From Escherichia phage vB_EcoM_112: 64,000 bases of DNA. Below the pieces are notes generated by a model. It was not told the origin of the DNA. It saw only the letters and a list, made by a program, of their open reading frames with translations, and did no database searches. Where the stretch lies: sequence record NC_024125.2. The stretch is one strand, 5' to 3'. Every line of letters begins with the position of its first letter. Positions within the stretch are counted from its first letter, which is position 1. Shown here piece by piece: positions 1 to 64,000 of this stretch. The translations under genes were made by a program, and so were the position numbers.

Positions 1-1
1 A

Positions 2-2179
2 TTAGGCCGCAAGGGCCTTCATAGTTTTAGCGATTTGGGAAACTTCATCATCACTTAAAGAGTTGCGATAACTGATGAAGTCGGAAACAATACGGAATTT
101 CTTGGTAAACTCAGCAACCATTTTATCACTGTTTTTTGAAGCATTATTTGATAATACATCAAAAAGATTAGTTACTGTCCAGATGTCATGACCGATGGTA
201 TCTTTTCCACCATTAAAATATACACCGCGCAATGAACTAACTATATTAGCGAGTCGTGTATATTCTTCAGAAACTTCATCTGTACTGAAGTACTTCATCA
301 TAAAATCTAGTTCAGGATACTTGATAATTTTATCAATATATCGTTGAGCTGAACTTGAATAACCTACATACTTATCATAATCTACATCATCAAAAGCATC
401 TACATATAAATCACGCAAAGCTTCAAAAATACATTGGCACTGACCGAGTTCTTTTACCTTTTTCTGTAAAAGCGGACGAATAACATAAAATTCATTAATG
501 CCAATAAGATTAGCCATACGAATCAAAATATTCATAGATGGATGACAAAGAGATGTAGTACCATCCATAGAGAAAATATCAGAACGATGCATATACGCTA
601 CATAACCAGTAATTTCATCTGCTTCTGACGTAAGTGTAAATAGTTCCTCTTTTTCCCAGCGCCCGTCTTTAATTTCAAACTTAAATGCTGTAGCAGCTTT
701 AGGACGAGGAGCTTTACTTTTAACTACCTTTGGAATATAGCTTTTAACTAAAGCTTCAATTTCTGACAAATAATGAATGTTAACTTCATCACTTTCAAAC
801 ATCGCCATAATATCAGGAAGTAAATCAATCTGCGATTCTACTTCTGGGTTAATAAACAGAAGGCGTTCGTTATGATGAATATTTAAAGTGTTATTAAATT
901 CACTATCATCTAACGCATGTGCTAATCCACGGACAATATTAACACGATTTTTAATATTGTCAATAACGATATTAATTTTTGTTGTATTAATACCAAACAG
1001 ACGATAACTTGATGCAACGGCTGAAGTTTCATGACTTTGCTTAATGCGTTTCAGTCGAGGGTCAAGATTTACTTCATACACAACTCCTGCATTGCATAAC
1101 TTACTGTCAGGTTCAAACATGCTTTGCATCTTTTTATATGACAGATTTTTAGTCGTGAATTTGACTGAATTGCTAATCATATAATCTCGAGCAGAATACC
1201 CCATCTTCATCAATTCACGATATGTGTGACGAGGAGATGTAGATTCTTTAAATCGTTTTACATCTTCATTAAATGCTTTCTCACTGAGTTCTTTAACTCG
1301 TTCAATGATATTTTTACGAGTGCGATCATCTAGTGAAAGAGCCTCACGAGATGGAGCAATATCAAGTGAACCCATTGGAAACTTAATGTAATTCACTTCA
1401 TTGCGGATGCTTAACCAGTTACGGTCTCTAATAACACCATCGATAGGATAAACAATACCGCCATAGATAGCATACAATCCGCCACGATCAGGCCAGTATC
1501 TTTCTGGATTTACACCGTAATAATCATCAAAATCCGGAAAATAATCAATTTCGCGGTCAAGACCATTAATGATAGCCAAATCTTTGAATGGTCGCATGAT
1601 ATAAGAAACTTCATAAGCAAAGTTTCTAAAGTCTTTTTCTTCAACTGGAACTACGATTTCAATACCAGTTTTATCATCTGGACCCATTTCTTTTACGAAT
1701 GTAGGTTTAATCTGTGGACCATCACCATCCATGTAAGCTACATAACCACGAATTTCGCCTTTATGATACGAAGTAATACTAAATGTATCAGTATAACTAA
1801 ACGGAGATTTAGAACCTAAACCAAATCCGCCAATGAAATCGTTAGATTCAGCCTTAGATGAACTGAAGTATGAATTATACAGACCAGGAGAATTATCATC
1901 ACCCTGAATATCAAAATCACTCATACCCGGACCAAAATCTCGACAAACAAATCGCGGATCTAATCGTCCTGGAACTTGTATGATAAATTTTTCAGGATTT
2001 CCATTGAGAGCATGGGCATCAATCATATTAGTAATCAATTCACGGACTACTGCGCGAATCTTGTTTGTATACAAATCAGACGACAGAATTTTAAATACTT
2101 TAGGAGATGCTGTGATGCTAAATGCTTTCGATTTAGAACCATTACCAAGAATTGTTTCTTTTTCAGTGGTGATAATCAT
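2..2179 (-). CDS. rIIA: rIIA membrane-associated protein (rapid-lysis/Rex exclusion locus), 725 aa
   Basis: 725-aa ORF, N-terminus [14 protein letters not shown] and length as I recall for T4 rIIA; ATG at 2177-2179, TAA at 2-4. Confidence 0.9.
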
Positions 2180-2189
2180 AATTTCCTCA

Positions 2190-2393
2190 TTAATTCATAT
2201 TACGCTTAATAACTTCAGCAACTTCTAGTAGTTCATCTTTAGTTGCGGTGTCGGATTGAATTTTATCTCTAATATCTTTAAAGCGGTTTTTAAATTCTTC
2301 GGCTTCTCCCATATCGAAAAAGCGTTGAATGATTCTATATTCTCGATGAACTGCTTTATCAAAAAGTTCTAAATTTACTTTATATGATTTCAT
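2190..2393 (-). CDS. hypothetical 67-aa protein (position of T4 rIIA.1)
   Basis: ORF immediately upstream of rIIA, ATG verified at 2391-2393; early promoter just upstream. Confidence 0.6.
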
Positions 2394-2447
2394 TTCAATA
2401 TCCTCATTTGCCCAATTAATTATACCACATCCTTGTGGTAAAGTAAA

Positions 2448-2980
2448 CTACTGGCTCATCCATTCTTTACGAAGGTCAGCGTTATCTCCCATGAGCATTT
2501 CAAAAAGCTCTTTCCAGTTCTCAGGAAGTTTAACAACATCATATACTGGATTTTGAATCATCTCACGATATTCAGATTTTTCCAAAGAGCCAAGTCCTTT
2601 AATATAACGGATGCTATGTTTAGGTAGAGCATCTTTGGCACTCTCATATTCAGCGACTGTATAAAACCATTCTTGTTTTTTACCGACCTGAGCGATGATT
2701 ACAGGAGTTTTGACAAAACGAATTCGTCCTTGCTCAAACAATTCTGGCCAATTACTAAAAAATCCGAGCAGAGAAGGATAAATAGAACCTAATCCAATAA
2801 TCTCTTAATTATGAGGTATTTCTATAGATAGCCCGAAGGCTATCCATCGTGATCTGCGTCTGTCATAATAGCGACATTCGCATAGTTCATTGAAGAGGAT
2901 TTAATAGAACGACGAACATTGTTCTGCAATTTATATTTTTTCATATCAACGCTAGAAGAATCAATTTTTACAAATTTCAT
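2448..2980 (-). CDS. 60: DNA topoisomerase II subunit gp60, translated by programmed bypass of a 50-nt coding gap; segments 2843..2980 and 2448..2792
   Basis: 46 codons MKFVKIDSS...DADHDG end at take-off GGA (2843-2845) followed by UAG (2840-2842); reading resumes after landing GGA (2793-2795) as LGSIYPSLLGFF...; 46+114=160 aa. Confidence 0.9.
2793..2845 (-). other. gene 60 translational bypass element: take-off GGA, UAG stop, CUUCGG hairpin (2827-2844), 50-nt untranslated gap, landing GGA
   Basis: Matched GGA codons exactly 50 nt apart; stem GAUAGCC/GGCUAUC with UUCG loop spans the take-off codon; nascent peptide KKYKLQNNVRRSIKSSS precedes it. Confidence 0.85.
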
Positions 2981-3779
2981 TATACACCTCATAGAACTTT
3001 TCATCAGGAATCCAACCGCGTTTAAATTCATTAAATGCTCGGCCGAATAATTTTGAATTCACAGTTATATTATTAACTGATTTCCATTTAGCAACTCCCG
3101 TTCGTTTATAATGATCGGGGTCATATTTCGTGACGTACCATTCATATAAATTTGGTATTAATTTTACAGCCTCTGGATTTGTCGCTGATTTATTATACCA
3201 TGGTTTCGCTTTTTCAAGTTCAGCTGCTTTTGCAGTAGCAGCAACAGTATTTCCAATACCAACTAATTTTTCAGCTTTAATGCGTGGATCATTAACATGA
3301 AGACGAAAAACTTCGCCTTTTTCATTTTTAAAGCATGTCATGCCTTTAATTCCAGGAAGCTTAACACCTTTATTAACACCGCACCATTCCTTTGGGTTAA
3401 ATGATCCTTTAATTAATAAGGCGCATTTACCCGATTTAATACTTCTCATTAAAACTTTATCTTTCATAAAGTTTTTTGACCATTCAGATACTGCTCTTTG
3501 ATGGTAAATTCTAGCAATTTCATATAATTTACTAGAACGTAAATATTTTTCAGTGTTTAACATTCTATTCATCGCATATGCCATTTCACGATTACGATGA
3601 ATTTTATATAGTAGAAAATGTGCTAAAAAGTGTTCACGAAAAGTCAGTTTCACCAAATTTTCTTTATCATCAGAACCTCCCATTGATCTTGGAAGGATAT
3701 GATGAATTTCACCCTTAAATTTAGAAACGCGGGTTTTACCCCGCACTATTAAGTCATTATAGATTTTTTCGTAATTCAC
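2961..3779 (-). CDS. mobA: HNH homing endonuclease MobA, 272 aa as tracked
   Basis: HNH motif HHILPRSMGGSDDKENLVKLTFREHFLAH; sits between gene 39 and gene 60 and overlaps both; first codon is GTG with no in-frame ATG nearby. Confidence 0.75.
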   Translation of the reverse strand: MNYEKIYNDLIVRGKTRVSKFKGEIHHILPRSMGGSDDKENLVKLTFREHFLAHFLLYKIHRNREMAYAMNRMLNTEKYLRSSKLYEIARIYHQRAVSEWSKNFMKDKVLMRSIKSGKCALLIKGSFNPKEWCGVNKGVKLPGIKGMTCFKNEKGEVFRLHVNDPRIKAEKLVGIGNTVAATAKAAELEKAKPWYNKSATNPEAVKLIPNLYEWYVTKYDPDHYKRTGVAKWKSVNNITVNSKLFGRAFNEFKRGWIPDEKFYEVYNEICKN

Positions 3780-5307
3780 CTACTGTTATCCATTTACCAT
3801 TAATCTGTACTTCATCATTTTCATTTACGATAATTGTATCGCCATTTAGTTCGAAAGTAAACCACTCGCCATCTTCTTTTTCTTCAAACGCCTTTTCACC
3901 AAGAACTAGACCAGTGATTGCGCAAATATCAAATAGTTCTTTGTTTTTAAGCATATCGGCATATGACATACCCCAGCTATTAAGAACTTTACCGCGCAAT
4001 GGATAACCACCATGAAGTTCTTTATCACGAACATCAATAAGATATCCGATAGCAGAATCACCCTCAGTCAAGAACAATGTAGTATCAGCATCTTTACCAC
4101 AAAGATTCGCTTTAATATGTTTATGAACCTTAGCTTTAGAAGCCTTTTTAGCTGCTTTAGTTTCTGCTGCCTTTTCCGCCGCCAATTTACGAGCTAGTGC
4201 AGCTTCAATAATCGGCATTAAAATTGCTTCATTATTTAGAATAGCGCGTGAAATCTTTTTAGCATCAAGTTGAATATGACTACGAATTTCGCCAAATGGA
4301 GAAGTCAAACGCTCTTTAGTTTGAGAATCAAATCGCATGTTTTTCATATCACGAACAAACATAACGATAGTCAAACATTCTTTAACCCGTGCTTTAGTTA
4401 CATCAATTTTGAACTTACGTTTGATTTGTGGAATAAGGTCTTCACAAATATCATCCATAACACAGTCAATGTGATGGCCACCATTCTTAGTATGAATGTT
4501 ATTCACATAAGTTAATTGACGAAAACCATCCGGTGAACGACCAACTGCAATAGAACAATTTTCTTGTTCTTGAACGATAGCATGCTCATCATATTGGCGT
4601 GCATATTTCTTAAAATTACCCTGAACCTTTTTACCATTAAAGGTAAATTGAATATCAGGATAAACAACAGCAAGTGTCTGGAGACGATCTAGTGTAATGT
4701 CAAGATAAACTTGGGACAGCTCATTAGTTTCAAATGACATAAAATCAGGAATGAAAGTAACGCGAGTTCCTTTCCATTTTCCAGGAATATCTTCCCATGA
4801 TTTATTTTCCATGCCATTTGAACAACGAACTACAATATTATTTTGACCATCACCAGTTTCACCAACAAACATCACAGAAAAAATGTTAGTTAAACTAGAA
4901 CCAACACCGTTCATACCGCCAGTGACGCGTTCTTTATCATCACCGAAGTTACCACCTGCTTTTGGAATAGTCCATGCAGCAACAGGACCAGGAATTTCTT
5001 CACCAGTAGGTGTTTTAACCATAGCCTGTGGAATACCACGACCGTTATCTTCAACTGTTACCTGATTATTTTTAATAGTAACATTAATTTTATTTGCGAA
5101 TTTAAACTTAGTACGAATACCTTCATCTACTGAGTTATCGATAATTTCATCAATAAGCTTAACAAGACCAGGTACATACTGAACACTTTCCCATTTACCA
5201 AACAGAAAGCGCTCATGCATTTCATTAGCAGAAGAGCCAATATACATGCCGCTACGCTTTTTGATATGTTCAATATCGCTCAGAATTTTAATTTCATTCT
5301 TAATCAT
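3757..5307 (-). CDS. 39: DNA topoisomerase II large (ATPase, GyrB-like) subunit gp39, 516 aa
   Basis: 516 aa from ATG at 5305-5307 (tracked start 5310 is GTG); GHKL ATPase motifs (EIIDNSVDE, GLVKLIDE); synteny. Confidence 0.9.
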   Translation of the reverse strand: MIKNEIKILSDIEHIKKRSGMYIGSSANEMHERFLFGKWESVQYVPGLVKLIDEIIDNSVDEGIRTKFKFANKINVTIKNNQVTVEDNGRGIPQAMVKTPTGEEIPGPVAAWTIPKAGGNFGDDKERVTGGMNGVGSSLTNIFSVMFVGETGDGQNNIVVRCSNGMENKSWEDIPGKWKGTRVTFIPDFMSFETNELSQVYLDITLDRLQTLAVVYPDIQFTFNGKKVQGNFKKYARQYDEHAIVQEQENCSIAVGRSPDGFRQLTYVNNIHTKNGGHHIDCVMDDICEDLIPQIKRKFKIDVTKARVKECLTIVMFVRDMKNMRFDSQTKERLTSPFGEIRSHIQLDAKKISRAILNNEAILMPIIEAALARKLAAEKAAETKAAKKASKAKVHKHIKANLCGKDADTTLFLTEGDSAIGYLIDVRDKELHGGYPLRGKVLNSWGMSYADMLKNKELFDICAITGLVLGEKAFEEKEDGEWFTFELNGDTIIVNENDEVQINGKWITVGELRKNL

Positions 5308-5359
5308 CACTTATCCTCGTTTGGTTTCGGGAATATTATACTCCAATAATCATAAAGCT

Positions 5360-5377
5360 AAAGGCCCGAAGGCCTTT
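5360..5377 (-). terminator. CUUCGG tetraloop hairpin immediately after the stop of the lipoprotein ORF
   Basis: Plus strand AAAGGCC-CGAA-GGCCTTT; transcript loop UUCG; overlaps stop at 5377-5379. Confidence 0.5.
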
Positions 5378-5637
5378 TATTTAAAACGAATAGTCGAATC
5401 CTTGAAGAATAGTCCAGAACATACTGTTCCTTCTACTTTCTGTCCAGTAGGTCCAATAGCACGAAATCCAGTATGCTGGAAATCATTTTCAGAGCAACCG
5501 AACCAATTGTATCCAGTGATTTCAATATTAGTAAAACCGCTTGAAGACAAAACTTTGGTTGCATTATCAGCATCAGTACATCCTATTAAAGACACTGCTA
5601 ATACTAATGCTGCAATAGAACGATTAACATATTTCAT
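5377..5637 (-). CDS. small lipoprotein (signal peptide, lipobox LIGC), about 86 aa
   Basis: Hydrophobic N-terminus ending LIGC; ATG at 5635-5637 (tracked start 5646 is GTG). Confidence 0.55.
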   Translation of the reverse strand: MKYVNRSIAALVLAVSLIGCTDADNATKVLSSSGFTNIEITGYNWFGCSENDFQHTGFRAIGPTGQKVEGTVCSGLFFKDSTIRFK

Positions 5638-5642
5638 AATTT

Positions 5643-6014
5643 TCACTTAAATTTAATGGCTTGAAGAAGACTAATAACTCTCAAGCGACTTCTTTCATCT
5701 TTAACTGTAAAAGAAAGAGGGTCACCAGACTTCATAGTAATAGTGCATTCAAAATCAAAATCTTCGGAAACTTCTTTGAAGAAGTCAAATTCTTCATCAT
5801 AAATTAAAACTTCACTCCGAAGACTGTGAAGAATTTTTCCGTCATTTCCAGATGCTGTACTAATCATTGTAACATTATTACCTTTCATATCTTCAACGAT
5901 AAATTCGCTTGTAGATATTACAGCATTAATAGAACCATTCCTATAAATAGCAGAAAATAGATATTTCTTTTCTTCACCTTCGCGAATGCGATATTTCTTA
6001 CCGATTTTAAACAT
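5643..6014 (-). CDS. hypothetical protein, 123 aa
   Basis: ATG verified at 6012-6014; no motif recognised. Confidence 0.6.
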   Translation of the reverse strand: MFKIGKKYRIREGEEKKYLFSAIYRNGSINAVISTSEFIVEDMKGNNVTMISTASGNDGKILHSLRSEVLIYDEEFDFFKEVSEDFDFECTITMKSGDPLSFTVKDERSRLRVISLLQAIKFK

Positions 6015-6016
6015 AA

Positions 6017-6193
6017 TTACCCTTTAAGTAAGTCGTAAAAACCACCATTCACATGCTTAGGAGCGGAAACTAACCGAATAGCAATCCGATGACAATCAGG
6101 ACATACATCAGTATCCCTTTCAGAAATTTTCTTGATTTTTTCGTATTCTTTTGCACAGTCTTTGGATTGACATTTATAATCATAAAGAGGCAT
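6017..6193 (-). CDS. zinc-ribbon protein (FmdB-like CxxC...CxxC), 58 aa; not in ORF track
   Basis: MPLYDYKCQSKDC...CPDCHRIA; ATG at 6191-6193 with AAGGAA RBS, TAA at 6017-6019, fills the gap exactly. Confidence 0.5.
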   Translation of the reverse strand: MPLYDYKCQSKDCAKEYEKIKKISERDTDVCPDCHRIAIRLVSAPKHVNGGFYDLLKG

Positions 6194-6195
6194 AA

Positions 6196-6615
6196 TTATT
6201 CCTTAAAGTGAGCTTTCAACATCTGATACAAGGACCATGCTTGTTCATTATTTTCAATAGTAACTTTCATTACCGGGAATTCTGTGAAATCTTCTATTTG
6301 TTCTTGCTCTTCCTGCTCTTGTTCTTCAGCAGCCTGATATGGATTTTCAACTTCATCAAAGAACCCAGCTTCGTTAGTAGAGAGCCAGATAAAGTTTTCG
6401 TCAAGGATATCACCACCGGCACAACGTTTGAGTACACCTATGGATGTCATAATTTTAGTAGGACGCCCAAGATAATCAGCATCTAAAATTTTAAAAGGCT
6501 CCATACCTAAACGTCGTGCATAGATTCCGTTATCAGTATGGTCTTTAATAAAATTTTCTTGAGCTTGTTTATTTTTAAATTGATACCATTTATTAACTTC
6601 AAATTTAATAGCCAT
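6196..6615 (-). CDS. hypothetical acidic protein with [10 protein letters not shown] tract, 139 aa
   Basis: ATG at 6613-6615 overlapping upstream stop (TAATG). Confidence 0.6.
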
Positions 6616-6830
6616 TAATAAATTTCCTTCCAGTAAGTTGTACCGTCTTCAGTAATTTCACGAAATACACCATAAATTGGCTGTTTATCACCGACTTTCT
6701 CATACACATAAACAGAAGTCAAGTGAGTAAACTTGCTAGTATGTTCCTTTTGAACTACTACCAAATTTGGATCAAATAATACATCTTCAAATTCATCATT
6801 AGTGCAATTCTGAACAATTTTACGTTTCAT
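6615..6830 (-). CDS. hypothetical protein, 71 aa (position and size as I recall for T4 cef)
   Basis: ATG at 6828-6830; synteny only. Confidence 0.5.
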
Positions 6831-6843
6831 TACAATTTCCTCA

Positions 6844-7113
6844 TTAATTGAACAGTGGAGCGATACGTTTCAGAAGAGTAGCAGCACCTTTGGCGAATTT
6901 TACATCATGAAAAACAGTTTCTTCTTCTGTAACAACTCGAGCTTTAATGTTTTCACAATCCCAATTTTTACGAACAATCTTCAAAAGCTGCAGTAAATCT
7001 TTACATTCAGCAATATCGATAACACATCCACGAGAATCTTCCATTATCGCACGATAACCGTAAGCCATACCATAATCGTTGAAAGATTGCTCGATGATAA
7101 TTAAGTTTTCCAT
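6844..7113 (-). CDS. hypothetical protein, about 89 aa
   Basis: ATG at 7111-7113 preceded by TTGGAGAATAAA leader; tracked start 7125 is a TTG extension. Confidence 0.55.
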   Translation of the reverse strand: MENLIIIEQSFNDYGMAYGYRAIMEDSRGCVIDIAECKDLLQLLKIVRKNWDCENIKARVVTEEETVFHDVKFAKGAATLLKRIAPLFN

Positions 7114-7136
7114 TTTATTCTCCAAGTTGTTTCTGT

Positions 7137-7179
7137 ATCAGTAGTTGATATTGATATAGTACCATAATCAACTACTGAT
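7137..7179 (-). repeat. perfect 13-bp inverted repeat ATCAGTAGTTGAT / ATCAACTACTGAT around a 17-nt loop
   Basis: Arms 7137-7149 and 7167-7179 are exact reverse complements; loop carries a TACTAT -10-like element. Confidence 0.6.
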
Positions 7180-7209
7180 GTATATAGTTTTATGAAAAAA
7201 TTTTAAACT

Positions 7210-7707
7210 TTATGCACAGCGAGCTTTGCTATAGTGTTTAATCCAACTTTCAGGAATGACTTTGTATGTTCCTAAAAATACCGCGTTGTACAGCTTAACA
7301 CCATCTTCTACCCACTGATCGGTAATGTATGCGCACATAGCACGAGTACGGTGTTTTTGAACAACCCCTTCCTCATCTTCAGTAAATTCAAATTCATAAG
7401 GAGCAACGAACTTGATAGCTTGACCAAGTTTCCACTTAAAGTCTACACCTACATGCGAAGTATCAATCGTTTCAATTCCTTTAGCGGGAACAGCTTTCAA
7501 AAACGCAGGCTCAAGAAATTTCCATCGAACATAACCAAACTGGGGCTTAGACATTCCATCTTTAGCAATGATACGTACTTTTACTTCAGAATCTTCATCT
7601 TTAACACCGTGTTTAAGCTGAATGCTTACAACTTCAACCAATTTTCCTGCTGCTTTAGAACGGGATTTATCAGATACACGAGCAATTTCACCGATATTAA
7701 TATTCAT
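7210..7707 (-). CDS. hypothetical protein, 165 aa; paralog of 7786..8319
   Basis: Shares motif TDQWVEDGVKLYN with neighbour (TDQWIEDGVELLN). Confidence 0.6.
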   Translation of the reverse strand: MNINIGEIARVSDKSRSKAAGKLVEVVSIQLKHGVKDEDSEVKVRIIAKDGMSKPQFGYVRWKFLEPAFLKAVPAKGIETIDTSHVGVDFKWKLGQAIKFVAPYEFEFTEDEEGVVQKHRTRAMCAYITDQWVEDGVKLYNAVFLGTYKVIPESWIKHYSKARCA

Positions 7708-7753
7708 AATTATCTCTCACTTGTTAAAAAGATTTTATACTCCACAGGACCAC

Positions 7754-7783
7754 ATTATACTCTGGTCCCAAGAGTTTGTAAAC
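7754..7783 (-). promoter_or_regulatory. T4-type early promoter (GTTTAC-N18-TATAAT)
   Basis: Plus gtaaac 7778-7783 and attata 7754-7759. Confidence 0.6.
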
Positions 7784-7785
7784 TA

Positions 7786-8319
7786 TTAATTCAAAATAGC
7801 TACCACCGCACTACGAGGTACTACACTAAAATCACCTGCATGAACAACGTTCAGAAGTTCAACACCATCTTCAATCCACTGGTCTGTTACCCAACCACAG
7901 ACCGAAATAAATGGAGTCTTGATAGCTACCGCATGAGTTAGAAGGTCAGTAGGATCGCATTCTTGAAAGAGGATGAACTCTGCTTCATAAACCAGGATTT
8001 TCTCTATTTTGTTATTGTCTAAACGACGACCGTGGACAATATAAGATTTAGTAAACCATTTACTTTTTTCAAAATCTTCAACAATAAATTCACCTTCGCC
8101 AAAAACATCAGTCAGAGTTTTATGGCCGGAAATCAAGGCATTAGTTTTAATTTCAGTTTCAACCAGTTTGTAGGTTTTGCCGATTTCAATAGCGGTAGTC
8201 ATAGTAGGTTCCTTAATTTCCAGTGGTTTAACAGGGCATACATAAGTGCTTACAGCATCAAAATCAATCAGTTTAGCTACCGGATTTGGTATGTATTCAG
8301 GATTATAATTAAATTTCAT
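7786..8319 (-). CDS. hypothetical protein, 177 aa; paralog of 7210..7707
   Basis: ATG at 8317-8319. Confidence 0.6.
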   Translation of the reverse strand: MKFNYNPEYIPNPVAKLIDFDAVSTYVCPVKPLEIKEPTMTTAIEIGKTYKLVETEIKTNALISGHKTLTDVFGEGEFIVEDFEKSKWFTKSYIVHGRRLDNNKIEKILVYEAEFILFQECDPTDLLTHAVAIKTPFISVCGWVTDQWIEDGVELLNVVHAGDFSVVPRSAVVAILN

Positions 8320-8321
8320 AA

Positions 8322-8819
8322 TTATCTCATTTCAATAAAATCTACGAGTTCAGCATGCGATTTGCGGAACATTACTTGATGCCCACCAATGATAACTTCA
8401 TCTTCAGGAACTTCGTATACAGCAAGATAAAATCCTTTAGAAGATAATTCTTCACGCTCTTCTCGTGTGAACCATCTCATCATATCATATTCACTAGCGA
8501 AAGCAAAATGATAAAGACCTATAAACCATCCGGGAATATGATATTCTGTTCCAGCATAATCTTTCTTGAACTTAGTATTAATTACTATATTAGCGTTTTT
8601 AACTAATAGTTTATCTTCGTGTGGTAAAGGAATTCTTTTATTATCGCTATGATGCATAAAATTAGGTCTGTCATAACCTACGTGTAATAGCCACTCTTCG
8701 CTCCATGAATCTATTATACTCCTGTACGGCGTTATTTGAACACAAAGATTTCGACGTATTGTTATAGCATCTTCATAATCAAGAATACTAAACGATGATT
8801 CAACACGATAAATTTTCAT
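8322..8819 (-). CDS. hypothetical protein, 165 aa
   Basis: ATG at 8817-8819. Confidence 0.6.
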   Translation of the reverse strand: MKIYRVESSFSILDYEDAITIRRNLCVQITPYRSIIDSWSEEWLLHVGYDRPNFMHHSDNKRIPLPHEDKLLVKNANIVINTKFKKDYAGTEYHIPGWFIGLYHFAFASEYDMMRWFTREEREELSSKGFYLAVYEVPEDEVIIGGHQVMFRKSHAELVDFIEMR

Positions 8820-8846
8820 TTTATTATCCTCAGTAGCTATGGTGTT

Positions 8847-8876
8847 ATAATACCATAACTAACCGAGGAAGTAAAC
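8847..8876 (-). promoter_or_regulatory. T4-type early promoter (GTTTAC-N18-TATTAT)
   Basis: Plus gtaaac 8871-8876, ataata 8847-8852. Confidence 0.5.
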
Positions 8877-8882
8877 AACTTT

Positions 8883-9566
8883 TTATCGTTTTGTTGGAAG
8901 AGACAGAGGATCGCACTCTTCCTCTGATGGAGCGTCTTCAAGACCCATAGCATACCGCAAAGCATACTTCATCATCAGGATGTCTTTCGCACAGTCATGA
9001 ATAGAATCATGTGCAACGAATCCATCTAAAGCTCCCTTTGGAAGAGGACACGTGGTCATATCACGAACAAGGAGAAGTGCTTCAATTCTGGTACGAATAT
9101 CACGCTGATTCCAGAATTTACACGGTTCTAACTTAAATGTGTCAAGCTCATTCTCAGAAACACCATTAAAACGTTGAATATCACGAATAAGATCGACTAA
9201 AATTGGAAAATCAAACGACATTCCACGGCACCAGCCTTGAGATTTCCAAGGATCGATATTATGTGCATTGATGTAATCATTAAATTTTGCAATACCATCG
9301 ATAGTGCTTACATCTTCATCTGATGGTGCAATATTTTTTCGAGCTTCAGGAGATTGATTCTTCCACCATTCGATAGTGCTTTTAGTAAAAAGACGATGTC
9401 CTTTTTGGCTTTTTAAATCAAACTTGATTTTAATGCCGCGTGAAACTAATTCATCAAATGTTTCAACTACTTCTGGATTAGGGTCAAAGGCAATAACAGC
9501 CAAATCAATAACAGCTGCCTTTTCACCGCTTCCCATTGTTTCAAAATCTATAATAAAATCAAACAT
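8883..9566 (-). CDS. dexA: exonuclease A (DnaQ-like 3'-5' exonuclease), 227 aa
   Basis: N-terminal FIIDFETMG exonuclease motif; length and synteny. Confidence 0.85.
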   Translation of the reverse strand: MFDFIIDFETMGSGEKAAVIDLAVIAFDPNPEVVETFDELVSRGIKIKFDLKSQKGHRLFTKSTIEWWKNQSPEARKNIAPSDEDVSTIDGIAKFNDYINAHNIDPWKSQGWCRGMSFDFPILVDLIRDIQRFNGVSENELDTFKLEPCKFWNQRDIRTRIEALLLVRDMTTCPLPKGALDGFVAHDSIHDCAKDILMMKYALRYAMGLEDAPSEEECDPLSLPTKR

Positions 9567-9808
9567 TAAATTTTCCTCGCTAAATCGCGAATTTGGCCTA
9601 CAGTGTAGTCTTGAATATAAACTTTATTAATAGGTTCATCAATAAATTTTGCCATAGATTCAATATCTTTTTGCATCTCTTCAAGACTGTATATTATCTT
9701 TAAAGCTTTTTCGCGAATAGTAATATTTTCAGGACCAGAATTTTTCTCAATGACAGCTTTAACATTTGTCATAAGAGATTTAAACTGACACCAACTTAAT
9801 TCAATCAT
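9566..9808 (-). CDS. hypothetical 80-aa protein; tandem paralog of 9801..10046
   Basis: LEEMQKDIESMAKF vs LEEIERDLIALEFF in neighbour. Confidence 0.55.
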   Translation of the reverse strand: MIELSWCQFKSLMTNVKAVIEKNSGPENITIREKALKIIYSLEEMQKDIESMAKFIDEPINKVYIQDYTVGQIRDLARKI

Positions 9809-10046
9809 TAATAATCGCCTTATAAAGATAGCTAATTTCGCCTAAAATATAATCATTGATTGTAACAGTTTTCACTTCACCGCAAAAGAATTCTAACGCA
9901 ATCAAATCTCGTTCAATTTCTTCCAATTGAAGCATTAACTTACTAGATTCTATTTTTACAGTTTCACGATTTTTGCTATAAGCAATTTCATAAGTTTCGC
10001 TTACTTTATCTTGAAGAAGATAAAACTGATCTTTAGTTATTTCCAC
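9801..10046 (-). CDS. hypothetical protein, about 81 aa from GTG start
   Basis: Tracked start 10061 is TTG without RBS; GTG at 10044-10046 has GAGGAAG RBS. Confidence 0.5.
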   Translation of the reverse strand: MEITKDQFYLLQDKVSETYEIAYSKNRETVKIESSKLMLQLEEIERDLIALEFFCGEVKTVTINDYILGEISYLYKAIIND

Positions 10047-10067
10047 GAATAGCTTCCTCAAATTTAA

Positions 10068-11387
10068 TCATACATAAAATACATCATAACGACCACGGGT
10101 AACACCAACATAAAGAAGTTGTTGGGCCAATTCAGCATCTGCATAATGAATACAAGGCGTATAGATGAAAGCACGGTCTACAGACATACCCTGAGCTTTA
10201 TGGAATGTTGACGCAGGAAGTGCTTTCACTTTACTAAACTGTGATTTAGCATCCCAAAAATCACTCCACGGGGCTTTTCCGCCTTTATTCCAATTTTTAT
10301 AAGTTTCTGCTGTTTTACCTAAAAATAAGTTAAACTTATATAGCTCTTCATCAGATGAAATTATTTTAATCTTTTCACGATAATATTCATCATCGCCGTA
10401 AGTTTCTACTGTTAAATCCCAATGACGAATTAAGTATTCTCCAGAAACACCACGAGCTTTAACAAAGGTTGATGTATACTCTGCTTCTATAATACGAACT
10501 AATTGTCCGTTATTAAAAATAATTTCTGACACAGGCTTTCCATCAATTTTATATGTTTTAATTAATGGTTCCTGCATTACAATAATTTCACCGACAATAA
10601 AATCTTTATCAGTTTCAAAAATCTTTTTACGAATAATGCTATTTAACTTGTCAACAGATTTATTCGTAAATGCCATTACGCGATTTTCAAACAAATCATC
10701 TAGTGATTTGACGATTGAAAAATAATTTACCATAAAATCGCGTAAAGCGGTATCACCAGTAAATCCACGTACTCCATGCCCGTCAACAACTTTATCATAA
10801 ATCCACTTACCGTTACGAACGTCAGTAGCTACATCAATAATAGGAGCATTACTGCGTTTAACTTCAGTGAGTTCACACTGATAAAAATCTTTGTGTGTAA
10901 AGAATGGACTGATATAAGCAGTGTTTTCTCCTGGGTCAACAGGTCTAATCTGCTTATTATCACCTATTCCAATTATAGTACACCACGGCGGGATAGTTGA
11001 AAGCAGAATTTTAAATAGCTTTCTATCATACATTGACACTTCGTCGCAGATTAATACTCTGCATTTAGCTAAATCCGGTACTTCTTTTTGTTCAAAAAGA
11101 ACGTTTTCTTCATATGTTACTGGGTTAATTTTAAGAATGCTATGAATAGTACTTGCTTCTTTCCCTGATAGTTTTGAAAGAATCTTTTTAGCCGCATGAG
11201 TAGGAGCTGCTAAAATAATACCAGTTTCACCCGTAGATATTAAAGCTTCAATGATGAACTTAGTAAGAGTAGTCTTACCGGTACCAGCAGGTCCATTAAT
11301 AGTTACATGATGTTTCTTTTCTTTAATAGCCTTCATAACAATGTTAAAGGCATTTTTCTGGCCTTCGGTCAAATCATCAAATGTCAT
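10068..11387 (-). CDS. dda: Dda 5'-3' DNA helicase (SF1B), 439 aa
   Basis: Walker A GPAGTGKT; length and N-terminus MTFDDLTEGQKNAF. Confidence 0.9.
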   Translation of the reverse strand: MTFDDLTEGQKNAFNIVMKAIKEKKHHVTINGPAGTGKTTLTKFIIEALISTGETGIILAAPTHAAKKILSKLSGKEASTIHSILKINPVTYEENVLFEQKEVPDLAKCRVLICDEVSMYDRKLFKILLSTIPPWCTIIGIGDNKQIRPVDPGENTAYISPFFTHKDFYQCELTEVKRSNAPIIDVATDVRNGKWIYDKVVDGHGVRGFTGDTALRDFMVNYFSIVKSLDDLFENRVMAFTNKSVDKLNSIIRKKIFETDKDFIVGEIIVMQEPLIKTYKIDGKPVSEIIFNNGQLVRIIEAEYTSTFVKARGVSGEYLIRHWDLTVETYGDDEYYREKIKIISSDEELYKFNLFLGKTAETYKNWNKGGKAPWSDFWDAKSQFSKVKALPASTFHKAQGMSVDRAFIYTPCIHYADAELAQQLLYVGVTRGRYDVFYV

Positions 11388-11695
11388 CGTAAATTCCCTG
11401 CAATTGGTATACTAACAATACGCCCAGTATCTAAAATTCGCTGATATAATCTTTGTGTGTCTACGTCAGGCTTAACATGTTTAACTTCTATTTTATTAAA
11501 CCAAAATTTACGTGGAGTCTCAACTAATCTTGGAATTCCCTTACCTAAAGCTAGTCGATACTGCTCTTTAAGAGTAGTAAATACTTTATCAGCAATCTTC
11601 CATTCAAAAAATACAGCAGGACGATGTTCATCAAGCGGAACTGGCGCCGTAAATCCGTCTTTGTCTCGGTAAACTATCGCATATACATAAACCAT
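11384..11695 (-). CDS. hypothetical protein, 103 aa
   Basis: ORF overlapping dda start. Confidence 0.6.
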   Translation of the reverse strand: MVYVYAIVYRDKDGFTAPVPLDEHRPAVFFEWKIADKVFTTLKEQYRLALGKGIPRLVETPRKFWFNKIEVKHVKPDVDTQRLYQRILDTGRIVSIPIAGNLR

Positions 11696-11696
11696 A

Positions 11697-12434
11697 TTAT
11701 CCTCGGATAAGTTTAAAAATTGAACAATTTAGCGGGTATCCTCTTTTCAGTTTAAGTTTATCAATAAAAGACAAGTTTTGATACCGCTCTACACCTTGAA
11801 TAATTTTATCACACATATCATATTGCATTTCTGCTTCTGACAGCTTTTTCACAATTTTCCAATCCGAGCCTTTAAGAAGAACGTTCAATTTAACAGCTTC
11901 AGCGCCTTCTGCTATGCGAGAACCATCAATACGAGCTTTAAGTGCTATAATCCTTAGCTTAATGTCAGAGGTCTGTTTTGATTTAGAAAGCTGAGAAATG
12001 TGTTCAATTCGGTTTTCACGTTTTTTCTGTATAGCTTTAATTTGATTATAAGTCTTTTTGATTTTAGCCCATTTCTTTTCATCTAAATTTAGTTTATAAA
12101 CTTTTTTCGCAGATGAACGACCAATTCGCAAAGCAAATAAATCACGCTTTTCAATCAACTCTTCTAAAGTATAATCAGAACGAAATGTATTATACTTTTT
12201 CTTTACTGCAATAACATTCCCTTTAATGTATCCAACGTTATTATCAAAACGTTCTAATGATAATTTCTCTCCTTCAATACGATTATCAAAAGGTTCTCCC
12301 GAGTAAGCACAAACTTTCTGATCTAAAATGTTCTTAATGTAATTGAAGTCTAAGTTAAAATCTTTAGAACGTCTTTTTGCAGATGCCTGAGTATGCTCTA
12401 AACGACGTTTAATTTGGTTATTAGACAGCTTCAT
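11697..12434 (-). CDS. hypothetical basic protein, 245 aa (position of T4 srd)
   Basis: ATG at 12432-12434; lysine-rich C-terminal half. Confidence 0.55.
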   Translation of the reverse strand: MKLSNNQIKRRLEHTQASAKRRSKDFNLDFNYIKNILDQKVCAYSGEPFDNRIEGEKLSLERFDNNVGYIKGNVIAVKKKYNTFRSDYTLEELIEKRDLFALRIGRSSAKKVYKLNLDEKKWAKIKKTYNQIKAIQKKRENRIEHISQLSKSKQTSDIKLRIIALKARIDGSRIAEGAEAVKLNVLLKGSDWKIVKKLSEAEMQYDMCDKIIQGVERYQNLSFIDKLKLKRGYPLNCSIFKLIRG

Positions 12435-12470
12435 ATTTTTCTCACATCTTACGGACGGTTAACTACTTAT

Positions 12471-12500
12471 ACTATAACATTTTTACCTTAACTTGTAAAC
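12471..12500 (-). promoter_or_regulatory. T4-type early promoter (GTTTAC-N18-TATAGT)
   Basis: Plus gtaaac 12495-12500, actata 12471-12476. Confidence 0.5.
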
Positions 12501-12557
12501 AACTTTATGTAAAAATGCTTTAAAAATTTCATGGTATAATGAATCTAAGTCCTTCCA

Positions 12558-13160
12558 TTATAGATTAAATCCTTCAAAATCAAGAGTATAGATAGTGTAT
12601 GTTGAATACTTTTTGTACTCATATCTATCTGCAATTCTAAATACGCTTCCAGCTGGTATCATTACTTCTTGTTCATCTGAAACTAATTCCATATTACGAT
12701 AACGATGGCTATCCGGAAACTTAAAGTTTGGATTGTATTCTTTACAGCGTAGAGCTTTTATAGCATACTCCTGGAAATTGAATACCATAGGAGCTTTGAA
12801 TTCAAAAATAACTTGTGTGTTATACTCTAAACCGGAAGCAAAATGTAGAGCTATATTTTTATCATATGAAGCTGATACTACTTTATCAAATGTAATAATA
12901 TCAATTCCTTGATTTAACACCTGCTTAGTCTCAGCTGGAACACCTCTCCAAAGAGGTTTATCGTTTGGAACCAAACGAGATTTGATTATTTCATTTAACC
13001 AAGTATGGTCATCTGGTTTGTTGGTAATACAATGAATTAAAAGTTCAATTTCAGATAAATTAAACCCTTCAGAAAGTAATTCTTCACGAATAGAAGCACG
13101 CACCGATGCATCCATTGATTTTATTTTAAAATCTTTTAGTTGCATTACTGAGTATTTCAT
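12558..13160 (-). CDS. modA: ADP-ribosyltransferase ModA, 200 aa
   Basis: R-S-E triad elements (LWRG, SAS, EQEVMIP); length; tandem with modB. Confidence 0.85.
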   Translation of the reverse strand: MKYSVMQLKDFKIKSMDASVRASIREELLSEGFNLSEIELLIHCITNKPDDHTWLNEIIKSRLVPNDKPLWRGVPAETKQVLNQGIDIITFDKVVSASYDKNIALHFASGLEYNTQVIFEFKAPMVFNFQEYAIKALRCKEYNPNFKFPDSHRYRNMELVSDEQEVMIPAGSVFRIADRYEYKKYSTYTIYTLDFEGFNL

Positions 13161-13780
13161 TCAACTACCTCAATATCATAAACTTTAAATGTTCCAAAAG
13201 AATCGTGTAATTTTTCTTTTGAAATAGAAGTTATTCTATACTTTCCAATTGGAATCATCCATTCTTGTTCACGCACAATCATCATTAAGTTATCAGTACG
13301 CTCTGAATCTAATCCATCAGTATCTTCATATGTATACTTAAACTCAGTATTAGGAGAAGAAAGTATAATATCGCTGATATGGTCAGAGTAATTAAAAGCT
13401 TTATCAGTTTTTAAACGAAGTATTGTTTCAGTGAAATATTCAGCATAAGAAAAAGAACACGCTGTATGCAAACTAGTAGTAAATGAATCTACCCTGTTCG
13501 TTGAAAACACTTCTCCAATTTGTAAATCTTTAATAAGTTCTTTTGTCGATTTTGATATACCACGATATAACTGATAAGGCGATTTAGTTAAATGCTTTTT
13601 AATGATTTTATTCAACTGCCTATGAATAGCTTCATTCTTTTTGGCTTCCATACATTGCCAAAGAACAGACTGCTCGAAGCCAGTAAATTTTTCACAGACT
13701 TTTTTATACATATCATATTGAAAATCAACGCTTTCAGCTTTTATAGATAACTGTTCAACATCTGCAGGATTAATAATCAT
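13157..13780 (-). CDS. modB: ADP-ribosyltransferase ModB, 207 aa
   Basis: Paralog of ModA (LYRG, FST, EQEWMIP); ATGA overlap with modA. Confidence 0.85.
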   Translation of the reverse strand: MIINPADVEQLSIKAESVDFQYDMYKKVCEKFTGFEQSVLWQCMEAKKNEAIHRQLNKIIKKHLTKSPYQLYRGISKSTKELIKDLQIGEVFSTNRVDSFTTSLHTACSFSYAEYFTETILRLKTDKAFNYSDHISDIILSSPNTEFKYTYEDTDGLDSERTDNLMMIVREQEWMIPIGKYRITSISKEKLHDSFGTFKVYDIEVVE

Positions 13781-13806
13781 GATAGCCTCCGTATACTTCA
13801 GAAGCT

Positions 13807-13836
13807 ATCATATCATTGTTAGAAAGGAAAGTAAAC
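13807..13836 (-). promoter_or_regulatory. T4-type early promoter candidate (GTTTAC plus weak -10)
   Basis: Plus gtaaac 13831-13836; -10 TATGAT-like. Confidence 0.4.
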
Positions 13837-13847
13837 AACTTTTTGAA

Positions 13848-14030
13848 TTATTTTGCCCAGGGAGCCCAAGGCGGAGGGTCAAGATGGTATGAAGCTAGTT
13901 CTTCTAGAAGAGCATCTGGGGCTTCAATTCCATAATTCTGTAATACTATACGGTACTCTTTCTTATAATCACTAGAATCATTCTGGATATTCGTAGAATG
14001 ATTATCTTCTAACATCTCAAATAAATCCAT
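13848..14030 (-). CDS. hypothetical protein, 60 aa
   Basis: ORF track. Confidence 0.5.
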   Translation of the reverse strand: MDLFEMLEDNHSTNIQNDSSDYKKEYRIVLQNYGIEAPDALLEELASYHLDPPPWAPWAK

Positions 14031-14183
14031 ATTAATTCCTAGCGATAAAAACCAAAGTGACGATTAGCTTCAATAATCTTTCTTTCTTCTTCGGACATTC
14101 TCCAGCGTAGTCCAACATCAAAATGAGCCCAGACCATCTTAACAAATGCGTGTATGTCTTTAATATCTTCAATAATGAATGTT

Positions 14184-14501
14184 TTACGGTTGACTCGCTA
14201 ATTTAACTTTATCATCTTCAAACAGGTCAAAAAGACCATATTCATGAGCTCTTTTATAGCCTTTAATAGTTAAAGCTTCAGAAGAAGAAAATGGTGAATC
14301 AGTATTTTGCAAAATATCTTCAGTATGCTTTATAATTAGAATAATATTTTCTGGATATTTTCTTTCTTTTATATCTTTAATTAAAAAATCCGGATTTTCT
14401 GCTAAAGGAATAATTAATGAGCATTTTTTATCAAGTGTATTTACTGATTTACCTTCTTTAGACATAAATTCTATTGAATAATGTTTTGCTACTTCAATCA
14501 T
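14184..14501 (-). CDS. hypothetical protein, 105 aa
   Basis: ATG at 14499-14501. Confidence 0.55.
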
Positions 14502-14658
14502 GTGATTTCCTTTTGCCTACTAATGGACCATCGGGAATTTTGTTTTCCTGGATATATTTCTCATTTTCTTCCATCATTTTACTGCCAATTTTAAGAAGCA
14601 AATCCATTGCTTCATTTGCTTTTGCTTTAGCCTCTTCCAATGTCATATCTTTGTTCAT
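14494..14658 (-). CDS. hypothetical small protein, 54 aa; not in ORF track
   Basis: ATG 14656-14658 overlaps upstream stop (ATGA); TGA at 14494-14496 overlaps next start. Confidence 0.4.
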
Positions 14659-14858
14659 GATTTATCCCCATAGATGTCTCTCATCAATTTAAGCGCTGAG
14701 CGTTCTAATTTCTTTTCTTTCTCAGCACTAATCATTGATTTCATCCATTCTTCCGATTCGTTCTGCATTTCTTTATTTGCTTGTTCAACCCAACCATCAT
14801 CAATATACATTGAGTTTGGTCTATTGAACCATTCAAGTATTTTCTTCAGAACTTTCAT
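14655..14858 (-). CDS. hypothetical protein, 67 aa
   Basis: ORF track. Confidence 0.5.
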
Positions 14859-15234
14859 TTGTTTTACCTAAAACGACAGTAGGAGCATCGTCAAATTCAT
14901 GAATTTTTAGCAAATTTGGATTTAAATTATTCCATAAAGAAGTAATAAAATATGATAAAGCATCTTCGTCCACAATTATAAACTTATTTCCTTTATCTAT
15001 TTCCCAACTATATGCTGAATCATATGAATAAAAAGATAAAGGTTCATCATTATATTTTTCTGTGTTAACATTAATGTATTCTGATTTAGTAAATGCTTCA
15101 ATTGCTCTAAACGGACTATTTGGCACAGTTTCAATAATTCCGATCTTTTTAAGTTTTATTTCAACATCTTCTGGAACTGGCATTGAAACGAAATTTTCTA
15201 CGAGATACATAGGGTTACAATAAACCCTTATCAA
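14833..15234 (-). CDS. hypothetical protein, 133 aa
   Basis: ORF track. Confidence 0.55.
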
Positions 15235-15327
15235 TCACTACGGCTACAGTAATTGGAACATCTTTAGCAAACGACATGCTATTACTGCTAATATACATTT
15301 CAAACAAAATCGCTTCCATAATTTTCC

Positions 15328-15672
15328 TCAATCACAAGATGTAGATGAACAACTAGAATCACAAGAACTTCCACATGAATCACCTGCCCATACATGAACA
15401 GGAACATTGGTGTCATATGAATCAGAACTAGACTGTGTATTCTGTGCATTAGATGATGTAGTAGGTACTGACCAGCGCCAAGGATTTTTATAATATTCTC
15501 TTGGGGCTTCTTCATAAGTCATAGTAACTGCTTCTACTGTTCCATCTCCCATATAAACATATTCAACTACAGTTAAAGGAAGATAGTCATTTGAAATAGG
15601 AACTACACCTTCTCCCGGAGTTGTAGAGAAAAAATCTGTAAAGAAATTTTTAAACCAATTAAAGATAAACAT
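15328..15672 (-). CDS. hypothetical protein with Cys/Ser-rich C-terminal tail, 114 aa
   Basis: Tail [18 protein letters not shown]. Confidence 0.55.
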
Positions 15673-15878
15673 TACAAAAAGCCTCTTTTGAATTCAACTT
15701 GCTTCTCACCATAATCATATCGAATCTCTGCATTAAATTCGACAGAGCCATCTGCGTACATCATAAATGAATGCACAACAACTTCTGTAGACCATGGTTG
15801 TAGTTCATATTTCTTCATTACATGCCGTGAAATGATAATATCTAAATCTTCATTTGGTTTAATCCAACGATTTAACAT
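15672..15878 (-). CDS. hypothetical protein, 68 aa
   Basis: ATG at 15876-15878. Confidence 0.55.
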   Translation of the reverse strand: MLNRWIKPNEDLDIIISRHVMKKYELQPWSTEVVVHSFMMYADGSVEFNAEIRYDYGEKQVEFKRGFL

Positions 15879-15904
15879 AGTGCTCTCCTCTATAAGATAA
15901 TTCT

Positions 15905-15934
15905 ATTATACCATACTCATTTTGGAAAGTAAAC
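15905..15934 (-). promoter_or_regulatory. T4-type early promoter (GTTTAC-N18-TATAAT)
   Basis: Plus gtaaac 15929-15934, attata 15905-15910. Confidence 0.6.
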
Positions 15935-15950
15935 CGTTTAAATGAAAAAA

Positions 15951-15968
15951 GGACTCCCGAAGGAGTCC
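15951..15968 (-). terminator. intrinsic terminator-like CUUCGG hairpin after soc
   Basis: GGACUCC-UUCG-GGAGUCC on transcript followed by UUUUUUCAUUU; 9 nt after soc stop. Confidence 0.65.
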
Positions 15969-15976
15969 TTGAATTA

Positions 15977-16213
15977 TTAACCACCTATTTCTGTAGGCGT
16001 AAACATTGCAGCATTCTTAGTTTTCCAATCAGCTGCATCAGAAACTACAGTAGAATATGCCGCCTTTTCAGAAGGAAAGGTCTGATAATGAGAATCTGCA
16101 ATACGATGCTCGTTAGAATAGATTTCAAACGGAACAGAAACTTCCATACCTTTAACTTCTTTGCCTTCACCCGCTGGATGAGTAAAGGTCTTGATGTTAA
16201 CAAAACCACCCAT
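15977..16213 (-). CDS. soc: small outer capsid protein Soc, 78 aa
   Basis: Core YQTFPSEKAAYSTV as I recall for Soc; late promoter upstream. Confidence 0.8.
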   Translation of the reverse strand: MGGFVNIKTFTHPAGEGKEVKGMEVSVPFEIYSNEHRIADSHYQTFPSEKAAYSTVVSDAADWKTKNAAMFTPTEIGG

Positions 16214-16244
16214 AATAAACTCCTTTATTGTTTAATTACAGGTG

Positions 16245-16252
16245 TATTTATA
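16245..16252 (-). promoter_or_regulatory. T4 late promoter TATAAATA upstream of soc
   Basis: Plus tatttata 16245-16252, about 32 nt before soc ATG with AAGGAG RBS. Confidence 0.6.
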
Positions 16253-16255
16253 TCA

Positions 16256-16774
16256 TCAATAACCTCGGTCTTGACGTGCGAAGTTTTCGGCATTTTTCAG
16301 ATAATAAAGTTTAAAGATTTCTTCAGCCGACATTCCAAGAGCAATAAATTTATTCATGAAAAAGTGAAATTGGTCAATCAGTTCAAATTTAATTTCAAGC
16401 TGATCTTCAGGAGATAAATCTTGAATTTTCTTGGATTGCATTTCAGAATAACGTTTCTTCCAAGGTTTCCATACGGCAGAAGCTTCTTTTTCACCATTAC
16501 TCATACCACCAAGAGAAGTATATAGCTCGCGAGTTTCGTCTGCGATATAATCGTCTTGGTTTCGCAGCCAAGCAAGAACTTCTCCTGCAGTTTCAAGTGA
16601 ATCGGGATGACGATTTGTTTCTGGTTTATCATTAGCCAAACGAATCTGTAAATGCCGCTGCATGTCAAGCATAACCTGTAGTGGGTCAATATTGTGCATA
16701 ATATTCTCAGCATATGCACGATTTGCTTTATCAACACCTTCGATCAAATGAGCACATTCATTAAAGTGAGCCAT
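16256..16774 (-). CDS. 56: dCTP/dUTP pyrophosphatase gp56 (MazG-like), about 172 aa
   Basis: MAHFNECAHLIEG N-terminus from ATG at 16772-16774; EASAVW...ELIDQFHF motifs. Confidence 0.85.
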   Translation of the reverse strand: MAHFNECAHLIEGVDKANRAYAENIMHNIDPLQVMLDMQRHLQIRLANDKPETNRHPDSLETAGEVLAWLRNQDDYIADETRELYTSLGGMSNGEKEASAVWKPWKKRYSEMQSKKIQDLSPEDQLEIKFELIDQFHFFMNKFIALGMSAEEIFKLYYLKNAENFARQDRGY

Positions 16775-16834
16775 TATTTTTCCTTTCAATTCATTAATAA
16801 GTTAAATAATTATATCATTTGAATATGTAAGCAA

Positions 16835-18174
<1,340 letters not shown>

Positions 18175-18199
18175 TATATCATCCTCAGCAATTTATTTT

Positions 18200-18229
18200 A
18201 TAATACCATAACAAGCTGAGAAAGTAAAC
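18200..18229 (-). promoter_or_regulatory. T4-type early promoter (GTTTAC-N18-TATTAT)
   Basis: Plus gtaaac 18224-18229, ataata 18200-18205. Confidence 0.5.
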
Positions 18230-18265
18230 AATTTATGATAAATATTAATTTAAAGGAGGATATAT

Positions 18266-18466
18266 ATGGTACAAAAATTAATGGCACTTGTTAATGCCAT
18301 AAAAGGTAATAAAAAGCGTATAGCTTTTACTATTTCTGCTATGGTAGGAATTTTACTCTGGAACTTTATTTTAACACCTGTTGCAATTGCACATGGTGTT
18401 AATATTCCAGTAGTTACTCTTGATACATTCGTAGATTTAGCATTTGCTTTAGTTGGGTTAATTTAA
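18266..18466 (+). CDS. small hydrophobic (two predicted TM segments) protein, 66 aa, on the opposite strand
   Basis: Strong RBS AAGGAGG 7 nt before ATG 18266; only plus-strand ORF in an intergenic gap; stop overlaps gene 61 stop. Confidence 0.45.
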   Translation: MVQKLMALVNAIKGNKKRIAFTISAMVGILLWNFILTPVAIAHGVNIPVVTLDTFVDLAFALVGLI

Positions 18467-19491
18467 ATCTTAGCATATTTAGATAGCCGCATTTTAGCCA
18501 TCAACCCCTGGGCAATATTATTTTTCATATATTCCATAATTTGTTCAGGGGTTGCACCTTCCTTTCTAATCATATCATTAACATCTTTTGATTTCCAGGG
18601 AGATTTATCCCAAAACATAACCCTTTCTCCTGCATCAACTAATTTAGTCATTCGCTTAATAGTGTCAGGATGACGAGGTTCATTATCTAAAACCCACACA
18701 CGTCTATCTTTAAATGGAACAACTTCTAGGTCTAATTGACCACCCGTAATAGCTATACCATTTTCAATAAAAAGTGAATCTATAGGTCCTTCTAGAACAT
18801 ATACATCACCATCTTTAACTCGTTCGACTCCATATATTTTTGTTGCCTCAGGATAAGCTTTGATGGTGATATATTTTTGAGGAGCATCTTTCTTTAATGC
18901 ACGTCCTTGAAAAGACTCAGCTTTTCCATTATCATTATAAATTGGAATAACAAGACGAGGCTCAGGTATTTCCTTTTTATATGTTCCCGGTGCTATGCTA
19001 TTAACTAATTTAGGCCATTCGGTTGTAAACCAAAGATATTTCCATTTATCCTTTGGAATACAACGAGCTTTTACATATTTTATAATTGGATGGTCTTCCG
19101 CCAGTTTATCTAATCTAATACATGACGGAAGAGATTTAATTATTTTCTTCTCGGGTTGTTTAGGAAGTTCTTTAGGTTTTTCTACTGGACGACTTTTACC
19201 TTTTTCTTTTCTTATTTCAAAGATATACTCACGATATAAATCAGGTTCAAACTCCTTTAAATATATTCCGATTGGTGCATGATAGTTACAGTTATAACAA
19301 TGAATATTTCCTTCATTATTATCACCATAATACCATCCACGAGCTTTATTCTGGTCGGTTTTTGAATCTCCACAAACGGGACATCTAAACCGCAATTTAA
19401 AAGTTGAACTATTATTTACTTGTGTGAATTTAGGTAAATGAGCTAATGCACGGTATGCAAACTCATTATCAATCCAAGGTATTGATGACAT
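18463..19491 (-). CDS. 61: DNA primase gp61, 342 aa
   Basis: N-terminal zinc ribbon CPVCGDS...CYNC; TOPRIM-like core; length. Confidence 0.9.
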   Translation of the reverse strand: MSSIPWIDNEFAYRALAHLPKFTQVNNSSTFKLRFRCPVCGDSKTDQNKARGWYYGDNNEGNIHCYNCNYHAPIGIYLKEFEPDLYREYIFEIRKEKGKSRPVEKPKELPKQPEKKIIKSLPSCIRLDKLAEDHPIIKYVKARCIPKDKWKYLWFTTEWPKLVNSIAPGTYKKEIPEPRLVIPIYNDNGKAESFQGRALKKDAPQKYITIKAYPEATKIYGVERVKDGDVYVLEGPIDSLFIENGIAITGGQLDLEVVPFKDRRVWVLDNEPRHPDTIKRMTKLVDAGERVMFWDKSPWKSKDVNDMIRKEGATPEQIMEYMKNNIAQGLMAKMRLSKYAKI

Positions 19492-19493
19492 TT

Positions 19494-19658
19494 TTACTCT
19501 TCTTTTTCTTTAGATTCCTCTTTTTTCTTTTTAGGAATCTGTTCAGGACCTTTATTTACTACAGCACCTGACGTTGTTCCAGTGGAGATATTTTCAGGAT
19601 TACCACCTGAATCTCCAGCTACCATATCTTCTTTAATAAATTCTTTATATGTTTTCAT
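19494..19658 (-). CDS. hypothetical small protein, 54 aa; not in ORF track
   Basis: ATG 19656-19658, TAA 19494-19496; lysine/glutamate-rich tail. Confidence 0.4.
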   Translation of the reverse strand: MKTYKEFIKEDMVAGDSGGNPENISTGTTSGAVVNKGPEQIPKKKKEESKEKEE

Positions 19659-19659
19659 A

Positions 19660-20286
19660 TTAACCTCTATTCATAAAAGCATTAAAAATTTGGTCATCAA
19701 TAGAAACATCTACTTTAGACTGTTTTTCTGATGGTAATTCATATCCACATATTACAATTTTGTGATCAATATCAAAATACACAGAAGCAATATGATTAAT
19801 GATGTTTTCAGTAAAGTCTAAATCAACATCAATATCTTTTTGACCACAGCCCAAAGGATAAATAATGCGAGTAATTCGATTATCTTTAACAAAGATTCCA
19901 CCGACATACTCTGTGCTGCGTTTAAAGTCTACACGCCAACGAAATGAAAAATATTCAGGCTCTTTATGAGCTCTGCTCATAGGACACAACGAGTAACTAG
20001 AATAAGAGATGTCAAATCCTACGCCTTCAATATGAGCCAAAGTATCATGATTAAACCAATTATAATCGTACGCCAAATCCATTAGATTATAATATGTAAA
20101 AGGCACCGGATTAACGTCATTAGTCACAAGCATGTAATTAGCAACTGCTATAATTTCATTGTTTTTAACGAATACAAACCGTGATTGATGCGAATGACCT
20201 GGACCCGCGTTTTCACGATTAATGATATAACACTGGGCACCTTTATATTTGTATGTATCTTTGCACTTGTGCATTTGATAGAGCAT
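19660..20286 (-). CDS. hypothetical protein, 208 aa
   Basis: ORF track; stop/start coupled with sp. Confidence 0.6.
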   Translation of the reverse strand: MLYQMHKCKDTYKYKGAQCYIINRENAGPGHSHQSRFVFVKNNEIIAVANYMLVTNDVNPVPFTYYNLMDLAYDYNWFNHDTLAHIEGVGFDISYSSYSLCPMSRAHKEPEYFSFRWRVDFKRSTEYVGGIFVKDNRITRIIYPLGCGQKDIDVDLDFTENIINHIASVYFDIDHKIVICGYELPSEKQSKVDVSIDDQIFNAFMNRG

Positions 20287-20579
20287 TATTCACCTACCAC
20301 TTCAGCGATGATATTTTTATTATTAAAGTTTTTATCGCAATACAGAACATAATTATACTGCATTACACCACCAGATTTAAGTTGTTTTTGCACTTCAGCT
20401 TTCATTTCAGGACGATCACGTTCAACGATATTCATAATATCCGCTTCAATTTGAATTTCAACTTCAGTCTGATCTGCAGTCATAGACCATTCGCACAAAT
20501 CTTTGTCATAACCCGCCATAGCAGGCTGAGCAGCGCAAGAAGATAAAGCAAAAATTGCAGCAAAGATAAATTTTTTCAT
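20286..20579 (-). CDS. sp: periplasmic protein Spackle, 97 aa
   Basis: Signal peptide MKKFIFAAIFALSSCAAQPAMA; length and synteny. Confidence 0.8.
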   Translation of the reverse strand: MKKFIFAAIFALSSCAAQPAMAGYDKDLCEWSMTADQTEVEIQIEADIMNIVERDRPEMKAEVQKQLKSGGVMQYNYVLYCDKNFNNKNIIAEVVGE

Positions 20580-20607
20580 GATAATCTCCTCAGTAGTTTA
20601 TGTTTAT

Positions 20608-20637
20608 ATAGTATCTCAATTTCCAATAAAAGTAAAC
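20608..20637 (-). promoter_or_regulatory. T4-type early promoter (GTTTAC-N18-TACTAT)
   Basis: Plus gtaaac 20632-20637, atagta 20608-20613. Confidence 0.55.
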
Positions 20638-20639
20638 AG

Positions 20640-20897
20640 TTATTTTAAAACTTCTGCATAATCACATGTTACAAACTGTTTCTCTAACTTGGCGATTTTA
20701 CGAAAGTATCTTTTGCATTGACGAATCTGTCGCTTTGTAGGGCGCACAGCAAACTTAATAAATTCCACTCGACCAAATGGAGGGCTTTCTTCTGCCGGAA
20801 TATCTAATACTAATTCCCACGTATCTGCAATAAGTGCTTTGAATTGAGTATTTTTCCTGACATTATACGGAGTAGGTTTAAATAAAACGATATGCAT
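20640..20897 (-). CDS. hypothetical protein, about 85 aa
   Basis: ATG at 20895-20897 with GAGGA RBS right after dmd stop; tracked longer form overlaps dmd. Confidence 0.5.
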   Translation of the reverse strand: MHIVLFKPTPYNVRKNTQFKALIADTWELVLDIPAEESPPFGRVEFIKFAVRPTKRQIRQCKRYFRKIAKLEKQFVTCDYAEVLK

Positions 20898-20898
20898 A

Positions 20899-21081
20899 TT
20901 ATCCTCGGCAATCCACTTCACATACCTTCTTGTCATCAATGAAAGCTTTAACTAGTGCTTTATTAACTTCAGCATATTGAGTAGTAGCCCATTGAACGTC
21001 ATCTTTCATCATTGTGATCTCTTTAGTAAACATGCTTTCGTTCTTAAACCACCCCATAAAAACTACCTTTACCAATTCCAT
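20899..21081 (-). CDS. dmd: Dmd, antitoxin against host RnlA/LsoA RNases, 60 aa
   Basis: 60-aa ORF MELVKVVFMGWFKNESMF directly downstream of gene 41; length and synteny. Confidence 0.8.
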   Translation of the reverse strand: MELVKVVFMGWFKNESMFTKEITMMKDDVQWATTQYAEVNKALVKAFIDDKKVCEVDCRG

Positions 21082-21110
21082 AACAATCTCCTCATTTAAC
21101 CAACAAGACT

Positions 21111-21140
21111 ACTATACCATAGTCTTGTCAGCTTGTAAAC
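21111..21140 (-). promoter_or_regulatory. T4-type early promoter (GTTTAC-N18-TATAGT), overlaps gene 41 stop
   Basis: Plus gtaaac 21135-21140, actata 21111-21116. Confidence 0.55.
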
Positions 21141-22567
21141 TAAAATTTTAATTCATTTGCCAAAGCATCTAACTGAGCTCGAGCGGATTCGTTTCTTTGA
21201 TAGCGATTCTGTTCAGCCTGAATTTGCTGTGAACCTGCTACTTCGTTCACTTCAGTTGGAGTAGAATCTTGTTCAATTTCTACCCATTTCTGATTTCCTT
21301 TTTGAACACCCATCAAAAACTTATTCCATTTATTCTTATCACCGTATCGTGATTTGATTTGCTTAATGAGTTGTTGTTCAGCAGCTGCTAGCTCCTCGGT
21401 TTCAATGACCGCAAGCATAAAATCAGCTGTTGCTGGAAGACCGGCAGATTCTGCAATATCGCTCATGTTAACATCAGAAGAATCCCAAGCTTGTTTACCA
21501 ACCTGTGCTGCAGTCCAAAGAACAGTTTCGGTTTCAACAGCAAGAGCACGTAATTCCTCTGCAATGGCTTTAACAGTTGTGTAACTATTTTCTGAGTAAA
21601 CTCTAATGCGGCAAGATTTACAAATACCCAGATAGTCGACAATAATGATTGTTGGAACAAAATTCTTCTTGAGCTTTAATTCATTTAAAAGTGATCGAAA
21701 TGTATTAGCGTCTGCTCCACCAGTAGGATATTGCTTAACGATTAAACGACCAAGGGTAGATTTCTCACGCCATTTTTCCATTTTTCCTTTATACTCAGCG
21801 TAAGAAATATGTCCATCATCAATGTCATCAAGAGAAACATCAAGCATGTTAGCGTCAATACGCTTAGCACAGACTTCTTCTGCCATTTCCATGGAGATAT
21901 AAAGAACGTTATGACCAAGCTGCAAATAATCTGCTGCTAATGAACAAAGTCCTAATGATTTACCAACGTTAACGCCAGCCATTAAAACGTTCAGTGTTCC
22001 AGTTTCAGCTCCGCCTTTAGTAATTTTGTTTAGAATTCTGAGTTTAAATGGAACCTTACGAGCTTTATTCATATAAGATAGCCAACGCGCTTCATAGTCA
22101 TCCATCCAATCATGACCAACGTAGCTATCAAATGAAATTGATAATGCTTGGCGCATGATGTCAGGAATAGCACCTACATCTGGCATTTTCTTATTTCGTT
22201 TTTCCGGAGGAAGCTCAGCATTAGTTTGAATTTCAATTATTTTAGACGTAGCATTAAACATCGCCCTTTGCTGAACATATTTTTCTGTTTCTTTTACTAA
22301 CCAGCTATGGTCTTCTGGAGAATCGGCTAGTTTCGAAATAAGTGTTTTTACACCAGAATATTCTGTTTCAGTAAATGAACTATTTTCTAATGCAACATTT
22401 AACGCATTAATAGATGGAACGCTATGGTACTCATTAACATGAGATTTAATTAATTTGAATGTATTTTTAGCTGGACCACTTTCAAAATATTCTGAATCCA
22501 TATATGGCCAAACTTTTGAAAAATAAGCTTGATCAAATATGAGATGAGAAAGAATAATTTCTACCAC
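21140..22567 (-). CDS. 41: replicative DNA helicase gp41 (DnaB-like), 475 aa; GTG initiation
   Basis: Walker A GVNVGKS, DnaB-family layout; first codon GTG at 22565-22567 with AAGGAG RBS. Confidence 0.9.
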   Translation of the reverse strand: MVEIILSHLIFDQAYFSKVWPYMDSEYFESGPAKNTFKLIKSHVNEYHSVPSINALNVALENSSFTETEYSGVKTLISKLADSPEDHSWLVKETEKYVQQRAMFNATSKIIEIQTNAELPPEKRNKKMPDVGAIPDIMRQALSISFDSYVGHDWMDDYEARWLSYMNKARKVPFKLRILNKITKGGAETGTLNVLMAGVNVGKSLGLCSLAADYLQLGHNVLYISMEMAEEVCAKRIDANMLDVSLDDIDDGHISYAEYKGKMEKWREKSTLGRLIVKQYPTGGADANTFRSLLNELKLKKNFVPTIIIVDYLGICKSCRIRVYSENSYTTVKAIAEELRALAVETETVLWTAAQVGKQAWDSSDVNMSDIAESAGLPATADFMLAVIETEELAAAEQQLIKQIKSRYGDKNKWNKFLMGVQKGNQKWVEIEQDSTPTEVNEVAGSQQIQAEQNRYQRNESARAQLDALANELKF

Positions 22568-22576
22568 ACTTACTCC

Positions 22577-22921
22577 TTAAAAGAATTTAAATTTTTTCTT
22601 TGACCTTTTATTAAATGCATCTTGCAGTTGCATTGTAATACATTTTTCTACATGAGGAGCTAACTCAGCTTTTCTTTCTTGGTCAAGAACAGCAAAGTCC
22701 ATTACGACTTTTCCATCAACCCAATCTAATTTTGTCACATACACAATGTGTGTAGAACCATCTTCTAGTTTAATGACAATCTCCTGGATAACATTTTCCA
22801 TAGCGGATTTAATTATCTTAAGAGACTCATTAAAAAGACGTTCTTTTCTTTCTTCTTCCCCCTCCGAAGAGGGGGATTCATCGATAATTTCTAGATCTAA
22901 ATCTAAATCATCTTTATTCAT
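22577..22921 (-). CDS. 40: gp40 head-assembly accessory protein, 114 aa
   Basis: ATG at 22919-22921 gives 114 aa; synteny between 41 and uvsX. Confidence 0.7.
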   Translation of the reverse strand: MNKDDLDLDLEIIDESPSSEGEEERKERLFNESLKIIKSAMENVIQEIVIKLEDGSTHIVYVTKLDWVDGKVVMDFAVLDQERKAELAPHVEKCITMQLQDAFNKRSKKKFKFF

Positions 22922-24095
22922 TAAATTCTTCCATATCACTTAACTGTTCGAGGTCAGTTTCTAAATCAGCAGCTGATTTACTTTTACTTTCTGGAGATTT
23001 AAATTTTTCAACCTTTGAGTTAATCAATTCATCAACTTCAGCTTCAACAATTTCATTACTATCAATAGCACCTAACTGATAAGCACGTTTAATAGCATCT
23101 CGGAATGGTTGATGCTTAAATAAAGGACCCCAGAATGTAGTGCAGTTAGTATCTTTTGCACGCCAAGATTTTTCTTCGCGAATCATCTCGCCGGTTTCTT
23201 CGTCAAGAAATTCACGAGCATACCAACCATTCTTAGGTTTTACTACAAATCCTAATTCTAGAGCCATATCTAACAATCCAGAATAAGGATCGATACCACC
23301 GTCAAATTTAACATCAATAAAGAATTTACTTTTTTCTTTAACGGTACGAGATTTTTCTACATTTAGAACAAATTGATACCCCTGAAGATCAGAACCATCT
23401 TTAATCTGGCGTTTACCGATAATGAATACGGTATCAGCCGAATACATTACGCCTGTACCACCTGTCATCACGGTTTTACTAAACATTTCAATTGTTTCAA
23501 TTGTATGGTTAACCGCAACGCACGGAATATTTTTAATGCTAAAATAAGGAGTAACAATACGGAATAATGACTTCAGTGATTTAGCACGAGTCATATCTGC
23601 CACAGATTTTTCATTCAAGGCATCTTCCGTTTCTTTCTTGGAAGCCATATTACCAATTGAGTCGATGAATACAATAACTTTTTCACCGCGCTCAATAGCT
23701 TCAAGCTGATTCACCATATCAATTTTCAGCTGTTCAACTGATTGAATTGGCGTATGAATTACACGTTCCGGGTCAACTCCCATGGATCGCAAATAAGCTG
23801 GAGTAATACCAAATTCGCTATCATAGAATAGACAAACCGCGTCAGGATATTTGTTCAAATATGCCGCAACCATAGTCAAAGACATATTTGATTTAAAGTG
23901 TTTAGAAGGCCCTGCGAAAATAGTTAAACCAGACTGCATACCGCCATCAATCGCACCAGAAATAGCAATATTAAGCATTGGAATTTTTGTACGAATTACA
24001 TCCTTTTCATTAAAGAATTTAGATGTAGTCAGTTCAGCAGTCATTTTAGAAGTGGAAGCTTTAATCAAACGGGATTTTAAATCTGCAATAGACAT
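22914..24095 (-). CDS. uvsX: UvsX recombinase (RecA-like), 393 aa
   Basis: Walker A GPSKHFKS; RecA fold layout; ATG at 24093-24095. Confidence 0.9.
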   Translation of the reverse strand: MSIADLKSRLIKASTSKMTAELTTSKFFNEKDVIRTKIPMLNIAISGAIDGGMQSGLTIFAGPSKHFKSNMSLTMVAAYLNKYPDAVCLFYDSEFGITPAYLRSMGVDPERVIHTPIQSVEQLKIDMVNQLEAIERGEKVIVFIDSIGNMASKKETEDALNEKSVADMTRAKSLKSLFRIVTPYFSIKNIPCVAVNHTIETIEMFSKTVMTGGTGVMYSADTVFIIGKRQIKDGSDLQGYQFVLNVEKSRTVKEKSKFFIDVKFDGGIDPYSGLLDMALELGFVVKPKNGWYAREFLDEETGEMIREEKSWRAKDTNCTTFWGPLFKHQPFRDAIKRAYQLGAIDSNEIVEAEVDELINSKVEKFKSPESKSKSAADLETDLEQLSDMEEFNE

Positions 24096-24148
24096 TCATT
24101 TTTTCCATAGGCATCATTATATTTTCCTCACTGGTTAAAGATAGAGTA

Positions 24149-24172
24149 ATTATAACACAATAAATTTAGGCA
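24149..24172 (-). promoter_or_regulatory. candidate MotA-dependent middle promoter upstream of uvsX
   Basis: Transcript TGCCTAAA, 12 nt, TATAAT. Confidence 0.45.
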
Positions 24173-25015
24173 TTAATCAACTGCTATTGGATGAATAGCA
24201 TTAAACTTATGAAATGCTTCTGATTTTTCTTTACGCGAAACGCACATGCGAAGAACCTTTAATGGCTCGTCTTCTTCACCCAACGATTTTCGTTTTTCAA
24301 TATTAGAAGTTTTCCAACGAGCTTGCTCTGGAAACTCTCTATTGATTTGCTCAAGCGCTCTATTATGTTTAGAATTACTACGAATTGAACTACACCCGCC
24401 AGGAGCTTGTGCTTTTCCAGATACAACTAGATATTTGAACAAGGCCAAATGCGGATAACCTTGATTAATTAAATTGAGAAATGCATACATATCTTCGCAT
24501 AAATCAATTTTTCCATACCCAATTTGTTCTGTCGTAAGTTTTCCGAGGTCATACCATGTATTCGTGAATCCATATGAATTTTCACGATAATTACCCCAAG
24601 ATGAAGTAATTTTAAAAATTGGTAGACGAGCATGACCGTGATAATACCCGCAATCCATGGCATCTTCAACATATTGAATCAATTCATAGAACTGTTCACG
24701 AGTTAATTGATTAATTTTATCTACGCGCCGTTTATCGTCTCTCTTTCGTATTGAACTCATACGGATAGTAGTATCATCGTCAATCATCCAGATTCGTTGA
24801 CCTGCATACATATCAGTAATTGCTTTACGAGTACCGGCAATTCCATTAACATCATCAGGAATAGTTACAATTTTAGCTCTAGACCCATAGGCATCATAAT
24901 AAGCTTTTTCTTCGTGTTCACGCACTATAATATGCGGTTCATAATCAGTCGGAAACATATCAAGGGCAGAAACTGCCCCGACACGTTGATAACTTGGAAT
25001 TACGAATTGAATCAT
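24173..25015 (-). CDS. glycosyltransferase (DxD, GT-A-like), 280 aa, at the locus where T4 has beta-gt; possibly beta-glucosyl-HMC-alpha-glucosyltransferase
   Basis: MIDDD DxD motif; ATG at 25013-25015 overlaps gene 42 stop; not alignable to my recollection of T4 beta-gt (351 aa). Confidence 0.6.
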   Translation of the reverse strand: MIQFVIPSYQRVGAVSALDMFPTDYEPHIIVREHEEKAYYDAYGSRAKIVTIPDDVNGIAGTRKAITDMYAGQRIWMIDDDTTIRMSSIRKRDDKRRVDKINQLTREQFYELIQYVEDAMDCGYYHGHARLPIFKITSSWGNYRENSYGFTNTWYDLGKLTTEQIGYGKIDLCEDMYAFLNLINQGYPHLALFKYLVVSGKAQAPGGCSSIRSNSKHNRALEQINREFPEQARWKTSNIEKRKSLGEEDEPLKVLRMCVSRKEKSEAFHKFNAIHPIAVD

Positions 25016-25752
25016 TTCCACTCACCTTTATAGTCTTTTTTCACAATATGAGTTTCGCCAGTATTCCACCAATGATCAACCAAATAAAAATGACGAGAAT
25101 ATACATGAAGACTTCCAACATTCCATATAATAGAACCTGCTTTATACTGACGAGTTGAATCGCCTGCATTCAAATCAGATACTAATTTATCTAATACGTA
25201 TTTTTGCCATGCATAATCATTACGGAATCCGAAGACCACGTCATTTGAGCGCATGCTTACTACCGCATTGACTTTCTTATCACGAATCAGGTACTGTACT
25301 GTATTAGTACACATGAAATCTGACATACCATCTTTATTGTAGTCAAACTGCATAGATGGACGAGTATAAATCATGATACCACGTCGAGAATCAGGATTTT
25401 GACCAAGTTCAGCTAAACACATATCATACTGGGCATAGTTATCTTCTGACCAAATAGCCCAACCATAATTCGAGTTAATTTCGCCTTTAGAAGATGCTAC
25501 CTGCTGCCAAATCTTTGGTGTTTCACCTGGAATATCTTTAACAAACAAACTCTTAGATTTATACCATTCAAGTTCACGCTGAATGTATTCATCATTAAGA
25601 GCGCCAAAAATAAACGGTTCATCTGCTACAAATGATGCGCCAATAATTTCAATAGTTTTAACACCAGTTTTATCAACTACGAAATCTTTTTCTTTTAATG
25701 CAAGCCCCAAATGAAGACGGATTTCTTCAACTGTCATAGAGTCACTAATCAT
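25012..25752 (-). CDS. 42: dCMP hydroxymethylase gp42, 246 aa
   Basis: Thymidylate-synthase-like fold motifs; length. Confidence 0.9.
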   Translation of the reverse strand: MISDSMTVEEIRLHLGLALKEKDFVVDKTGVKTIEIIGASFVADEPFIFGALNDEYIQRELEWYKSKSLFVKDIPGETPKIWQQVASSKGEINSNYGWAIWSEDNYAQYDMCLAELGQNPDSRRGIMIYTRPSMQFDYNKDGMSDFMCTNTVQYLIRDKKVNAVVSMRSNDVVFGFRNDYAWQKYVLDKLVSDLNAGDSTRQYKAGSIIWNVGSLHVYSRHFYLVDHWWNTGETHIVKKDYKGEWK

Positions 25753-25905
25753 TTAAACCTCAATTGATACATTCATATTTAACTTGTAACAGTAATAAAC
25801 TCCAACCTAAAATAATAGTTGGAATCATAAGAGGAACCGTTACACTATAGTATATACTTATTATAATCATCAAGATTAAAAGCAACACTGCTATAATTTT
25901 GCTTT

Positions 25906-26157
25906 TCATTCCTTCTCTCTGATGATAATTACCTGATTTGGTTGTGCAGACTTTTTAGTTTCACCCGCAATTGACCAAATAAATGTAATAAACCAACCAA
26001 TAATTGACCAGTTAAACAGTAAAGATGTGAAAAAGATTCCTACTGTCGATTTTGACCCACGCATCAAAGCAATAAACCATGGAAGCATGTATATAATAAT
26101 AGCCAACACGCCTGAAACTAAAACCATAAAAATTGAACCTGCTACTAAAGTTTCCAT
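25906..26157 (-). CDS. imm: Imm superinfection immunity membrane protein, 83 aa
   Basis: Two hydrophobic helices; length and synteny. Confidence 0.8.
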   Translation of the reverse strand: METLVAGSIFMVLVSGVLAIIIYMLPWFIALMRGSKSTVGIFFTSLLFNWSIIGWFITFIWSIAGETKKSAQPNQVIIIREKE

Positions 26158-26164
26158 GTTTTCC

Positions 26165-26545
26165 TCACTTAGTCAAATTTTTTACGCATGAATTATAAGA
26201 ATTCACTACATACTCCATCGGAGCATTTTTACCAGTACGCCATTGGTAATTATTAGCCCAATTAGCCCAAATTTCGGCGCAGTAGTTTTCAATTTTTTCT
26301 TCGTGTGTAATTACATCAGAATTACGATATGCTTGAGCAGATTCATCTGGACGAATAGCTTCGTCAAAATTCGCCTGCATTTGTTCGACTGTTTGCTTTG
26401 GAGCTTCTTTATAACACTTGACATTAGGATTATAAAATTTGCTTGAACAGTTTACAATTTTTCCTACATCAGACTGATTTACTACCGGTCCTTGAGCTAC
26501 ACAACCAGTAAGACCTAATGCAATAACCAAAATAGCGATTTTCAT
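26165..26545 (-). CDS. lipoprotein, 126 aa
   Basis: Signal peptide with lipobox LTGC. Confidence 0.6.
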   Translation of the reverse strand: MKIAILVIALGLTGCVAQGPVVNQSDVGKIVNCSSKFYNPNVKCYKEAPKQTVEQMQANFDEAIRPDESAQAYRNSDVITHEEKIENYCAEIWANWANNYQWRTGKNAPMEYVVNSYNSCVKNLTK

Positions 26546-26555
26546 AATAATTTCC

Positions 26556-26792
26556 TCAAATGCAAGTAGTAATTACTCCAGTAGTGCTTATGCAGGTATT
26601 ACCCATTTGCACACCTAAAGATCCATTTGTATTCACATGAAGATTATCATCAATTTTAACTGATATTTTACCATTAGTGTGAATAACGGTGCTAGATTCA
26701 ATCACAGGTTGAGTATCATTTTCAACACTAACAAATGGAACTGCTGCTAATGCAACTAAACAAACTGCTAAGCATCCCATAACAATTTTCAT
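26556..26792 (-). CDS. secreted/membrane small protein, about 78 aa
   Basis: ATG at 26790-26792 after shared leader GGAGAATGAA; signal-peptide-like N-terminus. Confidence 0.55.
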   Translation of the reverse strand: MKIVMGCLAVCLVALAAVPFVSVENDTQPVIESSTVIHTNGKISVKIDDNLHVNTNGSLGVQMGNTCISTTGVITTCI

Positions 26793-26829
26793 TTCATTCT
26801 CCAAATCCGTATCAGTAGTTGATAGTTGT

Positions 26830-26859
26830 ATAGTACCATAGAAGAACAGGGATGTAAAC
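26830..26859 (-). promoter_or_regulatory. T4-type early promoter within a repeated promoter-leader cassette
   Basis: Plus gtaaac 26854-26859, atagta 26830-26835. Confidence 0.55.
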
Positions 26860-26947
26860 AGTTTTGTGAAAAAATTTTTAGGGAATCCAAAGGGTCCAGA
26901 ATCATCTCTTTTTCATAAGTATAGATTTATATTACTTGTATGAAAAA

Positions 26948-26963
26948 GGGACCTGGAGGTCCC
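26948..26963 (-). terminator. terminator-like hairpin after gene 43
   Basis: GGGACC-UCCA-GGUCCC on transcript followed by UUUUUCAU. Confidence 0.6.
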
Positions 26964-26976
26964 TAGATTTATTCTA

Positions 26977-29673
26977 TCAGCCAAACAGGAAGTCTAACGA
27001 AGCTTTTTCTTCATAGTCCATGCCAGCCGATTCACACATACCCGCAAGCGGTTTAACAAACGATTTTTGGAACAAAGTTGAGTGGTCAATCCAAGATAGC
27101 ACATCAGAACGAATTTCTTTTGGAAGTTCTGTACCCGATGGCCAAGCAATGCACTTGTCACCAAATGGATTTCCTTCACGTAATGGAAGAACCATTACTT
27201 TATTTCCATCCAAAATTGGAGCTACACCCAGACCACTAACAGCTCGACGATAAGTTAGCACACCGCGAATATGGAACGGGCATTTAAATCCTGGCCAACC
27301 TTTATCATCATATTTCGCTATATCGTTCGCAGTTTTTACTTCAGCAATAACTTTATAGTCAAGTTGACGATATTCTTTCTCGAAGTTCTTGTAGTATTCT
27401 TGGACAGACTCTTCACCTTCTTGAAGAATACGACGAATACTTTCTTCGAGAGCTTCTTGCACTGCTTTTGGTGTTGAACTCTGCTGAGTTTCCATACCCA
27501 TGATTTTTAGATGCGGTTCAGCAAATCGTTTATCTTCCATATCATAAACGTTCAGAGCATAACGCTTTTTCGCTTTCCAAAATCCACCAACACCCTTTGA
27601 ACCAAGTGGAGGGCAAGAAATAGCTTCACGGTCCATATGCATCAGATGCTCGCGGTTATTCATATAATCACATAACTCACGATATGCAACATCAATCATA
27701 GGTTCCATCTTTTTCTTACCGAACTGATTCATGAATTCAACTAAATCGTTCTGCTCTTTGAATCGGTCAAGACCAACTTTTTCAATAACTTTATCTACAC
27801 AAACATATACCGAATCAGTATCACCTGCTGCGATGAAATCTTCACCATTAGTTCCGCATACTTTATTCAGATATTCATTAATTTTACGAGCAATCCACTG
27901 AATACCAACTTGGCCGAAAATTGTGATAGCAGTAGCATTTCGCAAATCATAGTAACGAAAATGAATATTACCAAGAGCACCGTAAAGACTGTTAATAAGA
28001 ATTTTACGGTTCAGCTGATTTGTGTTAGCAAGTGTAGCTGCTTTTTCACATTCTTCAATCAAACTATTGAGAACAGATTCGGTGTAATTCGATAGTTCAT
28101 TTAAGAAATCATCACTGAACTTAACATATCGTTCAACTTCAGGTTTAGTTGAACAAGACCCTGCGCCTTTCATAATAATCTTTTTAATAGCTTCGGCATT
28201 CATTTCTTCAGCGAACATTTTCTTTTTCCAATCTTTACGCTGGAAAAATACTTTAGCGATTTCCTTTGGAATGATACCTTCTTGATGCTTATCATACATC
28301 CATCCATTCGGAGAACAAGAATATTCATCACTCGGTTTAGGAGCTGTTCCTGCGATATATTCATGAATTGGATGAACTTTAAACTGACCACGAATAGTCT
28401 CAGGACTAATGTTAACCTGACGAATAATGCTCGGATACAGAGACGTCAAGTCAAAACTCATAATATATCGACGAGCAATTGGTTTAGGTTCAAATACAAA
28501 TGCACCCGGAAAACTTTGTTTAACGTGCGAACCTTGTTGAGGAATAACCTTATGTTCACCTTTCAATGAGTTAAAAATAATAGCATCCCAAGTTTTAATA
28601 GGACTCATTACACCAGAAAAAGGCATTTTAGCATAATAAGACATACTTAAAACTAGATCGATAAACCCGCGAATTTTATCAATTGCTTGAACTGATTCTA
28701 CGTCAATGATGTTATAACTAATGTATCGTTGATGATTAGTCTCACGAAGTTTATTAATAGGACCATCATACGGTAATTTACCTTTTTTGGTTTCATGTTG
28801 AGCAACTGATTCCAAAGAGAATGACGGCAAATTAGTAAAAGCGAATTTCTTGTACAAATCTAAATAATCAAGAATAGATACGCCATCAATAGAATAAATT
28901 TCTTTGCTACCGTACATATTTTGAATTAGTTTAGATTTTACTCGACCGATTGGAGAGAAGCGTTTCATACTACGTTCACCGAGAACCATTTTAACACGAT
29001 TCATGATATACGGAACGTCAAATCCCTCAATATTCCAACCGGTAAAAATAGCAGGTCGTTTCTGTTCCCAGAGATTAATATATTCCATGAGCATATCACG
29101 CTCATTATCAAATGGCATATAAATTACTCGGTCAAGAATTTCTTGAGGAACTTCATCACCACCTTCACAGTCAAGCTTAGCAGCTAACTTTGCATCCCAT
29201 TTTGATACTGAACCGTACATTGAATTCAAAAGGTCGAAAACATAAAAACGATCATCAATTGAATCATAATGAGTGATAGCATCAATTTCATATTCAGCTT
29301 TCATTGGATCAGGAAATTTATCACCAGTAACCTCAATGTCACAGTTAGCTACACGAACAAATTTTCGGTCATAAACAATTTCTGAACCATACGTATCACT
29401 GATATAAGCGAGTTTAAAATCGTTCATACCAAGAGCTTCGAGACCGATGTCTTCCATTCGCTTCATCCAATCTCGAGCATCTTTCATTGATGGAAATTTT
29501 TGAGGAGCGCAATTTTTACCATAGATGTCTTTGTACTTTGACTCTTCCTTACAATGCCTAAACATAGTCGGAAGATATTCTACTTCACGAGTACGTTCCT
29601 TTCCGTTTTCATCAATATAACGTTCAACAATGTTATTTCCGACTGTTTCGATAGAGATATAAAATTCTTTCAT
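26977..29673 (-). CDS. 43: DNA polymerase gp43 (family B), 898 aa
   Basis: Exo and pol motifs (FDIE, YGDTDS); length. Confidence 0.95.
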   Translation of the reverse strand: MKEFYISIETVGNNIVERYIDENGKERTREVEYLPTMFRHCKEESKYKDIYGKNCAPQKFPSMKDARDWMKRMEDIGLEALGMNDFKLAYISDTYGSEIVYDRKFVRVANCDIEVTGDKFPDPMKAEYEIDAITHYDSIDDRFYVFDLLNSMYGSVSKWDAKLAAKLDCEGGDEVPQEILDRVIYMPFDNERDMLMEYINLWEQKRPAIFTGWNIEGFDVPYIMNRVKMVLGERSMKRFSPIGRVKSKLIQNMYGSKEIYSIDGVSILDYLDLYKKFAFTNLPSFSLESVAQHETKKGKLPYDGPINKLRETNHQRYISYNIIDVESVQAIDKIRGFIDLVLSMSYYAKMPFSGVMSPIKTWDAIIFNSLKGEHKVIPQQGSHVKQSFPGAFVFEPKPIARRYIMSFDLTSLYPSIIRQVNISPETIRGQFKVHPIHEYIAGTAPKPSDEYSCSPNGWMYDKHQEGIIPKEIAKVFFQRKDWKKKMFAEEMNAEAIKKIIMKGAGSCSTKPEVERYVKFSDDFLNELSNYTESVLNSLIEECEKAATLANTNQLNRKILINSLYGALGNIHFRYYDLRNATAITIFGQVGIQWIARKINEYLNKVCGTNGEDFIAAGDTDSVYVCVDKVIEKVGLDRFKEQNDLVEFMNQFGKKKMEPMIDVAYRELCDYMNNREHLMHMDREAISCPPLGSKGVGGFWKAKKRYALNVYDMEDKRFAEPHLKIMGMETQQSSTPKAVQEALEESIRRILQEGEESVQEYYKNFEKEYRQLDYKVIAEVKTANDIAKYDDKGWPGFKCPFHIRGVLTYRRAVSGLGVAPILDGNKVMVLPLREGNPFGDKCIAWPSGTELPKEIRSDVLSWIDHSTLFQKSFVKPLAGMCESAGMDYEEKASLDFLFG

Positions 29674-29691
29674 AGATATTCCTTAGTTTAT

Positions 29692-29709
29692 AGCCCGAGT
29701 TATTAGGCT
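29692..29709 (-). promoter_or_regulatory. gene 43 translational operator hairpin (gp43 autoregulation)
   Basis: Transcript AGCCU-AAUAACUC-GGGCU immediately upstream of the gene 43 RBS. Confidence 0.75.
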
Positions 29710-29733
29710 CTTGATATATTATACTCCAATTAA

Positions 29734-29747
29734 GGGGCCGAAGCCCC
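29734..29747 (-). terminator. CUUCGG tetraloop hairpin between regA-distal ORF and gene 43
   Basis: GGGGC-UUCG-GCCCC on transcript. Confidence 0.5.
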
Positions 29748-29751
29748 TTGC

Positions 29752-29973
29752 TTAAATTAGTACTATTTGTCGGGTGAAAATTGTCAATCCATCTGCATTA
29801 ATTGACTTAACGACTGCAGTAAAGTGTTTTTGTTCTGGGTGAACTAATTTTTGAAATTCTACCTGAAATTTTAGTTGAAGGTTTTCTGGTAAATCGAAAA
29901 GTGTTTCTGTTGCAGAAAGATTATATTTTTCTTTAAGAGACGCCATGTATTCTTGCGGAGTTATAGCAGTCAT
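29752..29973 (-). CDS. hypothetical protein, about 73 aa, between regA and gene 43
   Basis: ATG at 29971-29973 one nt after regA stop; weak RBS. Confidence 0.4.
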   Translation of the reverse strand: MTAITPQEYMASLKEKYNLSATETLFDLPENLQLKFQVEFQKLVHPEQKHFTAVVKSINADGLTIFTRQIVLI

Positions 29974-29974
29974 A

Positions 29975-30343
29975 TTAATTACCAATCGTATATTTAGGAA
30001 CGAGTTTCCATTCATGTTTTTGTTTAAAAGAAATAACTCGGAAGTTATTAGTTAAATCTTTCATAAAAGTTCTTTGACCAGGAACGATTTCAATCAGTCC
30101 CCAATCTTCTAATAGCCATGCAATCGAATCACGACGAACTTCATCTTCTTCTGTCATTTCAACCTGGCGACCATCCATACGAAGCATTTCTTTAAAATGA
30201 ACGATATAGTATAGTCCTTTTTTCTGAAGAATATGACAGGACTGATACAGAACTTTATCTTTATTATTAGCAATTCCCATACGAGTCAAAGTTTCTTTTA
30301 CTTTCAGAAAATCTTCAGGTTTTTTAAGAGTAATTTCAATCAT
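29975..30343 (-). CDS. regA: RegA translational repressor, 122 aa
   Basis: Length, N-terminus MIEITLKKPEDF, synteny after gene 62. Confidence 0.9.
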   Translation of the reverse strand: MIEITLKKPEDFLKVKETLTRMGIANNKDKVLYQSCHILQKKGLYYIVHFKEMLRMDGRQVEMTEEDEVRRDSIAWLLEDWGLIEIVPGQRTFMKDLTNNFRVISFKQKHEWKLVPKYTIGN

Positions 30344-30344
30344 T

Positions 30345-30908
30345 TTACCATTCCAATGCTAGTTTTTTGAGTTGTTTCTGTTCTTTTACGTTCTTAGTCA
30401 CTTCTTTCAAAAAATCATCCGTGACTAAACCTTTTAGTTCTTTTAATACTAAAGGAAGTTTTCCATTTTTAGTAAGAATTGATTTATAGTTAATTGCATC
30501 ATTTGTATTAACTTGATACCGCTTAGCAAGTAACTTAATAATCAATACTTCGGTGGAATCTTCAACCAGTTTTGCCCATTTACCATATCTTTTACCACGA
30601 GGAACTGCAGCCATTAGATAATTAAAATGAGCTTCATCACTTAATCCAGAACCGATTAAATTCATAGCATATACAGCTGGCATGCACTCTGGAAATTGTG
30701 ATAATGCATTTTCAACCATGAATTTTGAATAATCTTTTTGAGCAATAGAGCATTTAGTTTTATTATTAATAGCTCCAATTATTTCAAAAAATTCATTTTC
30801 AGCTTTTTCTTTAAAAGAATCAGCAGCGGATTGGACAGCTGTCCAATCTTTTGAATACCAAGCAACTTGATGCTCGTTTAATTGAATATCATCTTCAAAT
30901 AAGCTCAT
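30345..30908 (-). CDS. 62: clamp loader small subunit gp62, 187 aa
   Basis: Length and synteny with gene 44. Confidence 0.85.
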
Positions 30909-30909
30909 A

Positions 30910-31869
30910 TCACTTCCACTGCATTTCGCATGCTAATTGAATGAAAAGATAAGCTAAATGCAATTCAGTATTAGCTGCAATACCATGATACTGATTATTT
31001 TCGCCTACAATTTCGTACATACGAATAATACTCTGCGGAGTTACACGTGAATAGATTTCTTCGGCAAGTTTACCAACGAACCACGAATAATCAGCTGCAT
31101 ATTTTGGTGCTAAAGCTCTGAGTTGTTTAACATCTTTATTTTTGAGAGACTCAAGAACATCATCAATAGCACCACGATCGTTAGTAACCAGTGATAAAAT
31201 ACCAGCATCCAAAACACCTTTAGATGAATAACTATCGAGCTCGCCAATAGTTTTACGAAAATCAGGAAAATTCTTTTTAACCAAAGCTGCTACAACTTTC
31301 ATATCAGCTATAGCAATTCCTTCATGCTTACAGATTTCAGTCAATCGACGAATCATCTGCTTCATCATTTCAATTTTATCTTCATCGGTCGGTTGACCGA
31401 ATGTAATAACTCGACAGCGTGACTGAAGTGGTTTAATAATACCATCAATATTGTTAGCAGTAATAATAATACTACAGTTTGAACTATAAGCTTCCATAAA
31501 GGAACGAAGATGTCGCTGAGATTCTGCTAAACCTGAACGGTCAAATTCATCAATAACGATTACTTTTTGACGACCATCAAATGAAGCGGCGCTGGCAAAA
31601 TTAGTCAAAGGACCACGAACGAAATCAATTTTACAATCTGAACCATTCACAAACATCATATCAGCATTTACATCATGACACAATGCTTTTGCTACAGTTG
31701 TTTTACCTGTTCCTGGAGAAGGAGAATGAAGAATAATATGTGGAATCTTACCTTTACTTGTAATAGATTTAAAGGTTTCTTTATCAAAGGCGGGAAGAAT
31801 ACATTCATCGATAGTAGATGGACGATATTTCTGTTCAAGAATGTGTTCTTTTTCATTTACGGTAATCAT
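30910..31869 (-). CDS. 44: clamp loader ATPase gp44 (AAA+), 319 aa
   Basis: Walker A GTGKTT, Walker B IVIDEFD; ATG at 31867-31869 (tracked start is TTG). Confidence 0.9.
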
Positions 31870-31903
31870 AATTTCCTCATTCAAGTTTTAGTGTAAATTA
31901 TAA

Positions 31904-31917
31904 AGGGCCGAAGCCCT
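31904..31917 (-). terminator. CUUCGG tetraloop hairpin between gene 45 and gene 44
   Basis: AGGGC-UUCG-GCCCU on transcript followed by UUUAUAAUUU. Confidence 0.5.
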
Positions 31918-31920
31918 CTA

Positions 31921-32607
31921 TTAAAAATCATGGGTAGAATCAGCTTCAAGAGCTACTACATAATTCGCATGTTCACCTTCAAATTTAGCAGCACCTTGTT
32001 TACCTTTTGCCCAGAGCAGAAGTTTATAATTTCCTGGTTGCATTTTCATATTTGCCATATTGATAATGAAATTAAATGTATTTTCACCATCATAATCACC
32101 AAGAGTCAAAGAATATTTAACACGGGTCAGAGCAGAATCTTCTACTTTATTAAAACCGTTAATTACGATTTTACCTTCTTTTACTGTGATAGCAATTGTA
32201 TCAATCTGCAGACCACGAGATACACGCAACAGTTGTTGAAGGTCTTCAGCTTTAATTTCAGTAACAACAGATGCTACCGGGAATGGAATTGGTTTATTAG
32301 GAGCAACTACTGTACTCGGATCGGCTGCTGGCCAAAAAATTGTTGAGCGGGCATCAGCAATTTTAATATTTCCATCTTCTGACTGGGAAATTTCTGCATC
32401 ATCATTAACTAGAGACAGAATACCGAGAAAACCGTTCAAATCGTAAATTGCTACATCAAAATCAATAGTGTCAGAAATATTTGCTTCCGCGTAAGTTGTA
32501 CCATTAACTGCGCGAGTCATAATAAATTGACCGGATTTAAGCATAATACCAGAGTTAATAGTAGCGAAATTTTTAAGCAGAGCAGTAGTATCTTTAGACA
32601 GTTTCAT
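31921..32607 (-). CDS. 45: sliding clamp gp45, 228 aa
   Basis: Length and synteny; middle promoter upstream. Confidence 0.9.
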   Translation of the reverse strand: MKLSKDTTALLKNFATINSGIMLKSGQFIMTRAVNGTTYAEANISDTIDFDVAIYDLNGFLGILSLVNDDAEISQSEDGNIKIADARSTIFWPAADPSTVVAPNKPIPFPVASVVTEIKAEDLQQLLRVSRGLQIDTIAITVKEGKIVINGFNKVEDSALTRVKYSLTLGDYDGENTFNFIINMANMKMQPGNYKLLLWAKGKQGAAKFEGEHANYVVALEADSTHDF

Positions 32608-32636
32608 GTAATTTCCTTCAATTCAAATGAGATTTA

Positions 32637-32661
32637 ATTTTATAACTAATTTAATAAAGCA
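32637..32661 (-). promoter_or_regulatory. MotA-dependent middle promoter upstream of gene 45
   Basis: Transcript TTGCTTTA, 12 nt, TAAAAT. Confidence 0.6.
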
Positions 32662-32662
32662 A

Positions 32663-33052
32663 TTAACGATTAAAATCAGCCGCAATTGTTTCCGCAACAA
32701 TTTGAGCAGCAACAATTAGACGTTCATCTGCATTACCGCAATAATCATCTTCAAGACGTTCACCACATGAAGTCATAATAAATTTAGCACCGGCGTTTAG
32801 GGATTCTGTAGTATGTTTGCGCATTAGTTCAATCCATTTATTACTTACTTCACGATCGATAGCTTCATAATACGCATGACGAGCAGGTGCAGATTTAATT
32901 TTGTTCTGAATAACTTCCATTGCGTTATCAGAAAGAGACAAAACCCATGCTCGACGAATTTTATTTTGGTTTTGTGGATTTGATTCAGAACGCACGTGTT
33001 TTGGCTGAATATCTTTTACATCAACAGTATAATTCACAGTAATTTTAGTCAT
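32663..33052 (-). CDS. rpbA: RNA polymerase-binding protein RpbA, 129 aa
   Basis: Length and synteny upstream of gene 45. Confidence 0.7.
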
Positions 33053-33061
33053 AATACACCT

Positions 33062-33250
33062 TTAGTCATAATAATCAGTAACAGTCCAAGCTTCATTTCT
33101 ATTGGACATTATTTTTGTATATTCTGCTTTAAATGCATTCCTAAGCATAGATTCAGTAACTATATGCTCTTCATTAGAAAAATTATTTCTCAGAATATAT
33201 CGTTTTATTTCAGGAATAGTTAATAGATGCTGTCCGGTTGAATATTCCAT
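33062..33250 (-). CDS. hypothetical protein, 62 aa
   Basis: ORF track. Confidence 0.5.
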   Translation of the reverse strand: MEYSTGQHLLTIPEIKRYILRNNFSNEEHIVTESMLRNAFKAEYTKIMSNRNEAWTVTDYYD

Positions 33251-33305
33251 GTTTTTCCTCCATAGAGATTATACTCTAATAAATTAAAGCATAATCTCTT
33301 ATAAA

Positions 33306-34988
33306 TTAAACCATTACAGTAAATCGACCAACTTTCTTCATTTGAAGATGCTGACCGTATGCTTGCGGGTCATGGTCTCTATGTGAAATAACAAAAACGT
33401 TAGTATTTTTTAAACTATCTAAAATAGTTGAAATAGCTTTTACACCTTCAACGTCGGTCGCTGAATCAAAAACTTCATCAAGAATTAATGTGTTTATTTT
33501 AACACCTGAAACCTTTTCAGCAATATCACGCCAAGTAAATAAAAGAGCAATATCAATTCGTGCTTTTTCACCTTGACTGAATGAAGCATAACTAAAATCT
33601 TCACGACCACGGGATTTAATTGTCTCATTAAATTCTTCATCTAATGTAAACACATAATCCGCTTCCATTATTTTAAGATAATGGTTAATCTGCTTATTAA
33701 ATAATGGAATGTACTTTTTAATAATAGCACCTTTAATACCAGAATCTTTGAGCATATCAGTCAAAATTCCTCGGTGGTATTTTTCCATTACTAAATTAGT
33801 TTTTGTCTTAACAATTTTATCAAGTTCTTCTTGAAGCAGTGCTATTTCATCAGCATGGTCAATAAACTCAGAAGATGCTTTTTCTATAGCCGCTTTAACC
33901 TTTTTAGCTTTATCTACTGCTGCGATCAGAGATTGCTTTTTATTGCGAATATCATTTGCCAACGACTGTTGGGTTTTAATATTATCTCGGTATTCATCAA
34001 CAAGAACTTTTAAATTATCACGATGTGTTGAAAGCTGTTCAAACGAATGCGTACATTCAGAAACTTTATCTTTAATTTTAGAAACAACTTTATCACCGGA
34101 ACTCAATTGTGACAAACAGGTTGGACATAATCCACCTTCGTGATACATATTAATGACTTTATTATACGAGTCAATTTTTGATTTAATTAAAACTGCTTCT
34201 TGACCGATTTTATTAAATGCATCAGTCGGGTCTTCATCTAAAACAATATTAACTAATCTTTCATTAGCTTCTTCTATTTCCGATTTTAGCGTTCTAGCTT
34301 CTTTTGCCAAATCATCATACATATTTTGCAGACGAGTAAGATTGTCACCCGTTAATTTTTTCTGGCGTTCAACGTTATCATTATATATTTTAATTTGTTG
34401 GATAATACTATCTTTTTTAACGTCAAGCACTTGGTTTTGTGAATTTAATTCACGTATTAGTGCTTTATTAAGCTTATCCATTTCAGCTAATGTTCCTACC
34501 TCAAGCAGGTCTTCCACAAGCTTTCTTCGCGCAGGGGTCGACAAACCCATGAAAGGGGTATACCCTGCTGTACCAAGGACAACAATCTGCTTGAAACTGG
34601 CATATGACATTCCGATAAGCTGTTCAAATTCTGCTTGGAAATCTTTACTGCTGGCAGATTCATTAAGACGTGTACCGTTAACGGTGATTTCAAAAACGTT
34701 CGGTTTTTGTCCTCTTTTGATATAGTACTTTTTCTCATCATATTCCATCCACAGTTCAACTAAAAGTTCTTTCTTATTTGTGCTGTTTATTAATTGGCCT
34801 TTCTTTACATCACGAAATGGCTTGCCAAAAAGCCCAAATGTGATGGCTTCTAACATAGTAGACTTACCACCGCCATTTCGTCCAGTAATAAGAGTTTTTT
34901 GAACCTTATCTAATTGAATGTCAATAGGATTTCCACCTACTGACATTATATTTTGATACCTAACTCGGTTTAGTTTAAAATTCTTCAC
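33306..34988 (-). CDS. 46: recombination nuclease gp46 (SbcC/Rad50-like ATPase), 560 aa; GTG initiation
   Basis: Walker A GRNGGGKS, coiled-coil middle, signature/Walker B near C-terminus; first codon GTG with AAGGAA RBS. Confidence 0.9.
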   Translation of the reverse strand: MKNFKLNRVRYQNIMSVGGNPIDIQLDKVQKTLITGRNGGGKSTMLEAITFGLFGKPFRDVKKGQLINSTNKKELLVELWMEYDEKKYYIKRGQKPNVFEITVNGTRLNESASSKDFQAEFEQLIGMSYASFKQIVVLGTAGYTPFMGLSTPARRKLVEDLLEVGTLAEMDKLNKALIRELNSQNQVLDVKKDSIIQQIKIYNDNVERQKKLTGDNLTRLQNMYDDLAKEARTLKSEIEEANERLVNIVLDEDPTDAFNKIGQEAVLIKSKIDSYNKVINMYHEGGLCPTCLSQLSSGDKVVSKIKDKVSECTHSFEQLSTHRDNLKVLVDEYRDNIKTQQSLANDIRNKKQSLIAAVDKAKKVKAAIEKASSEFIDHADEIALLQEELDKIVKTKTNLVMEKYHRGILTDMLKDSGIKGAIIKKYIPLFNKQINHYLKIMEADYVFTLDEEFNETIKSRGREDFSYASFSQGEKARIDIALLFTWRDIAEKVSGVKINTLILDEVFDSATDVEGVKAISTILDSLKNTNVFVISHRDHDPQAYGQHLQMKKVGRFTVMV

Positions 34989-35200
34989 AAAAGATTCCTT
35001 TTAATGTATCTTTTAGACCATTCTATCATATCATCATAATCTAAAAAGTATTCATCAAATTCAGCCATGCAAACAACGCCTTGTGCTGTTTTTGATGTAA
35101 TATAAATTATTCCAACATATCTAGAATCTTCTTCGGTATAATCAATATTTGCTGTGAATTCATCATTAATGTCAAATGTCGAAAACTTCACAATACGCAT
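34985..35200 (-). CDS. hypothetical protein, about 71 aa
   Basis: ATG at 35198-35200; tracked longer form overlaps upstream ORF. Confidence 0.45.
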   Translation of the reverse strand: MRIVKFSTFDINDEFTANIDYTEEDSRYVGIIYITSKTAQGVVCMAEFDEYFLDYDDMIEWSKRYIKRNLL

Positions 35201-35435
35201 CCTTAATACAAGATACAGCCATATCTCGTAATGATTTAGGTGTGTCATTATCTAAAATGTTGAAGTTAAAAGATACAGCCCAGTCAGTGCAGACTGTAAC
35301 CTTTTTAATACAATTATCTTCAACTTCTAGCGGTTCAAACCAGTATTCAATAATTTCTTTATGCCCAATATCATCTTTTACTTCGCATTCAAAATGCTGA
35401 CTCATCATAACATTTTTAAATTCATCAAAAGTCAT
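35172..35435 (-). CDS. hypothetical protein, 87 aa
   Basis: ORF track; overlaps gene 47 start. Confidence 0.5.
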   Translation of the reverse strand: MTFDEFKNVMMSQHFECEVKDDIGHKEIIEYWFEPLEVEDNCIKKVTVCTDWAVSFNFNILDNDTPKSLRDMAVSCIKDAYCEVFDI

Positions 35436-36451
35436 TGTGTTGCCTCTACATATAGCTGATTTGCATATTGAATAAGTGCTTCGCGATCAGAATCAGTGAT
35501 GTCTGGAATTGCATTAATGTATTCTTCCATCAATGTCTGAAGAGATTGAACTTCAACTTCTTCACTGTCATCTGACTCGACAGAGTTATCAATCTTTGAC
35601 ACAACTCGTAATGAATGCACAACTTTTTCTAGTTCAGATTCGAACTTCGTTAGATTTTTGTCTACCTCAGTTACTATAACACGTACTGATAGATTTGTAA
35701 AATCTTTATAGTCAATTTTTCCTTTAAATGGATAATGAATTCTACGATGCCAGGTAGTATTATTTGGAATAAATTCCATTCGTTCTGTTTCTGTATCAAA
35801 CATCCAGAACCCACGAGGGTCATTCTCGTCACCTGCTGTTAGTGTCCATGGTGTCCCAATATATCTGACGTTAGCAGCCTCAGAAATAGTATGGAAGTGA
35901 CCAGACCACACTTCTTTATAAGTCTTAAGGAAATCGGGTTCAAGACCATGAGATTTCATTCCTTTATAAAAATAAAATCCATTCAGTTCCCAGTGACCAA
36001 CACAAAAAGAAGCAGATGAAGTTTTGATATGCTCAAGAATTTCACCAGTATTTTCTTCACACATCCAAGGAATTAAATCAATTAAACATCCGTCAAAATC
36101 TACTGTAGTAGGCTTATCATATACTTTAACATTAGGATATTTAGCCAAAAGCTCAGTAGAGGCATTTGGATGCATTACATTTTTATAGTGGAGATCGTGA
36201 TTTCCTACAATAGTATGTAATGTGATTCCAGCACCATCAAGCATTTGAACTATTTCACGGGCAAACTCCATAGTTTTATGCGTGATTGCTTTTCGCACAT
36301 CAAAAATATCACCATATTGAATCCATACAGTAATTCCATTTTTCTTAGAATATTCTATCGCTTGCTTAATTCCATCAATTTGAATACCGCGAATCCACTC
36401 ATCATCAGCTTTAACGCCTAAATGCCAATCACCTAAATTTAAAATTTTCAT
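35432..36451 (-). CDS. 47: recombination nuclease gp47 (SbcD/Mre11-like phosphoesterase), 339 aa
   Basis: Calcineurin-like motifs (GDWHLG, GNHD); length. Confidence 0.9.
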   Translation of the reverse strand: MKILNLGDWHLGVKADDEWIRGIQIDGIKQAIEYSKKNGITVWIQYGDIFDVRKAITHKTMEFAREIVQMLDGAGITLHTIVGNHDLHYKNVMHPNASTELLAKYPNVKVYDKPTTVDFDGCLIDLIPWMCEENTGEILEHIKTSSASFCVGHWELNGFYFYKGMKSHGLEPDFLKTYKEVWSGHFHTISEAANVRYIGTPWTLTAGDENDPRGFWMFDTETERMEFIPNNTTWHRRIHYPFKGKIDYKDFTNLSVRVIVTEVDKNLTKFESELEKVVHSLRVVSKIDNSVESDDSEEVEVQSLQTLMEEYINAIPDITDSDREALIQYANQLYVEATQ

Positions 36452-36610
36452 ATATCAAGAACCGTCATTGAAATGCAAAATAAAATTATTGAAATAAACC
36501 CATCTGGTGTGCTAAAGAAACCAATCCAGCATGCTCTAGTGAATAGATAAAATGCAAGAAAAAGTATCACATATCCAAGAAATATCATTATATCAAACTC
36601 CGTATAAAGC

Positions 36611-36630
36611 TAAAGGGCCGAAGCCCTTTA
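36611..36630 (-). terminator. CUUCGG tetraloop hairpin overlapping the alpha-gt stop
   Basis: AAAGGGC-UUCG-GCCCUUU on transcript. Confidence 0.5.
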
Positions 36631-37830
36631 TTTTGTAATAATGTCAAACTGTTCTTTAAAGCAGAAGCTTGAATCTTGATGTTGATACAAAAATTCATAT
36701 GCTTTTTCTCGCTCACGGTCATAAAGAGCTCGGTCAGATGACAGTTCTTTAATACGTTCAAACGTTGATTCCATATCATTTTCATCAAACCAAATGATAC
36801 CGCTATCATGCGAGGTCAAAGGAGTATTATCAACACGGAATTTTAAATTTTCGCCAGTAGATTTCCAAAATACCGGAATTGTTCCACATGCACCAAGCTC
36901 GAGATGAGTATATTCTAAAGAACGTTGCAGATATTTTTTATCCAACTTACTCAACTGATAACCAAATCCGGATTTACTCATGCGTTCAAGCATTTCGCTA
37001 TTTACATAACGGTCAAGAATTTGCGTTGGCAAATTAGGAGCAATTTTAATTTGGTCTACTTGATGAAGACGATAATACTCGTATGGAATTCCTTTTTCTT
37101 TAATAGGAATGAACGCTGGAGAACGTTCCAGACCTTCCATAATAGTACTTAGTCCTGCAGGTTTAAGATGTTTTTCGTGAAAATCAAACATCTGGTAAAA
37201 ACCTTTCCATGTAGTCGTACGACCAATCCAACGGTTGATATTCATGTTAATTTCAGAAACATCTTTCCAGTAGGTTGATCGAACCTTCGCAATATCCATA
37301 GGAGGCTGAAAATTATATACTGTAGGTGCTTCTTCAATATCATCAAACAAAGAAACTGTTTCAGGATACCATTCTTTCATCAGAACTTTATTAAAATCAC
37401 CATTATCAGAATGGCTAAAAATAACATCAGCTCGACGAACAGTTTCTTCTAATCCCAAATTTCGACGCAAAGAAAGAGAGGAATGGTCATGTTGATAAAC
37501 CACAACACGAACCGAAGGTTTAATGTTATCAATAATTTTTTTATAGTTATTAATAGTATCTTCTTCAACTGAAGTAGCAGGAACTGAATTGATAATTAGA
37601 ATATCACAATCATTTACCAGCTTAAGTGTTTTATCGTATTCTTTTGCCAATAAAACCGGAATTGAAAATGATTTATAATCATGTGCACAGTTACGAGTAA
37701 ATGATTTATCTTTAGCATAAACCAAAGTTACTTCATGACCATTTTTAATAAACCAATCACGTTGCTCAAGAGAAAATTTAGTTACACCGCAACCTTCAAG
37801 ACCTCGAGCCATAAAAATACATACTTTCAT
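36628..37830 (-). CDS. agt: alpha-glucosyltransferase (hmC DNA alpha-glucosylation), 400 aa
   Basis: Length and N-terminus MKVCIFMARGLEGCGVTKF as I recall for T4 alpha-gt. Confidence 0.85.
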   Translation of the reverse strand: MKVCIFMARGLEGCGVTKFSLEQRDWFIKNGHEVTLVYAKDKSFTRNCAHDYKSFSIPVLLAKEYDKTLKLVNDCDILIINSVPATSVEEDTINNYKKIIDNIKPSVRVVVYQHDHSSLSLRRNLGLEETVRRADVIFSHSDNGDFNKVLMKEWYPETVSLFDDIEEAPTVYNFQPPMDIAKVRSTYWKDVSEINMNINRWIGRTTTWKGFYQMFDFHEKHLKPAGLSTIMEGLERSPAFIPIKEKGIPYEYYRLHQVDQIKIAPNLPTQILDRYVNSEMLERMSKSGFGYQLSKLDKKYLQRSLEYTHLELGACGTIPVFWKSTGENLKFRVDNTPLTSHDSGIIWFDENDMESTFERIKELSSDRALYDREREKAYEFLYQHQDSSFCFKEQFDIITK

Positions 37831-37854
37831 TTAATATCCTCTTTGTTTTGGTTT

Positions 37855-37878
37855 ATTTTACCAAAAATTTATAAAGCA
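37855..37878 (-). promoter_or_regulatory. candidate MotA-dependent middle promoter upstream of alpha-gt
   Basis: Transcript TGCTTTA, 11 nt, TAAAAT. Confidence 0.5.
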
Positions 37879-37880
37879 AT

Positions 37881-37900
37881 ATAGGAGCCGAAGCTCCTAT
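37881..37900 (-). terminator. CUUCGG tetraloop hairpin upstream of the alpha-gt promoter
   Basis: AUAGGAGC-UUCG-GCUCCUAU on transcript. Confidence 0.5.
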
Positions 37901-38073
37901 CCACATAATACGCCATACAGAGGCTCGTTAGAACTTTTAAATTTTATGCGCTTATATTTTATAGTTCCTTCTGCTTTAGCTTTATCATGAGACTCTTTAA
38001 AGCGTCTCATCATTTCCTCTTTAGAGAAACGAATTTTATTATAATCTATTTCAGAAGTCTGGGTGTTCATCTT

Positions 38074-38280
38074 TCATAACTGCCACCATTTTTTGACTTG
38101 ATAAGAATCAACCCACACTTTCATATTAGGGTCTGCTCTTACTATAGGAGGATTAACTTCTTTAATTGAACTATCATGGTATTCTTTTTCAGAAATTTTC
38201 ACACAAAGATGACCATTCAAAGATTCAGTAAATCCTGCATTAATTTTAAGACGCTTGAATTTTACGTGTGTAAGCATCAA
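38074..38280 (-). CDS. hypothetical protein, 68 aa
   Basis: ORF track. Confidence 0.45.
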   Translation of the reverse strand: MMLTHVKFKRLKINAGFTESLNGHLCVKISEKEYHDSSIKEVNPPIVRADPNMKVWVDSYQVKKWWQL

Positions 38281-38563
38281 TCATATCCTCAATCTGCGAT
38301 CTAGTAGTTTTCCAAAGAATACTGATGAGTTCATCGTTATATGGCTGTTTTAGAATATCCCGACTTTTCTTGATAGCATATTCGTATTGAGCAAAATTAT
38401 TATTTTCAGCTGCAATCTGAGCGTGCTTATAAAGACGATTCAGTTCGCGTTTGTTTTTAGACAATAACTTATTTGCTTTTCTTTCTGCTTCAAGACGGTT
38501 CTTTTCTTCAATAGAAGAAATAAGCTTTTCCACTTCATTATTAATTTCGGGTTTATCAGTCAT
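38246..38563 (-). CDS. hypothetical protein, 105 aa
   Basis: ORF track. Confidence 0.5.
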   Translation of the reverse strand: MTDKPEINNEVEKLISSIEEKNRLEAERKANKLLSKNKRELNRLYKHAQIAAENNNFAQYEYAIKKSRDILKQPYNDELISILWKTTRSQIEDMIDAYTRKIQAS

Positions 38564-38564
38564 A

Positions 38565-38783
38565 TTATTTCTCTAATATAAAATAAAAATCATCATCTGT
38601 TAAATGATACCGATAGTTTAATTCTACACCATTAGATTTAAAAGCGGTATCATACGGATTTTCTGGATCAATATCAATGTCAAGAGCTAAAACTTCCCTG
38701 AGATACATTTTAAGTAAATAGGGAATAGCTTCAACTTCAGGTATTTCTTCCAAGAATCCGGAGAGGTTAATCGTTAGCCTCAT
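38565..38783 (-). CDS. hypothetical protein, 72 aa
   Basis: ORF track. Confidence 0.5.
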
Positions 38784-39324
38784 ATAAAAAATCCAAACTA
38801 GGAGAATCGTCTACAACACTTTTCTTTTCAGCCCCCGGTGTTCTATAGGTTGATTCTTCGTAATGCGTCATTTTATCATAGATGTCTTGAATAAAAGTTT
38901 CATCTACTAACGCAACCATATCGTCGTCACGACTGTCATAGACATTGTGAACGAAGTAACTATATTTCTTTGCAACTTCCTTACGTTCTTTTTTAATACG
39001 TTGGACGAATGCATTAAAACAAGCTTGAGTTATATATGCATGCGGGTTTTTATATTTCGTTTCATCAAAATTGTGAAGCCCCTTAATAGAAGCTTCTATA
39101 CCATCTGCAATCATTTCTTGTTTCCAAGACTGGGTGTATCCTGAAAAGTTGAAACGTTTAGATAAGCCTTCTGCAATAAGCATAATGGCTAATCCGATAG
39201 TATCATTCTGACGAACTACTTTATTTGGGTCTTTATTATTTGCTAATTCTGTTTTCCAATCAATAATAGCTTGTAAAAGCTCTTTATTGTTTACGTAATT
39301 ATATTTAGGCTTAGTTTCTGACAT
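38767..39324 (-). CDS. 55: late sigma factor gp55, 185 aa
   Basis: ATG at 39322-39324 gives [17 protein letters not shown]; length. Confidence 0.9.
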
Positions 39325-39402
39325 TTTCACCTCTTAGCTCAATTCATAGATCTATTATATCATAATATTTGAAGATCTATCTTAAAGCATAGAGGATATC
39401 AG

Positions 39403-39672
39403 TTATCTAAGTAAACAGTATGCTTGGAACACTTTCTCCATCATCTTTTTAAATTCATGAATATCTATATAATGACTAGTTAGATCAGCATGATATAAAA
39501 AGTCTAAAAACTTTTCATGTGTACTAACATATTCACTTTCATTTAATTCAGAAACATGGCTTTCCCAATATCCAACACCAGTCTTATTTGGGAAAAATGA
39601 AATTTTCATGTATTGGTCAACATAGAAAATGCCATAATTTTCAATAGTAATAGAAATATTAATAAATTTCAT
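39403..39672 (-). CDS. hypothetical protein, 89 aa
   Basis: ORF track. Confidence 0.5.
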   Translation of the reverse strand: MKFINISITIENYGIFYVDQYMKISFFPNKTGVGYWESHVSELNESEYVSTHEKFLDFLYHADLTSHYIDIHEFKKMMEKVFQAYCLLR

Positions 39673-39884
39673 ACATTTATCAGCTTAGCCGCTCCAAGAG
39701 CTGCATCTAGTGAATCAAATTGATCGACATATTCAATCAGTTTGCCGTAATTAGCATATAACCACCATTGGCTAAATTCATACTCAAGGATGAATCCATT
39801 TCCTTCAATTTGAGTTAAACCATTGCCGTTTGTATTTACTTCATATCCGGCAAGACGTAAATCGTTAATAAGAGCTTCGTTCAT
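39669..39884 (-). CDS. hypothetical protein, 71 aa
   Basis: ORF track. Confidence 0.5.
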   Translation of the reverse strand: MNEALINDLRLAGYEVNTNGNGLTQIEGNGFILEYEFSQWWLYANYGKLIEYVDQFDSLDAALGAAKLINV

Positions 39885-39886
39885 AA

Positions 39887-40213
39887 TTATGCCTTAGTAA
39901 TTTTCAGGTCTGCAAATTTTTTCTTGCGTTGATTTTTCATGCGACGAATAGTTTTATCGGAAATTTCATGCTTTTGATAAGCTTTAGATTCTACACCAAA
40001 AGCTTTAACATCAAATTCCGACAAGATATATTGAACCAACAATTCACGGACAGTATTGCGTCCAATTTTCTGATCATTCTGTTTCATCGTCTGATGAAGC
40101 TCTTTTTCCCATTTATCCAAAATTTGAGGAGTTACAATATCGCCTTTTTCTAGCAAAGAAACTACTTTATCATATGCGTAAGAATTAATGACGTTTTTAA
40201 TTTGAATAGTCAT
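39887..40213 (-). CDS. hypothetical protein, 108 aa
   Basis: ATG at 40211-40213. Confidence 0.55.
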   Translation of the reverse strand: MTIQIKNVINSYAYDKVVSLLEKGDIVTPQILDKWEKELHQTMKQNDQKIGRNTVRELLVQYILSEFDVKAFGVESKAYQKHEISDKTIRRMKNQRKKKFADLKITKA

Positions 40214-40251
40214 ACATTATCCTCAATTACGTTAAAATTTTATTATCCAAA

Positions 40252-40267
40252 AAGGGCCGAAGCCCTT
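40252..40267 (-). terminator. CUUCGG tetraloop hairpin overlapping the stop of ORF 40266..40466
   Basis: AAGGGC-UUCG-GCCCUU on transcript. Confidence 0.5.
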
Positions 40268-40466
40268 AGCTAAACTTTTTGGCACCCTTCCAGCCTTCGT
40301 ACATCATTGCGACTGATATTAATATTGCTCCTGAGCAACTTGAATATTTGTGATTCCAAAACCAGTTTAGAAAAACTTCGTCATCAATACCTTGGGCTAT
40401 CATATTTTCAAAGAACTGACGACGAGCTTCGGCAATTCGCTGCGATAATTTAGATTCAGGATTCAT
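40266..40466 (-). CDS. hypothetical protein, 66 aa
   Basis: ATG at 40464-40466. Confidence 0.5.
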   Translation of the reverse strand: MNPESKLSQRIAEARRQFFENMIAQGIDDEVFLNWFWNHKYSSCSGAILISVAMMYEGWKGAKKFS

Positions 40467-40605
40467 TTAAATTTTCCAGTTACCGTTTTCATCAATAAAT
40501 TCAATCCAGTCATTTACTGACCACTTAGTTGTATCACCTTTTGGAGTAACATTTAAAGTGTATAACCCCTGCTTAAAAAGCATTCGTTTGATATTCATAT
40601 TTTCC

Positions 40606-40938
40606 TCAGCTGTAACGATAACACTCGTTTGATTTACGTTTAGCAACTCGTTGAGATGTATTATAATCTAATTCATCGTCGATGTAAACATCTTTTTTCA
40701 ACTTTCTCACTTCATTACGTAATTGACGATTTAATTCATTCTTAACCTCTGAATCAACACCTCGCATACGTCGCCATTTATCTGAGCGAAAAATGTTTTC
40801 AACCATATCTTTATGACTTACACCATCAGGAGCTTTACGCTTTCCGAAATAGTCATAATCACGAACTTTCAAGTCTTTACGACGATACGTTTTACCCATG
40901 GAGTTTAATTTCCTTAGCAACTGAACTAAATGCAGCAC
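40606..40938 (-). CDS. hypothetical basic protein, 110 aa
   Basis: Arg/Lys-rich. Confidence 0.5.
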   Translation of the reverse strand: MLHLVQLLRKLNSMGKTYRRKDLKVRDYDYFGKRKAPDGVSHKDMVENIFRSDKWRRMRGVDSEVKNELNRQLRNEVRKLKKDVYIDDELDYNTSQRVAKRKSNECYRYS

Positions 40939-41074
40939 GATCGCAAATCATGTGTTTATGTAACTTAAGTATAAGATAATAAACATCATAACCATTTACG
41001 TAAGTAACGCGAACAGCATTACCATTAATAAGATAATACTGTCCCTTTTTAATTTCTTTATCAATCATAACCAT
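40892..41074 (-). CDS. hypothetical protein, 60 aa
   Basis: ATG at 41072-41074; early promoter upstream. Confidence 0.5.
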   Translation of the reverse strand: MVMIDKEIKKGQYYLINGNAVRVTYVNGYDVYYLILKLHKHMICDRAAFSSVAKEIKLHG

Positions 41075-41104
41075 ATCAATTCCTCAAAGGCAATTCATAT
41101 GTTA

Positions 41105-41134
41105 ATAATACCACGGTTTGAACTTGTTGTAAAC
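41105..41134 (-). promoter_or_regulatory. T4-type early promoter (GTTTAC-N18-TATTAT)
   Basis: Plus gtaaac 41129-41134, ataata 41105-41110. Confidence 0.5.
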
Positions 41135-41215
41135 AACTTTGTGAAAAATATTTTAGGGAATGATAAGAAAGGAACGATAACTTAGAATGGTAATATACAG
41201 AATGTGAGAAAGAAA

Positions 41216-41228
41216 GGCCCAGAGGGCC
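41216..41228 (-). terminator. GC hairpin with U-rich tail after nrdH
   Basis: GGGCC-UCU-GGGCC on transcript followed by UUUCUUUCU. Confidence 0.5.
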
Positions 41229-41232
41229 CGTC

Positions 41233-41556
41233 TTAATCTTCTATGATATCTCTATCATATCCAAGTGAAATGAGAGTTTCTTTGAAGTGTTTAATGTTCT
41301 TTTGTCTAGAATCATTAATGAAAATGACTGGATAACGAATGTTAAGAGATGTGAATCCAGCGCGTTTAGCAAGAGATACAATCAGTGGACGATCATACTC
41401 AATCTTACCGTTATTTGTAAGAACTTTATAGAAAGTAAAAGGAGCATTGAGCTCCTTTAGAAGTTTTGTAACTGATTGACATCCAGGACAACGACCTACT
41501 TCATCTGGAATTCCATAGACTTCAATCTTATTCTTTAAGTTCGAGTTTTGTTCCAC
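41233..41556 (-). CDS. nrdH: glutaredoxin-like NrdH-type redoxin, about 107 aa from GTG start
   Basis: CPGC active-site motif; no in-frame ATG; GTG at 41554-41556 has AAGGAA RBS. Confidence 0.6.
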   Translation of the reverse strand: MEQNSNLKNKIEVYGIPDEVGRCPGCQSVTKLLKELNAPFTFYKVLTNNGKIEYDRPLIVSLAKRAGFTSLNIRYPVIFINDSRQKNIKHFKETLISLGYDRDIIED

Positions 41557-41839
41557 GAGAAATAATTCCTTGGTAAGCCCAATAAGGAGGATTAACAGAA
41601 TCCTCGCCAGAGTTTTCTTCAGGAAAATAAACCTGGATAACAAATCCAGATGCATCAAAGGTAAAATAAACCGTAGGCAGTTCACCTAACAATTCGGCAC
41701 GAGCATTAATTTCTTCGAGATCTCGTTCACGTCCAGCCCAAAAACTAGGATTTAGACTACATTCGTAAAAATAATAGTCATTACCGAACATATCAAAACC
41801 CTTCCAACTCTCTACCACATACCGCTCAAAACTAATCAT
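41528..41839 (-). CDS. hypothetical protein, 103 aa
   Basis: ORF track; 3' end overlaps nrdH start in another frame. Confidence 0.5.
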   Translation of the reverse strand: MISFERYVVESWKGFDMFGNDYYFYECSLNPSFWAGRERDLEEINARAELLGELPTVYFTFDASGFVIQVYFPEENSGEDSVNPPYWAYQGIISRGTKLELKE

Positions 41840-41841
41840 AA

Positions 41842-42057
41842 TTAAGCCTTTTTATCAAGAACAGAATTCAGCTTGTTAGTAATTTTATCCAGACGCTCAT
41901 TGAACTCGCTAGAAGATAAACCCTTTTCTGGAGAAATCAAACTAATCACGAAAAATATAGCAATAAAAGGAATAAGGAAAATAGCTCCAACTGCCATAAA
42001 CAGAAAGAATGTTACAGTTGTAAGAAAATCAGCTAAACCTTTACGAAATTTATACAT
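41842..42057 (-). CDS. small membrane protein, 71 aa
   Basis: Two hydrophobic segments. Confidence 0.5.
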   Translation of the reverse strand: MYKFRKGLADFLTTVTFFLFMAVGAIFLIPFIAIFFVISLISPEKGLSSSEFNERLDKITNKLNSVLDKKA

Positions 42058-42171
42058 ATTTTACCCTTAATTGATTAACCAAGCATTGATAAGCACTAAA
42101 CTATATTGCGAATAAAATTCTGGACCAAAATGAAAATCATATCATTTATAGTATCCATAATGTAATTCAAT

Positions 42172-42642
42172 TTAATCATGTGTCCACCCCTCATCGGTAT
42201 TTGACCAAAGTCGCTGATTATCTGATCCTCGCCACAGCTTTTTAGTCGGAAGATTTTTCTCATACTTCCCATCAATAATAACATCAACATATTTAAGCAT
42301 TTCTAGTTGTTTAATATCTTCAAACTTATATCCTGTCCACAACCAAATGCTTTTATTGGGATAAAGATTTTTAATAGTTTGAACCACAGAGTGAATCACG
42401 TCTCTGTTATCAGGATAAAGAGGGTCTCCTCCAGTTATAGTTAATCCTTCTATATAATCATTATTCAAACATTCAATTAATTGTTCTAATGTTTCACCAG
42501 TGAATGGAATACCATTTCTAGCATTCCATGTTGATTTATTATAACACCCTTCACATTTATGCAAACAACCTGTAACGAAAAGAACGGTCCTGCATCCAGG
42601 GCCATTCACAAAGCAGCACGGATATATTCTGTCATAATTCAT
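42172..42642 (-). CDS. nrdG: anaerobic ribonucleotide reductase activating protein NrdG (radical SAM), 156 aa
   Basis: CxxxCxxC cluster GCLHKCEGC; ATG at 42640-42642. Confidence 0.85.
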   Translation of the reverse strand: MNYDRIYPCCFVNGPGCRTVLFVTGCLHKCEGCYNKSTWNARNGIPFTGETLEQLIECLNNDYIEGLTITGGDPLYPDNRDVIHSVVQTIKNLYPNKSIWLWTGYKFEDIKQLEMLKYVDVIIDGKYEKNLPTKKLWRGSDNQRLWSNTDEGWTHD

Positions 42643-43469
42643 AATAATATCCAATTTTTCCAAGCTTCATCAGTAGAATTACAGCATTTTAGTATAAGAT
42701 GTCTAGAAACTTTTATGGCATTTGAGCACTTTTTAATTGAATCATATTTAATACCGTCAACTGAAACGGTTTTGCTAGTTGGAGAAATTTTTCCATACAT
42801 TGGATTTTTTGAACCAACTTGAAGTCCTTTTAAAGCTTTTGAAAGCTTTTGTCTAGATTCCAATGACATGGGAGAATTCTTTTTACCTTCAATAATTCGC
42901 TTGCGATGAAGTTCGCGTTCTTCTTCACTCAAAGAATTGTAATATTTTTTAACACCGTTTGATATAGATAATTTATCTTTCTCAGACCGCTCTCCAGCTA
43001 ATTTACTTCTAACATCTTTTCGCTTCATAGCTATGCTTACGGCTTTATTTAAATTTGCTTGATGCTCTGGCGTACGTTTATATTTCTTTAAAGCACGTGA
43101 AATAGCTATTTTAGTTTCTTCTGTTCTCTTTTTACCTTTATTTGCTAAACTATTTTTGCGGCGATGTTCAAGTGTCTGTTCATAGGCAGTTCCACCTTTT
43201 CCACCAGGTTTAATATTATATGTATTTTCTTTTAGACAATACTCTTCGGTTACAAGTTCAGCTTCTTTATCATACATTTGTTTTTCATTATCAAAAACAT
43301 GTAAAATTTCTTTATTAAAATTTTTTCTACCATATTTTAATAAAGCGGCACGAATCAATGTTCCTGACCCCATATAACCGTCATTTATGTTATCGGTGCT
43401 ATGCGCACCGATATATTCCTTTGAATTAATTATATTTGTTATTTTATAAATTATATAATACCTATGCAT
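42639..43469 (-). mobile_element. free-standing GIY-YIG homing endonuclease ORF, 276 aa
   Basis: N-terminal YIIYKITN...KEYIGAH motif; basic C-terminal DNA-binding half; overlaps nrdD stop and nrdG start. Confidence 0.75.
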
Positions 43470-45279
43470 GTTTTACTCGTTTTACCATTTCTTTCATTTT
43501 ACCTAAATTCCATGGAACAACGCTAGGAGTTCCAAGATATCCGCATGTTCTTCTTATGGTATTCATCTTTTTAGGATCAGTTTCTCCACAAATAGAACAA
43601 ACAAATCCGTTTTCAGTAGGAGTCATTTCATGGGTACTTCCGCATGTAAAACATTTATCTACTGGCATATTAACACCAAAATAATCTAAATGTTGTGCAG
43701 CATAATCCCATACAGCCTCAAGACCTTTTAAGTTATTTTTCATATCAGGAAGTTCAACATAAGAAATGTGACCACCTGTTGCAATGAAATGATACGGGGC
43801 TTCGCGAGAAATCTTTTCAAACGGAGTAATATTTTCTTCTACTGAAACATGGAAACTGTTAGTATACCAGCCTTTATCAGTAACATCCTTTACACTTCCA
43901 TATTTTTCGGTATCAAGTTTACAGAAGCGATAACACAAGTTTTCAGCAGGAGTAGAATACAAACTAAAAGCAAATCCGGTTCTTTCAGTCCATTGTTTAA
44001 GATGAGTATTCATTTTAGTTAAAATTTCTTGTCCAATATCACGACCGACAAGAATATTCAATTCGTGAATACCAATGTATCCTAGAGACACTGAACTTCT
44101 ACCGTTTTTAAATAACTCAATTATGTCGTCATCAGGTTTAAGACGAACCCCGAATGCACCTTCTTGGTAAAGAATAGGAGCAACAGTTGCTTTAACTCCT
44201 TTTAAGGAACTAATTCTACACATCAAAGCTTCAAAACACAAATCCATTCGCTCATTGAACAATTCGATAAATTTCTGTTCATTGAACTGTGTTCCAATAT
44301 AAGAATCTAATGCGATACGAGGAAGATTCAGTGTTACAACACCAAGATTATTACGTCCATCAAGAATTTCATTACCAGTCGAATCTTTCCATACGCTCAA
44401 GAAACTACGGCAACCCATCGGAGAAACAGGAACAGATGAACCAGTGATAGCTTTATTGTTCTTAGCTGAAATAATATCAGGATACATCCTTTTGCTTGCG
44501 CACTCTAGAGCAAGCTGTTTAATATCATAGTTCGGGTCGTCTTTATAAAGATTAACACCTTCTTCAACGAACATAACAAGCTTAGGGAAAATAGGAGTTA
44601 TCCCATCACGACCAAGACCTTTAATACGATTTTTCAGAATTGCTTTCTGAATCATTCGTTCAGTCCAGTCAGTTCCCGTACCAAATGTAATTGTTACAAA
44701 AGGCGTTTGTCCGTTTGAACTAAAGAGAGTATTTACTTCATATTCATAAGCTTGGAATGCATCGTATACGTCTTTTTCTGTTTTAGACTGGGCATAATTC
44801 AACGCATCAGCGATTTGCCATTTTTCTGCATCCTCAATATGTTTTGCATAGGTGCGTTTAACATAAGGAGAAAGTACTTTATCTACATTCGCAAAAGTCG
44901 TTCCGCCGTATTGGTGAGAAGCAACCTGTGCAGTAATTTGTGCCATAATTGCAGTAGCAACGCCAATTGATTTAGGAGTTTCAATCTGTGCATTACCTAG
45001 CTTAAATCCGTTTTCAAGCATTCCTTTTAAATCTACTAAACAACAATTAGTAAATGGAAGAGCAGGGGAATAATCAATATCGTGGAAATGGATAATTCCG
45101 CTTTCATGCGCTTTCATAATAAAAGACGGGACCATATTTTTGGCAATGTGTTTAGACACAATACCAGCCATAAGGTCCCGTTGAGTTGGAAAAACACGAG
45201 AATCTTTATTAGCATTCTCGTTTAAAAGGTCTTTATTAGTTTTATGAATCAATCCTTCAATTTCTTTTTCAATTGTCAT
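43462..45279 (-). CDS. nrdD: anaerobic ribonucleoside-triphosphate reductase NrdD, 605 aa, uninterrupted
   Basis: C-terminal glycyl-radical and zinc-ribbon region (CFTCGS...CSICG, RRTCGY); single continuous ORF. Confidence 0.9.
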   Translation of the reverse strand: MTIEKEIEGLIHKTNKDLLNENANKDSRVFPTQRDLMAGIVSKHIAKNMVPSFIMKAHESGIIHFHDIDYSPALPFTNCCLVDLKGMLENGFKLGNAQIETPKSIGVATAIMAQITAQVASHQYGGTTFANVDKVLSPYVKRTYAKHIEDAEKWQIADALNYAQSKTEKDVYDAFQAYEYEVNTLFSSNGQTPFVTITFGTGTDWTERMIQKAILKNRIKGLGRDGITPIFPKLVMFVEEGVNLYKDDPNYDIKQLALECASKRMYPDIISAKNNKAITGSSVPVSPMGCRSFLSVWKDSTGNEILDGRNNLGVVTLNLPRIALDSYIGTQFNEQKFIELFNERMDLCFEALMCRISSLKGVKATVAPILYQEGAFGVRLKPDDDIIELFKNGRSSVSLGYIGIHELNILVGRDIGQEILTKMNTHLKQWTERTGFAFSLYSTPAENLCYRFCKLDTEKYGSVKDVTDKGWYTNSFHVSVEENITPFEKISREAPYHFIATGGHISYVELPDMKNNLKGLEAVWDYAAQHLDYFGVNMPVDKCFTCGSTHEMTPTENGFVCSICGETDPKKMNTIRRTCGYLGTPSVVPWNLGKMKEMVKRVKHA

Positions 45280-45749
45280 TTTAAACTCTTTCTAAGCTGC
45301 TTCTTAAATGAAGCTATTAACTGTGTTTTGGTGTCAGATTCATTATATTCAAATCCTCTTTGAAGCATCTCGGCCATCATTTCCTCTTTTCCTAAACGAG
45401 AAAATTCCTTTGATTTATCTCCAACAAAGTTAGGGTGAATATTATTTTGGGTGTAATCGGATTTTAAATAAGTAAGTAAATTTTCTAACCATTCAAGATA
45501 ATCAACACCTTGTCCCTTTAAGCCAGAACGATTAAATTTATGCTTCATTTGACCTTCTGCGGCATTGCATAGATTACAAAGCAATCCACGTACCTTTCCT
45601 GCTTTTGGTCCATTTAATTCATGGTCATGATCAAGGTGATTAGCTTGAACGTCAGGATTTAGTTCTCGTTGGCAAATTAAGCATTTACCATTTTGTGCAT
45701 CATAAAATTTCTGTTTTTCTTCTTTATATAATTTGCCAGTCAATAACAT
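45276..45749 (-). CDS. 49: endonuclease VII (Holliday junction resolvase) gp49, 157 aa
   Basis: Zinc motif CLICQ...CNLCN and HLDHDH; length. Confidence 0.9.
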   Translation of the reverse strand: MLLTGKLYKEEKQKFYDAQNGKCLICQRELNPDVQANHLDHDHELNGPKAGKVRGLLCNLCNAAEGQMKHKFNRSGLKGQGVDYLEWLENLLTYLKSDYTQNNIHPNFVGDKSKEFSRLGKEEMMAEMLQRGFEYNESDTKTQLIASFKKQLRKSLK

Positions 45750-45790
45750 AATAAACCCTTACTTTAAATAGATAAGGGTATTTATTATTT

Positions 45791-46276
45791 TCAAGTATTG
45801 TAAAACATTTGATGCAATCGCTTATATTGCCGAATCTTTTGGTCAGAAAAAGAAATTTGATTTTCAAGCCATTCAATGTATTCTGCGGCAGCTTGCATCA
45901 GGTTACCTTCATAGCCATCGTTATTTTCTTGTGCAGCTAATTTAGCTAATGCGTATGAAATACGTTCACCTTGAAAATCGGCTTTAGGCTTCTGAACAAC
46001 TTGATTAGTTCGCTCTACAACTTCTTCAATTTCGCCATTTTCGACTGATTCAGTATTCCACAAACACCAATACGTAATTGGCTTATCGTAGATGTTAATA
46101 ATCTTTCCGTCGGAAAGTTCAATTTCAATAATTCCAGTATCAGGTTCTATATCATCTTCACATTCTTTTGCAAGTTCACGAACTTTAAAGACAGTACCTG
46201 CACTAAGTTCCGGCCAGTAATTACATAGCCCTGTATCAACACGATTAATTCTAAACCACTTATCTACTGTAATCAT
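45791..46276 (-). CDS. pin: hypothetical protein, 161 aa (position and size as I recall for T4 pin)
   Basis: ATG at 46274-46276 (tracked start is TTG); synteny only. Confidence 0.5.
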   Translation of the reverse strand: MITVDKWFRINRVDTGLCNYWPELSAGTVFKVRELAKECEDDIEPDTGIIEIELSDGKIINIYDKPITYWCLWNTESVENGEIEEVVERTNQVVQKPKADFQGERISYALAKLAAQENNDGYEGNLMQAAAEYIEWLENQISFSDQKIRQYKRLHQMFYNT

Positions 46277-46398
46277 GTCCCATCTCCATATCAATTAAGT
46301 CATTTATCGTTGGTTCATTATACACCGTTTCTTCATCAGTGTAAATCGGTTCTTCCGGCTCTGGCTCTACAGTTTCCCATCTAGCCGCCCACCAAGGT

Positions 46399-46569
46399 TT
46401 AACCCCGAAGCTTATTAAGTTCTTCATAATCAATCCAGGATTCTAATCCTGATGGTAGGTCACATTCAATTTCCCAAAGAAGTTCTTCAATTTTATGAAG
46501 ACGATCTAATTCTTCAACAGGAATAGTAACCATTGATGGAGCTCTTGCTGCACTAATATCGTATATCAT
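46399..46569 (-). CDS. hypothetical protein, about 56 aa
   Basis: ATG at 46567-46569 after upstream stop. Confidence 0.4.
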   Translation of the reverse strand: MIYDISAARAPSMVTIPVEELDRLHKIEELLWEIECDLPSGLESWIDYEELNKLRG

Positions 46570-46571
46570 AT

Positions 46572-46787
46572 TTACCCCAGTTTGACCATGCAATCGCCGT
46601 ATTTCCACTTAGAAATAGACTTTTCACCATTAGAATAATAAACTTCGAGTTTAGCGCGATTATTTTTAATTTGAATAACCTTGGCTGTCATCAAAGTTCC
46701 ATACCCATAATAAACTGCAACCTCATCACCTACATATACCGCGCTTCCGCGGTAATCGTGAATATAGTCAGTTCCTTCAAGCATCAT
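46572..46787 (-). CDS. hypothetical protein, 71 aa
   Basis: ORF track; overlaps nrdC start. Confidence 0.5.
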   Translation of the reverse strand: MMLEGTDYIHDYRGSAVYVGDEVAVYYGYGTLMTAKVIQIKNNRAKLEVYYSNGEKSISKWKYGDCMVKLG

Positions 46788-47047
46788 TTAAAATATTCTC
46801 GCAATTGGTCAAATCCACCAATATGACTTCCATCAGGAGCAAATACCTGAGGCATTGTCAAGCCAATTTGAATATCACGACCTAGTTTAGTCAGAAGCTC
46901 AGCAATTTTCTCATCATCAAAAACACCTTTTTCCGGCATAATGTTGATAAATTCAAACGGCTGTTTCTTCACAGTCAAAAGACGTTTTGCATTATCGCAA
47001 TACACACATTTATGGATGTTGCTATCATAACCATATACTTTAAACAT
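46784..47047 (-). CDS. nrdC: glutaredoxin/thioredoxin NrdC, 87 aa
   Basis: CVYC active site; length. Confidence 0.9.
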   Translation of the reverse strand: MFKVYGYDSNIHKCVYCDNAKRLLTVKKQPFEFINIMPEKGVFDDEKIAELLTKLGRDIQIGLTMPQVFAPDGSHIGGFDQLREYFK

Positions 47048-47048
47048 A

Positions 47049-47291
47049 TTATTCCTTAATTCCTAGTACTTGTTTAAAAGTCTCGTCGTAATCAAGACTT
47101 TGGCCCGTTTGTTCTTTATGTTTGTATATAATATCACTTACTTCTGATAGCATATTTTTATATGAACGAGTTAAAGCTGATTTAAGCACGCTGTATCTAT
47201 CAGGAAATTTACCATGTTCATTATAATAAGCTATTGCTAATTCACGGACTGCCTTTTCAGCAGTCTCCATATATTCTTTACGCTTGGTCAT
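47049..47291 (-). CDS. hypothetical protein, about 80 aa
   Basis: ATG at 47289-47291. Confidence 0.45.
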
Positions 47292-47592
47292 TTTCTTCTC
47301 GGTCAAATCGGTGTTTACAATGGCGACATTTATAACGAAGATTACTAGTCTGCCAATGGACCAATTGCACCTGTTCAGTTCCACATTCAGGGCAATTAGG
47401 AACGTTTTTAGAAGCCCTTTCACGACGTTCAACCATGACCATTACAGAATCCCAATTAATAGGAGGGCTATAATCATCACAACCATGAATCTTTCCACGC
47501 ATTTCCAAATCGTCTTCTTCACCAGCCATAATAATTTTAATTAGACTAGAATTACTTGAAGCTGCAATGTCTTCTAATAGACGCTTTTTCAT
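47278..47592 (-). CDS. zinc-ribbon protein, 104 aa
   Basis: CPECG...CRHCKH. Confidence 0.55.
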
Positions 47593-48518
47593 TTCAATAC
47601 CTCAATAGCATTACGTAAACCATTTGCTTTTGCATTAAGAGCTTTTAACAATTTGGTGTGTTCTGCAATTTGGGCTTCAACTTCAATCAAACGAGCATTG
47701 AGATATTCGCGTTCTTCACTCAGATTATCAACCTTTTCTACTTTAGGCTCTTTTACAACTGTCTTATATGTATTAGGGTTCTTCAGTTTAATTAGAATGC
47801 GTGAACTGTATAACATTGAACCATTATTTTCGGTTTCGTCATACATTTCTACTACATCCATAATTTTTAACATCATGCGGAGTTTATAAGACAACGAACG
47901 AATAGTTTTGTTGTGCTTATTAATTTCTTTAGCTGTCATGGTGCCGAGATTACGTGAGTAATAATAAGGAACCTGGATATTAATTAATACTGATGAACCA
48001 CCTGGCTTGTGTGTTACTTCATCAGCAATAACCCAGTCCTTAACATGAACTGTATTTGTACGGTCATCACCCGCGGTAAACAGTTTGCGAGCATGCTTAA
48101 AAAGCATATTCACTTGGTCATTGAATTGACAAGCAAATTTATCAGCAAATTTAGTTTCAGGAATGGTAGATAACCAATCAGCCAAATGAGTCTTTTTAAC
48201 ATCGTTAACAATAGTAAATTCAACCAAATCGGTTATAGATGTCTCAGATTTAATAAAGCTCGGCTTCATAAAGTTTTTAATGTTATCGTGAGCTACAGTA
48301 GAAGATAACATACGAGAACGTTTAAACCATTCAAGCAAATTACCTAACGAATGAGAATAAGCGTTTTGAGTATCTTTACAGATATGATTTTCCTGGCCAA
48401 CATATTGAAGGAAATCACGAAGAATATTATTGATTACTGCTCTGTGTCCGATCTGATAATTACGGTGTTTAGTAATAAGACTGTCAAAATAATCAATATA
48501 ATGTTTACGAGTTTTCAT
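47589..48518 (-). CDS. hypothetical protein with C-terminal coiled coil, 309 aa; member of a four-gene tandem family
   Basis: Conserved KPVE-like motif then helical tail. Confidence 0.6.
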   Translation of the reverse strand: MKTRKHYIDYFDSLITKHRNYQIGHRAVINNILRDFLQYVGQENHICKDTQNAYSHSLGNLLEWFKRSRMLSSTVAHDNIKNFMKPSFIKSETSITDLVEFTIVNDVKKTHLADWLSTIPETKFADKFACQFNDQVNMLFKHARKLFTAGDDRTNTVHVKDWVIADEVTHKPGGSSVLINIQVPYYYSRNLGTMTAKEINKHNKTIRSLSYKLRMMLKIMDVVEMYDETENNGSMLYSSRILIKLKNPNTYKTVVKEPKVEKVDNLSEEREYLNARLIEVEAQIAEHTKLLKALNAKANGLRNAIEVLK

Positions 48519-48572
48519 GTTCTTCTCACTTGGTTAATGATTTATACTCCGAGCCATCCTTGGCTTTAAATT

Positions 48573-49574
48573 TTACTTAATTAACTGTAAAGCTTGTTCT
48601 AAACGATCAAGACGATTAACAGATTCTTCCCAAATCCTTTTAGCCTGCTCATATTCTTTCTGCGCTTTATTAGAAATTTCTAGAACTTCTTTATAAGCTT
48701 TTTCTAGTGCAATAACTTCTGGACGAATTTCTACCGGTTCAGGTGAATCATCAAGATTATCCATTAGTTCCTCAAGGGTAGTTTCTTCTTTAGGAGTATT
48801 CACAATTTCATCACATTTTTGCTGGTAAATTTCTTTATCAGTCGGTGAGTACGCACACTTTACTTCACGAAGACTAATTACAATTTTATATCCTTCCCAT
48901 CCGCATATATTCTTAAAAGGATATGTATGAATACTTTTTACAGTTTCCATACAGCCCAAAGCCGTCTCTAATTGATGAGTTATAGTGCTAGCAATTGAGA
49001 AAAATTTATTAATGTTCTTTTGATTAGCTGCTGGTGTAAAAAATCCATAATTCACAAAAATAGCTACTTTATTTTTATCAAGCTCATATTCTTTTACGAT
49101 AATCATATCAGAAGCCAAAGGATGAATTTGACGATAATCGCCATAACATAATTTAGAAGCTGATTTTAGAATTTGTCCTTTGAAAAGTCTGAAATTACTA
49201 ATCCAACGACGAGTAAAAATATTCTCAGGGTCTTCTTTGATATTAAGATGATAAGAATTAACATCACCGAACCAATTATATCCTACTACATCTTTAGTTC
49301 GTTTAATTTCTTTCCCAAAATTACCAAGAATATCCCTATTAACCAAATATGAAAGAAGACGAGACCCTTTAAAGGTTTTCTTAATGGCATCTTTATCTGT
49401 ACGACTAGAAATTTCACGAACTTCATGAATAAATTTGCCGGAAGAAACAATACTTGCATCAATATTATTGAGCCATTGATTGATAATAGAAAGAACGATA
49501 TTTTGACCAAACATCGGTATAGCTTTATCATCAATAACGCTGTTGAACGATTTAATATATTCGTTGCGAGTCAT
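48573..49574 (-). CDS. hypothetical protein with C-terminal coiled coil, about 333 aa
   Basis: ATG at 49572-49574 with GAGGAG RBS; tracked start overlaps promoter -10. Confidence 0.6.
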   Translation of the reverse strand: MTRNEYIKSFNSVIDDKAIPMFGQNIVLSIINQWLNNIDASIVSSGKFIHEVREISSRTDKDAIKKTFKGSRLLSYLVNRDILGNFGKEIKRTKDVVGYNWFGDVNSYHLNIKEDPENIFTRRWISNFRLFKGQILKSASKLCYGDYRQIHPLASDMIIVKEYELDKNKVAIFVNYGFFTPAANQKNINKFFSIASTITHQLETALGCMETVKSIHTYPFKNICGWEGYKIVISLREVKCAYSPTDKEIYQQKCDEIVNTPKEETTLEELMDNLDDSPEPVEIRPEVIALEKAYKEVLEISNKAQKEYEQAKRIWEESVNRLDRLEQALQLIK

Positions 49575-49602
49575 ATTAATCTCCTCAGTAGAAAGTAAGA
49601 AC

Positions 49603-49632
49603 ATTATACCACATCCTTGTGGCGAAGTAAAC
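49603..49632 (-). promoter_or_regulatory. T4-type early promoter (GTTTAC-N18-TATAAT)
   Basis: Plus gtaaac 49627-49632, attata 49603-49608. Confidence 0.6.
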
Positions 49633-50639
49633 TAGTTTAGTGCATTTAGTGCGTTGTTCAGTTTAGAACGTTGCTTCGTGAGATTTTTGACTTTTTCTAG
49701 CATCTTTTCAGCTTCTAACACTTCATTGGTCGCTTTAACGAGTTCATCATCTACTGCCTTGATAGACTTCTCAATCGCATCCGCGTGCCATTTTTCAACA
49801 GGTTTAAGACTCGGATTTTCAATAGGAAGAAAATTCGCTTTATTAAATTTCCATGCATCTTTATTACCTGAGCTATACATCCAAAATTTAGGATCGTTTG
49901 ATGAGCAATTAGATAAATTTAAGTTATCTTGCACTTCCTGCTTTTTCTCTTGCGTGACTTCGTCTTTTCTCAAAAAATCATATTTAAATGAAACGATCAT
50001 ATCAAGTTCATATGTTGTTGTATGTTCCCAATTTCGCTCAAAACGAGGTAAAATCTTAGACTGAACAGCGGCAACAACATCCATATACTTAAATGCTTCT
50101 GTCAACTGTGATTTAAGGCATTCACAAATTGAAAGAGAATTTTTTGTATTAGGTTTAAAGCTAATTCGTGCAGTTCTATTATTTTCTTTTAACGGTCTTA
50201 CTTCCATCTGAAGAGTATAACCATCAAATTTCAGATTCTTTAAGTTAATATCAGAACCTTTTAATCGACTAGCAGTAGACAAAATTTGCTTTAATTGTTT
50301 ACGAAATAGAGCAATAAATCTCCATTCAATACGATAATGATTTGGATTAAAAAATCCTGTTGATAAATCAACCTTACTCTGACCAACGCCTTGAACAAAT
50401 AGAGGATTTTTATAATCAATAGTTTTACAGAAATCGGTGAGCTGCTCACGAGCAGTCATTTGTGTAATATATCCCGCTTTACTAAAATGACGTAACCATT
50501 CACTGCTATTCATATACTTAAAGTGAATATCACGATTAACTTTATCAGGGTCTAAATTATTTTGGCACAAAAATGTCATAACATTACGGGTATAGCTGGC
50601 ATTACGAACCATATCTTCAATTTGAGAACGAGTTTTCAT
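49632..50639 (-). CDS. hypothetical protein with C-terminal coiled coil, 335 aa
   Basis: ATG at 50637-50639. Confidence 0.6.
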   Translation of the reverse strand: MKTRSQIEDMVRNASYTRNVMTFLCQNNLDPDKVNRDIHFKYMNSSEWLRHFSKAGYITQMTAREQLTDFCKTIDYKNPLFVQGVGQSKVDLSTGFFNPNHYRIEWRFIALFRKQLKQILSTASRLKGSDINLKNLKFDGYTLQMEVRPLKENNRTARISFKPNTKNSLSICECLKSQLTEAFKYMDVVAAVQSKILPRFERNWEHTTTYELDMIVSFKYDFLRKDEVTQEKKQEVQDNLNLSNCSSNDPKFWMYSSGNKDAWKFNKANFLPIENPSLKPVEKWHADAIEKSIKAVDDELVKATNEVLEAEKMLEKVKNLTKQRSKLNNALNALN

Positions 50640-50647
50640 GGTGTTCC

Positions 50648-51535
50648 TTAAGATTTAAGTAAATCAACAATTTTAATTAATTTTTCACGCTCAGATTTAG
50701 CTTTACTACTCAATCCAGATAGTCTGAAAATTTCATCGTCATACTGTTGAATAGAAATATTCAGCTCTTCAATTTGCTTATTAAAATAATCAATTTGCTC
50801 AGAATGTTTTTCATTACTGCGAACTGGTACAGGTTTTGTAGGCAATTTAGTTAAACTGGATTCATCCGGGCGATAAATTAAAATACAACTTGAACCAATC
50901 GGGCATTTAGCACCAGACACATATTCTAATGTTCCGGCTTCTTTTAAAACTTCAAAAGCTAAACAGAGATGATGCCCCATATTAACATAATCTGTAGAGC
51001 GAGCTCTGACGTAATAATCATCGCCGCGAATACTAAATTTAAAGCATTTAAGGTCTTCTGTATTATTGGTCTTAAAAATCATTTGTTTATCTAGACCTTT
51101 AGCTAATCTAGCGCCTAATGCTAATAATCGTCGTTGATTTTCCCACAAATCCGCAATCATTTGATCGAATGACAATTTCGGCATTAGTCGGCCATAAAGG
51201 TCATATCCTTTATTATAATTACGAAGGATTTCACTCGCGTTAATACGAGACAATGCTCCAATTTTATTAAGGGCTTTCATGATGCGATTAGATAAACCCA
51301 TTCCAGACCCGTTTGTTCGTTGTAAATGTTTATCTAATCCAAACCCAATATCAACTTTAAATTTATCTAAAATTTCAGCATGAACATCTCTGTCAATAAC
51401 ATTCAAATCCAAAGTTGGGTTAAATCTATGAAAAAATTTATCTGGCTCTCCACGACGAAGTACAGTCCATTCATTTAATTTTTTATTAACTAAAGATTTA
51501 ATTACTGTATTGACATTATTAATTACTACTGACAT
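50648..51535 (-). CDS. hypothetical protein with C-terminal coiled coil, about 295 aa
   Basis: ATG at 51533-51535 (tracked start TTG). Confidence 0.55.
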   Translation of the reverse strand: MSVVINNVNTVIKSLVNKKLNEWTVLRRGEPDKFFHRFNPTLDLNVIDRDVHAEILDKFKVDIGFGLDKHLQRTNGSGMGLSNRIMKALNKIGALSRINASEILRNYNKGYDLYGRLMPKLSFDQMIADLWENQRRLLALGARLAKGLDKQMIFKTNNTEDLKCFKFSIRGDDYYVRARSTDYVNMGHHLCLAFEVLKEAGTLEYVSGAKCPIGSSCILIYRPDESSLTKLPTKPVPVRSNEKHSEQIDYFNKQIEELNISIQQYDDEIFRLSGLSSKAKSEREKLIKIVDLLKS

Positions 51536-51546
51536 ATTTTTCTCAC

Positions 51547-51951
51547 TCAATTTTCAATTTTACTAAATACACAGAATATGATGGAAAAGACTATATAAGC
51601 ACCGCATACAGATTGAACTAATACCATTCCAAAGAACCAAACAATATTATCAAACAATGTCTGTTTTACGTCGAAAGGACGTAAACTTACAGTAATATTA
51701 TCACCTTTTTCTATTGAAGAATACATCTCTGGTGAAATATATTCGCTAAATCTATAACCGTCATTTAGTTCATATACGGCAATAAACGATAAACTAGACC
51801 CCTTTCCTTGTGTTCCTGTAAAGGTATTAACTATAGTAACATCATAATCTTTATAATGCATATAATCATTAATTGCGTAATAACCATATGCAATTACTAT
51901 ACATAAACAACATATCAATAAATTCAATCTTTTAATTATCAACTGTTTCAT
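51547..51951 (-). CDS. membrane protein, 134 aa
   Basis: Hydrophobic segments at both ends. Confidence 0.55.
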   Translation of the reverse strand: MKQLIIKRLNLLICCLCIVIAYGYYAINDYMHYKDYDVTIVNTFTGTQGKGSSLSFIAVYELNDGYRFSEYISPEMYSSIEKGDNITVSLRPFDVKQTLFDNIVWFFGMVLVQSVCGAYIVFSIIFCVFSKIEN

Positions 51952-51980
51952 AATAATCTCAATTAAAAGGGCTTAGAACC

Positions 51981-52004
51981 ATTATACCATCCTTGGTATA
52001 AAGC
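51981..52004 (-). promoter_or_regulatory. candidate middle promoter (imperfect MotA box plus TATAAT)
   Basis: Transcript CGCTTTA, 12 nt, TATAAT. Confidence 0.35.
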
Positions 52005-52006
52005 GG

Positions 52007-52534
52007 TTATGCGAGTACCGTCTTTAACCGTTCTTCAAATTTCCGAAGAGTGTTCTGGCGTTCAGCTCTTTGCTTTTTGTAAGTTTCAATACGCTCTGAA
52101 ATGAGATTGTATCGTTCATTTACTGATTCTTTCATAAAATCAGGAATTTCACGAGAAGCTTTAATCTCGTCAAATTTATCAATAACAGCTTGCTCTTCAG
52201 CAATTAAGTTATCATACATCAAAATATCTTTCTTGATGAACTCAATATCTTCTTGAGTTACACGAGATAATTTAGATGCTTTATCCTTTTTGTACTGTTC
52301 GTTAGTATCACGAGACCAGTGTAATGTACGATTTTTATTCGTATTTTTGTAAATTTCTACAATACCAATCTCATCGATAATAACGATCCAATTCCAACGA
52401 GATTTGTAAATTTGTCCTCCATCAACCGTGATTTCACCTCCAATTGAGATGTCATTAAAGAACTTGCTTTGAGCTTCAGATTTAAATTTACCATCATTGT
52501 AGTTTACCAAGTTGAAAATATCTTTAGCATTCAT
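52007..52534 (-). CDS. hypothetical protein, about 175 aa
   Basis: ATG at 52532-52534 with GGAGG RBS; tracked N-terminus is translated promoter/leader. Confidence 0.55.
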   Translation of the reverse strand: MNAKDIFNLVNYNDGKFKSEAQSKFFNDISIGGEITVDGGQIYKSRWNWIVIIDEIGIVEIYKNTNKNRTLHWSRDTNEQYKKDKASKLSRVTQEDIEFIKKDILMYDNLIAEEQAVIDKFDEIKASREIPDFMKESVNERYNLISERIETYKKQRAERQNTLRKFEERLKTVLA

Positions 52535-52908
52535 TTTCTGTTCCTCCGTAGTTGATAGGGTAATAGTACCACGGAAGAACAGTCTTGTAAACAACTAAAA
52601 GAAACTTCTTTCACAATTTTTCCACTGAACCACGCGCTCACTGCTTTCTTAGTCTCAGGAGCGGTGTTATCCATAAACCATTCAAAGGCAGCCTTTTTAT
52701 GATTCTGGAGGGCTTCTCGGGCTTTAATCTGCTCACGGTCTATTAACACTAACATATGAGCCTTTCTTGTCACCAGGGGCTTCTTATGATTTTTTGAATA
52801 CTCCCAATCATTTGTCCATCGCATCGTTGTTGCGAATTGAAGTACAGCTTCCTTAATCTTAGTTTCGTAAATTTCACGAGCCTTTGAGTATAACATCATT
52901 ACCTCCAT
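52531..52908 (-). CDS. hypothetical protein, 125 aa
   Basis: ORF track; 3' end contains the downstream early promoter. Confidence 0.5.
   Translation of the reverse strand: MEVMMLYSKAREIYETKIKEAVLQFATTMRWTNDWEYSKNHKKPLVTRKAHMLVLIDREQIKAREALQNHKKAAFEWFMDNTAPETKKAVSAWFSGKIVKEVSFSCLQDCSSVVLLPYQLRRNRK
52563..52592 (-). promoter_or_regulatory. T4-type early promoter (GTTTAC-N18-TACTAT)
   Basis: Plus gtaaac 52587-52592, atagta 52563-52568. Confidence 0.55.
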
Positions 52909-52997
52909 TTACTAGTTTAATTCTAGTCATCTTTTTGATGGCAGTCCATATAATCTATTTCTGAACTGCCTTTTTGTCATAGAAGGCCTCTTATGAA

Positions 52998-53966
52998 TTA
53001 TTTCAGAAGAGTAACCTCAGCAATTTCTCCCCAACCATTTTTGTCGGTCATAATAAAGTCAGCAAGATAAAGAGCAGTACGCAGTGAAACATTGCGTAAA
53101 CGATTAACATTGACTTTCATCCATGATAATGCTTTATAAGTTTCTTCATCAGAAAGACCACGCTTTTGCATCATGTCGGTTGAAAGAATAACATCTTCAA
53201 CCCTGACCATAATTTCTTCATTAGTGTGAACACCCAAATCTAAATAAACTGAGCGGGAAACTAATGCTTGTAAATGTGGAGCAAGTTTAGTACCACGGTC
53301 TAATTCGCGGTCAATGTCAACGTTTGTGATAAAAACAATCGTTCCTTTAAATTCAAACTCACGCTCAATGCCTTTTTCTTCTAAGTAAGAAGATGCGGTA
53401 CTCCAGCAGACTTTACGGGTCTCTCCAGTGTCCAGAGCAGCTTTCAGAAGATTAAGAATGTCCATATCAGAGAAAACATCCACATCATCAATCAAAAGGA
53501 CAGAATTCTCTTCACGATTATTCCAAAGCTGCTCATAAAGACCAATACCAGAGATTTTACCGTTAATGCTTTTATATTCAATGTATCCATTATCATTTGC
53601 TTTATTTAAAGCTTTATCTAAAGAATACGTTTTACCAATACCTGCTGCACCAGAGATAATTAATGAACGAATGTTTCCGTTAATAATACCATTCGTCATC
53701 ATTCCCATAACATTAAATCTTTTATTAATGCGGGTTTTCATATCTTCATATGATTCTTTAACTTCTTCAACTTTTACACCATCATATGAAATGTCTGATT
53801 TGTAAACCCAAACACCGCGACGTTTACCGTCAATTTCAACAAAAACTTTACCATCTCCTTGTGCATCTACCGGAGCATTATCTGGGAACCATTCGCCTAA
53901 GAGCTCAAAAGTTCCAGAGATTTCTTTACCGAAGTAGATACCCTTATTGATAGTTACAGTTTTCAT
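52998..53966 (-). CDS. P-loop ATPase (AAA-like), about 322 aa
   Basis: Walker A GAAGIGKT, Walker B LLIDDVD; ATG at 53964-53966. Confidence 0.65.
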   Translation of the reverse strand: MKTVTINKGIYFGKEISGTFELLGEWFPDNAPVDAQGDGKVFVEIDGKRRGVWVYKSDISYDGVKVEEVKESYEDMKTRINKRFNVMGMMTNGIINGNIRSLIISGAAGIGKTYSLDKALNKANDNGYIEYKSINGKISGIGLYEQLWNNREENSVLLIDDVDVFSDMDILNLLKAALDTGETRKVCWSTASSYLEEKGIEREFEFKGTIVFITNVDIDRELDRGTKLAPHLQALVSRSVYLDLGVHTNEEIMVRVEDVILSTDMMQKRGLSDEETYKALSWMKVNVNRLRNVSLRTALYLADFIMTDKNGWGEIAEVTLLK

Positions 53967-54003
53967 TTTATTCTCCAAATCTGTATCAGTAGTTGATAGT
54001 TGT

Positions 54004-54033
54004 ATAGTACCATAAAGCTTTATGCTTGTAAAC
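54004..54033 (-). promoter_or_regulatory. T4-type early promoter within a repeated promoter-leader cassette
   Basis: Plus gtaaac 54028-54033, atagta 54004-54009; leader near-identical to the one at 26792-26835. Confidence 0.55.
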
Positions 54034-54063
54034 AACTTTGTGAAAAATTTTTGAAATAAAAAA

Positions 54064-54081
54064 GGGAGCCCGAAGGCTCCC
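54064..54081 (-). terminator. CUUCGG tetraloop hairpin after the nucleotidyltransferase-like ORF
   Basis: GGGAGCC-UUCG-GGCUCCC on transcript. Confidence 0.55.
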
Positions 54082-54083
54082 TA

Positions 54084-55097
54084 TCATTTATAATAACTTC
54101 GGTGGTTTTCAAGATAGACCTTCTCAAGGAAGTCATCCCAGAAACTCATGTCTACTTTTTGCTGCATACCGTTCTTAGAAGCTTCAGTAGATGCTGCTTC
54201 TACTTGATCGACCGCATCTTCCAAAAACTCTTGAACGGTTTTAAATGGATGTTTACCCAACTTCACGTCGAGAATAAATGGAGCATCTTGGAGTGGATAA
54301 ATCAAGTCGCCAGTTTTGTAAATTTCCAATAGTTGAAGTCCACCACGGCAAGCATGGCTCAGAGCTTTCCAGTCAATACCTTCGTTGGCTTCAGCCTTAC
54401 GAGCGCGTTCACCGTATTCAGCATCTAATTTGTTCAGTGACTGCTTAAGCTCAATAAGAGAAAGAGTTGTCTGATATTTACGACCCAACACTGTGTAAAA
54501 CGTCTGTGGGCCTGTTTTCTCATGATTATGGAACACCCATTCACAGAATTCGTTTTCTGGAAGACGATGCTTAATATCTTCAACTTTAGTACGACGCTGC
54601 TTAATAGAACCATCTTCTTGGTAATCAACCCATTGCTCAGGGATTTGATTAACTACTTTCAATACATCACGTAATGCAGCCAAACGAGAACCCTTGACAC
54701 CGTATTTAGAAGCTTGCTTGCGGACATATCCTAAATATGATTTCATGTTAGTCGTATAAAAACGAGAACGGTTGTCTTGGATAAACTTCCACACATCAGG
54801 CAAATCAGATTTAACCACTAGTTCAGGTGGAGTGTGAAGCATATCTAATGCTACGGTTTCACCATCTGCTGCTAATTTAAAGAAATACTTAAGACTGTAT
54901 AGTTCATGGTCAATATCATCTTTAGTGTTTTTAGATGATGTGTTGTTGGTATTTTTACTCATATGCTCTTTGACGTTTCCGATAAGAATATCGCGAGCAG
55001 GAGGAACAAAGATTTCTTTAAAATCTAAGTCAGATTCTGGGGTAGAAGTTCCATACAGATGACTACCAAAATAGCTTTTCATTACTGTTTTCATCAT
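54084..55097 (-). CDS. nucleotidyltransferase-fold protein, 337 aa
   Basis: N-terminal GSHLYGTSTPESDLD resembles the GS...DxD motif of Pol-beta-type NTases. Confidence 0.55.
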   Translation of the reverse strand: MMKTVMKSYFGSHLYGTSTPESDLDFKEIFVPPARDILIGNVKEHMSKNTNNTSSKNTKDDIDHELYSLKYFFKLAADGETVALDMLHTPPELVVKSDLPDVWKFIQDNRSRFYTTNMKSYLGYVRKQASKYGVKGSRLAALRDVLKVVNQIPEQWVDYQEDGSIKQRRTKVEDIKHRLPENEFCEWVFHNHEKTGPQTFYTVLGRKYQTTLSLIELKQSLNKLDAEYGERARKAEANEGIDWKALSHACRGGLQLLEIYKTGDLIYPLQDAPFILDVKLGKHPFKTVQEFLEDAVDQVEAASTEASKNGMQQKVDMSFWDDFLEKVYLENHRSYYK

Positions 55098-55555
55098 TCA
55101 GCCTTATATTCAATAACAGGACATACTTTAGCTTTACGCGCTTTTAAAAATTCGACGATAATCGATTTCTTTGGTTGAATAGGAGGTAAACCTTTATACG
55201 CCCTATCAATATTTTCTAGGTGTAAAGCATAATCCTTTTTCCATTTATAATCTTTATATTTTTCACGCAAATGTGCAGGAATAACAAATGAACCGATAAT
55301 AAGTAAAACAACCAAAAGCGCAAGTATAAATGCCGATGGAAGAAGAGTCCATAAACTACCGAAAATAAGCCAACGTTGTAGGCTTTCTGCACAAATAATT
55401 GTTAACCCTACGAGTATAGCACACCCAAAAATAGAAACGAAAAATGTAGGAATGACAATAGACCAAAAATATGCGCATAGTGTCTTAGGTCGTTGCCATT
55501 CATCGTTAAACAATTTGAATAATTTATAGTGCCAAGAGTTTTCATTAATAATCAT
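55094..55555 (-). CDS. membrane protein, 153 aa
   Basis: Multiple hydrophobic segments. Confidence 0.55.
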   Translation of the reverse strand: MIINENSWHYKLFKLFNDEWQRPKTLCAYFWSIVIPTFFVSIFGCAILVGLTIICAESLQRWLIFGSLWTLLPSAFILALLVVLLIIGSFVIPAHLREKYKDYKWKKDYALHLENIDRAYKGLPPIQPKKSIIVEFLKARKAKVCPVIEYKAE

Positions 55556-55557
55556 AA

Positions 55558-56079
55558 TTATCCTTTCATTGAAGGCGTAACGGTTGTTAAATACTTAATC
55601 ATAGCTTCAGCTTCTGATTTTGATAATGAAATTTCTCCATTGTTTTGACGAATAGAAATAAAATCCGGATGACGGTCACCACCAGCTTTTAAAACACACA
55701 TATAAGTATCAACTTCGCCTTCAATATTTGAAATGATTGAAGCAGTTCCACATGAATGCGGTTTTTGATAAATCAATACAGCTTTTCTTCCACCGTTTGA
55801 CTGCTCATAGGCTTTTAATACATCAAGCAAATCAGTTCTTTTATCAATAGCTAAAATGTTGTTTTCATCTTCAATGTTAAATCCTTCGGATACTTCATAA
55901 AGCGTTACCCATAAATCACCAATGTCAATAACAGCATTTACTTTTCCACGGCTTTTAAGAGTATGACAAATTTTCTTGATTTCGTCATAACTCATTTTAA
56001 TAATATCATCTCCTTGACTAAGGAAGATGTCATTTTTAAATTCAACACGAATTAAACCACTTCCACTTGAAATAAACAT
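55558..56079 (-). CDS. hypothetical protein, 173 aa; paralog of 56086..56640
   Basis: Shared C-terminal motif (KYLTTVTPSM vs TYLDSVIPTM). Confidence 0.55.
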   Translation of the reverse strand: MFISSGSGLIRVEFKNDIFLSQGDDIIKMSYDEIKKICHTLKSRGKVNAVIDIGDLWVTLYEVSEGFNIEDENNILAIDKRTDLLDVLKAYEQSNGGRKAVLIYQKPHSCGTASIISNIEGEVDTYMCVLKAGGDRHPDFISIRQNNGEISLSKSEAEAMIKYLTTVTPSMKG

Positions 56080-56085
56080 ATTTCC

Positions 56086-56640
56086 TCACTTTGAAATCAT
56101 AGTTGGAATAACAGAATCAAGATAAGTCTTTAGTGCAATAGCTTCGTCTTTGGTAAATGTGACAATATGTGCTCGAGAATCATCAATTTGGCGAACAAGT
56201 ACGACATCGCCATCTTCATAAGAAGTCTTGACATCCAAAGTCGTAGTATAATTTGCAGCTACTGGATTAATAATGCTAGCACCGCGATCTTTAGCCCATT
56301 GAAGTTTAGCCTTTTCGGGTGTTTCGACTGTTTCAGATTCCAAGAATTCTTTCACCTTGGCAACGAATGTTGCCCAATTGTTGATAGAAAGACACATAAA
56401 TTCAGTTTCAATATTACCGCCGTAAAGGCCACGATAAAAACGAACTTGGAGGTCGCCTGTAATATTAGTTACACCGGTAACTCCTGAGGGAGCATAAGAT
56501 AAAATCGCAGCCAGTTCCATAGGAAGAATAGTAATACTATCGTCTTCCTGCGTCAGAACGTATACATTATCACGTTTTTCGATAACCAGGTCACCGAACA
56601 AATCAGTTGTTTCAATTACAGCTTTCATATTATTTACCAA
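56086..56640 (-). CDS. hypothetical protein, 184 aa; paralog of 55558..56079
   Basis: ORF track. Confidence 0.55.
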   Translation of the reverse strand: MVNNMKAVIETTDLFGDLVIEKRDNVYVLTQEDDSITILPMELAAILSYAPSGVTGVTNITGDLQVRFYRGLYGGNIETEFMCLSINNWATFVAKVKEFLESETVETPEKAKLQWAKDRGASIINPVAANYTTTLDVKTSYEDGDVVLVRQIDDSRAHIVTFTKDEAIALKTYLDSVIPTMISK

Positions 56641-56815
56641 TTAAAGTTTCAATATAAGAATCAAGATTTACTTTAGCTTCTTCCATAAGAGTTTTGTATT
56701 TAATCTTGTTAGCATGTCCGGAGAAAGCTGATTCATCAATAATTGTTGATGTATGAACAGCTTTACTATACGTCTCAATTAATTCTCTTAATTTAAAAGC
56801 CTGCTCACTTGTCAT
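56630..56815 (-). CDS. small helical protein, 61 aa, member of a ~60-aa paralog family
   Basis: N-terminus MTSEQAFKLRELIETY. Confidence 0.5.
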   Translation of the reverse strand: MTSEQAFKLRELIETYSKAVHTSTIIDESAFSGHANKIKYKTLMEEAKVNLDSYIETLIGK

Positions 56816-56947
56816 TACATACTCCTTTGAATAATATCAATAATGTTGTTCACCAGATTATAAGTAAACATTGGATAATTATATTGAATCATCACATACA
56901 CAACAAACAAAACTTTCATTCTCTTCTCCTTGACAGTTGGCAAGATT

Positions 56948-56977
56948 ACTATACCATAACCTTGCCAACTTGTAAAC
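56948..56977 (-). promoter_or_regulatory. T4-type early promoter (GTTTAC-N18-TATAGT)
   Basis: Plus gtaaac 56972-56977, actata 56948-56953. Confidence 0.5.
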
Positions 56978-56979
56978 CA

Positions 56980-57153
56980 TTAAATGACGTTTTCGATAAA
57001 ATTCTGAAGCTTTGTGTGAGCATCAACCATGATTTTCATTTCTTCCTTTGCGAAAGCTGTACCTCTTTCCCGAGAAGAACACTCATAGTCAGAAACTGCA
57101 TTAGCATATTCTTCAATTAGCTTCATTAAAAACATCTGCTTTTCAGTTTTCAT
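56980..57153 (-). CDS. hypothetical small protein, 57 aa; not in ORF track
   Basis: Translated codon by codon: ATG 57151-57153 to TAA 56980-56982. Confidence 0.4.
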   Translation of the reverse strand: MKTEKQMFLMKLIEEYANAVSDYECSSRERGTAFAKEEMKIMVDAHTKLQNFIENVI

Positions 57154-57337
57154 TATTCCACCTAATCATTTCAAGATATTGAACTAACTTAGCTTTAGAT
57201 TTATCCAAATCCCTTTTAGCTGATTCTATACCTTCGTATGAATATCCTTCACAATGCTCAACTGCCAATTGATATGAATCTATTTCAATATCACGTGCTA
57301 ATTTAATGATTTTTTCAAACTGTTCGCGTGTTAGCAT
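57143..57337 (-). CDS. small helical protein, 64 aa, paralog family member
   Basis: N-terminus MLTREQFEKIIKLARDI. Confidence 0.5.
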   Translation of the reverse strand: MLTREQFEKIIKLARDIEIDSYQLAVEHCEGYSYEGIESAKRDLDKSKAKLVQYLEMIRWNNEN

Positions 57338-57339
57338 AA

Positions 57340-57522
57340 TTAAACTCTCGTATTATGATCGATAATTTCATCAAGAAACATATCTAACGCTTCTAAAGCA
57401 TTATCAACTTTAGCTTCAAGTTCATCAATACCTGATAAGGCAAAATTAATGCGCTCCTCATCTGCTTTGCGAATTAAAGCTACCAATTCTTTAAGTTTAT
57501 CTGCTTGTTCTATACTAATCAT
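57340..57522 (-). CDS. small helical protein, about 60 aa, paralog family member
   Basis: ATG at 57520-57522; [17 protein letters not shown]. Confidence 0.45.
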   Translation of the reverse strand: MISIEQADKLKELVALIRKADEERINFALSGIDELEAKVDNALEALDMFLDEIIDHNTRV

Positions 57523-57710
57523 TATTCCACCACATATGAAAGAGAGAATATTGCACACGCCATATGAGTTGCAACTTCATCACACATATTATAACGTTTC
57601 TTAAGAAGTTCTACAAGTTCTTCACTAGTAACTTCATCCATGTCGACGAAAAAATCACCATTAATGATGACGTAGATATTTCCTTCTTGATTAAGTGCTT
57701 CAATTTTCAT
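57522..57710 (-). CDS. hypothetical small protein, about 62 aa
   Basis: ATG at 57708-57710 with AGGAG RBS; tracked start is TTG inside the promoter. Confidence 0.5.
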
Positions 57711-57738
57711 GATGTTCTCCTCTTTATCCGATGGTTGT

Positions 57739-57768
57739 ATAGTATCACAGCTCAAATGGAAAGTAAAC
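57739..57768 (-). promoter_or_regulatory. T4-type early promoter (GTTTAC-N18-TACTAT)
   Basis: Plus gtaaac 57763-57768, atagta 57739-57744. Confidence 0.55.
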
Positions 57769-57784
57769 CGGTAAAATGAAAAAA

Positions 57785-57800
57785 GTCTCCCGAAGGAGAC
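57785..57800 (-). terminator. intrinsic terminator-like CUUCGG hairpin
   Basis: GUCUCC-UUCG-GGAGAC on transcript followed by UUUUUUCAUUUU. Confidence 0.65.
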
Positions 57801-57805
57801 TAATG

Positions 57806-58192
57806 TTATTCGAGGGAAAGAAGATATTTACTTTGATAAAACATTCCAGTAATATCATCTATCGTACTTTGAATGGCTGGAGGCATTTCTTTGTAAATGC
57901 TGTTAGATTGGTCTAGTATACGATCAATCATTTTAATTGTGTCGGTAGGAAGTTTACTGGCATCCGGAATTGAAGGAGTGTATTTTCTACCAGAATACCC
58001 CAAATACTGCTCACCAAATTTATCAATCAAATCTGGCAACTCAGAGAAAATAAAATCGTATGCTTTGTGTCTAGCATAACTTTTAGTTTCAAAATGTGCA
58101 GAATGAAAATAAGCTTGTGCAGCCATTAATAAACCTAAGTATTCATCTGCCTTTGAAGGTTTTCCACTTTGTGAAAAGTCGCTGAATTTCAT
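57806..58192 (-). CDS. hypothetical protein, 128 aa
   Basis: ORF track. Confidence 0.55.
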
Positions 58193-58482
58193 TCAGTCTC
58201 CAATTTAATGTTCATAATTCTAGCGTATGATTGTGCCATCTCCGCGCCTCGTTCTATACATTCAAAATCAGAAGAGCATGGGTCATTTTTATAGGTCGTT
58301 CTCATAAAACTATAGAATTGTTCAGACGATTCTACGCTTTTATTTTCAAAAAGCATATAAACGTGCCTAATACCAGATTCCATAAATTTATCAAAATGAG
58401 GATCGACATTCGCTTCAATCGATGGAGATAAAACAAATGACAATCCTAGCATGGCAAAAAGTGCCGTTGCTTTTAAGGCCAT
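58189..58482 (-). CDS. rI: lysis inhibition protein RI, 97 aa
   Basis: N-terminal signal anchor MALKATALFAMLGLSFVLSPSIEA; length. Confidence 0.85.
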   Translation of the reverse strand: MALKATALFAMLGLSFVLSPSIEANVDPHFDKFMESGIRHVYMLFENKSVESSEQFYSFMRTTYKNDPCSSDFECIERGAEMAQSYARIMNIKLETE

Positions 58483-58494
58483 AAAGGCCTCCTA

Positions 58495-58707
58495 TCATTT
58501 TTGTCCTGTATTTACTTTATGCCGATGCACGGCCTTAACTTTATCAAGGTATTTTTCAAAATTTCGCAATCTAGTATAGTCTGCCGGAGATTGATTGAGT
58601 GATACTTCTCGACGCAAAGCTGAAATGATATTTCCAACTTCCCTACGAATTTCATCTAATTGAAGCACAGTAAGATTGCGAAGTTGCTTTTCAGTTAATT
58701 GTAGCAT
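58495..58707 (-). CDS. hypothetical protein, 70 aa
   Basis: ORF track. Confidence 0.5.
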
Positions 58708-58749
58708 ATATACCCCTTTAGTTAGATAAACCTATTTATAACTTTTGCA

Positions 58750-59331
58750 CTAACCGAGCTTTTTAGTTAATTCATTCCAATGTTTTCTACACAAAGAAAC
58801 ATAAATTTCATCACCAATACAGATTTGATTACCTTCTTTAACTGGTGTTCCATCTTCCATTAATCGAGCTGTCATAATCGCTTTTTTGCCGCAATGACAA
58901 ACTGCCTTTAGTTCAATAAGTTTATCTGCAATCGCTAAAAGTTCTTTAGAACCTTCAAACAATTTTCCAGCGAAATCAGTCCTTAATCCATAAGCCATAA
59001 CAGGAACATTATATGTATCAACAATTCGGCTCAATTGATGCACCTGTTCAGTTTTTAAAAACTGGGCTTCATCTACAAATACGCAATGAATATCTTTTTG
59101 TGCTTCAGCCCATTTATAGAACTCGAAAATATCCATATCATCTGTAATAATATTTGCTTCCTGCCTAATTCCAATGCGAGAAACGACTTCACAGACAGAA
59201 TCGCGAGTATCAATAGCAGGCTTAAGAACTAATACACTCATTCCACGTTCTTTATAATTATGTGCAGCAGTCAAAAGAGAAGCAGATTTTCCAGCATTCA
59301 TTGCTGCATAAGTAAAAATTAAACTCGCCAT
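58750..59331 (-). CDS. tk: thymidine kinase, 193 aa
   Basis: P-loop AAMNAGKS; C-terminal zinc ligands CHCG...C..H; length. Confidence 0.9.
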   Translation of the reverse strand: MASLIFTYAAMNAGKSASLLTAAHNYKERGMSVLVLKPAIDTRDSVCEVVSRIGIRQEANIITDDMDIFEFYKWAEAQKDIHCVFVDEAQFLKTEQVHQLSRIVDTYNVPVMAYGLRTDFAGKLFEGSKELLAIADKLIELKAVCHCGKKAIMTARLMEDGTPVKEGNQICIGDEIYVSLCRKHWNELTKKLG

Positions 59332-59332
59332 C

Positions 59333-59521
59333 TTAGTCCTTAGTTAAATTTTCTAAATATGTTTCTAAATCATTTTCAGCTTTATCGATAGATTTTACTA
59401 ATTCGTAATATGTTTCGGCATCTCCATATTCAGAAGATATTTCAAAAGACAAATCCTTTTCTAAACTAATAATTTCACCAACTAAAAATAATATTTCGTT
59501 CTTTTGTTCGCGAGTAATCAT
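59333..59521 (-). CDS. small helical protein, 62 aa, paralog family member
   Basis: N-terminus MITREQKNEILFLVGEI. Confidence 0.5.
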   Translation of the reverse strand: MITREQKNEILFLVGEIISLEKDLSFEISSEYGDAETYYELVKSIDKAENDLETYLENLTKD

Positions 59522-59703
59522 AAGGAATTTATATAATTAATAAGTTCTTGTTCTTTATTATCGAATTCTTTAGAAAGTTCTTCGTACTCGTTTGCACTAA
59601 AAGGACCGCATTCATTACAAACTTTTTCCAATTCGCTATTTTTATCCATAACTTCGTGGATAAGAGAAAAGAGTTTGTCTTTTTGTTCTTTGCTTAGGCT
59701 CAT
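59518..59703 (-). CDS. small helical protein, 61 aa, paralog family member
   Basis: N-terminus MSLSKEQKDKLFSLIHEV. Confidence 0.5.
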   Translation of the reverse strand: MSLSKEQKDKLFSLIHEVMDKNSELEKVCNECGPFSANEYEELSKEFDNKEQELINYINSL

Positions 59704-59873
59704 ATATTAATTTCCAGAAGTTTTAAAATAATTCGCTTTTGCTTAAATATTTCCATAGTTAAATGATCAGTATCTTTTTGACCAATTCCAATGGCAAAAC
59801 CTTTATTAGCAGCGAGTTCAATTAAATTATCAAGTTCACGTAACACTTCGTACTGTAACTCAGAACTATTCAT
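59700..59873 (-). CDS. hypothetical small protein, 57 aa; not in ORF track
   Basis: Translated codon by codon: ATG 59871-59873 to TGA 59700-59702. Confidence 0.4.
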   Translation of the reverse strand: MNSSELQYEVLRELDNLIELAANKGFAIGIGQKDTDHLTMEIFKQKRIILKLLEINI

Positions 59874-60082
59874 TTCGGTTTACCTTCTTTAACGAAATCT
59901 GGATAAGGATAAAATCCCGAATAAAATCCTTCACCTTTATGATTGACGCATCCTTTATTAGAACAATAGCACCAATAATCGAAATCACAAGCCATTTCAT
60001 CGTTGCATAAAGCAAAAACAACCGGCCACTTACACTTTTCACAATGGGCATTTTTAAGAATACTAGTTTGGCTCATAACCAT
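59870..60082 (-). CDS. cysteine-rich small protein, 70 aa
   Basis: Eight Cys, CEKCKW...CYCSNKGC. Confidence 0.5.
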   Translation of the reverse strand: MVMSQTSILKNAHCEKCKWPVVFALCNDEMACDFDYWCYCSNKGCVNHKGEGFYSGFYPYPDFVKEGKPK

Positions 60083-60300
60083 GTCACCTTTAAGCAGTAT
60101 TCTTCTACATGCTGTTTACGACCTTTCTTATCAATAAAGGTATATTCAACGAATGTTCCAATGTAGTCTTTATCTACATCATGTGGACTATTAATTGGAC
60201 ATTTAGTACGGCAAATGCGTTCCCATTGACGAATAATTACTGCCTTATTCTTTGGGTCATACGGATGTGGATAATGTATATTCATAATAACGGTTCCCAA
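60073..60300 (-). CDS. hypothetical protein, 75 aa
   Basis: ORF track. Confidence 0.5.
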   Translation of the reverse strand: MGTVIMNIHYPHPYDPKNKAVIIRQWERICRTKCPINSPHDVDKDYIGTFVEYTFIDKKGRKQHVEEYCLKVTWL

Positions 60301-60749
60301 TCAACAATCACAATTTCTAATTTAGAGGAATATGTATCTAAAATCCCCTCAATAATATCCCAGTTCCCTTTACCTATGCCTGCACCAATCCTAGGCATAT
60401 AGATTGTAGGTTTAATCAGTTTATTTTCACCAAACTCATTTAATTCTAACATACAATTCATTAAAGCGGAATACTCAAAATTTGGCCCCGGTTGAAATTG
60501 AGTATAAAGATTAAAGCAGTAAGCTTTATGAGTCCTAAAGTATTTTTCATAGACTGAGTAAGAACCGAGTTTAGTTACATCGCCCCATTCTGTCTGTAAT
60601 TTATCAGCTTCCAAAATTTTAGGGAAAGCTTTGGTTAATTGACCCGCTACGCCTGAACCCATAGTATGAAAACAATTGCATCCATGCGCAATATTTTTAC
60701 CTTCAGCGAAAAGGGCGACAATATCGCCCTTGATATATTTTACAATCAT
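60282..60749 (-). CDS. macro-domain (ADP-ribose-binding/processing) protein, 155 aa
   Basis: Macro-domain-like elements GDIV...IAHGCNCFHTMGSGVAGQL and IGAGIG. Confidence 0.55.
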   Translation of the reverse strand: MIVKYIKGDIVALFAEGKNIAHGCNCFHTMGSGVAGQLTKAFPKILEADKLQTEWGDVTKLGSYSVYEKYFRTHKAYCFNLYTQFQPGPNFEYSALMNCMLELNEFGENKLIKPTIYMPRIGAGIGKGNWDIIEGILDTYSSKLEIVIVDWEPLL

Positions 60750-61087
60750 CTAGTACTCAATCCTCGATTATAAGAATCTACCAAACGGTCAACCATTGAA
60801 TGACAAGCGGCTTTATCTTTCTCCTCCGCAACTGAACATTCTAAAGTATTCCACTTTTTAGCATATCGTTTTAACAATGTATCATTTTTGTATCTGCTTG
60901 ATTTATCTCTTTCTCCGTCTTTATATGCATATATTAATTTCTGCGCAAATTCAGCTTGGCATGCTTTATTTTTCCCGCAATAATCCGCTGCAGTACGGTT
61001 TACATACTCTCTAATTTCAGTATATGATGTATCTGCTAACGCAGAAAATGAAATTAATCCTATACATAAAACCAAAATTTTAGTCAT
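60746..61087 (-). CDS. secreted protein with signal peptide, 113 aa
   Basis: MTKILVLCIGLISFSALA leader; four Cys. Confidence 0.55.
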   Translation of the reverse strand: MTKILVLCIGLISFSALADTSYTEIREYVNRTAADYCGKNKACQAEFAQKLIYAYKDGERDKSSRYKNDTLLKRYAKKWNTLECSVAEEKDKAACHSMVDRLVDSYNRGLSTR

Positions 61088-61625
61088 TTACTATTTCCAA
61101 AAGTTTATTATTTTTAAGGTAATTAGCCTTTTCTAGGACTTCAGAAGCATATTTAGAACCAGCTTTAACATTCCATCCCGAATTATAAGAGGATATTGCT
61201 TTTCTTATATCGCCCTTATGTATATTTAACCAATAAGAAAGTTCAATGTACGCCCAGGAAGCTGAATTGGATCGTTTATTCAACATTCTTTTTATTTCAG
61301 CATCGGTCATATTATAACCAAGTTCCTTAACTCTTGCTCGCATAGTAGGCAAATAATTTTGGAACATTCCGTAGGCGTGATGCTTTGGTTTAGATTTTAA
61401 ATTAACTCCGCCAGAGCTTTCTTGCCATAAAATAGCAGCCATTATATGACCTAATCCGCTCTTGTGGATGTTTTTATGTGTTTTATATTTTCCATCCTTA
61501 GAAAATTGTTCCCCGAATTGATACGCGTAACGCATGTTATCGAGTTGGACATTACTGAAAGTATGCTCGGAGCTATGTGCCATCATTGAAATGGCCAATA
61601 GACCAGCGAGTAGTGCTTTTCTCAT
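61080..61625 (-). CDS. periplasmic lytic transglycosylase-like (SLT domain) protein, 181 aa
   Basis: Signal peptide; SLT-like motifs WQESSGG, YGMFQ, SSYNSGW. Confidence 0.55.
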   Translation of the reverse strand: MRKALLAGLLAISMMAHSSEHTFSNVQLDNMRYAYQFGEQFSKDGKYKTHKNIHKSGLGHIMAAILWQESSGGVNLKSKPKHHAYGMFQNYLPTMRARVKELGYNMTDAEIKRMLNKRSNSASWAYIELSYWLNIHKGDIRKAISSYNSGWNVKAGSKYASEVLEKANYLKNNKLLEIVND

Positions 61626-61632
61626 GCTTACC

Positions 61633-62094
61633 TCATTTAGTTTTAATTACTGCTTTAGAAGCCTTTCCTGGTAAACGGCGACTGTTGATAATTGCCATCC
61701 TACATTGAAGTGATGGGTCTTTGAACTTCTCATTAGGTTTACAAACTGTAAATCCAAGCCAAAGATTTCCATCTGTAATTTCTAAACGTCCAGGACGATA
61801 TTCAACCCCATCAATAAAATCCTCGTCAATGTCAGGACGCGGAGGCATACTCAGGAATTCATTAACTTCTAAAACATGGTCTTTTATTTTATGGAATAAT
61901 TCAAAAACATATGTCTCATCAATCTCCCGTTGAATTGCACGATCAAGAAGATGTTGAGAATATTTTAGATGAAACGATGAGACTCCTGCTGCTTTTGATG
62001 CCTCACGAATCTCATTGTTAATTTGACGAAACTCCGACTCAAAATGACGACGAAGCTTATTTCGACGGATAAAAACTTCTGTATTGATAGTCAT
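61633..62094 (-). CDS. regB: RegB sequence-specific endoribonuclease, 153 aa
   Basis: Length and synteny; early promoter upstream. Confidence 0.8.
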   Translation of the reverse strand: MTINTEVFIRRNKLRRHFESEFRQINNEIREASKAAGVSSFHLKYSQHLLDRAIQREIDETYVFELFHKIKDHVLEVNEFLSMPPRPDIDEDFIDGVEYRPGRLEITDGNLWLGFTVCKPNEKFKDPSLQCRMAIINSRRLPGKASKAVIKTK

Positions 62095-62121
62095 GTTGTT
62101 CTCCTCTTAACTGATAGAAAA

Positions 62122-62151
62122 ATTATACCACAGTCAAGAGGAAAAGTAAAC
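62122..62151 (-). promoter_or_regulatory. T4-type early promoter (GTTTAC-N18-TATAAT) upstream of regB
   Basis: Plus gtaaac 62146-62151, attata 62122-62127. Confidence 0.6.
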
Positions 62152-62153
62152 AG

Positions 62154-62474
62154 TTATTCTTTAAATCTAATCAATTTATTCATAGACTTTGAAACTTCTG
62201 CACGAACCTCATGTAGATTTTTGAGCTGTTCAAGACGCTGCTCATAGTAAGCAATTTCATCTTCTTCGAGACAGTCCTGTGAATCTTCTTTAAGATAACG
62301 TGCATAGTCCTGGAAAGCGTTACGAACTACTTCCTGGAAGTCATCAAGACTTTGAATTTTCTTAGGAGCAACAGATACACGACGAGGGGCAGTATAATAC
62401 TCATAACCAAACCCTGCGCTTAATTGAGCCATTAGTATTTTTCCTCTGGTTGGAACACTGCGCGGCAAGCCCAC
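62154..62474 (-). CDS. hypothetical protein, 106 aa
   Basis: ORF track. Confidence 0.5.
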
Positions 62475-62698
62475 ATACTGGCTTCTTTGAGTTTCGTTTT
62501 AGCAATAGTTAACTGATCGAGGCTTTCGGCGTAATTCTTCGCGAGTTCATCATCTTCACAGCTATCAAATGCTTCCCAAAATTCATCGTATAAAGCATCA
62601 AAGATAAGTCCTAAACGAACTTCAGCGTCTTTAATAGCATTTACTTTACCGATTTTTTCGTCGGTGTGTGGCTTATAACCTTTAATATCTTCAATCAT
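62432..62698 (-). CDS. hypothetical protein, about 88 aa; by position possibly the vs.4/Acb2-type anti-CBASS protein
   Basis: ATG at 62696-62698 with GAGGAAG RBS; second ORF after regB; no sequence-level confirmation. Confidence 0.4.
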
Positions 62699-62912
62699 AT
62701 TTGACTTCCTCACCAGTGCATAAATCATATTCAACTAAACGAATAGGTTCATGAATGCCATATCCCTGAACAGAAATTTCTGTCGTGGGATAAATTCCAT
62801 CAATATCGCCCATATTCCACGCTTCATTAAATTGCTGTTCACCTGAATTACTAAACCATTCGGCGAAAGCATTTAACACATCTTCAGAGCCTTCAATAAT
62901 TATCTTTGCCAT
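62691..62912 (-). CDS. hypothetical protein, 73 aa
   Basis: ORF track. Confidence 0.5.
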   Translation of the reverse strand: MAKIIIEGSEDVLNAFAEWFSNSGEQQFNEAWNMGDIDGIYPTTEISVQGYGIHEPIRLVEYDLCTGEEVKYD

Positions 62913-63274
62913 TACAAACTCTCGGTAAAGGTACGAGCGATAACGTCGCGCTGCTGTTCCGGAGTCAGAGAGTTAAAGCGAACTGCATAACCGGATACAC
63001 GGATGGTCAGCTGCGGATATTTTTCCGGATGCTTAACTGCATCTTCCAGAGTTTCACGACGCAGAACGTTAACGTTCAGGTGTTGACCACCTTCAATTTT
63101 AACTGTAGGTTGTGGCTCAATTTCAATTTCACGGGCATGCAAACCATAGAAAATTTCTGGGTCTACAAAAGAGTCCTCTTTAAAGGTTTTAGAGACAATA
63201 ATTCGTGCTTGAATACCATCTTCAAAATAAATAGTACCTTTATGTGTGCCTTCAAGAATTTGATATGCTTTCAT
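62912..63274 (-). CDS. autonomous glycyl-radical cofactor-like protein (GrcA/YfiD family), 120 aa
   Basis: C-terminal glycyl-radical motif [27 protein letters not shown]. Confidence 0.7.
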
Positions 63275-63281
63275 ATAAACC

Positions 63282-63611
63282 TCAATTAGAAAATAAATTT
63301 ATCCAAGATTGTTCTTTAATTAAAAATGGCTCAGAATCATATGCCATTAAACTTTGGGTAATTAATCCTTTAAAAGGTCCATCAATAAATTCCATGGTAA
63401 AATACGGAATTTTATTCATTAGCCGTGAATTAGGAGCAGTGCACAAAACTCTGCATCCTTTGAATACACCTTTTTGTAATTTGTATTGCTTGGGATAAAA
63501 TTCGCTTAAAATGTTGTTATTTGCCAAAATTTCAAAATGATTTACCAATTTATTTTTAATAGTTTTTGGCGAAAAATAAAGATATTCGAAAAGCTGTGTG
63601 TCTGTCATCAT
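63282..63611 (-). CDS. hypothetical protein, about 110 aa
   Basis: Tandem ATGs at 63606-63611 coupled to upstream stop. Confidence 0.5.
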
Positions 63612-64000
63612 TGCATTCCGATTACGAAAAACTGCGGACGAGTAATACCACCAATGCAACATTTACTATTACAGCAGTAGTGTACAGTGTCAATATGGAC
63701 GCTATAAATCTTATCCATATCAGGAGATTTGACAGGCTCATCAATTATATACAAAATTCGCGAAAGCGATAAACCTCTGAACTTACTTCCTTTATTACCA
63801 ATAAAACTGCGCACAGAATCAGTAAATAAACGAAAACGTATATCATCATTAGAATAACGCGAAAATTCCTTTTTAATGTTATTTGCAGAAATTTTAGCGT
63901 AAGCTGAAGTATTAGAAAGAACAATAACTGTTCCGCCATCATACAGCCAATTAGCAGCAAAGTTAGTCACAGCAATTGATTTACCGGATTGACGTCCACC
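63608..64000 (-). CDS. partial CDS (N-terminus beyond window end), P-loop NTPase-like
   Basis: Frame open to the window edge; Walker A GGRQSGKS at 63977-64000; Walker B-like ILYIIDE. Confidence 0.45.
   Translation of the reverse strand, partial: GGRQSGKSIAVTNFAANWLYDGGTVIVLSNTSAYAKISANNIKKEFSRYSNDDIRFRLFTDSVRSFIGNKGSKFRGLSLSRILYIIDEPVKSPDMDKIYSVHIDTVHYCCNSKCCIGGITRPQFFVIGMQ

Follow-up and report, generated by a model that had tools for sequence, protein, structure and literature searches.

The gene lying between gene 42 and uvsX in the 64-kb stretch of phage DNA analysed here (hereafter the window) is, with very high probability, a T2/T6-type beta-glucosyl-HMC-alpha-glucosyltransferase gene (ggt, also called ba-gt and, in Pfam, TAGT). 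We assign it to this type because its product shares 272 of its 280 residues (97% in BLASTP, without gaps and at an equal length of 280 aa) with the T2 ggt product and 277 of 280 (99%) with the TAGT of phage vB_Eco_EL (OZ034682.1), and also because of its matches to PHROG 842 and PF20691, its synteny with T2 and T6, the presence of alpha-gt and absence of beta-gt in the window, and the invariant DDD residues of its glycosyltransferase motif. The occurrence of the gene in 477 phage records, many annotated with the ggt name, the published chemistry and genetics of T2 and T6 and the HPLC/MS analyses of Tequatrovirus phages argue for the same assignment, and we found nothing that contradicts it. 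The gene, its product, fold and distribution have already been published, so that no new biology is added here. Overall, the window belongs to a T4-like phage of the genus Tequatrovirus and, over 24 kb, shares about 98% identity with phages of the vB_EcoM-PM series. The coordinates of the gene and associated features are listed in Table 1.

Table 1. Position and strand in the window of ggt, its neighbours and related features
Feature	Coordinates	Strand	Basis
ggt (ba-gt, TAGT), very probable beta-glucosyl-HMC-alpha-glucosyltransferase, 280 aa, intact	24173..25015	-	ORF and homologues, PF20691, PHROG 842
MIDDD motif, residues 77-81	24773..24787	-	Translation; DDD (79-81) is the putative metal- and UDP-sugar-binding DxD of a GT-A enzyme
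ATGA overlap of gene 42 stop and ggt start	25012..25015	-	Minus-strand sequence GAGTGGAAATGATTCAA and coordinates of both ORFs
gene 42, dCMP hydroxymethylase, for synthesis of the hmC precursor	25012..25752	-	97% aa identity to T4 gp42; Pfam thymidylate synthase family
uvsX, downstream neighbour of ggt	22914..24095	-	90.5% aa identity to T4 UvsX; ORF list
alpha-gt, DNA alpha-glucosyltransferase, would make the alpha-glucosyl-hmC acceptor for ggt	36628..37830	-	91.5% aa identity to T4
Cassette without DNA homology to T4, in place of T4 segA and b-gt	24084..25029		blastn breakpoints

Identity of the glucosyltransferase gene

The minus-strand open reading frame spans 24173..25021 and would encode 282 aa if counted from its GTG, whereas the ATG at 25015, two codons into it, yields the 280-aa protein and coincides with the start codon given in the T2 annotation and in those of RefSeq relatives. 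This ATG belongs to the overlap with the stop codon of gene 42, a junction also present as annotated in T2, which suggests that the two genes may be translationally coupled. The slot between gene 42 and uvsX is the same as in T2 and T6, as seen from the comparison of their annotations, and the partner gene, alpha-gt, is also the same. The protein matches PHROG 842 (beta-glucosyl-HMC-alpha-glucosyltransferase) at 2.4e-88 over residues 1-275 and Pfam PF20691 (TET-associated glycosyltransferase, TAGT) at E = 9e-10, with 39.3 bits, above the gathering threshold of 27.5 bits, and covering profile positions 2-205 of 205; all but one of the full-length homologues found carry this domain as well. NCBIfam contains no model matching this protein or alpha-gt, and a sequence search of the PDB retrieved no relative with a solved structure, with chance matches alone (E of about 2). 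At the DNA level, the gene is 100% identical to that of several Tequatrovirus isolates (fFiEco06, fHoEco02, JK08, and PYps35T), several of them annotated as beta-glucosyl-HMC-alpha-glucosyltransferase.

The sequence-only reading had described a 280-aa MIDDD glycosyltransferase between uvsX and gene 42 that could not be aligned to the 351-aa T4 beta-gt, had noted that alpha-gt was retained, and had ventured a T2/T6-type enzyme as a guess. The ORF map, the ATG start and the MIDDD at residues 77-81 agree with this description, and the BLAST comparison with T2 ggt and the PHROG match support the guess. The alpha-gt product is 91.5% identical to that of T4 over 400 aa and matches Pfam PF11440 at 1.8e-237. 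As for T4 beta-gt, BLASTP detected no similarity between it and the 280-aa protein (best E = 4.1), tblastn over the whole 64-kb window gave no match at E <= 1, and PF09198, which T4 beta-gt matches at 9.4e-98, gave no match to the 280-aa product at a cutoff as permissive as E <= 1.

Compared with T2 ggt, the window protein has eight substitutions (R11, I30, V50, I89, K95, R97, I101, and P251), none of them in family-invariant columns, and no functional difference from the T2 enzyme can be argued from the sequence. Only three residues differ from EL (I30V, A202S, and Q203H). EL, a Tequatrovirus of the Durham Collection whose DNA modifications have been measured, has been placed in a group of phages that possess a Dam-like gene, as does the window (16838..17614); this is only a correlation.

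In 1993, Winkler and Rueger reportedly cloned the ggt genes of T2 and T6 and determined their sequences (Nucleic Acids Res 21:1500, cited in PMC11946311). Compared with the window and T2, ggt is damaged in both public T6 genome records. In MH550421 (4138-4980 of the stretch compared), codon 10 is changed from CAG to TAG and the CDS is annotated from M20, with 261 aa, and in AP018814 (2135-2974 of the stretch compared) an in-frame deletion of 3 nt removes one Asp of the invariant MIDDD. Since T6 is the classical high-gentiobiosyl phage, we read these lesions as either mutations of laboratory stocks or sequencing errors in the GAT repeat.

Motif and predicted fold

In an alignment of ten family sequences, with identities down to 31% in the alignment (28% by BLASTP), D79, D80, and D81 are invariant, as are about 40 other positions. 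An AlphaFold2 model built from this alignment (mean pLDDT 72, pTM 0.75), of moderate confidence overall and with pLDDT values that are low for residues 126-140 and 203-210, predicts a GT-A fold with a single Rossmann-like nucleotide-sugar binding domain. The DDD residues directly follow the strand formed by residues 74-78, as in the GT-A core, and have a putative metal-binding or catalytic role. The PF20691 family has likewise been described as having a GT-A fold and as sister to CAZy GT2 (PMC13216743). In contrast with what the name of this family says, the window phage makes hmC by means of the thymidylate-synthase-like hydroxymethylase of gene 42, not of a TET/JBP dioxygenase, and the label "TET-associated" is therefore unsuited to this phage.

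Exchange relative to T4 and distribution among phages

In blastn comparisons of the window with T4 positions 20000-30000, homology ends at window position 24083 (T4 23555) and restarts at window position 25030 (T4 25497). The 946 bp enclosed by these breakpoints, which consist of ggt and a short spacer before uvsX, stand against about 1.94 kb in T4 that contain the homing endonuclease gene segA and b-gt. The G+C content of ggt (0.368) and that of its neighbours (0.359) are alike. Whereas segA adjoins b-gt in T4, where it is found between uvsX and b-gt (T4 23570..24235), no such gene exists at this position of the window, and segA is missing from 24084..24172. Elsewhere in the window, we detected a SegA-like ORF fragment (43125..43463, 49% identity over 115 aa) and a MobB-like ORF (3459..3779, 42% over 113 aa). 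In the close relative fFiEco06, a homing endonuclease gene of 717 bp, lying on the opposite strand, separates genes 46 and 45.2; this mobile gene is missing in the window, which has just about 70 bp there (33247..33320, compared with the fFiEco06 stretch 7208..7995). A gene for a gp56-like dCTPase (nucleoside triphosphate pyrophosphohydrolase; 16259..16774, minus strand) is 71.5% identical to the fFiEco06 copy while the adjoining Dam gene is 100% identical to that of fFiEco06; this contrast marks an abrupt mosaic junction inside the region of the hmC pathway genes.

A search of a phage collection retrieved 477 records matching ggt, nearly all with at least 90% nucleotide identity and many of them named beta-glucosyl-HMC-alpha-glucosyltransferase, versus 29 records for T4 beta-gt DNA, mostly T4 and its laboratory derivatives. 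A 2026 paper considers the combination of alpha-GT and TAGT as the common state and the alpha-GT and beta-GT pair of T4 as a rarity, and TAGT has been reported at a position syntenic with T4 beta-GT (PMC13390438). Given these record numbers and the published syntenic TAGT, the combination of alpha-gt and TAGT predominates in Tequatrovirus, with ggt as the rule in the genus and T4 as the exception. On this point the sequence-only reading, which had implied that the gene content of this phage was unusual, has to be corrected. Its proposal of a DNA carrying alpha-glucosyl and gentiobiosyl hmC does find support in homologues, namely in the 99% identity to the EL enzyme and the HPLC/MS analysis of EL DNA (PMC13390438).

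Predicted pathway and sugar pattern of the DNA

By analogy with its homologues, we infer the following chemistry for this phage. The gene 42 product would make hm-dCMP, leading to the replacement of C by hmC in the phage DNA, and alpha-gt would then glucosylate part of the hmC residues in alpha linkage. The ggt product, a predicted GT-A enzyme of the DxD type, would use UDP-glucose to attach a second glucose by a beta-1,6 linkage to alpha-glucosyl-hmC, generating gentiobiosyl-hmC, most likely through an inverting mechanism since a beta product arises from UDP-alpha-glucose. With no beta-gt in the 64-kb window, the hmC residues beyond the reach of alpha-gt would stay unglucosylated, and the virion DNA would be expected to contain hmC, alpha-glucosyl-hmC, and gentiobiosyl-hmC but no beta-glucosyl-hmC.

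Several published observations on relatives bear on this pattern. The gentiobiosyl-hmC of T2 and T6 is made by ba-gt, with a beta-1,6-linked second glucose (PMC6024577; bioRxiv 10.64898/2026.02.25.707755), and T6 mutants with a deletion of ba-gt lose it (PMC11078745; bioRxiv 10.64898/2026.02.25.707755). In Tequatrovirus phages endowed with alpha-GT and TAGT but no beta-GT, HPLC/MS revealed 5-hmdC and its alpha-glucosyl and alpha-gentiobiosyl forms, the beta-glucosyl form being absent; EL, BGP, and Geo showed hmC, alpha-glucosyl, and gentiobiosyl forms in a ratio of approximately 1:2:2 (with about 40% gentiobiosyl in EL), and seven other phages about one-third hmC to two-thirds gentiobiosyl (PMC13390438). 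Gentiobiosyl-hmC amounts to about 5% in T2 versus about 72% in T6 (PMC6024577; bioRxiv 10.64898/2026.02.25.707755) and, as the enzymes of these two phages are near-identical, the fraction of gentiobiosylated hmC is not predictable from sequence. The window allele, common to EL, differs from both T2 and T6 at V50, I89, K95, R97, and I101. It is conceivable, though we regard it as unlikely, that the allele helps to determine the extent to which alpha-glucosyl-hmC becomes gentiobiosyl-hmC. If this were true, the long-noted spread from about 5% (T2) through about 40% (EL-type) to about 70% (T6) would reside in a few residues of the enzyme, and neither the expression level nor the behaviour of alpha-gt would be its source.

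Alternative readings

T4 beta-gt takes glucose from UDP-glucose and attaches it by a beta linkage. It resembles the ggt type in both respects and occupies the same genomic slot as the window gene, but it is unrelated to it in sequence and fold and its acceptor is hmC itself, not alpha-glucosyl-hmC. The shared syntenic slot could be accounted for if the window protein were a highly diverged T4 beta-gt that still adds a single beta-glucose directly to hmC, and the two enzymes are easily confused by name, the RB55 (KM607002) and RB59 (KM607003) records annotating genes 100% identical to T4 b-gt as "beta-glucosyl-HMC-alpha-glucosyl-transferase", a wrong name that could misdirect the transfer of annotations between two unrelated enzymes. 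We give practically no credence to such a divergence, as the two proteins have no sequence similarity (the best BLASTP E value being the 4.1 given above) and belong to separate Pfam families, PF09198 for T4 beta-gt and PF20691 only for the window protein. The GT-A fold predicted here also differs from the GT-B fold of T4 beta-gt (PMC13216743), and phages with a TAGT gene and without beta-gt have no beta-glucosyl-hmC by HPLC/MS (PMC13390438). Taken together, the BLASTP, Pfam, and fold evidence rules out a diverged T4 beta-gt.

Within the TAGT family, the enzyme might use another donor or acceptor, acting directly on hmC or transferring a sugar other than glucose, which would result in a pattern unlike those of T2, T6, and EL. 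TAGT homologues do occur together with alpha-GT, with beta-GT or alone, for which distinct kinds have been suggested (PMC13216743), and the PF20691 match is moderate (39 bits), which points to a broad family. Such a change of specificity is nevertheless very unlikely because the window protein is nearly identical to enzymes with measured products, with 3 differences out of 280 residues from EL and 8 out of 280 from T2, none in the invariant alignment columns. It is likewise very unlikely that the gene is present yet inactive or irrelevant, in which case the DNA would have alpha-glucosylation only, like that of T6 without ba-gt. In favour of this possibility, T2 makes only about 5% gentiobiosyl-hmC despite its intact gene, and the lesions in both public T6 records indicate that the gene can be damaged in laboratory stocks. 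Against it, the window copy shows neither truncation nor damage to the DDD motif, and several independent isolates carry the gene with 100% identical DNA. In addition, the overlap of its start codon with the stop codon of gene 42, which is essential, suggests co-expression, and the 99%-identical EL enzyme goes together with about 40% gentiobiosyl-hmC.

Implications for host defence

Which host defences are effective against a T-even phage depends on the sugar pattern of its hmC. The Brig1 glycosylase removes alpha-glucosyl-hmC, whereas T6 DNA, with mainly gentiobiosyl-hmC, is not degraded by it, and T6 lacking ba-gt is more sensitive to this enzyme (PMC11078745). The BapA hydrolase is unable to strip gentiobiose or to release glucose from gentiobiosyl-hmC, and Brig3 attacks the approximately 25% of unglucosylated hmC remaining in phages without beta-gt (bioRxiv 10.64898/2026.02.25.707755); the deletion of ba-gt in T6 affects both the Brig1 and the BapA/Brig3 defences (PMC11078745; bioRxiv 10.64898/2026.02.25.707755). 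GmrSD targets both glucosyl stereoisomers as well as the gentiobiosyl form (PMC13216743). Recognition of the alpha-gt and TAGT gene pair in this phage is thus useful for the prediction of its host range and for phage-therapy work.

Other sequence features around ggt

A scan of 23900..26200 with promoter and terminator consensus sequences showed no excess over shuffled sequence, with 13 promoter-like sites versus 10.3 and 1 terminator-like site versus 0.9. At 24963..24979 on the minus strand, within the first 55 nt of the reading frame of ggt, a G+C-rich hairpin (GGGGCAGTTTCTGCCCT) precedes a T-rich run. With a single terminator-like site against a chance expectation of 0.9, this 5' hairpin gives no sign of function; its sequence (GGGGCAGTTTCTGCCC) and the next 8 nt are identical in T2 and T6. 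In phage fPS-2, a terminator has been annotated downstream of ggt, and the scan of the window did not reproduce it. An ORF of 82 aa whose N-terminus is hydrophobic (26556..26804, minus strand) is flanked by imm.1 and gene 43 and situated in a stretch without T4 homology (26545..26779 of the window), and T2 has an ORF of similar size, annotated "RB51ORF048", at the corresponding place.

Follow-up and report, generated by a model that had tools for sequence, protein, structure and literature searches.

SegH, a free-standing GIY-YIG homing endonuclease, reportedly cleaves DNA site-specifically near its own locus and homes in mixed infections. Whether a T-even phage carries segH-type homing endonuclease genes (HEGs), the nrdD intron or segF is one of the classical mobile-element polymorphisms of this group, which have been linked to marker exclusion (PMC2988022; PMC2790892), with co-conversion of up to about 2 kb (PMC2790892). 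T4 carries mobC at the nrdD/nrdG junction, thus segH and mobC represent alternative occupants of one site; the literature likewise places segH between nrdD and nrdG in place of T4 mobC. The T4 mobC gene shares locus and orientation with segH, is also tied to its neighbors by overlapping codons, and its activity is listed as not determined (PMC2988022). Yet, in contrast to the GIY-YIG gene segH, mobC belongs to the unrelated HNH family (Pfam PF01844); its first codons duplicate the nrdG N-terminus (MNYDRIY), and the nrdD tail next to it is of the standard form. In turn, T4 SegF (located between 56 and soc) and SegG are free-standing Seg endonucleases, i.e., the same kind of element with the same expected genetic consequence as SegH, encoded like it by promoter-less cassettes that overlap the upstream ORF, although their locus and target differ.

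Here, we analyzed a 64,000-nt stretch of the genome of Escherichia phage vB_EcoM_112 (NC_024125.2), referred to as the window, in which all coordinates are given; all features described below lie on the minus strand. Gene 49 (45276..45749), encoding endonuclease VII (Pfam Endonuclease_7 and Endonuc-dimeris), is the upstream neighbor that fixes the synteny. It is followed by nrdD (43462..45279) for the 605-aa large subunit of the anaerobic (class III) ribonucleotide reductase (Pfam NRDD and Gly_radical), an ORF of 276 codons (42639..43469) and nrdG (42172..42642) for the activase of the class III reductase (156 aa from ATG; Pfam Fer4_12, E 1e-48, and Radical_SAM). The first-pass annotation had described the middle ORF as a 276-aa GIY-YIG gene that shares 8 nt with the end of nrdD and 4 nt with the start of nrdG, with which sequence and coordinates agree. 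The nrdD stop TAG lies inside the 8-nt overlap with the ATG of the ORF (ATGCATAG; context AAA C[ATG CAT AG]G TAT), while the TGA of the ORF and the ATG of nrdG share 4 nt (context TTA TT[ATGA]AT TAT).

Judged by its sequence, the ORF is segH, already named and characterized in T4-related phages (RB3, LZ2, T6), so that the earlier observation was correct but ordinary. The product (exact protein YP_009030685.1 of vB_EcoM_112) is identical to RB3 SegH (ABI48949.1; GenBank AY262138.2; Sandegren, Nord & Sjoberg 2005, NAR 33:6203) in 275 of 276 aa, the sole difference being R262C, and it matches the homing endonuclease family PHROG 314 (E 1e-59). GenBank annotation places segH between nrdD and nrdG in RB3 and LZ2, and names it also in T6 and PP01. 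In RB3, LZ2, and T6 (AY262138.2, AY262139.2, MH550421.1) the same 276-aa gene occupies the same place, overlapping its neighbors by 8 nt and 4 nt as in the window, and a recoded nrdD tail is common to these phages and the window phage; T6 SegH is identical to that of the window in 270 of 276 aa. Three points had been missed before: the ORF is segH, the T4 junction is occupied by mobC, and the cassette reaches into recoded ends of nrdD and nrdG. We consider it highly probable (about 0.9), from sequence and by analogy, that this segH is an intact selfish free-standing HEG at the Tequatrovirus nrdD/nrdG junction, homing with localized marker exclusion.

The protein has an I-TevI-like build, with an N-terminal GIY-YIG nuclease, a linker, a NUMOD3 motif and, at the C-terminus, a predicted DNA-binding module. 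The catalytic domain (aa 1–93; 43191..43469), supported by Pfam, alignment and modeling, carries Y8 (GIY; here the motif reads IIY), Y19-I20-G21 (YIG), E69, and N85, all of which are invariant among 38 homologs. The motif residues are intact, i.e., free of the inactivating substitutions that the first-pass annotation had named as the finding that would speak against its view. The N-terminal 100 aa match PF19835 (SegE_GIY-YIG) at 31.0 bits (cut-off 25) and PF01541 at E 0.011, while the whole protein reaches only 20.8 bits with Pfam GIY-YIG, below the cut-off of 25, the isolated N-terminal domain alone passing. Direct phmmer comparison of SegH with PDB sequences gave chance matches only, whereas the family profile reached I-TevI, matching solely its catalytic domain (1mk0/1ln0). 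In the family-profile alignment the motif residues of SegH align with those of I-TevI, one residue off at the Glu; the catalytic Arg27 of I-TevI sits in an I-TevI insertion relative to the Seg profile, with no SegH equivalent aligned. The AF2 model of aa 1–93 (pLDDT 95–98) shows a beta-beta-alpha-beta-alpha topology, with the three-stranded sheet and flanking helices of the GIY-YIG fold, and the best Foldseek matches are again 1mk0 and 1ln0 (probability 1.00, TM (target) 0.62). Downstream, a NUMOD3 DNA-binding motif was recognized at aa 200–228 (42786..42872; Pfam E 3e-8, 33.8 bits, cut-off 20.4), followed by a strand-strand-helix-helix-helix module at aa 235–275 (42645..42767; AF2 and Foldseek), predicted to bind DNA, which matches the I-TevI DNA-binding domain 1i3j (Foldseek probability 0.80). 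SegH thus shares its catalytic fold and modular build with I-TevI of the T4 td intron, and is 30% identical over 128 aa to I-TevII of the T4 nrdD intron. However, the two latter proteins are intron-encoded, whereas SegH is free-standing and falls into the Seg sub-family, whose motif is YIGxH...DGYxGSG.

The N-terminal residues also bear on the choice of the start codon. Several genome records annotate a 244-aa protein from Met33, with members of this cluster in RB5, ACG-C40, T6 (AP018814), fPS-2, HY03, and LH2; if this were the true product, it would have neither the GIY nor the YIG motif and so could not act as a nuclease. We regard this as extremely improbable, as residues 1–32 hold the family-invariant Y8, Y19, G21, T25, D30, and Y32 and form strands one and two of the GIY-YIG sheet in the model (pLDDT 95–98). 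Furthermore, the 276-aa start is used by the original SegH deposit and by T6 MH550421, and lies where stop and start codons overlap, as they typically do for the free-standing endonucleases of T4 (PMC2988022). The ORF is therefore best named segH with the 276-aa start, given that several public genomes contain the truncated 244-aa version or mislabel the gene as segD; beyond correct annotation, the identification is of little importance.

It could also be argued that segH of the window is a decaying or inactive remnant, kept by linkage or by the dependence of nrdG translation on it, in which, for example, R262C weakens DNA binding. The Cys262 of the window allele lies in the C-terminal domain and is absent from RB3, T6, and KAW3E185, all of which have Arg at this position; pN/pS between segH alleles amounts to 0.13–0.5 versus 0.03 for nrdD, and the life cycle of homing endonucleases predicts decay after fixation. 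Still, the ORF retains its full length and every invariant position of the family, its catalytic domain matches that of RB3 SegH residue for residue, and only 2 of 831 nt differ between the two genes, which makes a remnant very unlikely.

The cassette comprises the segH ORF, a recoded 3′ end of nrdD and a variant 5′ end of nrdG. The nrdD part, behind the glycyl-radical motif RRTCGYLG, takes up the final 22 codons (43462..43539) and reads TPSVVPWNLGKMKEMVKRVKHA, the standard form being NPNERGFNLGKNKEIMHRVKHQ. In its last 78 nt, nrdD differs at 31 positions from T2, RB68, and AndreasVesalius and at none from T6, and homology with T4 stops inside this tail, at 43526. An 81-nt nrdD tail query found matches in only 79 phage records, all of at least 95% identity, and segH is present in every recoded-tail record cross-checked among the matches listed. 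Descent of the tail from the lineage that carries distant SegH-like genes (PF-CE2, KLB3) was rejected, since its match to them (38/78 nt) does not exceed that of the T2 tail (40/78). At the other side, nrdG starts with MNYDRIYPCCFVNGPGCRTV in place of MNYDRFYPCDFVNGPGCRVV (42583..42642); its first 60 nt differ at 10–11 positions from the HEG-less T2 and RB68, and at 1–3 from AndreasVesalius and T6. This variant nrdG end is at least 90% identical in 93 records, close to the sum of 71 records with segH and 22 with a 279-aa HNH gene (HNH-279), and is also present in the HEG-less phage U5. The tight linkage of segH to the recoded NrdD C-terminus offers a handle for mapping target and immunity determinants.

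Synonymous divergence of segH is 0.006–0.05, while that of the adjacent nrdD is 0.106 (window versus T6), and segH alleles are ~6-fold less diverged than nrdD, as would be expected after recent homing. From ~320 nt upstream to ~240 nt downstream of segH there is little divergence from T6, and a nearly identical segH was detected in a record classified as Mosigvirus. Going by the behavior of Seg endonucleases and by what was reportedly described in 2005, in a mixed infection SegH would cut the genome of a segH-less phage near the nrdD/nrdG junction. The break would be repaired by recombination from the segH genome, and the repair would carry segH into the recipient along with the sequences beside it (the recoded tail of nrdD and markers close by in nrdD and nrdG), amounting to localized marker exclusion.

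Across phages, occupancy of the junction is patchy. We found segH in ~70 of roughly 660–840 records matching the junction, the T4-type HNH gene mobC in ~32 and a third, unrelated HNH gene, which encodes 279 aa and is present in AndreasVesalius, in ~22; these counts come from a redundant phage collection containing both GenBank and RefSeq copies. Most junction records have no occupant, and nrdD and nrdG then overlap each other by ATGA, as seen in T2 and RB68. In a Pseudotevenvirus and a Slopekvirus, nrdD is immediately followed by a SegH-like gene (46–48% identity), and this position beside nrdD in such distant phages suggests a conserved site preference. Taken jointly, these data allow the tentative proposal, possible but doubtful in our view, that three or more unrelated endonuclease genes (among them segH, mobC, and the 279-aa HNH gene) replace one another at the junction as at a hot spot, each leaving behind its own recoded flank. 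The rewrite of the last 22 NrdD codons may then lower self-cleavage and mark the SegH target, and the nrdG variant common to segH phages, HNH-279 phages and the empty U5 may be a footprint of earlier occupancy. SegH is said to cut its own DNA as well, which argues against full immunity. This proposal may already be covered by the work of Sandegren et al. 2005.

As for expression, segH seems to lack signals of its own, with no obvious promoter and no strong Shine-Dalgarno sequence. Neither the late promoter TATAAATA in the nrdD-segH-nrdG locus nor a sense-strand terminator in the segH locus was detected, and the only good sigma-70-like site (42565..42538) is located inside nrdG. The GC content of segH (0.29–0.34) is not clearly different from its surroundings. 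We infer that translation of segH would depend on re-initiation from nrdD and yield little protein, and that nrdG would in turn be re-initiated from segH, imitating the nrdD-ATGA-nrdG coupling of empty genomes.

The window phage is one more phage with segH, not mobC, at the nrdD/nrdG junction, and with both the nrdD intron and the segF sites empty. Its nrdD had been reported as a single 605-aa ORF without the T4-type group I intron, and Rfam, blastn against T4 and the alignment of relatives concur. NrdD spans the whole Pfam NRDD model (1–562/562; E 1e-171), and the 1818-nt gene has the same length as, and aligns without gaps to, the intron-less nrdD of T2, RB68, and T6. No Rfam family reached its gathering score anywhere in the window, and nothing appeared at E<=1 within 42000..46000, so there is no group I core at nrdD; the same search run on T4 nrdD as a positive control returned Intron_gpI at 105 bits. 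The blastn alignment with T4 breaks at window position 44744/44741, where T4 carries ~1.03 kb extra and the window is continuous. This marks the empty site of the T4 nrdD group I (I-TevII) intron (44741..44744), around which the window has the T2-type intron-less allele, with 0–2 mismatches per 60 nt versus T2. A cryptic intron, which the first-pass annotation had considered as a counter-case, is ruled out by the Rfam result, the continuity at the T4 intron site and the gap-free alignment. In contrast, the segH phages EC128, FL23, and CE1 possess the nrdD intron and segH together.

Also at the second locus the earlier statement holds, as there is no endonuclease ORF between soc and gene 56. 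The gene 56 for dCTPase (16256..16774; weak dUTPase_2 match, with the matching records stating dCTP pyrophosphatase) and the soc gene for the 78-aa small outer capsid protein (15977..16213; Pfam Soc, E 8e-20) are separated by a spacer of only 42 nt (16214..16255), which contains the late promoter TATAAATA at 16245..16252, whereas T4 has the 675-nt segF in this place. A Seg-family HMM run on all six frames of the window matched segH alone, and no segF. The link that had been drawn from such polymorphisms to exclusion in mixed infections is backed by reviews (PMC2988022; PMC2790892). In the intron-less nrdD and at the segF-less 56/soc spacer, two other homing elements are missing from their sites, and the window phage would act as the recipient for the nrdD intron and segF in crosses with T4. 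The presence of segH and the absence of both other elements thus predict which way localized marker exclusion would go when the phage is crossed with T4 or T2.

The window starts at rIIA and derives from a T4-like phage (Tequatrovirus) whose closest records in the phage collection share about 94–98% identity with it; the genes described below are all encoded on the minus strand. According to the ORF list, gene 49 (endonuclease VII by Pfam; 45276..45749) is followed by nrdD (43462..45279), segH (42639..43469) and nrdG (42172..42642, counted from ATG; Pfam Fer4_12 and Radical_SAM). As proposed in the first-pass annotation, nrdD is one continuous ORF of 605 aa that covers the Pfam NrdD model in full (positions 1–562 of 562, E = 1e-171), and both overlaps can be read directly in the sequence: the start of the 276-aa segH ORF overlaps the nrdD stop by 8 nt (ATGCATAG) and the nrdG start overlaps the segH stop by 4 nt (ATGA). 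The best sigma-70-like site of the locus (42538..42565, minus strand; TTTGCA-16-TG-TATAAT, 10/12) is located within the nrdG coding region and might serve as a promoter for the downstream genes 55.9, 55.8 and nrdH.

The 1818-nt nrdD gene was also thought to be free of a T4-type group I intron, which we confirmed. No Rfam family matched the whole 64-kb window at the gathering score, nor was there a match in 42000..46000 at E ≤ 1, while an identical search of the T4 sequence detected Intron_gpI within nrdD at 105 bits. In the blastn comparison with T4 the window is continuous through the T4 intron position (44741..44744), and T4 has about 1.03 kb extra there, namely the intron carrying I-TevII. 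The gene aligns gap-free with the intron-less nrdD of T2, RB68 and T6. A cryptic nrdD intron is thus ruled out by the Rfam result, the blastn continuity and the alignment at intron-less length. The surroundings of the insertion site represent the T2-type allele (0–2 mismatches per 60 nt), and by inference the nrdD of the window would be a recipient of the T4 intron.

The ORF downstream of nrdD has been described before, under the name segH, and the phage that carries it has likewise been sequenced previously. By tblastn it shows 99.6% identity to record AY262138.2 ("Bacteriophage RB3 NrdD, SegH, NrdG"), where its counterpart is annotated as SegH, homing endonuclease; R262C is the sole difference from the RB3 protein, and an identical protein is deposited for Escherichia phage vB_EcoM_112 (YP_009030685.1). 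The name segH is likewise used in the T6 (MH550421) and PP01 annotations, and a preprint reports that, where T4 has mobC between nrdD and nrdG, related genomes have segH, a GIY-YIG gene, instead. Several RB genomes (RB3–RB10 records) wrongly name the gene segD. A 244-aa product without GIY-YIG motifs is annotated in RB5, ACG-C40, T6 AP018814, fPS-2 and HY03; the 276-aa start is to be preferred, because starting at Met33 removes both the GIY and the YIG motif.

The assignment to GIY-YIG endonucleases holds at the level of both sequence and fold. In Pfam searches the full-length protein matches NUMOD3 (33.8 bits) and, below threshold, SegE_GIY-YIG; its N-terminal 100 aa alone reach 31 bits with SegE_GIY-YIG, above the threshold of 25. 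SegH also matches PHROG 314 "homing endonuclease" (1e-59), and a SegH-family profile retrieved only the I-TevI catalytic domain from PDB (1mk0, 1ln0; E 0.003–0.009). The AlphaFold model displays the beta-beta-alpha-beta-alpha order over aa 1–93 (pLDDT 95–98) and resembles both domains of I-TevI, with the catalytic domain structures 1mk0 and 1ln0 as top matches (prob 1.00, TM 0.62) and the DNA-binding domain 1i3j next (prob 0.80). As for inactivating substitutions, Y8, Y19, G21, E69 and N85, invariant in the alignment of 38 homologues, are all retained; no counterpart of I-TevI Arg27 could be assigned from the family-profile alignment. The segH mRNA contains a perfect 9-bp stem with a 5-nt loop (43391..43413, minus strand; UAUCGGUGC-GCAUA-GCACCGAUA) that spans the YIG-motif codons, its 141-nt context folding at z = -2.4. 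Unlike the terminators within mobE and segF, it is not an obvious terminator structure, since no sense-strand U-tract follows.

Alignment with T4 and relatives over nrdG-nrdD revealed that the junction occupant differs among phages, which bears out the presumed presence/absence polymorphism. A 1620-nt junction query matched 836 records of the phage collection, whose redundancy makes the following counts approximate. We found segH present across the junction in 68 records (SegH at ≥90% aa identity is found in 71), T4-type mobC (≥95% aa identity) in 32, and a third gene, a 279-aa HNH/NUMOD ORF of AndreasVesalius and TadeuszReichstein, in 22 (≥95%) plus 10 at 80–90%, Klebsiella phages included. 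Most remaining records, among them T2 and RB68, have an empty junction with a span of about 795 nt, in which the nrdD stop and nrdG start share ATGA. Both HNH genes, T4 mobC (2907..3539 of the T4 locus) and that of AndreasVesalius (1888..2727 of its locus), open with a duplicated nrdG N-terminus (MNYDRIY and MNYDRFYPCDFVN, respectively) and therefore entered within the nrdG 5' end, whereas segH is placed at the nrdD stop. In AndreasVesalius the HNH-fused nrdG copy is of the type found in phages without a junction endonuclease gene, while the downstream functional nrdG is of the variant type.

The segH cassette is larger than the ORF, as the nrdD tail and nrdG head are linked to it. Compared with phages lacking a junction endonuclease gene, the nrdD body differs by 0–5 nt per 60 and the last 78 nt at 31 positions, so that NrdD beyond RRTCGYLG ends with TPSVVPWNLGKMKEMVKRVKHA in place of NPNERGFNLGKNKEIMHRVKHQ; the same 78 nt show 0 differences from T6. 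This recoded tail matches only 79 records, every one at ≥95% identity, and segH was present in all those displayed and cross-checked. The first 60 nt of nrdG carry 10–11 differences from T2 and RB68 (IYPCC..RTV vs FYPCD..RVV). This variant 5' end is common to the phages with the 279-aa HNH gene (1 difference) and occurs in 93 records, near 71 plus 22. Phage U5 (AY262145.2; 330..480 of its locus) has an empty junction and a standard nrdD tail, yet a variant nrdG 5' end, which could mean that U5 has lost an endonuclease gene or is a recombinant. The recoded flanks and the multiple occupants are the sole points perhaps worth a closer look, and they may already be covered by Sandegren et al. (2005).

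Several patterns point to mobility of segH. Synonymous divergence is 0.006–0.05 among segH alleles and 0.106 for nrdD (window vs T6). Between about 320 nt upstream and about 240 nt downstream of segH the window differs little from T6, and outside these limits it differs more; the stretch looks like a shared co-conversion tract. One Mosigvirus-classified record contains a near-identical segH together with the same nrdD tail, and genes of 46–48% identity lie directly downstream of nrdD in one Pseudotevenvirus and one Slopekvirus, a position suggesting that the site preference of the segH lineage is tied to the conserved nrdD 3' end. Although they belong to different genera, Enterobacter phage PF-CE2 (Pseudotevenvirus) and Klebsiella phage KLB3 (Slopekvirus) encode 283-aa SegH-like proteins with a difference at only 1 of 283 positions (V/A, position 142); in both loci an inverted repeat (TTAGCGCC...GGCGCTAA; 2405..2459 in each) stops immediately upstream of the start codon and might block access to the ribosome-binding site.

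The observation made in the first-pass annotation and its mobile-element interpretation proved right. The analysis shows the identity, architecture, intactness and site of segH, the alternative states of the junction and the linkage of the flanks; the mode of expression and spread is drawn from the Seg/I-Tev literature. Neither a promoter of its own nor a strong Shine-Dalgarno sequence was found for segH at the locus. By analogy with that literature, low-level SegH would be produced by ribosomes that re-initiate on the nrdD transcript at the AUG in the overlap. During mixed infection it would cut segH-less genomes near the junction, and recombinational repair would then copy segH with its flanks, leading to localised marker exclusion.

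The absence of an endonuclease ORF between soc and gene 56 was verified as well: a spacer of 42 nt with a late-promoter TATAAATA is all that lies between gene 56 (16256..16774) and soc (15977..16213; Pfam Soc, E = 8e-20), whereas T4 has the 675-nt segF there. When run on all six frames of the window, a Seg-family HMM picked out no Seg-like ORF other than segH. The window also carries a T4-type split topoisomerase (2448..5310, minus strand), composed of gene 39 (517 aa; 3757..5310), a MobA-like HNH ORF with a GTG start (272 aa; 2961..3779; phmmer vs T4 MobC, 2e-17) and a distal gene 60 ORF (2448..2741), all on the minus strand; from this layout a 50-nt translational bypass is expected in 2742..2960. 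Another presence/absence polymorphism is a 103-aa ORF between nrdH and 55.8 (41528..41839, minus strand), which has no DNA homology to T4; the annotations of RB68 and AndreasVesalius include ORFs of equal length at the equivalent position.

Follow-up and report, generated by a model that had tools for sequence, protein, structure and literature searches.

Repeated early promoter-leader cassettes upstream of unrelated genes in a T4-like phage

What is the sequence that lies immediately upstream of nrdC.10 in Escherichia phage vB_EcoM_112, and why does nearly the same sequence stand in front of other, unrelated genes? The window analysed here is a stretch of 64,000 nt from record NC_024125.2. 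Judged by its sequence, it is a Tequatrovirus (T4/T2/RB27-like) early region. Its identity to Tequatroviruses such as T2 and PST is 97%, and the cassette before nrdC.10 matches that of RB27 at 100%. The ends of the span in question, 53966–54033, coincide exactly with the A of the nrdC.10 ATG and the G of GTTTACA. It is a feature of the minus strand, a point left unstated when it was first described. Very probably the repeats belong to a single subfamily within the early regulatory cassettes of T4-type phages that have been published as PeSL ('promoter-early stem-loop') elements.

Extent and distribution of the repeat

The first-pass annotation reported a nearly identical sequence before the genes starting at 26792 and 53966, and diverged copies before those starting at 7113 and 52534. 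Written as a 48-nt pattern with two R positions, the repeat has exactly two matches in the window, at 26790–26837 and 53964–54011 on the minus strand, and these differ at 2 of 48 positions, both as had been stated. No match is expected by chance and none arose in 100 dinucleotide-preserving shuffles. A repeat search of the window against itself also recovered the diverged copies before the ATGs at 7113 and 52534, in a four-member group whose 97-nt unit lies on the minus strand. Taking 26782–26878 as reference, the copy at 53956–54052 matches at 85%, that at 7108–7204 at 66% and that at 52515–52611 at 61%. The repeat reaches farther upstream than had been described, through the UP element, and its block TTTTTCACAAARYTGTTTACA is found also at 26853–26873, 41128–41148 and 12494–12514.

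The likeness exceeds that general among early promoters, since the leader pairs 53966/26792 (similarity 0.84) and 53966/7113 (0.83) are the top two of the 120 pairs formed by 16 early-promoter cassettes in the window (median 0.54, 95th percentile 0.69). Duplication of whole genes, instead of a shared cassette, was ruled out because the downstream proteins are unrelated: no mutual homology was found among those of the copies in the window. Three of these four proteins matched no Pfam family.

A recent duplication confined to this phage lineage, copying one promoter region to a second locus, would suit the two best copies, with their differences at only 2 of 48 positions. Against it, cassettes occupy orthologous positions in T4, T6, T2, fPS-2 and hundreds more records, and a Carettavirus also has one. 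The distribution over 552 records and 4198 places, at 7–10 per genome, refutes such a duplication, which we regard as scarcely credible. The IMG/VR loci were retrieved by an 18-mer that spans the −10 to +12, so their conservation over that stretch is partly by construction. In the Carettavirus and in ST2 the downstream gene e.8 accompanies the cassette; these matches are therefore taken as a wider distribution, and transfer of the cassette alone was rejected.

Anatomy of the cassette, its leader and its putative RegB site

Read 5' to 3' on the minus strand, the cassette usually comprises the terminator hairpin of the upstream gene, a UP element, the −35 GTTTACA, a spacer, the −10 TACTAT, a leader and the SD/ATG. 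The shared DNA had been said to include the −10, the leader, the RBS and the ATG, and this is borne out: TTTACA-17-TACTAT with a TG extension is followed by GGAG and then by the annotated ATG. This promoter core is found at 54032–54004, 26858–26830 and 52591–52563. The 17-nt spacer varies apart from its terminal TGG, which is present in all four copies, and the 30 nt upstream of the −35 are 70–87% A+T across the four. GGAG lies 6–7 nt 5' of the ATG in every copy; the SD/start block of the cassette is GGAGAATAAAATG, its 3' end having the form GGAG(A/G)A.. plus AUG. The predicted leaders start ~7 nt past the −10, are 22–36 nt long and have a core, ATCAACTACTGATAC.

At the nrdC.10 locus (minus strand, as are all the features that follow) an intrinsic terminator hairpin, AGGGAGCCTTCGGGCTCCCT plus a T-run, ends nrdC.11 at 54063..54082, with 8 pairs, 6 of them GC, and a T-rich tail. 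The T4 record U76612 has a 'terminator' annotated at its orthologue, and the hairpin is the stem-loop part of a PeSL-type cassette. The UP element TTTTTATTTCAAAAATTTTTCACAAAGTTG (54033..54062, 83% A+T) adjoins the core early promoter (54004..54032), in which the −35 TTTACA is at 54032–54027, the spacer at 54026–54010 and the −10 TACTAT at 54009–54004. The predicted 31-nt leader ATCAACTACTGATACAGATTTGGAGAATAAA occupies 53967..53997, +1 being placed at 53997 because it usually comes 7 nt past the −10, and its core is at 53983–53997. The SD and spacer GGAGAATAAAA (53966..53976) are identical to the published optimal RegB/S1 target. The 322-aa nrdC.10 CDS (52998..53966) has its true start at ATG 53966–53964.

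The second, near-identical cassette (26790..26888) has its UP element at 26888–26859, −35 at 26858–26853, −10 at 26835–26830, leader at 26823–26793, GGAGAATGAAA at 26802–26792 and ATG at 26792–26790, and would drive a 78-aa signal-peptide-like ORF (26556..26792). A terminator hairpin after gene 43 (26947..26964) lies ~90 nt upstream of it, at a site where fPS-2 also annotates a terminator. The diverged cassette of nrdC.8 (52532..52621; −35 at 52591–52586, −10 at 52568–52563, 22-nt leader ATCAACTACGGAGGAACAGAAA, ATG at 52534–52532) has a UP region overlapping the 3' end of nrdC.9, and no stem-loop was found at it. A possible A5 frameshift in nrdC.9 falls within 52608–52629. The other diverged cassette, between motB and cef (7111..7214; −10 at 7161–7156, 36-nt leader, GGAGAATAAAA at 7123–7113, ATG at 7113–7111), has a degenerate −35, TATACA at 7184–7179, and was missed by the promoter scan of the window. 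Across its −10 lies a 13-nt perfect inverted repeat (7179–7167 / 7149–7137) forming a 13-bp hairpin of −20.2 kcal/mol (z −4.5) without a T-run.

These promoters are known from T4 itself. T4 early promoters are built as UP/−35/TGn/−10 with GTTTAC at −36 to −31 (PMC2988021, PMC1524935), and the copies here share this architecture at orthologous sites. Upstream of nrdC.10, GenBank record U76612 has −35/−10 signals, 'early promoter 54.4' and the terminator, and the terminator and ATG match those of the window. T4 records also annotate −35/−10 before nrdC.8 and before msp1 (= e.8), and in fPS-2 a 'predicted early promoter' stands before imm.1. The copies do not really differ from the T4 promoters; their −10, TACTAT, departs from the consensus TATAAT in a way characteristic of the subfamily. 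A literature search found no mapped TSS for the cassette genes and no genome-wide T4 TSS map, and the main text of a T4 omics paper held none that was gene-specific.

In PeSL elements, as defined in the literature, an AT-rich region, −35, −10, SD and ATG are combined with a stem-loop, and the elements are associated with indels (Arbiol et al. 2010, PMC2839356; Comeau et al. 2014, PMC4122927). The likeness extends to the AT-rich region, the sigma-70-like −35/−10 and the SD and ATG at the 3' end, at some copies to a stem-loop terminator nearby, and to the many repeats before small genes of unknown function, with indels and replacements between close relatives. The consensus published for the PST/T4 pair, TTTACW-N17-TAYWAT (Comeau et al. 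2014, PMC4122927), holds throughout every copy but that at 7113, whose −35 departs from it; PST itself ranks with the nearest relatives of the window. There are differences too. The present copies make up a closer-knit subfamily, united further by a ~21-nt leader core and the exact RegB/S1 consensus. Of the four, that at 53966 is the one whose stem-loop adjoins its promoter; the stem-loop is ~90 nt off at 26792, absent at 52534 and not a terminator at 7113. With an adjoining terminator at one copy only, the 'SL' part of the definition applies unevenly. Excision of mini-circles between tandem PeSL cassettes is published for RB49/phi1 only.

The block from the SD to the ATG also matches a nuclease target, which the first-pass annotation had missed. 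According to Durand et al. (2006, PMC1702504), the RegB site has the consensus GGAGAAUAAAA / GGAGRAYARAA in single-stranded RNA, that is, GGA with G at position 4 and then a 7-nt A-rich, C-free stretch. The optimal 11-nt RegB/S1 cleavage site GGAGAAUAAAA is the SD-to-ATG block of the 53966 and 7113 copies. The strict consensus has only two matches in the 64 kb (53976–53966 and 7123–7113; 0.37 expected), both of them in cassette copies. At position 8, where A is among the most conserved, the 26792 copy (GGAGAATGAAA) has G and so departs from the consensus; the 52534 copy (GGAGGAACAGA) has C there. Predicted folds of the leaders are weak (−0.6 to −3.8 kcal/mol; z −0.14 to +0.96 against shuffled sequence), and the RegB site is predicted to lie in single-stranded RNA. 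The window encodes RegB itself at 61633..62094 (minus strand; PF10715 REGB_T4, 230.8 bits, E 8e-69), with its own early promoter at 62150–62122. Identity at 53966 and 7113, position over the SD, predicted single-strandedness and the presence of regB all resemble RegB/S1 targets in T4 early mRNAs. We infer cleavage at the cassette sites, the exception being nrdC.8, whose SD in T4 is reported as 'moderately cleaved' by RegB in vivo (PMC1702504).

One part of the cassette fits this account poorly. The leader core, ACAACTATCAAC[TAC]TGATAC, extends over ~21 nt from about −6 to +15, lies outside the known promoter, SD and RegB/S1 requirements, and counts against the PeSL reading. It is near-identical before at least nine unrelated genes and is kept through swaps of the spacer and of the downstream gene, on which grounds it could be a cis-element. 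Function, and not shared descent, would then keep it identical, and it could act as an S1-dependent translational enhancer, an initial-transcribed-sequence signal or a binding site for a phage or host factor. It occurs at three predicted 5' ends and in one inverted copy in the window, where 0.22 are expected, and, rich in C and A and unstructured, it has ACA motifs like those noted for S1-binding enhancers. Other strong early promoters in the window nevertheless have different leaders, and the core tolerates a 3-nt change in ACT copy number and is truncated after ACAACTATCAA in the phiD1 and F1 alleles. Nor is there a conserved structure: the nrdC.10 leader folds no better than shuffled sequence (z −0.14), and a riboswitch or structured cis-RNA was rejected. 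No Rfam family reached its gathering score, the best match (L20_leader, 27 against 58.7 bits) being so far under it that these matches are put down to chance. We consider function alone an unlikely reason for the identity. That the core is an independent, hitherto undescribed cis-element of T4 immediate-early mRNAs, perhaps a promoter-escape signal or a site recognised by an early phage factor, is decidedly unlikely; our literature search found no published function for it. Were it true, the inverted copy in the motB-cef promoter could act as an antisense or attenuating partner.

Start codons and false N-termini

The first-pass annotation also attributed similar N-termini among the ORFs of the window to translation of the shared DNA from upstream TTG codons. 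The effect is reproduced in the ORF track, in the TTG-started frames 52998–54035 (N-terminus MFTSIKLYGTIQLSTT), 52007–52594 (MFTRLFFRGTITLSTT) and 26556–26804 (MENEM), and 6844–7125 (MENKM) is an additional case, all on the minus strand. Could the long ORFs be real, with nrdC.10, nrdC.8 and the small ORFs beginning at TTG and the shared DNA encoding a common N-terminal peptide? The frames are indeed open from the TTG codons, and the 3-nt ACT indel preserves frame. The 'extension', however, covers the −35/−10 of an annotated promoter and has no SD at its start, while the ATG has GGAG 7 nt upstream, and the leader variants are separated by 1-nt indels. In the phiD1 and F1 alleles the DNA upstream of the nrdC.10 ATG is replaced by unrelated sequence with in-frame stops, and the protein is unchanged from the ATG on. 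Annotations of T4, T2/SV76 and T6 place the starts at the ATGs that follow GGAG. These stops, the overlap with the promoter and the annotated ATGs effectively refute the long ORFs, to which we attach practically no credence; the TTG-initiated 'extensions' are ORF-caller artefacts, translated from promoter DNA.

Cassettes as probable sites of gene exchange

That the cassettes might be portable modules spread by recombination, as had been proposed, agrees with the comparison of related genomes. At least nine unrelated genes, mostly small ORFs, lie downstream of them, with up to 6 copies in one genome, and breakpoints of indels and replacements fall inside the cassette. At the nrdC.11|nrdC.10 junction there are at least four alleles: one with no insert, one in phiD1 with a 66-aa ORF, one in F1 with two ORFs, and one in T2/SV76 with a ModA-like gene between two terminator+UP+GTTTAC units. 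Their breakpoints lie after the −35 or after ACAACTATCAA. The cassette that follows gene 43 drives imm.1 directly in T4, T6 and RB14, and in the window the 78-aa ORF is inserted, with its indel junction at ATGAAAAT. The ORFs behind both the 26792 and the 7113 copies vary in presence among relatives; in the window the motB-cef ORF has its full length, T6 keeps a remnant of it, and ES26, which has a cef fusion, lacks it through a clean deletion. ES26 also has a patchwork nrdC.10 promoter, with a spacer identical to that of the cassette at another locus. Mosig and colleagues are said to have described, in 1998, spontaneous T4 deletions whose ends lie in repeated promoter/RBS sequences of the dda-56 region. 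These resemble the ATGAAAAT junction and the ES26 cef fusion in having short early-promoter/RBS repeats as endpoints, and differ in belonging to another region of the genome.

Selection might do all of this work. Strong constraint on each segment could keep the copies alike with no causal role in gene shuffling: the UP/−35, TGG-TACTAT and GGAGAAUAAAA blocks have documented functions, and the segment that differs between copies is the unconstrained −35/−10 spacer. The leaders of the imm.1 and nrdC.10 loci showed no concerted evolution in eight genomes, a test that is either negative or uninformative. Gene conversion deduced from the 'TAC' indel and the A/G site was also dropped, all four combinations of states occurring across loci and genomes; the indel, in which ACT stands either once or twice, is slippage-prone, and the ES26 spacer is used as evidence in its place. 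Constraint alone, however, sits badly with breakpoints inside the cassette blocks (the four nrdC.11|nrdC.10 alleles, the 78-aa ORF indel, the ES26 cef fusion), with the ES26 patchwork and its borrowed spacer, with a 21-nt leader core near-identical without a known functional requirement, and with the PeSL-mediated excision circles shown experimentally in RB49/phi1. We find it very unlikely. The role of recombination is shown comparatively, by the genome comparisons.

On the PeSL reading, and drawing on sequence, orthology and published T4 work, the cassette would function as follows. Host sigma-70 RNA polymerase would fire the promoters right after infection, as the consensus and the T4 annotation suggest. 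The unstructured leader and the GGAG SD would give efficient initiation at the ATG. Later, RegB with ribosomal protein S1 would cut the SD-spacer block and shut off translation of the early mRNA, since GGAGAAUAAAA is the optimal RegB/S1 site. The conserved blocks (UP/−35, −10/leader core, SD/ATG) would serve as portable patches of homology because each is repeated many times per genome, and recombination between them would insert, delete or replace the intervening genes and also shuffle segments of the cassette.

The repeat is thus real but ordinary, and the idea of a portable module has already been published in the form of PeSL cassettes; the cassettes open no new question. Their practical value lies in annotation. 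Gene callers that accept TTG or GTG starts would give many T4-type early genes false N-termini made of promoter DNA. Once GTTTACA-N17-TACTAT ... GGAGAATAAAATG is recognised, start codons can be fixed, early expression and RegB sensitivity predicted, and those junctions marked at which relatives differ in gene content. The four alleles at a single junction, together with the patchwork promoter, give a further clear example of modular shuffling of the PeSL type among T-even phages.

A tight subfamily of early-promoter cassettes

The window is Tequatrovirus early region, and its genes are encoded on the minus strand. Nucleotides 52000-56000 share 97.4% identity with T2 and ~97% with PST and others; across the nrdC.10 cassette, identity with RB27 is 100%. 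The first-pass annotation had reported a promoter-leader sequence recurring almost unchanged before the genes starting at 26792 and 53966, with diverged copies before 7113 and 52534, and this observation is confirmed. The 48-nt string proposed for it (two R positions) has exactly two matches, 26790-26837 and 53964-54011, both on the minus strand, and none in any shuffled sequence. The self-comparison suggested as a check, a repeat search of the window, yields a 97-nt unit in four copies; those at 53956-54052, 7108-7204 and 52515-52611, all on the minus strand, score 85%, 66% and 61%, respectively, against the reference at 26782-26878.

The proteins downstream of the four copies are unrelated to one another. 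They are nrdC.10 (ATG 53966; CDS 52998-53966), nrdC.8 (ATG 52534), a 78-aa signal-peptide-like ORF (26556-26792, ATG 26792) between gene 43 and imm.1, and an 89-aa ORF (ATG 7113) between motB and cef, all on the minus strand. A Pfam search placed the 78-aa ORF in no family. For nrdC.10, it gave only sub-threshold matches to P-loop/STAND NTPases (nSTAND3, AAA_16 and AAA_14; 19-22 bits against cut-offs of 27-34), in keeping with the weak matches to AAA that had been reported before.

Sixteen early-promoter cassettes are recognisable on the minus strand, many with a looser leader theme, ..CTACTGAGGAG..ATG. Of the 120 leader pairs that these form, no other is as similar as 53966/26792 and 53966/7113; because this similarity exceeds the 16-cassette background, the four copies constitute a tight subfamily within a broader family.

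The span 53966-54033 runs exactly from the A of an ATG through the G of GTTTACA, and the -10, leader, RBS and ATG that the repeat was said to include can all be located in this copy. In the minus-strand direction, a terminator hairpin (54082-54063; AGGGAGCCTTCGGGCTCCCT plus a T-run) is followed by an A/T-rich UP element (54062-54033), the -35 TTTACA (54032-54027), a 17-nt spacer with TGG at its end (54026-54010), the -10 TACTAT (54009-54004), a predicted 31-nt leader (53997-53967), the SD/spacer GGAGAATAAAA (53976-53966) and the ATG (53966-53964). The 26792 copy is laid out likewise; its spacer differs, its SD block is GGAGAATGAAA, and its terminator is found ~90 nt upstream (26964-26947). At 52534 the leader, ATCAACTACGGAGGAACAGAAA, is shorter, and the UP region and the end of nrdC.9 overlap; at 7113 the leader is longer and the -35 degenerate (TATACA). 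A consensus promoter scan called the 53966, 26792 and 52534 copies, each with a TG extension, and did not call the 7113 copy.

T4 early promoters are described as 'über' promoters built of UP/-35/TGn/-10, in which positions -36 to -31 read GTTTAC (PMC2988021, PMC1524935), and every sequence feature of that class is present here. At the orthologous sites, the T4 GenBank records mark a terminator and the -35/-10 of 'early promoter 54.4' ahead of nrdC.10; they also carry -35/-10 signals for nrdC.8 and for msp1 (= e.8), and fPS-2 has a 'predicted early promoter' before imm.1.

The modules of the cassette combine freely. The UP/-35 block TTTTTCACAAARYTGTTTACA of the 26792 and 53966 copies recurs on the minus strand in two further early promoters with unrelated leaders (41128-41148 and 12494-12514), and the leader core ATCAACTACTGATAC is found only at three predicted 5' ends and in one inverted copy. 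An upstream motif, ATTCCCTAAAA, is common to the promoters at 41133 and 26858 and to T4 e.8. The motB-cef cassette also contains a perfect 13-nt inverted repeat across the -10 (7137-7179, minus strand), one arm of which (ATCAGTAGTTGAT) falls within the promoter spacer and the other (ATCAACTACTGAT) opens the leader; in read-through RNA this repeat would fold at -20.2 kcal/mol (z -4.5), and there is no T-run. T6 has the same arrangement.

The annotation had also considered the similar N-termini in the ORF track, read from upstream TTG codons, to be spurious. These N-termini were reproduced. In the phiD1 and F1 alleles, different DNA with in-frame stops precedes the nrdC.10 ATG, and their protein is the same from MKTVTINK on; in T4, T2/SV76 and T6, the genes are annotated as starting at the ATGs. 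What is read from the TTG codons as an 'extension' is therefore promoter DNA in translation. A separate frame difference affects nrdC.9 (ORF 52531-52908): at 52608-52629 (minus strand) the A6 run of T4, SV76 and three IMG/VR relatives is an A5 run in the window. The resulting frameshift falls in the final codons and lengthens the ORF by ~25 codons, through the nrdC.8 promoter cassette to the nrdC.8 start, and could be a genuine mutation or a homopolymer sequencing error.

The SD-to-ATG block and RegB

The most informative segment of the cassette is the SD-to-ATG block. RegB, acting with S1, targets an 11-nt single-stranded site with the optimum GGAGAAUAAAA and the degenerate form GGAGRAYARAA, and nrdC.8 is moderately cleaved in vivo (Durand et al. 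2006, PMC1702504). The 53966 and 7113 copies carry GGAGAATAAAA exactly, and the strict RegB/S1 consensus has two matches in the 64 kb (0.37 expected), only at these copies. On this basis both are predicted RegB/S1 sites, and the 26792 and 52534 copies approximate ones. At 26792-26802 (minus strand), a G at position 8 of the site (GGAGAATGAAATG) introduces an ATG, out of frame and 5 nt ahead of the true start, and the resulting two-codon mini-ORF, ATGAAATGA, overlaps the true ATG. The regB gene lies in the window (61633-62094, minus strand; PF10715, 230.8 bits) with an early promoter of its own (62150-62122, minus strand) and a leader ending in GAGGAGAACAACATG.

The leader RNAs are unstructured on folding (z -0.14 to +0.96) and match no Rfam family at its gathering score. 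In the mechanism that we propose, the promoter would set off transcription in one immediate burst, an open leader bearing GGAG would allow translation, and RegB, by putative cleavage at the same GGAG block, would later switch off the cassette mRNAs.

Distribution and breakpoints among relatives

A scan of viral contigs with a -10/leader 18-mer, together with loci already fetched, places the cassette before at least nine unrelated genes (nrdC.10, nrdC.8, imm.1, the 78-aa ORF, e.8 and ORFs starting MKFKFY, MSKVTY, MITAEQ and MKKIIK), with a maximum of six copies in a single genome. Because the 18-mer fixes -10 to +12, the IMG/VR loci are independent evidence in their flanks only, and these (UP/-35 block, TGATAC..TTGGAGAATAAAATG) are likewise conserved. 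In a phage collection, the 109-nt cassette matched 552 records at 4198 places, 7-10 per genome. Two of the relatives' records have a taxonomy that looks wrong for a T4-like genome of 168-171 kb: L005 (OM982647.1, phage ST2), filed under Guernseyvirinae/Kagunavirus, and L045 (KY608967.1, HP3), filed under Rosemountvirus.

At the nrdC.11|nrdC.10 junction, the window and its relatives together show at least four alleles: no insert (window, T4 and RB27), a 66-aa ORF (phiD1, L038 272-472), two ORFs of 49 and 87 aa (F1, L039 269-678) and a 161-aa 'ModA'-annotated gene (T2/SV76, L001 3591-4076). None of these three cargo sets is found in the window. The ModA-like gene has a terminator and TTTTATTTCAAAAATTTTTCACAAA..GTTTAC on either side. 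The upstream junction falls right after the -35 in T2 and right after ACAACTATCAA in phiD1 and F1, and nrdC.10 keeps GGAGAATAAAATG in all alleles.

After gene 43, the cassette drives imm.1 directly in T6 and the 78-aa ORF in the window, with the junction at ATGAAAAT. When the region of this ORF was searched, 315 of 534 records covered at least 80% of the query; T4, T6 (L003) and RB14 lack ~240 bp and with it the ORF, whose presence varies among Tequatroviruses. The window has the motB-cef ORF at full length; T6, LF73P1, ES21 and HP3 keep a remnant of it. ES26 (L044, minus strand) has lost it through a clean deletion, and there the cassette is joined directly to cef, with the SD block GGAGAATGTAATG.

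The nrdC.10 promoter of ES26 retains the nrdC.11 terminator, UP element and usual leader, but its -35/-10 spacer is identical to the one in a cassette at a different locus, before an unrelated gene of 211 aa. This combination points to patchwise exchange, with crossovers within conserved blocks. A comparison of the two main loci for concerted evolution tells neither for nor against it: all combinations of states occur, and the 3-nt 'TAC' difference comes down to whether a slippage-prone ACT is present once or twice. The range of genes served and the breakpoints at nrdC.11|nrdC.10, 43|imm.1, motB|cef and in ES26 support the earlier interpretation of portable modules possibly spread by recombination.

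Relation to PeSL cassettes

Conserved promoter/RBS regions in T4, and deletions between them, were reportedly described by Liebig and Rüger in 1989 and by Mosig and colleagues in 1998. The promoter-early stem-loop (PeSL) cassettes of T4-type phages are repeated units of an AT-rich region, -35, -10, stem-loop and 3' SD with ATG; they are concentrated in hyperplastic regions and found at indel boundaries, and their PST/T4 consensus is TTTACW-N17-TAYWAT (Arbiol et al. 2010, PMC2839356; Comeau et al. 2014, PMC4122927). PST is among the closest relatives of the window. The copies described here belong to this class, although the stem-loop is unevenly represented: 53966 has it next to the promoter, 26792 at a distance and 52534 not at all. 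In the 7113 copy it takes the shape of a hairpin across the -10, a subclass likewise described in Arbiol et al. 2010 (PMC2839356).

The repeated cassettes are thus the PeSL concept, and the phenomenon is already known. Novelty could hide only in the ~21-nt leader core, and we think it improbable that it does. The window adds detail to the known picture: this leader core, common to the subfamily and without an assigned function; the patchwork promoter of ES26; the four-allele series at nrdC.11|nrdC.10; and an SD-to-ATG block that equals the optimal RegB/S1 site.

Follow-up and report, generated by a model that had tools for sequence, protein, structure and literature searches.

DarTG systems stop phages through ADP-ribosylation of phage DNA, and T-even phages meet them with layered countermeasures, comprising AdfA, the NADAR protein AdfN against DarTG1, and the macrodomain protein AdfM (Tk.4) against DarTG2. 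AdfN, the product of T4 gene 30.3, is a hydrolase that resembles an orphan antitoxin and frees DNA of the ADP-ribose added by DarT; it acts on the guanosine adducts of DarT1 and gives no protection against DarTG2 (PMC11825919), and is thus a functional analogue of Tk.4 within the same phage, built on the unrelated NADAR fold. T4 lacking both adfA and adfN was still resistant to DarTG2, and a further factor was predicted (Deb et al., PMC11825919). The HIDEN-SEQ preprint of November 2025 (10.1101/2025.11.20.689424) reports that tk.4 was the single significant T4 hit of a transposon screen (Tn-seq) in a DarTG2-expressing host, that a clean tk.4 knockout made T4 DarTG2-sensitive, and that the gene was dispensable on Escherichia coli K-12, being necessary only in the presence of DarTG2. 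In the same text the gene was renamed adfM, for anti-DarT factor Macrodomain, a structural similarity of Tk.4 to the Mycobacterium tuberculosis (Mtb) DarG macrodomain was remarked upon, and removal of ADP-ribose from DNA by Tk.4 was put forward as something that 'seems likely'. The genetic evidence on tk.4 is therefore that of a preprint, the accessible text of which describes neither complementation nor a catalytic mutant.

The name AdfM was given independently to gp104 of phage PhiKZ (Cell Rep 2026, PMC13309987), a phage-encoded stand-alone macrodomain that also counters DarTG2, strips DarT2-made ADP-ribose from a TNTC oligonucleotide in vitro, and loses part of its activity in the N23A mutant (PMC13309987). 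Unlike Tk.4, gp104 acts in a phage that forms a phage nucleus, which it enters; this structure is absent in T4. Beyond phages, DarG, human TARG1 (OARD1) and SCO6735 of Streptomyces coelicolor all reverse thymidine-linked ADP-ribosylation (PMC9411070). Of these, SCO6735 is the fastest at clearing ADP-ribose from thymidine and also protects cells against DarT toxicity (PMC9411070); the clearing activity has since been re-confirmed (PMC12879935). It is a stand-alone macrodomain of cellular origin, induced by DNA damage. Its Gln85 replaces the Lys, the changes Q85A or Q85E abolish activity, and mutagenesis and molecular dynamics have led to the proposal of a water-mediated mechanism (PMC9411070).

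Here we analyse a 155-aa open reading frame (ORF) of Escherichia phage vB_EcoM_112 (NC_024125.2), within a stretch of 64,000 nucleotides that we refer to as the window. By protein sequence and position the ORF is T4 gene tk.4 (adfM), the identity and biological role of which are already in the literature. What our alignments add to this known gene is a Gln-for-Lys site that is a feature of the Tk.4 family as judged from sequence. Recognition of the ORF as adfM explains the DarTG2 resistance of such phages and bears on host-range prediction, and the value that remains is mechanistic, since an invariant Gln stands, as in SCO6735, where DarG and PhiKZ AdfM have a catalytic Lys, and the hydrolase activity of Tk.4 is putative.

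Identification of the gene

A single ATG-initiated ORF, taken from the ORF listing of the window, encodes the 155-aa protein (Table 1), and its translation carries the GDIV, IAHGCNCFHTMGSGVAGQL and IGAGIG motifs from which a preliminary description of this DNA had called it macro-domain-like; the ORF and its motifs are real. In tblastn searches the protein proved 100% identical to T4 Tk.4 (X04567, ORF 60.5; OZ209057) across all 155 aa, and matches were obtained in 2749 phage records; the ORF is therefore a conserved gene rather than the product of chance. Because 155 of 155 residues are shared and the gene occupies the same place between vs and tk.3, in an order that matches T2 and T4, we take it to be the same gene, to which the published T4 DarTG2 phenotype applies, and which was for that reason already known. 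A1pp domain matches in orthologues of tk.4 were already listed in a comparative paper of 2006 (PMC1524935), many GenBank records already label the gene 'macro domain protein', and PHROG 335, labelled 'phosphatase', matches Tk.4 at E 1.3e-65. At both ends the coding sequence overlaps that of its neighbour in an ATGA tetranucleotide, an arrangement that at the vs-tk.4 junction points to translational coupling. Such tight gene packing is typical of T4 early-gene clusters.

Table 1. Features of the tk.4 locus and related genes in the window
Feature	Position	Strand	Basis or remark
tk.4 / adfM coding sequence, stand-alone macrodomain, 155 aa	60282..60749	-	ORF, T4 identity, Pfam, AF2
ATGA, vs stop codon overlapping tk.4 start codon	60746..60749	-	sequence, ORF coordinates
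ATGA, tk.4 stop codon overlapping tk.3 start codon (ATG at 60285)	60282..60285	-	sequence
Asn25 codon, HGCNC motif (DarG N22, PhiKZ AdfM N23)	60675..60677	-	hhalign, A1 vs Taq DarG
First glycine-rich loop, M30-G-S-G-V-A-G36	60642..60662	-	conservation, alignment to TARG1/DarG
Y82-T83-Q84 codons, NLYTQ motif	60498..60506	-	conservation, alignments
Second glycine-rich loop, P119-R-I-G-A-G-I-G-K-G128	60366..60395	-	conservation, alignment to TARG1
Extra small ORF, 57 aa	59700..59873	-	PHROG 3452, no assigned function
Extra small ORF, 70 aa	59870..60082	-	PHROG 2306, no assigned function
tk.3	60073..60285	-	full-length match to PHROG 2008
vs, 113 aa	60746..61087	-	
vs.1, SLT transglycosylase-like	61080..61625	-	
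ModA	12558..13160	-	PHROG 832 'RNA polymerase ADP-ribosylase'
ModB	13157..13780	-	PHROG 832 'RNA polymerase ADP-ribosylase'

Fold and macrodomain class

Tk.4 scores 27.7 bits (E 2.9e-6) with the Pfam Macro family (PF01661), for which the gathering cut-off is 22; the match spans profile positions 2-113 of 118. A family alignment (A1) of 103 homologues, drawn from a large protein database search, was used to build an AF2 model of Tk.4 with a pLDDT of 96.2 and a pTM of 0.91. When this model was compared with the PDB by Foldseek, the top 50 hits were all macrodomains or macro-scaffold designs, with a probability of 1.00 and TM-scores up to 0.82; TARG1 (4J5R/4J5S) ranked first (E 5.8e-10), followed by yeast Poa1p, Bacteroides BT1257 (2FG1/2AFC) and the DarG macrodomains of Thermus aquaticus (Taq, 5M31/5M3E) and Mtb (5M3I), which have the same fold as Tk.4 at TM 0.76-0.78, while viral nsp3 macrodomains came after DarG at far weaker scores. 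The structure of SCO6735 (5E3B) was not among these top 50 PDB hits. A HMMER search of PDB sequences with the Tk.4 family profile returned BT1257 (E 1.6e-19), TARG1 (E 4.5e-16), SCO6735 (E 3.9e-15), Poa1p (E 2.8e-14), Mtb DarG (E 4.9e-14), Taq DarG (E 3.5e-12) and, at about 2e-3, the nsp3 macrodomains. BT1257, a protein with no assigned function, was also the best PDB match of Tk.4 searched as a single sequence (E 1.3e-9), and the PDB search returned no solved structure of Tk.4 itself.

The score above the Pfam cut-off, the profile search and a model with a pLDDT of 96 that matches TARG1, Poa1p, BT1257 and DarG together bear out the macro-domain assignment that had been made from motifs. On these sequence and model comparisons, Tk.4 is a stand-alone macrodomain of the ALC1-like class, and not of the MacroD or viral nsp3 type. 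Residue roles for Poa1p (H23, S30 and F152) were taken from the titles of its PDB entries.

The possibility that Tk.4 is itself a DarG antitoxin was considered and rejected. The NCBIfam equivalog model for DarG (NF048014) scores it at 30.3 bits against a cut-off of 250, over model positions 2-146 of 338, and the PADLOC DarG model matches it (E 1.3e-9) in the macro part only, positions 2-145 of 329. DarG has a catalytic Lys80, a C-terminal DarT-binding domain and an adjacent darT, whereas Tk.4 has Gln84 and neither of the other two, no darT gene being found next to tk.4, where the neighbours are vs and tk.3. Two family members labelled as proteins of bacterial metagenome-assembled genomes (MAGs), P0072 and P0118, were likewise discarded as cellular proteins: both lie on T4-like phage contigs, with genes for Rnl1, PNKP, dCMP deaminase, a Dda-like helicase and a T4 spanin, and not in DarTG loci, and therefore no cellular Tk.4-type DarG was found.

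Distant loci of the family on T4-like contigs, labelled as bacterial MAG proteins, were located at 1927..2397 (L003) and 6001..6480 (L004). In the former, the macro gene is flanked directly by an Rnl1 RNA ligase cluster, which includes a DUF4326 gene, on one side and by a Dda-like helicase on the other, and PNKP is close by, a neighbourhood that is unlike the tk-vs cluster and in which the macro gene adjoins RNA-repair genes.

Active-site residues

Alignment of the Tk.4 family with the Taq DarG macrodomain by hhalign (probability 98%, E 2.4e-13) places N25 on N22 and Q84 on K80. The conserved Asn is nearly invariant in the 103 homologues. The first glycine-rich loop lines up with those of TARG1 and DarG (MGAGIA / MGKGVA), has invariant G33 and A35 and a nearly invariant M30, and is predicted to contact the diphosphate and distal ribose of ADP-ribose. 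The second loop, aligned with MPRIGCGLDRLQW of TARG1, has invariant P119, I121, G122 and G124, with G128 and W130 nearly invariant, and Tk.4 has the MPRIGxG loop in common with both TARG1 and BT1257.

The distinctive feature of the family lies in a conserved N-L-Y-T-Q-x-x-P-G motif, where Y82 and Q84 are invariant in the 103 homologues (Q84 in 103/103) and T83 is nearly so. The residue aligned with Q84 is the catalytic Lys in DarG (K80), TARG1 (K84) and PhiKZ AdfM (K78), and the profile alignment sets G126 opposite Asp125 of TARG1, so that the Lys84/Asp125 dyad of that enzyme corresponds to Q84 and G126 in Tk.4. BT1257 likewise has a Gln at the Lys column of the profile alignment. By transitivity, through the TARG1 and DarG alignments and the published structural alignment (PMC9411070), Q84 would be the equivalent of Gln85 in SCO6735, which is, like Tk.4, a stand-alone macrodomain with Gln at the Lys position. 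For BT1257, the HMMER profile and published structure-based alignments were used instead of a MAFFT alignment (A2), in which BT1257 is displaced by two columns near the TQ motif. In A2, with BT1257 shifted in this way, Q84 of Tk.4 is followed by a short FQPGPN segment that is 3 residues shorter than in BT1257; for SCO6735, an extended mobile loop carrying Lys89 and Lys93 has been described (PMC9411070).

Proposed mechanism and alternative explanations

In a host carrying DarTG2, the DarT2 toxin would ADP-ribosylate thymidine in TNTC motifs of single-stranded phage DNA, and replication would be blocked. The two glycine-rich loops of Tk.4 would then hold the ADP-ribose attached to thymidine N3, and hydrolysis of the ribose-N3-thymine bond would return an unmodified, replicable template. 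The route is most likely lysine-independent and water-mediated, as proposed for SCO6735, with the invariant Gln84 positioning the substrate; since the catalytic Lys of DarG and TARG1 and the Asp of TARG1 are absent, the predicted activity rests on the analogy with SCO6735. We thus consider it likely that Tk.4 is an orphan antitoxin-like counter-defence enzyme that removes DarT2-made ADP-ribose from thymidine in DNA, presumably the same substrate as that of DarG, in a Gln84-assisted and lysine-independent manner. This reading draws on the identity with T4 Tk.4, the macro fold and the residue equivalences described above, and on the DarTG2-specific requirement for the gene that is known from the literature.

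The preliminary description had offered two roles for the protein, one regulatory and the other anti-defence. The second agrees with the T4 genetics with DarTG2 given in the preprint, and the known target is thymidine in DNA as modified by the host's DarT2; the plating of a knockout on a host with an ADP-ribosylating defence, which had been suggested as a check, was already published there for T4, with the tk.4 knockout DarTG2-sensitive (10.1101/2025.11.20.689424). The proposed connection to ModA and ModB and the proposed degradation of ADP-ribose-derived signals gained no support.

Neutralization of DarTG2 could in principle proceed mainly without catalysis, through binding and inhibition of DarT2 or through shielding of ADP-ribosylated or target DNA. 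Such behaviour has precedent in the catalytically dead forms of SCO6735 (Q85A), DarG (K80A) and TARG1 (K84A), which inhibit DarT in vitro by interaction, SCO6735 most strongly (PMC9411070), and would suit a protein from which the canonical catalytic Lys is absent. However, Tk.4 is without the domain by which DarG binds DarT, and the residues that are invariant in its family are exactly those of the ADP-ribose pocket (N25, G33, Q84 and the G122/G124 loop), which is the pattern expected of an enzyme and not of a toxin-specific binder. The diversity of DarT2 variants met by T-even phages also favours erasing the product over binding the toxin, and we judge a chiefly non-catalytic action to be quite improbable. 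Regulation of the phage's own ADP-ribosylation, by erasure of Alt, ModA and ModB marks or of ModB-linked RNAylation, was the leading idea of the preliminary description, and both transferases that it named are indeed encoded in the window. Protein-linked ADP-ribose is also a substrate of SCO6735 and TARG1 (PMC9411070), and myoviruses are enriched in both macro domains and ADP-ribosyltransferases (PMC9503650). Against this, modA and modB lie about 47 kb from tk.4 in the window and are unlinked to it, and the marks that Alt, ModA and ModB leave are arginine-linked. Arginine linkages of this kind are undone by ARH/DraG-type enzymes; ALC1-like macrodomains, the substrates of which are acidic-residue esters and thymidine, are not known to cleave them. 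Taken with the dispensability of tk.4 on K-12 and the need for it only with DarTG2 in the preprint (10.1101/2025.11.20.689424), this makes control of the phage's own marks a highly improbable main function.

Small derivatives are a further candidate substrate, whether ADP-ribose-1''-phosphate, O-acetyl-ADP-ribose, or the TIR/Thoeris signals gcADPR and His-ADPR. Iyer et al. have argued for a possible preference of phage macro domains for soluble derivatives of ADP-ribose. Poa1p, a yeast ADP-ribose-1''-phosphatase, is among the closest structures and has the H-x-C-N-C motif in common with Tk.4 (H22 corresponding to H23 of Poa1p), the distant T4-like contigs place the gene beside RNA ligase 1 and near PNKP, and databases attach the labels 'phosphatase' (PHROG 335), 'A1pp phosphatase' and 'O-acetyl-ADP-ribose deacetylase', which are nevertheless inherited domain names. 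To our knowledge, T4 tRNA repair by PNK and Rnl1 makes no ADP-ribose-1''-phosphate, which counts against this proposal, as does the lack of any Thoeris phenotype reported for tk.4 in the literature covered. A primary role in small-molecule turnover would leave the DarTG2-specific phenotype unexplained, and we see very little chance of it. All three alternatives could be secondary activities of Tk.4; none of them accounts for the DarTG2-specific requirement, for which removal of ADP-ribose from thymidine in DNA is our preferred explanation.

An extended form of that explanation holds that T-even AdfM is a Gln-type hydrolase with a chemistry distinct from that of DarG and PhiKZ AdfM and with the broader substrates of SCO6735, also trimming, in the course of infection, the ADP-ribose or RNA-ADP-ribose carried by proteins. 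We regard this combination as unlikely; if it were true, Tk.4 would have a dual role, countering host defence and regulating the Alt/ModA/ModB programme of the phage itself.

Two phage proteins under one name

The name AdfM now covers two phage macrodomains that are only remotely related. PhiKZ gp104 is of the Lys type (N23, K78), and its matches to DarG lie at E 1e-25 to 3e-19, whereas the single-sequence match of Tk.4 to DarG is at 5e-4; between Tk.4 and gp104, BLASTP finds a 23-residue match (E 0.005) and hhalign gives a probability of 96%. The remoteness of this kinship, together with the closeness of gp104 to DarG, places the two in different subfamilies, the T4 protein being a Gln-type AdfM resembling BT1257 and SCO6735 and the PhiKZ protein a closely DarG-like one. 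Their chemistry probably differs, and they may be independent acquisitions.

Gene neighbourhood

The order of genes in the window is tk, tk.1, tk.2, the 57-aa ORF, the 70-aa ORF, tk.3, tk.4, vs, vs.1 and regB, which equals the T2 annotation between tk and regB. The two small ORFs between tk.2 and tk.3 occur in T2-like phages (T2_114 and T2_115) and are absent from T4, and the DNA from 58700 to 62200 is 99.2% identical to vB-Eco-KMB23 and 98.1% identical to T2. The surrounding region thus differs from that of T4 in being T2-like, and the estimate of about two more ORFs than T4 between tk and regB, made in the preliminary description, was exact because the window has the T2-type arrangement. The product of the 70-aa ORF is rich in Cys (C14xxC17, C26, C32, C38, C40 and C45), a composition that suggests a small zinc-binding protein.

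In scans of 58600..62600, promoter-like sites numbered 17 (16.6 expected) and terminator-like sites 3 (1.8 expected). Both figures are at chance level, and we therefore make no claim on the expression of tk.4. A hairpin at 60711..60731 (+) was set aside, as it falls on the non-coding strand inside tk.4 and probably arose by chance. The best sigma-70-like site of the region, at 62122..62150 (-), has TTTACT-17-TATAAT with an extended TG and is situated immediately upstream of regB; the early promoter for the regB-vs.1-vs-tk.4 cluster may be this site, in a scan that as a whole does not rise above chance.

Three observations concern the genes that precede tk.4. The N-terminus of Vs resembles a signal peptide (MTKILVLCIGLISFSALA/D), although the protein is annotated as the valyl-tRNA synthetase modifier, which is odd for the partner of a cytoplasmic synthetase, and the N-terminus of Vs.1 is also signal-peptide-like. 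Vs has 113 aa in the window, against a gene of 348 nt in T2 and T4. In the HIDEN-SEQ preprint, no T4 gene was more depleted in minimal medium than vs (10.1101/2025.11.20.689424).

Follow-up and report, generated by a model that had tools for sequence, protein, structure and literature searches.

Vs.4 of phage T4, now named Acb2 (anti-CBASS 2), is a protein whose characterisation dates from 2023 (Jenson et al. 2023, PMC10097602), and its anti-CBASS phenotype was demonstrated by knockout of vs.4 (PMC10097602, PMC12657218). The T4 hexamer takes three cyclic dinucleotides; the signal is thereby sequestered and CapV is inactive (PMC10097602, PMC10312549). Dissociation constants for binding of 3',3'-cGAMP by T4 Vs.4 have been reported as ~30 nM (PMC10097602) and ~84 nM (PMC10312549). 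The T4 protein binds cyclic dinucleotides but neither cA3 nor cAAG, and a D61R mutant is likewise without cA3 binding (PMC10312549). In the Panoptes system the decoy 2',3'-c-di-AMP is sequestered by T4 Acb2, which sets off the defence, and this triggering is lost in the binding-site mutants Y8A and F82C (PMC12657218).

The functional residues of the T4 protein, which was crystallised and is active as residues 1-88, are clearly defined: cGAMP is stacked by Y8 and F82 and held by hydrogen bonds or salt bridges from Y8, H11, K23 and R79, the hexamer interface is made up of L29, F33, A66, A73 and A77, and a genetic screen returned the mutations T12I, L60F, S74N and A77I, of which T12I, S74N and A77I were reported to abolish CapV inhibition (PMC10097602). 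In acb2, T4 escapers of Panoptes carry E26*, E26K, C78W, F82C or P84Q, or frameshifts at G7, G30, L31 and D49 (PMC12657218).

An Acb2 orthologue in a T4-like phage

The window analysed here, a stretch of 64,000 nucleotides from Escherichia phage vB_EcoM_112 (NC_024125.2), contains on its minus strand a frame of 88 codons plus stop, with its ATG at 62698 and a TAA ending at 62432 (Table 1). A preliminary description had placed an ORF of ~88 aa at exactly this interval, leaving the strand unstated, and had called it the second ORF after regB; this holds in plus-strand coordinates, where regB is followed by vs.3 and then by vs.4, and in the direction of transcription vs.4 lies upstream of regB. 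From position and size it had proposed a protein of the vs.4/Acb2 type, and had named a lack of homology to Acb2-family proteins as the finding that would speak against this. The proposal is borne out by the matches to 7UQ2, PF24729 and phrog_717, by synteny with T4 and by the hairpin fold, and the homology is unambiguous.

A phmmer search against all PDB chains returned one distinct sequence, 7UQ2 “Vs.4” (E=4.4e-53), aligned over residues 1-88 with 83/88 positions identical (94%). The Pfam profile PF24729 (Acb2/Tad1 hairpin, Acb2_Tad1_hairpin) matches with 71 bits against a cutoff of 27, and the top PHROG is phrog_717 (E=5.6e-32), to which Jenson et al. 2023 assign the Vs.4 homologues (PMC10097602). 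When the protein was used as a tblastn query, 1230 phage records matched, and in 1226 the match spanned 80% or more of the query; vs.4 is thus confirmed as a real gene, far beyond a chance ORF. Its T4 counterpart, at NC_000866 63078-63344 (267 nt), has equal length and position. The ORF is an orthologue of T4 vs.4 (acb2) in a T4-like phage of the genus Tequatrovirus, and almost certainly encodes a hexameric cyclic-dinucleotide sponge which counters CBASS.

The fold search leads to the same family. An AlphaFold2 model, computed from the single sequence as a monomer without alignment and of low confidence at residues 1-6 and in the C-terminal tail, has a mean pLDDT of 87 and forms a two-helix hairpin with helices at 11-45 and 50-81. 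Using this model, Foldseek against the PDB gave the 7UQ2 chains as best matches (E about 1e-9, TM 0.74), followed by Acb2 of the Pseudomonas phage PaMx33 (8H2X and 8H2J, TM 0.71-0.72), with generic helical hairpins as the lower matches. The model is uninformative on the pocket, because the ligand pocket of the crystal hexamer is built from the same N- and C-terminal segments that have low confidence. PaMx33 Acb2 was not linked by sequence in the phmmer search of the PDB at E<=0.01; the Pfam profile made this link, as did the fold search. Tad1, an anti-Thoeris sponge, has the same Pfam hairpin domain; among the 50 Foldseek PDB hits listed there were no Tad1 chains, and the top seven were all Vs.4 or Acb2.

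Table 1. Features of the vs.4/acb2 locus in window coordinates
Feature	Position	Strand	Details and evidence
regB	61633-62094	-	Pfam REGB_T4, E=8e-69
vs.3, 92 aa, function unknown	62154..62432	-	phrog_2037, E=2e-40
vs.4 stop / vs.3 start overlap, 1 nt (TAATG)	62432..62432	-	junction AGGAAAAATACTAATGGCTCA
vs.4 / acb2 coding sequence	62432..62698	-	88 aa + TAA; translation, PDB 7UQ2, PF24729, phrog_717
vs.5 stop (TGA) / vs.4 start overlap, 8 nt, ATGATTGA	62691..62698	-	ORF coordinates and junction GTCAAATATGATTGAAGATAT
Shine-Dalgarno GAGGA	62707..62711	-	8 nt 5' of the vs.4 ATG; read from upstream sequence GGTGAGGAAGTCAAATATG, same in T4
vs.5, 73 aa, function unknown	62691..62912	-	phrog_1986 end to end, E=1e-43
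vs.6, 120-aa GrcA/YfiD-like autonomous glycyl-radical cofactor	62912-63274	-	Pfam Gly_radical, E=2.8e-18; annotated so in T4

Start site, expression signals and neighbouring genes

The list of open reading frames gives the longest version of the vs.4 frame as 100 aa, from a TTG at 62734, and the question of whether this N-terminally extended form is the real product could be addressed from its context. The TTG lies within vs.5, and the sequence before it (CCTATTCGTTTAGTTG) contains no Shine-Dalgarno; at 62698, by contrast, the ATG follows GAGGA at the right spacing; the TTG start is unused in all four annotated records checked (T4, T2, KMB40 and Bas42), and the crystallised, active T4 protein corresponds to the 88-residue form. 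We regard the extended product as having almost no chance of being the true one and retain the ATG. Elsewhere in the interval, other-frame ORFs on the minus strand are found at 62401-62505 (34 aa) and 62509-62601 (30 aa), both TTG-started, and the ORF list has no plus-strand ORF of 30 aa or more in 62432-62698.

The gene order regB, vs.3, vs.4, vs.5, vs.6 on one strand is that of T4 NC_000866, and the annotations of T4, T2, KMB40 and Bas42 agree on the slot of vs.4 between vs.3 and vs.5 in this regB-to-vs.6 early-gene block. Many Tequatrovirus genomes align with the surrounding DNA at 96-98% identity, none of the matching records exactly, and the window therefore belongs to a T4-like phage other than T4. 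The 1-nt overlap of vs.3 and vs.4 is annotated likewise in T4, where vs.3 ends and vs.4 begins at 63078. The overlaps joining vs.5, vs.4 and vs.3 suggest a translationally coupled block, and vs.3, its start overlapping the acb2 stop, may be co-expressed with acb2. A scan of 61500-64000 found eight promoter-like sites against 8.1 in shuffled sequence and two terminator-like sites against 1.7, in neither case an excess; since these counts match shuffled sequence, no promoter specific to vs.4 can be claimed. One terminator-like hairpin, at 62467-62484, lies on the non-coding strand. Between vs.3 and regB, just upstream of regB, there is a promoter-like site on the minus strand at 62122-62150 (TTTACT-17-TATAAT with an extended -10 TG), which we treat as no more than a lead, given that shuffled sequence yields as many such sites as the region.

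The vs.3 product differs from T4 Vs.3 by a single residue, T to E in AYY(T/E)QRLEQ; in the family search phrog_2037, of unknown function, was the sole family above threshold, with Tex_N at 18.6 bits below its cutoff of 32. For vs.5, an equal length is annotated in KMB40 and Bas42. Comparison with the T4 reference (the NC_000866 locus, 5382-5558 of the locus extract) showed a 1-nt deletion in T4 vs.5, GC-GAGTGG against GCCGA(A/G)TGG in the window, T2, KMB40 and Bas42; this shifts the frame in T4, so that the tail of its annotated 58-aa Vs.5 is out of frame, and in the same T4 region another reading frame still encodes the same C-terminal sequence save one residue. The gene acb1 (T4 gene 57B) lies in T2 ~10 kb beyond vs.4 in plus-strand coordinates, and at that distance would fall past the window end.

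Residue conservation and the predicted sponge

Compared with T4 vs.4, the gene has 22 nucleotide differences in 19 codons, 14 of them synonymous and five non-synonymous, the latter giving E13D, L44F, N46S, C50D and F52L. None of the five falls at a published ligand contact or interface residue. All 13 functional positions (Y8, H11, T12, K23, L29, F33, L60, A66, A73, S74, A77, R79 and F82) are unchanged; these include the residues of the cyclic-dinucleotide pocket (Y8, K23, H11, S74, R79 and F82), and the hexamer-interface residues L29, F33, A66, A73 and A77, for which the agreement with T4 is one of sequence conservation only. The positions at which T4 escapes Panoptes (G7, E26, G30, L31, D49, C78, F82 and P84) are likewise all wild type.

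With these residues in place, we infer from the T4 and Bas38 protein experiments that the window protein too forms a hexamer, binds cGAMP with nanomolar affinity, counteracts CBASS and triggers Panoptes. The 10-kDa acidic product folds as a two-helix hairpin, and six copies would interlock as a hexamer, leaving three pockets that each lie between two protomers. Each pocket is predicted to hold one 3',3'-cGAMP or related cyclic dinucleotide, stacked by Y8 and F82 and engaged by Y8, H11, K23 and R79 through hydrogen bonds or salt bridges. The second messenger would be held and not degraded, so that a CBASS effector such as the phospholipase CapV would stay inactive and the phage could complete its cycle. 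At the same time, this binding activity would leave the phage open to attack by Panoptes (OptSE), a defence that detects loss of its decoy 2',3'-c-di-AMP.

Comparison with known Acb2 proteins

T4 Vs.4/Acb2 (NP_049728; PDB 7UQ2) is the characterised protein to which the window copy was compared residue by residue. The two have in common their length of 88 aa, the 83 identical residues, the genomic slot, the start context, the overlap with vs.3, and D61 and T68; they differ at the five substituted positions, where C47-x-x-C50 of T4 becomes C47-x-x-D50.

All of the substitutions except E13D fall close together at the hairpin turn (residues 44-52), where position 50 is C in T4, Y in Bas38 and D here. 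This clustering, together with the proposal of the Panoptes authors that phages may escape by retuned Acb2 specificity (PMC12657218), could be read as a true Vs.4/Acb2 orthologue whose affinity or ligand spectrum has moved, e.g. away from 2',3'-c-di-AMP or towards another signal such as 3'cADPR. A related suggestion is that residues 44-52 are under diversifying selection from a host factor recognising Acb2 or its ligand spectrum (e.g. Panoptes-like decoys), in which event the specificity of the D13/D50 allele would be measurably unlike that of T4 Acb2.

Acb2 of Bas38, a Tequatrovirus of the BASEL collection (sequence from the supplement of the Panoptes study, PMC12657218), bears directly on both suggestions. 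It is identical to the window protein at 86 of 88 positions, with F44, S46 and L52 common to both, and has E13 and Y50 where the window protein has D13 and D50. Expressed with VnOptSE, Bas38 Acb2 inhibits colony formation as T4 Acb2 does (PMC12657218); since it has all three changes and triggers Panoptes, L44F, N46S and F52L are experimentally compatible with function. For the remaining two, E13D is conservative and position 50 has a different residue in each of the three alleles compared; we found no published construct with D13 or D50, and the argument from Bas38 against a shifted spectrum covers the other three substitutions. A second comparison takes in the complete protein: bas42_0233 of Bas42 (Escherichia phage AndreasVesalius, MZ501050) is identical to it at 88 of 88 positions, in surrounding DNA that is ~97.7% identical, and Panoptes restricts Bas42 more than 100-fold (PMC12657218). 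That restriction would support an active window protein to the extent that it depends on acb2. Because Bas38 and Bas42 have these changes yet remain Panoptes-restricted, retuning at 44-52 is disfavoured; diversifying selection on the turn seems to us very unlikely, and a shifted spectrum or affinity, with no substitution at a contact or interface residue, is a reading to which we give scarcely any credence. We keep to a cyclic-dinucleotide sponge of the T4 type.

PaMx33 Acb2 (8H2X, 8H2J; Huiting et al. 2023; Cao et al., PMC10312549) is far more distant, only ~24% identical, and has the same hairpin fold and the same sponge mechanism, a hexamer with three cyclic dinucleotides, in which Y11 corresponds to T4 Y8 and K26 to T4 K23 (PMC10312549). 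It differs in that it also binds two cyclic trinucleotides via R67 and T74 (PMC10312549). The dual-specificity subclass of the PaMx33/JBD67 type has Arg and Thr at these two positions, and the window protein, like T4, has D61 and T68 there. A dinucleotide-only spectrum is expected because D61 and T68 are as in T4, and the window Acb2 probably does not bind cyclic trinucleotides.

The distribution of the exact protein is broad. Roughly 490 Tequatrovirus alleles are 90% or more identical to it, and at least 58 deposited records of phages, Bas42 among them, encode the identical 88-aa sequence; in 55 of the 58 listed it is given as “hypothetical protein” or “Phage protein”, by a bare gene number, or without annotation, two use protein names of other phages, and one (PV857777.1) has “anti-CBASS protein 2”. 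Gene, structure, mechanism and exact protein sequence are all already published or deposited, and the window holds an ordinary intact copy with nothing new about it; its value is one of annotation, in that the identical proteins now called “hypothetical” can be named Acb2. A curious case is PV654520.1, a 142-kb “Pseudomonas phage vB_PSGBLB0006” with P. aeruginosa ATCC 9027 listed as host, which encodes a 100% identical Vs.4 at 48867-49130; its host label or its assembly may be wrong.

Vs.4 of T2 (NC_054931, T2_122) occupies the same locus and from K9 onward is identical to T4, so that the window protein differs from it at the same five positions. The T2 gene has lost 2 nt in codons G7-Y8 (GGTTAT to GG--AT, ~10840-10860 of the NC_054931 locus extract, homologous to window 62675-62680), and its canonical frame reads MIEDIKG and then stops; the annotated T2 ORF of 86 aa restarts at a TTG and is without the cGAMP-stacking Y8. 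T2 escapes Panoptes through its disrupted Acb2 (PMC12657218), a published remark that agrees with this deletion. Inactivated alleles of this kind do exist, and in phage EP32a the tblastn match is truncated to residues 2-34 only, so the window gene might be imagined as a decaying copy which keeps its ORF and has lost the sponge function. The G7-Y8 codons GGTTAT are intact in the window, however, within a full-length reading frame in which the functional residues are all conserved; there are 14 synonymous changes to 5 that alter the protein, and the identical protein is kept in those 58 or more genomes. Decay is accordingly as good as discounted here, and the intact allele is the one we adopt. 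An intact acb2 would predict that the source phage is resistant to cGAMP-type CBASS and sensitive to Panoptes, whereas a T2-type allele with the G7-Y8 deletion predicts the opposite.
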